From Squalus acanthias (taxonomy: Eukaryota): 64,000 bases of DNA. The stretch spans positions 15,934,001 through 15,998,000 of the forward strand of contig CM059451.1 in the NCBI GenBank assembly GCA_030390025.1, in the 5' to 3' direction. Made by a program: the position numbers and the translations under genes. The notes under the pieces were generated by a model. The model made no database searches, was not told the DNA's origin, and saw only the letters and a list, made by a program, of their open reading frames with translations. Shown piece by piece: positions 1-64,000 of the stretch (position 1 is the stretch's first letter; each line of letters begins with the position of its first letter).

Positions 1-457
1 AAGATTTGAGAAGAATTCCAGGAATGAGGGACTTCAGTTACGTTGATAGACTGGAGAAACTGGGGTTGTTCTCCTTGGAGCAGGGAAGATTGAGGGGAGA
101 TTTGATAGTTGTTCAAAATTATGAGGTATCTGGACAGAGTAGATAGAGGGAAACTGTTCCCATTGGCAGAAGGGTCGAGAACCAGAGGACCCAGATTTAA
201 GGTGATTGTCAAAAGAACCAAAGGCGACATAAAAAACTTTTTTACGTAGCGAGTGGTTAAGATCTGGAATGCACTGCCTGAAAGGGTGGTGAAGACAGAT
301 TCAATCACAGCTTTCAAAAGGGAGTTGGATAAGTACCTGAAGGAAAGAAATGTTCAGGGCTATGGGGAAAGGGCGGGGGAGTGGGAATAGCTGAAGTGCT
401 CTTGCAGAGAGCCGGGATGGGCTGAATGGCCGCCTTCCATGCTGCAACCATTCTATG
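1..457 (+). mobile_element. CR1-clade LINE 3' fragment
   Basis: Degenerate ORF2 C-terminus (PGMRDFSY.DRLEKLGLFSLEQ.RLRGDLI) plus 3' UTR ending ..CCATTCTATG; homologous to 34490-35005 and 46900-47555. Confidence 0.75.
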
Positions 458-782
458 GAGCTTCCACCTCCTGGGAAAGTTTTAGTTTTTGAATATTGAT
501 GGCAGTTTGCAAGACTTTCATGAGATTTCTCCAACTATTGGTATTTGTTTGCAGTTATTGCTGGTATTTATGTAAGTTAAGTCCGTAGTCATTTATTTAG
601 TTAATCCATTTAATCATGGATGATCTGAAACTTTTTTTTTGTTGATGCAAGTACTATTGTATTGCACTAAAGAGTTGCAATCTTAAAGCAGCTTCTCAGA
701 ATTATGGCCAAGTGTGTGTGTATCATTTCATGCAAAAGCTTAGTAAAAACAAATCTACAAACAAACCTTTTCTTGCCCCTAG

Positions 783-48309
<47,527 letters not shown>

Positions 48310-50580
48310 TCTGATCGGCATCTCTCCACAGCCAGCCCACTCTTTCTTTTATTCCCTCTCTCTCTCTCTCTCGCGCTCTCTCCACCACCACCTACACAAG
48401 TCAGTGCTATAAACAGCATATTGGAGTTGGCACATGCATTTACCGAGGAACCTTTACCGTACATTCCATTGTGTCTTATATTATGACTCTGTTGGTCTTA
48501 AATCTATGCAAATATTTCCATTTTGCGTTTCTGTATTAGGTGGTAATACTGCAAACTCTTTTTCTGTACACTGCACTGGTACAAGCATTTGGAGCACATG
48601 AGCTGTTATTCATGAGTGCCACAGGAACTGTGTGAATCAGTCTGATGGGAATTTGGAGGTTTTGATTTTAAATTCTAAAAATTCCATAGGAAACTGGCTC
48701 CTTTGTATTTTTCCAAATGTACTCGATACTGTAAAACTAAATATTTTTGTATTATAAATATTTAGTATTCCTACTGTTTTCACTTTTCTCCCCCAAATCT
48801 AGAAGTGCGATAAAGATGAGCGAGCTGCTTCGATTATTTTTTTTTTTGCAGCCAATATATAAAGAATAATTTGCACCTGGTGGGCCATGTATGAATAGCA
48901 CAAATGTATTTTTTATCATTAAGATACTTAGTTCTACAGTGCAGTATATGCTTGAACCCCCCAGCTAGTAGTTTGTTTAAAGGGGGTTGGGTTACCTGGC
49001 AATGTGTTTACTGAAAATCATGGCTGATTTAGTTTGCAATTTTTTTTCTCCTTTAATTCAGTGTTCCAGTGTAGCCCGCACTGCCCTCACTGTACAGAAT
49101 CTGACTGAAGTCTTTAGAAAGCAAATGTTCGGATGGTCAAAAGACACTCACTGAAGAGGCAGCCCTTACTAAAAAAAAAAAGTTGGAGAGTTAAATGGCT
49201 GGTGGTGGGTTTGAAGGCGGTAATGCAGTCAAGAGGTTCTGATGGCATCCTAAACAAACCAACAGAGGGTCACCAGAGCCCCAAGGGTGAATTGCTGCCT
49301 CAGTACAAGTGCCAGTTATTTATTCTAATATATAGCTTATTAAAATGAAATTTGACTTTAGTTGCTGATGTGCAGTGAACTCAGAGTACAGATGAGACAG
49401 TGTTGAAGCGTAACCAAGATTGAGGTTGGACTCCGCGGAAGGCATTGGTACCTCGGTGATTGTTTTTCCAGGAAAGAATGAATAGGGCAGTAAACCATTT
49501 GTGGTATTATAATAGGGTTCCTCCTTTATCCTGTAGCACCAGTGAAGCCATTGTGTCACGATAGTGCAGTCTCCCACTGGAAAATCTGAATCTCTCTCAA
49601 ATCGATGCAAGACCTCAGCTGTGGAAAAGCAAGGGCGATGGGTGTAGAGTTGCCCAAATCCAGACTGAATCCACTGAGTCTTGTCTTTTACCCAAAATCA
49701 TGAAATGCATTGGATTATCGCCAGTGAACACAAACCATGGAATGCACTGCAGGGGTAGGGAGTGAATTTGGGATTGGAAACCGGGTGAGTTATGCCCAAC
49801 AGAATCAAATCATTGAGTCGGCTATTAATCTAGCAGCTACAGAGGGGTTTAAACGCTATCATTGATATCAAAATGAACTTGTGCTGTTCCAATTATGCAT
49901 CTTTATATTTTTAGTCATGCGGTTGTAAAGCAAAACCAGTAAGTATTTGAAGCTATAGTGTAACTGGGGGCTATGGTGAGTGACAGTTCCACCTGAGTTT
50001 CTGTACATTGGGCGCCTGAGAAAATTAAATTTCCGCATCCGGAGAGATTTAACCCCCACCACCCTCATTTCGATAGTTCAGCCGAGGGCGAAATAGCACA
50101 TTTTTTTTGAGGTAGGAAAAAATATTTATCTCTCCATATTTAATCTTTTTTTTTTCTTCGTGTACATACTGCAGTGACCTTTAATTTGAATGAAAGACTG
50201 CCTTTTTTTTAAAAAATAAAACACAAAGCTGGGCTTTTTCTGTGAAGGTACTGTTTTTCGCAGAAAAGTCTCTAGTTGTAAAAAAAACAAACGGGTGCTG
50301 TCGTGGGTTTTGTTTTAATTCTTTTCAATTCTCCTTGCTCCTGGGACCTACTCGACATTGAATTATTGTTGCCGTGAGACACAGGCTGGCCTTGAGTTAA
50401 GAGTAATAGCTGCAGTTTTTTTCGGTGGTGATGGAGGGCTTTTTCTATTTTACATTAACACGGGGACTTATTATACAGTATATATAAATATATAGATCAT
50501 CTGAAACACTTTCCTGGATTGTGTGTAATTACTGCTTGATTTTAAGAAGAAATAAATTGAACATTCTGAAACAAAACATT
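48310..50580 (+). other. Probable ACTN4 3' UTR (3' end uncertain)
   Basis: AT-rich, repeat-poor sequence after the stop. AATAAA at 50215, 50551 and 50764; Pumilio-type TGTACATA at 50161. The cleavage site used cannot be determined from sequence alone. Confidence 0.5.
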
Positions 50581-51379
50581 CCAATGGACAAATGAGATTT
50601 TCTGGAATACTAGAGAAGAGGTTTCTGTGAAGATATTTTCTCCCCTGCTGTTATAGCCTATATTACCATGTTTGTGAAGTGCGATAAAAGTGAGGGCTGC
50701 CTTTCTACATTTGATCTAAGGGTGTTTTCAGTGGGTCTCTGCTACCTTAGCCCTATTAGATGAAATAAATCATCAATATTTTTGAGAAAAAAAAAAGGTG
50801 CTGGACTCTTTATTTTAGAAAATAACCTTTTAGTCTTTGACTGGTTTCCTTTCTGTGTGTTTGTGCGCACTCTGCTTCCATTTCGTGCTTTACAAAACCT
50901 GCTCCCGGACCACTTAACTCTCTGCTGAGGCTCAGTTGAACTTTGAAATTCAAGTGAGCAATCATGGAGTATACGCATCTGATTCCCTACTGTACATTGT
51001 GTGGTGACCTGTCATTCAGATCTGCTGAAAGCAGCAGGTTCATTGCCTCCAGGACATCTGATGCAAAAATTGTGGCACTAGGGTAGAAAATCGCGCTACG
51101 CACGGTAAGTGTGGAAATACATTGTCGTGTGTTCTGCCACCACACCACTTGCCCATCGCATCTGAGAAACGCCCCAACATACCAAGTTACTAGTTCATGT
51201 CGACAGTCACATGTATGTGGGCTCTTGTATTTTAAAGATAACTTTTATGGTGAAAAAGGCTTATCTGCATTCTTCTGTCTCCTATTCTGCAGTATCTTTG
51301 TTTATATCTGGGTGCAACCACATTTGTTCTGAGATTCTGAGCATGAAACTCTACCTGGCATCCAGATTCAGCAGCCATG

Positions 51380-51392
51380 CTCTCTTTCTCTC

Positions 51393-51474
<82 letters not shown>
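51380..51474. repeat. (CT)n microsatellite
   Basis: Long CT dinucleotide run visible directly. Confidence 0.95.
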
Positions 51475-51477
<3 letters not shown>

Positions 51478-52124
51478 CCCCCCCAACACAATTATATTAG
51501 GAACGCAGGAGTAGGCCATTCAGTGATCAGTTGAGACATTGTATATTAAATTAAAACTCCAGCATACATACGTATGAGCTCAGTGAAACTTTCCATACAA
51601 CGTAAATCAGGTAATGCAAAGAATTGTTTTTGTAAAAAAAATGTAGTCATACTTGTGTTGGATTTGCGCTAGTTTTGTTACACTAAAGAATGTTCCTATG
51701 TTTAACCAGCTGTCCTGCAAATTCTCCACTTGCCCAAAAGCAAATTATTTGCACACCAGTTAATATTTTTGATACTTTGAGACCGTTTTACTGAGGTTGC
51801 TACAGGTTAGTGCCTTTTTTTGCTTTTGTTGATGCAGAATCCAGTGACTGACTTTTATTTCCAAATACAAAATTGAGGAAATGAACTCATTAAAGGTGCA
51901 CAGCAACTCCCCCCGAGGCTGGTACCCAGGTTTGCAGTATTACACCGCATAGATACATGGACTATTAAAATTCAGTAAAAGGGATGGTGACGGCATCCAG
52001 TTAATATATTTATACTTTTCATCCCATCAATCTGACTGGAATTCAAACCCTTTCTCCGAGCCAAATGTTTTTCTGATGCCTGCAGGGTCCCAAGTTAGTG
52101 ATTGACAAAAACTAGCCACAATTC

Positions 52125-52129
<5 letters not shown>

Positions 52130-52154
<25 letters not shown>
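52130..52154. repeat. Poly(A) tract
   Basis: About 25 consecutive A. Confidence 0.9.
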
Positions 52155-52155
<1 letters not shown>

Positions 52156-52779
52156 TTGCATGACAATTTCACAGCAGTGCAAGGGCAGTAGGATAGGAGA
52201 GATGAGGATGTTCTGTTTGAAGCACATTGTTAGAATGAGGACCAATCATTGTCCTCTGTGCAACCAGTTAAACAAACCTGGTGCTTTATACTGGCATAAG
52301 ATACCTAAAGTAGGAAAGCTTTCATTTGAGTGTCAACATCCCCCAATTTAGTCAAAATATTTTTGCCCTGAGTGAAATTGCCTCTTCCAGCCAATAGCAG
52401 CAGCCATGGATTTGAGGGTGGACCTATAGTTTTCCCCAAGCCACGCATTAACTCTATAGTGTGTGCCAAATAATTCCTCTTCCTTTTACCCTCCTGCTCA
52501 ATGCTTTCTGGCAGTAATACAGCAGCTTTGGACACTTAAGGGGCCTTGAGAACATAAATAGGAGCAGGAATAGGCCATTTGGGGCTTCGGGCCTGTGCCC
52601 TGCCATTTGTGCAGCAAATTGATCTCCAAATTTATTGTATTGCTGGTTTAACGCTTTTTAAAAAAAAATCTAAAGTGTGTTCCTGTGCTAGGTTAGGGGC
52701 TTGAAATCAGTCCAGCATGTCTTGCCCGTCACCAGCATACTCAATACAGCTGTTGGCTGTACAAAGCCCACTACTGTAG

Positions 52780-52946
52780 CGCGAACAGCGGAAGGAGCGC
52801 ATGCCCACCCACCCGCCCCTTCAACCACCGTCTGCCCCACCTGTGACAGAGACTGTCGGTCCCGCATTGCACTCATCAGTCACCTGAACTCATTTTTAGT
52901 GTGGAAGCAAGTCATCCTCGGTTCCGAGGGACTGCCCAAGAAGAAC
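52780..52946 (+). mobile_element. RTE/RTEX-type LINE 3' end
   Basis: C-terminal zinc-finger-like CPTCDRDCRSRIALISHL, short 3' UTR, (AAG)n tail. Confidence 0.65.
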
Positions 52947-53989
52947 TGTACTGTGTATGTAATATTTGAAGTCTCGCATCTATGTGCACCTGTAGGCATT
53001 GGGCGAGGTTTGCGGAAGGGTTTATAAAGTGTCTGGTTTGACCTGGATTTGGCATCCTGGCACTGAGTATGGGAGGGGCTGCGTTGTATTACACTGCACC
53101 GCATTTATAAAGTTTGACTGACTGCATGTACATGACATTAAGATCGGCTGCGGTGAAGCAAGCCATTTAACCGAGACATGAGCTGACGACTACAATGCTC
53201 GCTGTGTTTGGATCTATAAAAGGAGACGCGACACCTGTGGAACCTCGGCTGCACAGATAACATCAGGCGGAGTGTTAAATGTCACAAACTTAATTTGGTA
53301 CGGAGTAATTAAGATGGAAAACCAGTTGCACGAGTTTTATACATGTGGGAAATGTGTGAATAACTACAGAAATGTCACAGGAATGTTCCGGCTTTCTTCC
53401 ACTATTTAATCTCCACTGCTATAAGGGCTTTAAAGTGCCAGTATTATAATGTCCCTGTTGCATTTGGTGCATTCTCCCTGTTGCTTGTCCTACTTCCTCC
53501 CTCGTTTCAATGCTAATCAAAGATCCCATGATGAAAGGTTGTCTGATGTTTACAGGAAGCCACTGGGTATTCAGGGTAAAAGATTGAGTAAACACACTGG
53601 TGTGGAACTATTCCAACCAGTATGTGCTAAGTGATCTGATGTCTGGACTCCTCGATGATTGATTGGACCTGAGCTAAGGATGAGGCTCAGCTGTTGGCTC
53701 TTAACCCCATAACCTACCAGTAACTTGCTGTCTAGGAACTGGAGAGGGCCGGGCACCTGGGTAACCTTGCCTCAGCAACCATCAGGGTAGAGCCAGACAC
53801 ATATTCAGCACAGAAGTAGGCCACTCAGCCCATCATATCTATGCTGGCTTTGCTACAACAATGCACAACTAATGCAACTGTCCTGCTCTCTTCCTGCATG
53901 TTCTTTTGCTTCAAATTACTTATCAATGAAGAACACACATTTAAAGAAACCCAGGAATCCTCTCTGCCTCTTGCAGGTTCTGCCTGTGT

Positions 53990-54272
53990 GTGGCTCACTT
54001 TCAGGCTTTCATCCGGGGTAAACTTCAGCTCATCCAAAACTCTGTTACCCATATCCTAACTCACTCCAAATCGCATGCACCTAACACCCCTGTACAACGC
54101 CTTAAATTTAAAATGCTCAAATCTCTCATGGCCTCGCCCCTCCCTATCTCTGTAATCTCCTCCGGCCCTACAACCTTCTGAGAATTCTGCGCTCCTCTAA
54201 TTCTGGCCGCCTGTGCAACCCCCATTTTCATCGCTCCGCCATTGGCAGCTGGGCCGCAAGCTCTGGAATTAG
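53990..54272 (+). mobile_element. L2 LINE fragment
   Basis: KLQLIQNS...; AAATCTCTCATGGCCTCGCCCCTCCCTATCTCTGTAA shared with 59600-59992. Confidence 0.65.
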
Positions 54273-54377
54273 ACCTGAGACCTTGCTGACTAAGGTGCCA
54301 GAGAGGTGGGAGCATTACAGGAGACAATAATGGTTCTGAACGTTATACTTGTAGCAGGCATTGCTGTTTCATCAGAC

Positions 54378-56440
54378 GACAACCTGTATTTATATAGTGC
54401 CTTTAACGTAAAACGTCCCAAGGTGCTTCACAGGAGTATTAAAAGACAAAAAAATTGACACCAAGCCACAAGGAGAAATTAGGGTAGGTGACCAAAAGCT
54501 TGGTCAAAGAGGTAGGTTTGAAGGAGTGTTTTAAAGGAGGAGAGAGAGGAAGCAAGGCGGACTGTTTAGGCAGGGAATTAGCTTAGGGCCTAGGCAAATG
54601 GTTGAGCGATTATAATCAGGGATGCTCAAGAGGGCAGAATTAGAGGAGCGCAGATATCTCTTTTGGGGGGGGGTGTGGGGCTGAAGGAGATTAGAGATAG
54701 GGAGGGGTGAGGCCATGGAGGCATTTGAAAACCAGGATGAGAATTTTGAAATCGAGGCGTTGCTTAACGGAAGCCTATGTAGGTCAGCGAGCACAGGGGT
54801 GATGGGTGAACGGGACTTGGTGCGAGTTAGGACACGGGCAGCCGAGTTTTGGATGACTTAAGTTTTTACGTAGGATATATGGCACAGAAACAGGCCATTC
54901 GCCCCAACCAGTCCATGCCGGCGTTTATGCTCCAGTCGAGCCTCCTCTCGTCTTTCCTCATCTAAATCTATCAGCAGAACCCTCTATTCCCTTCTCCCTC
55001 ATGTTTGTCTAGCCTCCCCTTAAATGTATCTATACTATTCGCTTCAACCACTCCCTGTGGTAGGGAGTTCCACATTCTCATCACTCTTTGGGTAAAGAAG
55101 TTTTTTCTGAATTCCCCATTGGATTTCTTGGTGACTATCTTATATTGATGGCCTCTAGTTCTGCTCTTCCCCACAAATGGAAACATTCTCTATCCACTCT
55201 ATCAAAACCTTTTAATACTTTTGTAGACCTCTATTAAGTCACCCCTCCACCTTCTCTTTTCGAGAGAAAAGAGACCCATCCTGTTCATCCTTTTCCCGAT
55301 ATGTATACCCTTGCATTTCTGGTGGTATCCTTGTAAATCTTCCCTGCACCCTCTCCAGTGCCTCTAATATCCTTTTTATAATATGGCGACCAGAACTCCA
55401 CGCAGTACTCAAGTGTTGTCTAACCAAGGTTCGATACACGTTTAGCATAACCTCCCTACTTTTCAATTCTATCTCTCCTAGAAATAAACCCTAGTAGGGT
55501 AGAATGTGAGAGGCCAGCCAGGAGTGCGTTGGGAAAGTCAAGTCTAGAGGTAACAGAGTTTCGGCAGCAGATGAGCTGAGGCAAGGGTGGAGACGGGCGA
55601 TGTTACGGAGGTGGAAATAGGCGGTCTTAGTTACGCTGCGGATATGTGGTCGGCAGCTCATTTCAGGGTCAAATATGACCCCAAGGTTGCGAACAGTGTG
55701 GTTCAGCCTCGGACAGATGTTAGGGAGAGGGTTGGAGTCCGTGGCTAGGGAACGGAGTTTGTGGCGGGTACCAAAAACAATGGCTTCGGTCTTCCCAATA
55801 TTTAATTGAAGAAAATTTCTGCTCATCCAGAACTGGATGTTGGACAAGCAGTCTGACAATTTAGAGACCGTGGAGGAATCGAGAGAAGTGGTGGTGAGGT
55901 AGAGCTGGGTGTCGTCAGCGTACATGTGGAAACTGAGTGTTTTCGGATGATGTCGCCAAGGGGCAACATGTAGATGAGAAATAGAAGGGGGCCAAGGATC
56001 GATCCCTAGGGGACACCAGAGGTAACTGCAGGAGCGGGAAGAGAAGCTGTTGCAGGTGATGCTCTGGCTACAATTAGATGATAATGGAACCAGGCGAGTG
56101 CCGTCCCACCCAGCTGGACGACGGTGGAGAAGGATGAAGTGGTCAACCGTGTCGAAGGCTGCAGACAAGTCAAGAAGGACGAGGAGGGATAGTTTACCTT
56201 TGTCACAGTCACAAAGGATGTCATTTGTGACTTTGATGAGAGCCGTTTCGGTACTGTGGCAGGGGCGGAAACCTGATTGGAGGGATTCAAACATGGAATT
56301 GTGGGAAAGATGAGCATAGATTTGGGAGACAACACGTTCAAGCAGAGAGGAAAGGGAGGTTGGAGATGGGGTGACAGTTTGCAAGGACAGAGGGGTCAAG
56401 GGTTGGTTTTCTGATGAGAGGGTGCAGCAAACGGTCATTT
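54378..56440 (-). mobile_element. 5'-truncated L2-clade LINE interrupted by a CR1 insertion
   Basis: RT motifs [41 protein letters not shown] in ORF 55491-56438; L2-type tail at 54378-54440. Confidence 0.88.
54875..55493 (-). mobile_element. CR1 LINE 3' fragment nested in L2
   Basis: ALERVQGRFTRI, TRGHQYKI, FFTQRVMRMWNSLP; flanked by duplicated GTAGG. Confidence 0.85.
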
Positions 56441-56715
56441 CATGTGCAATAATTTCTGAAGTCTCTGATTCACACGAGTATACCTCGGCACCATCTGCTC
56501 TCTCGCCAAGTGCGAGCAGGAGCCAGAGCGCATGCTGACTTCTATTTTTCCATTCTACTCCCTAGGCCAGGAACAATGAGGCCAATTATAACACTTTAAC
56601 CACTCAATACCTCAGCACAGACCAGAAATCAACCCGGACTTTCTAATCTGTACGGTTTATAGCCACACCACACAGGACATTTTGGAGAAGCTCCTGATCG
56701 CTTTTAACTACCTGG

Positions 56716-57185
56716 AAGAAAGACAGGCTTGCATTTCTATAGCGCCTTCCACAACCACCGGACATCGCAAAGTGCTTTACAGCCACTGAAGTACTTTTTG
56801 AAGTGTAGTCACTGTTGTAATGTAGTGAAACACGACACCCAATTTGCGCACAGCAAGCTCCCACAAACAGCAATGTGATACTGGCCAGATAATCTGTGGT
56901 GTTGATTGAGGGATAAATATTGTCCAGGACACCGGGGAGAACTCCCCTGCTCTTCTTTCAAATAGTGCCAGGGGATCTTTTACGTCCACCTGAGAGAGCA
57001 GACGGGGCCTCGGTTTAACATTTCATTTGAAAGACGGCACCTCCGACAGTGCAGCGCTCCCTCGGCACTGCACTGGGAGTGTCAGCCTAGATTTTTTTTT
57101 TGCGCTCAAGTCTCTGGAGTGGGACTTGAACCCACAACCTTCTGACTCAGAGGCGAGGGTGCTGCCCACTGAGCCACGGCTGACA
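56716..57185 (-). mobile_element. Full-length tRNA-derived Deu-domain SINE (SacSINE1-like)
   Basis: Minus strand: box A TGGCTCAGTGG, box B GGTTCAAGTCC, Deu-like core TTAAACCGAGGCCCCGTCTGCTCTCTCAGGTGGACGTAAAAGATCCC, tail ..TATAGAAATGCAAG..(CTTT). Confidence 0.8.
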
Positions 57186-57482
57186 CTAGTGTTGATCCTC
57201 CAGCTTACTATTCACTTCCACACACATCCTTCTAAGATCCAGTAACTTGCACCTTCTCCTATGGACTTGAACAGGATATACTGCTAACTACTGTGTGGCT
57301 CTTGAGTAGAGTGTATTTCTAGTTACTTGACATAGCGTAGGCCGTTGGCAGATTTTGCAGTGACTAACCTATTGTGAATAGGTGGAAACTAGGCAGTGGT
57401 CAGAGGAGTGGGGCAGAGCAGCTGTAATGGAAAGCAACGTGAAAGGCCACATGTGGAATATTATCGTAACTTGCTCTTTGCT

Positions 57483-57575
57483 ACATTACAACAGTGACCA
57501 CACTTCAAAGTATCTCATTGGCTGTAAAGCGCTTTGGGACGCCCTGAGGTTGTGAAAGGAGCGATATAAATTTTT
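57483..57575 (-). mobile_element. Deu-SINE 3' fragment (strand assignment uncertain)
   Basis: ACATTACAACAGTGAC.ACACTTCAAA is the reverse complement of the + strand text at 56798-56823, so it is oppositely oriented to that copy. Confidence 0.3.
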
Positions 57576-57851
57576 CTTCCTAAAAGGGGGAAGCTTTGTT
57601 CCTCGTTTATTTATAATATGAAAACATAATTCCTTTCCTCGTTCTATTGCGTCATTAATCATGGAAATAAAAATATTACTGTACAATGTTTGTCCCCCTC
57701 TTTTAACTTGCTGTGTACTGACTCCCTCTTGTGGATATTACTGTGTGTTGCAGCTTTTTTTTGTCCATTTCTTATCTATTAATAGTGGTCATGATGCGGA
57801 GATTTCTGTGTTTAAATTCTGTGAACTTTTGTAGATTCACTCATAGTAACT

Positions 57852-57940
57852 TTACCTGAAGAAGGGGCGATCGATAGCTCCGAAAGCTTGTAATTTTAAA
57901 TAAATCTGTTGGACTATAACCTGGTGTTGTGCGACTTCTC
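57852..57940 (+). mobile_element. Penelope-like terminal repeat fragment with minimal hammerhead ribozyme motif
   Basis: TTAC-CTGAAGA-A-GGGGC(gatcgata)GCTCC-GAAA-GCTT-GTAA followed by AATAAA. Confidence 0.6.
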
Positions 57941-58299
57941 ATTTTTATCTATTAAAGCCAAGGTTGGTGGTGCTCTGAACATCCCTTTCTTCTTCCCTTG
58001 AGTTCCAAACCCACCCTACTGCATATTACCTTCCTTCCTACATCCTCACTGTGAATGAAATCCAGACTCATTACACGATCCTTGATTCTTACTTGCAATG
58101 ACCTCAAATTCAAGGAATGCCCAGTAAATGGGGTGTAATATGCAGTAAGTGATTCTGCTGTAATTGCTCTGGGGAAAGTTTCCTTCATGTAACAGCATTC
58201 TAAGCCTAATAAATAACGGGTTTATGATTTTGTGGGGCTGAGGAAATCTTAACCCTGAAAGTTTATCAATTAATAACCCATAGTTAATCACCAGGAATT

Positions 58300-58487
58300 A
58301 AGGGTGGTGGAGGCAGAAACCCTCACCACATTTAAAAAGTACTTGGATATGCACTTAAGGTGCCGTAAGCCGCAGGGCTACAGACCAAGAGCTGGAAAGT
58401 GGGATTAGGCTGGATGGCTCTTTTTCGACCGGTGCAGACATGATGGGCCGCATGGCCTCCTTCTGTGCTGTAAATTTCTATGATTCT
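58300..58487 (+). mobile_element. CR1 LINE 3' end
   Basis: Matches 36595-36780; ends TTCTATGATTCTA. Confidence 0.8.
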
Positions 58488-58499
58488 AATTTATCTGTC

Positions 58500-58813
58500 T
58501 ATTACACTCGCCAAGGCTTCTTCGGCAGAACCTCCCAAACCCGCGATCTCTTCCACCTAGAAGGACAAGGGCAGCAGGCGCATGGGAACACCACCACCTC
58601 CAAGTCACACACCATCCTGACTTAGAAATACATCGCCGATCCTTCATCGTCGCTGGGTCAAAATCCTGGAACTCCCTCCCTAACAGCACTGTGGGAGCAC
58701 CTTCACCACACGGGACTGCAGCGGTTCAAGAAGGCGGCTCACCACCACCTTCTCAAGGGGCAACTAGGGATGGGCAATAATGGCGCCCACATCCCATAAA
58801 CGAATTAAAAAAA
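58500..58813 (+). mobile_element. LINE 3' end (CR1-related)
   Basis: ..VAGSKSWNSLPNSTVG..RFKKAAHHHLLKG, then 3' UTR and A-tail. Confidence 0.7.
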
Positions 58814-59599
58814 ACACACTATAGCTGGAGGGCTGGGACTGGACTATACGGTAGTAAGGACAACATCATAACATGTAAGGGGTTTTTCTAGTTGACAGAA
58901 TCGCAGGACAATCTCAAAAAAACTGAACATTGTGTCTAAAATCTTGTTGCTCTGCTCGACAAACCTGGGGCCTGGCGCTGCTCTGCAAGGCTCAGTTCAC
59001 CAGCTAGCCGCACAGGTTCCTGGTTTGATTCACGGTTTGTGCCGAGGTAGCTGATTTCAACTGAAAGCAGCAGCTTCGAAAGAGAAAATATATATTTTGA
59101 ATTCTTACACAGAGTGTGTAAACTGCCTGCAGCACTTTCCTCGTCGCACTTTCTCCTGTCTGTCGTACTGAAACTTGACCCTTGTTGCACTTCCCTGTGA
59201 CTGAATCCTCCCAGCTCGCCACAGCAGCAGGAACTGGGACGTCTGGTTAGCAGAGCCTTCCTGCTCAGGGACGGTGATGTTTTAAGGGAGGGAAGGACGT
59301 GCAGTGTATCACACACACAACCCCAGTCTGATACCCACAATATACAAAATCTCACTGTGTGGTTTAAAAGTCTGCAAAAAATACAATCTTGCGACTGAGT
59401 CGCGTTTTGTATCCTTCAGCCACAAGATTACAAGAAACACGATGGGGGGTGAATTTCCTCGGGGCGTCTCCTGCTCCATCGCTGTAACTTTGGCAGGCGT
59501 CCAGCAGAAACCCCGTTTATGCGCGGAAAGTTACTGTGGCAGGTGGGACGGAGGAGGCCCTGAGGAAACTCGCGCCCTGTGTAACAGGAATGGAAGCGA

Positions 59600-59992
59600 C
59601 TGATAAAATTCCCATCCTGGTGTTCAAATCTCTCCATGGCCTCGCACCCTCTCCCTATCTCTGTAACCTCCGACAACCCTCCCAGATCTCTGCGCTCCTC
59701 CAATTCTGGCCTCTTGAGCATCCCCGATTTCCATCGCTCCACCATTGGCGGCCGTGCCTTCAGCTGCCTGGGCCCTAAACTCTGGAATTAACCTCCCTAA
59801 ACCTCTCCCCTTCTCCACCTCTCTCTCCTCCTTAAGACGCTCCTTAAAACCGACCTCTTTGACCAGGCATTTGGTCACCTGTCCTAATATCTCCTCCTTT
59901 GACTCAGTGTCAATTTTTTTTGACGACACTCCTGTGAAGCGCCCTGGAGCGCTTTTCTAGGTTAAAGGCGCAATATAAATGCAAGTTGTTGT
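59600..59992 (+). mobile_element. L2 LINE 3' end
   Basis: KIPILVFKSLHGLAPSPYLCNL; tail ATATAAATGCAAGTTGTTGT. Confidence 0.8.
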
Positions 59993-60586
59993 ACGATTAA
60001 AAAACAGCAGCTGCAGGAGCATTTCAAAAGGTTTGGGGGAGAAAGGGCAGGGGGACGGGATTAAATGGATTGCTCTTTCAGTGAGCTGGCGCCGGCACGA
60101 TGGGCTGAATGGCCTCCTCCTGCACTTAAAAATTCTCGGTCGGTCGGCATCCGAAAGGGGAAAGGCAGCTGAACGGTTTTTTTTTGGGTGGAGGCACTTC
60201 TTCAGAGCTCTCTGGAGTTGTCATTTTGGGAAAATAATTTTAAACAAAATGGAGAAAATTGCAATGGGGCGTAGCTTTTAACATAAATATTTCCCGCTGG
60301 TGTCCATGGGCAGAGCCGGCAGTCCTGGAGCTTCCCAAAGTACACAAAGGTTCAAATTACAGGACGATATCATCTTGCAAGCTCGTCTGCTGGAACTGGT
60401 TTTTCTTCTTTGAGGCGTAAATTGTGCAATGCAACAGCGAGGGGAACTTTATTCACCGAGCAGACACGGAAATGGTAACTTGGGGATTTAGGCGGTGCTG
60501 CTGTCACTTCTGTTTACATGTTCACAGGGTGGCCAACTCACCAGGATTGTCCTGGAGTCTCCAAAAACTGATTAAAAGATGCTGCA

Positions 60587-62801
60587 ACTGGGGTACGGGT
60601 TCCAGAGACACTGACTCTCACTGGGGTACAGGTTCCACAGACACTGACTCTCACTGGGGTACAGTTCCACAGACACTGACTCTCACTGGGGTACAGGTTC
60701 CACAGACACTGACTCTCACTGGGGTACAGTTCCACAGACACTGACTCTCACTGGGGTACAGTTCCACAGACACTGACTCTCACTGGGGTACAGTTCCACA
60801 GACACTGACTCTCACTGGGGTACAGTTCCACAGACACTGACTCTCACTGGGGTACAGTTCCACAGACACTGACTCTCACTGGGGTACGGGTTCCACACAC
60901 ACTGACTCTCACTGGGGTACAGTTCCAGAGACACTGACTCTCACTGGGGTACAGTTCCACGGGCACTGACTCTCACTGGGGTTTGGGTTCCACAGACACT
61001 GACTCTCACTGGGGTACAGGTTCCAGAGACACTGACTCTCACTGGGGTACAGTTCCACAGACATTGACTCTCACTGGGGTACGGGTTCCAGAGACACTGA
61101 CTCTCACTGGGGTACAGTTCCACAGACATTGACTCTCACTGGGGTACGGGTTCCACGGGCACTGACTCTCACTGGGGTATGGGTTCCACAGACACTGACT
61201 CTCACTGGGGTACGGGTTCCACACACACTGACTCGCACTGGGGTACAGTTCCAGAGACACTGACTCTCACTGGGGTACAGTTCCACGGGCACTGACTCTC
61301 ACTGGGGTATGGGTCCCAACTACACTGACTCTCACTGGGGTACGGGTTCCACAGACACTGACTCTCACTGGGGTACGGGTTCGGGTTCCAGAGACACTGA
61401 CTCTCACTGGGGTACGGGTTCCAGAGACACTGACTCTCACTGGGGTACAGTTCCACGGGCACTGACTCTCACTGGGGTACGGGTCCAAACTACACTGTAC
61501 ACTGACTCTCACTGGGGTACAGTTCCACACACACTGACTCTCACTGGGCTACAGTTCCACACACACTGACTCTCACTGGGCTACAGTTCCACACACACTG
61601 ACTCTCACTGGGGTACGGTTCCACAGACACTGTCTCTCACTGGGGTACGGGTTCCACATACACTGACTCTCACTGGGGTACAGTTCCACACACACTGACT
61701 CTCACTGGGATACAGTTCCACACACACTGACTCTCACTGGGGTACAGTTCCACACACACTGACTCTCACTGGGGTACGGGTTCCACAGACAATGACTCTC
61801 ACTGGGGTACAGGTCCCACAGACACTGTCTCTCAATGGGGTACAGTTCCACAGACACTGACTCTCACTGGGGTACAGTTCTCCAGACACTGACTCTCACT
61901 GGGGTACGGGTTCCACAGACACTGACTCTCACTGGGGTACAGTTCCACAGGCACTGACTCTCACTGGGGTACGGGTTCCACAGACACTGATTCTCACTGG
62001 GGTACGGGTCCACGGACACTGACTCTCACTGGGATACGGGTTCCACACACTGGCTCTCACTGGGGTACGGGTCCACGGACACTGACTCTCACTGGGGTAC
62101 AGTTCCACAGACACTGACTCTCACTGGGGTATGGGTTCCACAGACACTGACTCTCACTGGGGTACAGTTCCACACACACTGACTCTCACTGGGGTACAGT
62201 TCCACAGACACTGACTCTCACTGGGATACAGTTCCACACACACTGACTCTCACTGGGGTACAGTTCCACACACACTGACTCTCACTGGGGTACGGGTTCC
62301 ACAGACAATGACTCTCACTGGGGTACAGGTCCCACAGACACTGTCTCTCAATGGGGTACAGTTCCACAGACACTGACTCTCACTGGGGTACAGTTCTCCA
62401 GACACTGACTCTCACTGGGGTACGGGTTCCACAGACACTGACTCTCACTGGGGTACAGTTCCACAGGCACTGACTCTCACTGGGGTACGGGTTCCACAGA
62501 CACTGATTCTCACTGGGGTACGGGTCCACGGACACTGACTCTCACTGGGATACGGGTTCCACACACTGGCTCTCACTGGGGTACGGGTCCACGGACACTG
62601 ACTCTCACTGGGGTACAGTTCCACAGACACTGACTCTCACTGGGGTACGGGTTCCACAGACACTGACTCTCACTGGGGTACAGTTCCACAGACACTGACT
62701 CTCACTGGGGTATGGGTTCCACAGACACTGACTCTCACTGGGGTACAGTTCCACACACACTGACTCTCACTGGGGTACAGTTCCACAGACACTGACTCTC
62801 A
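60587..62801 (+). repeat. 32-33 bp minisatellite array, about 68 units
   Basis: Unit ACTGGGGTAC(A/GG)GTTCCACAGACACTGACTCTC in direct tandem. Confidence 0.97.
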
Positions 62802-62857
62802 TTATTAGATTCAGACTCTCCACACTTCAGATTTCTCACCGTATCTCCTGAAGGCGC

Positions 62858-63871
62858 TGGAACTGTACCCCAGTGAGAGTCAGTGTCTGTGGAACTGTAC
62901 CCCAGTGAGAGTCAGTGTCTGTGGAACTGTACCCCAGTGATAGTCAGTGTGTTAGGAACCCGTACCCCAGTGAGAATCAGTGTCTGTAGAACTGTACCCC
63001 ACTGAGAGTCAGTGCCTGTGGAACTGTATCCCAGTGAGAGTCAGTGTGTTAGGAACCCGTACCCCAGTGAGAATCAGTGTCTGTAGAACTGTACCCCACT
63101 GAGAGTCAGTGTCTGTGGAACTGTACCCCAGTGATAGTCAGTGTGTTAGGAACCCGTACCCCAGTGAGAATCAGTGTCTGTAGAACTGTACCCCACTGAG
63201 AGTCAGTGCCTGTGGAACTGTATCCCAGTGAGAGTCAGTGTCTGTGGAACCCGTACCCCAGTGAGAGTCAGTGTGTGTGGAACTGTACCCCAGTGAGAGT
63301 CAGTGTGTGTGGATCTGTACCCCAGTGAGAGTCAGTGTGTGTGGATCTGTACCCCAGTGAGAGTCAGTGTCTGTGGAACCCGTACCCCATTGAGAGTCAG
63401 TGTCTGTGGAACTGTATCCCATTGAGAGTCAGTGTGTGTGGAACTGTACCCCAGTGAGAGTCAGTGTGTGTGGAACTGTACCCCAGTGAGAGTCAGTGTC
63501 TGTGGAACTGTACCCCAGTGAGAGTCAGTGTCAGTGGAACCTGTACCCCAGTGAGAGTCAGTGTGTGTGGATCCCATACCCCAGTGAGAGTCAGTGTCTG
63601 TGGAACTGTACCCCAGTGAGAGTCAGTGTCTGTGGAACCCGTACCCCAGTGAGAGTCAGTGTGTGTGGAACTGTACCCCAGTGAGAGTCAGTGTGTGTGG
63701 AACTGTATCCCAGTGAGAGTCAGTGTGTGTGGAACCTTTACCCCAGTGAGAGTCAGTGTCTGTGGAACCCGTACCCCAGTGAGAGTCAGTGTGTGTGGAA
63801 CCCGTACCCCAGTGAGAGTCAGTGCTGTGGAACCCGTACCCCAGTGAGAGTCAGTGTGTGTGGAACCCGTA
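62858..63871 (-). repeat. Same minisatellite in inverted orientation, about 31 units
   Basis: Unit TGGAACTGTACCCCAGTGAGAGTCAGTGTCTG is the reverse complement of the left-array unit. Confidence 0.97.
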
Positions 63872-64000
63872 GAAAATAAGAAAAGAATTGCTCAAGATTA
63901 ATCGAGAAATGTTGGTTTAATTTATTGAGCCTTCCAGATGGCACGTGTGTTGCCCAGGATAAAATATGATGCGGAGTAGTCTGTGTTGTATGTCGACTTC

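Follow-up and report, generated by a model that had tools for sequence, protein, structure and literature searches.

How does a tandem repeat come to face itself, in opposite orientation, across a short piece of unrelated DNA? The window analysed here, a stretch of 64,000 nucleotides from Squalus acanthias, presents such an arrangement near its end, and a preliminary description had reported two opposed arrays of one 32-33-bp minisatellite with abrupt outer edges, which slippage alone could not have produced without an inversion or a template switch. Our analysis leads to the same starting point. The structure at 60587-63871 is real, with 68 units forward, a 56-bp spacer and 31 units reversed. 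TRF delimits an array of period 32 at 60587-62801 (68.0 copies) and a second one on the opposite strand at 62858-63866 (31.2 copies), and the right arm extends to 63871. The 21-mer core of the unit has 98 matches in the window, all of them within the two arms (0 in 100 shuffles), and both outer edges are indeed abrupt. We regard the whole structure as most likely a scar left by a single episode of DNA break repair, as opposed to a new mobile element. Its parts, from left to right, are:

60525 to 60575, + strand: 5' part of a small MITE-like interspersed repeat, the likely insertion target
60572 to 60586, + strand: TT/AAAA site with the left member of a loose 13-14 bp duplication, noticed post hoc
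60587 to 62801, + strand: left arm, in which the 32/33-bp minisatellite is repeated 68 times in antisense to its parent SINE-like repeat
62802 to 62859, + strand: spacer, 58 bp of a multicopy C2H2 zinc-finger gene that probably correspond to its first, non-coding exon
62858 to 63871, - strand: right arm, 31 units in reverse orientation, with the SINE sense on the + strand
63872 to 63880, + strand: short A-rich stretch, either a degenerate tail or part of an A-rich target
63881 to 63903, + strand: right member of the loose duplication, which overlaps with another match to the MITE-like repeat

The spacer between the arms measures 56 bp, the last 2-3 bases of the 58-bp fragment being common to the fragment and the right arm.

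Comparison of the two arms provides insights into their history. The term palindrome is justified at the level of the repeat unit and goes no further, as the arms are not mirror copies and differ both in their variants and in the order of their units. The left arm holds 30 unit variants and the right arm 18, with five common to both and placed in a different order. The longest exact match between the arms is 109 bp, the best local alignment matches 928 of 1009 aligned bases, and at the level of units 226 of 400 order shuffles align equally well, which means that the arms are not collinear. A recent internal duplication of 516 bp (16 units) is seen in the left arm, where an exact run of 440 bp extends from 61692 at lag 516, while the right arm has a private 3-unit higher-order repeat, whose marker variant occurs three times in the genome, all at this locus. 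Private variants and separate higher-order repeats in each arm argue against a fold-back read or an assembly chimera, since a fold-back event yields exact mirror arms. An artefact of assembly or library would agree with the lack of a contig across the joint in the seven public runs examined. In one of two comparisons no contig was 99% alike to the spacer, so that those runs probably represent other species or individuals, and in the other the repeat swamped the outcome; we consider an artefact extremely unlikely.

Variant sharing between the arms is no greater than between unrelated arrays. The nearest variant spectrum to that of the right arm is the spectrum of the left arm, narrowly (1.06 versus 1.08), and the reverse does not hold. 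Common descent of the arms had been proposed on the basis of a rare marker pair, present in both arms and, by exact pattern, in 0 of 25 other arrays; it was not upheld. The arms have one exclusive doublet in common, and at least one such doublet is found in 97 of 351 array pairs. The potential for a hairpin, already pointed out in the preliminary description, is substantial: 661 nt at the centre of the locus fold at -510.8 kcal/mol (z = -28 versus 20 shuffles). Arms that mismatch at 8% of positions and are separated by 56 bp are unlikely to extrude as a cruciform from duplex DNA, and a hairpin in single-stranded DNA or RNA is possible. A long hairpin would form only if the locus were single-stranded or transcribed, and dsRNA from the inverted arms is possible on folding grounds in the case of transcription; we assign no function to the locus.

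The minisatellite itself is widespread. In the 3.71 Gb of genome searched, a 52-mer of the unit has 11,641 exact matches. Sister units of 33 and 43 bp contain the core of the unit, with 2,192 exact matches for one 31-mer, and arrays of the family are present on many contigs. On comparison with a profile made from 17 copies, all free of arrays, of an old interspersed repeat, the 32-, 33- and 43-bp units match the last 60 bases of this SINE-like repeat (positions 343-402 of 422), with scores of 10-16.6 bits that 0 of 200 shuffles reached for each of the three units. Three overlapping minisatellite families appear to have grown from one SINE-like tail. The parent is called SINE-like because of a motif near its head, recognised by eye in the profile, which we take to be B-box-like. 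A search of 550 kb found no partner LINE for the parent repeat, Rfam gave nothing near cut-off in two loci, and the available text of PMC5499810 and PMC5381603 does not name it. At the locus studied here, the right arm reads in the sense of the SINE-like repeat and the left arm in antisense. No paper on the minisatellite family was found in the open-licence literature (main texts), and the family may already be catalogued in repeat libraries.

Edges of the other arrays bear on how the family spreads. They fall at scattered phases of the unit, with no exact target-site duplication (TSD) above 5 bp and no common tail. Where an array edge cuts a known repeat, 2-6 bases are common to both (L067, L098, L102, L107 and L111, by eye), and among the arrays that cut a known repeat none has both flanks continuing in one repeat copy. 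A SINE body adjoins the array, by profile search, in only three cases, all of the 43-bp type (L050, L112 and L113; the background is 8 of 400 windows on that strand), so that most arrays were probably copied to their sites and not grown there from the SINE. The SINE-like profile has no match in the outer flanks of the palindrome, and the lack of a SINE-linked terminal unit points to a dispersed copy at this locus as well.

Several further observations concern the family and its parent. Near the start of the longest contig (G000:C1:1.53-2.94 Mb), the 43-bp arrays all lie on the + strand (7 of 7 among the matches listed; L045, L050, L067, L111-L115, L133), two of these seven, L050 and L112, being paralogous. 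Near the far end of the same contig G000:C1 the 32-bp arrays lie on the - strand, again among the matches listed, a pattern that amounts to a polarity towards chromosome ends. At G000:C23:59.648 Mb (L137), two SINE-like 3' ends stand tail to tail and contain the derived core of the minisatellites, which makes these copies a candidate parent subfamily. Two arrays (L041:8505 and L045:1803) end exactly at the short-repeat tail of a LINE, which is presumably of CR1 type, in opposite relative orientations. Old copies of the SINE-like parent are found near the palindrome and unjoined to it, at L011:288-640 (about 290 bp past the end of the window) and at window positions 32230-32563 (-) and 46022-46340 (+). 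Short shark chromosomes are described as richer in simple tandem repeats in the available part of bioRxiv 10.1101/2022.10.17.512540.

The spacer had been regarded as unique, and it is not: there are 698 candidate matches, and among the 40 scored, 39 lie elsewhere at 94% identity. Its nearest paralogs show three differences in 58 bases. In 13 of 13 paralog contexts CAG stands before the sequence and a GT donor-like site after it, a GC-rich promoter-like stretch lies upstream, and the five paralog loci that were followed further all lead, on the same strand, to a reading frame for C2H2 zinc fingers, two of them confirmed by Pfam. This anatomy of the paralogs (promoter-like stretch, donor-like site and downstream zinc-finger frame) is the reason for the label of first exon; the spacer, which ends at a predicted splice donor, probably represents the first exon in a large family of C2H2 zinc-finger genes. 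RNA-labelled contigs from two runs include 82-180 bases from the promoter side, and one of them continues into the intron, and they therefore confirm neither the start of the spacer as a transcription start nor its splicing.

At the right inner joint three bases are common to the spacer and the right arm, and at the left inner joint the end of the left arm is a 4- to 6-base near match to the bases that lie upstream of the exon in the gene. The joint of exon and array has a single match in the assembly, at this locus, and the joint predicted for a single-orientation donor is absent from the assembly (exact patterns were used, and the assembly may be incomplete). A 17-base segment of the spacer agrees with the 43-bp sister unit at 16 positions, and the spacer has no match to the SINE-like profile. 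At L035:5709-5810, two tandem pieces of the SINE-like tail are placed beside a zinc-finger promoter-like stretch; these pieces and the 16/17 match in the exon suggest that the leader of the zinc-finger family took up SINE-tail sequence. The minisatellite unit was also considered as exon 2 of the zinc-finger genes, and this was rejected, with no unit in the five genes followed to their coding exon and no spliced copy. Zinc-finger paralogs carry a different minisatellite, of 27-bp units, about 70 bp into the first intron (L002:1630-2815, L004, L032, L036, L039, L096).

The left outer flank corresponds to the first 51 bases of a small repeat that we take, from its 5' end, to be MITE-like. This sequence is found at 39 other places with 83-97% identity over about 45 bp, among 40 scored, and a profile of 19 copies matches the flank with an E value of 6e-18. 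On the right, positions 63883-63903 give a median score of 11 against the 19 copies, a value reached by 0 of 3000 random 40-mers, and a second possible register directly at the array edge has a P value of 0.002; nhmmer called neither of the two registers. Since both outer flanks match one MITE-like repeat, the locus looks like one insertion, and on this alignment the most likely target of all 3.3 kb is a single copy of the repeat. The outer flanks are not inverted copies of each other.

That the insertion carries no TSD, as first described, is correct for exact duplications (the longest exact repeat near the edges is 6 bp and does not abut them) and has to be qualified for a loose duplication of 13-14 bp. 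The latter has two indels in 14 bases and, taken alone, a P value of 0.012-0.02. TT/AAAA is found at 60572-60577, and 135 of 200,000 random left flanks do equally well for this site and the loose duplication jointly, a coincidence that was noticed post hoc. Before the right copy of the duplication runs an A-rich stretch of nine bases, six of them A (scan-corrected P 0.003, but the scored tract overlaps the loose duplication), with no poly(A) signal. On the antisense strand this edge has T at 11 of 15 positions, compared with 1-8 at 28 other such array edges. All of these L1-type marks (site, duplication and A-rich stretch) were noticed post hoc, and they overlap one another.

If the locus belonged to a class of mobile elements, other inverted pairs might share its termini or spacer, and such a comparison had been suggested as a check. 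Four gap searches of the genome, with gaps up to 110-150 bp and exact 11-14-mer cores, which makes their count a lower bound, found orientation switches at at least nine array loci, with different joints, both geometries and no significant polarity. Terminal pairs are convergent at C28, C438, C3812, C3101 and C19 and divergent at C3 and C3644, whereas C922 and C3531 contain internal inversions. Two further matches of the gap searches are not array pairs, one being a chance 26-bp palindrome and the other two SINE-like tails back to back. A polarity limited to convergent pairs (the first four terminal pairs versus 0) was lost in matched looser searches, which gave 5 versus 2. When about 23 arrays were sampled irrespective of orientation, one had an inverted arm (5 units) within the stretch seen, some far ends being unseen. 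Foreign filler is present in two of the nine loci, the palindrome locus and C3812, and the two fillers differ. Unique joints, differing fillers and the presence of both geometries argue that these loci are not a family of elements and leave a Foldback element unsupported.

Some of these loci deserve description in their own right. A larger palindrome of the same minisatellite family, spacer-less and with 108 + 44 units, lies at G000:C438:793.5-798.5 kb (L041), and its arms share variant composition (score 42.5, compared with at most 21.6 for other arrays). The convergent pair at G000:C3812:13.7-16.5 kb (L042) has 75 + 8 units and a 70-bp GA-rich filler. The arrays of 33-bp units with internal inversions at L038 (G000:C3531:3000-12999) and L144 are repeated within a tandem segmental unit and stand just upstream of an apparent leader exon; in another copy there are 46 units in each direction.

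The origin of the palindrome can now be considered. With a probability of about one half, we explain it by a complex templated insertion at a DNA double-strand break, followed by separate slippage in each arm. Taking the family, its match to the SINE, the identity of the spacer, the flanks and the unique joints as found, we infer the path of repair from the likeness to cases in yeast and Drosophila. A broken end inside the MITE-like repeat would prime on an array of the minisatellite family through a few matching bases, and synthesis would then switch template to a copy of the zinc-finger gene and from there to the opposite strand of an array. Alternatively, two broken ends might each copy an array, with the zinc-finger fragment bridging them. 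The product would be sealed into the break, after which each arm would mutate and grow separately by slippage or unequal exchange. In favour of this path are the microhomology at both inner joints (three bases on the right and the 4- to 6-base near match on the left), the match of both outer flanks to one repeat, the scattered phases of the other arrays, which have no exact TSD above 5 bp and no common tail, and the occurrence of orientation switches in both geometries, with a second pair (C3812) that also contains foreign filler. By analogy, distant inverted double insertions that favour repetitive DNA at yeast breaks, and the microhomology-led spread of a satellite in Drosophila, would be consistent with it. 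The inner pieces come from one family, with no excess of variant sharing to indicate one donor locus, and no donor array for either arm was found in the genome (by exact patterns, in an assembly that may be incomplete). Break repair by itself leaves unexplained the TT/AAAA site with the loose duplication, the A-rich stretch on the sense side and the end of the fragment at a predicted splice donor, and the yeast insertions taken as its analogy, of 50-150 bp, are far shorter.

An RNA intermediate is possible, though doubtful. Under twin priming, an array-exon-array RNA would have been copied by a LINE reverse transcriptase from both ends of the target, with inversion of its 5' part. The order of duplication, inverted part, sense part, A-rich stretch and duplication is that of a 5'-inverted retrocopy as given in the available text of PMC2912911, and TT/AAAA at 60572-60577 with the loose 13-14 bp duplication is in agreement with it, but two indels in 14 bases are a poor fit for such a duplication. 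Exon, SINE-sense arm and A-rich stretch all lie on the + strand, yet the tail has nine bases, three of them other than A, and no poly(A) signal. The left arm, once turned round, ends in the very three bases found before the exon in 13 of 13 paralogs, as 2 of 32 phases would, and the sense array is poor in TT for a primer ending in AA (6 in 2215 bases versus 6 in the 58-base exon). Against this, no donor is present, each predicted joint being found only here or nowhere; other arrays have neither tails nor TSDs; the convergent bias disappeared in the matched control; and the supporting marks are all post hoc and overlapping. Twin priming on a second RNA is described in the available text of PMC4476161, while that of PMC4245944 reports no 5' inversions for ZfL2-1 in culture, and the whale shark is without a full LINE-1, though Tx1 is present (PMC8455134). 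A search with PF02994 (L1-clade) gave 0 matches, and its control was likewise without a match anywhere. More doubtful still is the specific proposal that RNA of the SINE-tail array was re-inserted by a non-L1 reverse transcriptase (Tx1, CR1 or L2), the locus being a twin-primed retrocopy with a zinc-finger exon. Were the RNA reading true, it would mean an RNA route for the spread of satellites, with kilobase hairpins, and it would place exon capture and twin priming in a lineage presumed to be without full L1.

Rearrangement in place is distinctly improbable. Here a single-orientation array that already contained the zinc-finger filler would have had its left 2.2 kb turned round. Turning the left arm back restores the 4-base microhomology with the bases upstream of the exon in the gene, inversions within arrays are known at C922 and C3531, and the arms at C438 show how variant composition can be shared (42.5 versus at most 21.6). 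At the palindrome such sharing is no higher than among unrelated arrays, the nearest spectrum links right arm to left only narrowly (1.06 versus 1.08) and not vice versa, and the breakpoints must hit exactly the outer edge of the array and the edge of the filler. Arms no more alike than random members of the family would be expected if two arrays had inserted independently on either side of a zinc-finger fragment already in place, and the 16/17-base match of the fragment to the 43-bp unit could attract a homology-led insertion. Three separate events would have had to strike one spot, the registers in which the two flanks match one repeat overlap, and both inner joints have microhomology, which makes this account very unlikely; the two insertions 56 bp apart of the preliminary description fare no better, with a spacer that is foreign to the locus and flanks that match one MITE-like repeat. 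The same description had raised a Foldback-like element, here taken as a Foldback-type DNA transposon with modular arms. Long inverted arms of tandem repeats round a non-coding middle are known from Tetris (available text of PMC4079207), but the arms of the palindrome are not mirror copies and have no common non-repetitive outer domain, there is no exact 8-10 bp TSD (the longest exact repeat near the edges is 6 bp and does not abut), and no second copy with these joints exists, as other inverted pairs differ in joints, spacers and ends. The probability of such an element is minimal.

An alpha-actinin gene has its last two coding exons at window positions 45358-45515 and 48136-48306 on the + strand (PDB alpha-actinin-1, E 3e-22; Pfam EFhand_Ca_insen, E 3e-20), and the palindrome lies 12.3 kb beyond the second of these. 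Among 181 non-repeat open frames, which run from 36 kb of the window up to 20 kb past its end, no other Pfam match was above cut-off. As we read it, the locus is the fossil of one repair event. It is useful as a marker, exposing three overlapping minisatellite families with thousands of unit copies at dispersed loci, and its joints preserve a record of how arrays arrive at new sites, a general question in satellite biology.

Known systems resemble the locus in different parts. Foldback transposons (Tetris, Galileo and FB, in the available text of PMC4079207) have tandem repeats inside their inverted arms and a middle part that is non-coding, whereas the palindrome is without a flanking domain, mirror symmetry and 8-10 bp TSD, and is present in a single copy. 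Twin-primed, 5'-inverted retrocopies of L1, SVA and mRNA and U5/L1 inverse chimeras, as far as the available text of PMC2912911, PMC4476161 and PMC4245944 describes them, agree with it in the order of parts, in TT/AAAA, in a duplication length near 13-15 bp and in short microhomologies; unlike these retrocopies, the locus has no exact TSD, no clear poly(A) and no donor. The same texts report that inversions are rare for RNAs moved in trans (4 of 477 SVA) and give none for ZfL2-1.

Distant inverted templated insertions, described at double-strand breaks in yeast (Yu et al., bioRxiv 10.1101/2024.03.07.583931, in its available part), offer two pieces of like origin in opposite orientation, with microhomology at the ends and between the pieces and a preference for repetitive donors. 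Median pieces there are 50-150 bp and come from mutant yeast, whereas the arms here are of kilobase size, having partly grown later, with a third, foreign piece between them and a putative common donor. The Rsp-like satellite of Drosophila simulans and D. mauritiana (Sproul et al. 2020, PMC7403614, available text) is likewise dispersed as short arrays with joints at microhomologies. Its variable joints contain unannotated filler of 5-397 bp, and MMBIR, FoSTeS, SDSA or eccDNA have been proposed for them. Unlike the arrays described here, those of Rsp-like enter an older satellite, and the words inverted and opposite are absent from the available text.

For the family as a whole, the closest likeness in kind is to the squamate sSat1-3 (Vassetzky et al. 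2023, PMC10702118, available text), which are also tandem arrays at many loci, derived from a short SINE segment and with overlapping unit types. Most sSat arrays retain a longer terminal unit that runs into the SINE, while here a profile match to the SINE body lies beside three arrays of the 43-bp type and not at the palindrome, and an inverted pair with gene filler is not mentioned for sSat in that text. Judged by its match to the SINE-like tail, the minisatellite family is a shark-type example of SINE-derived satellites.
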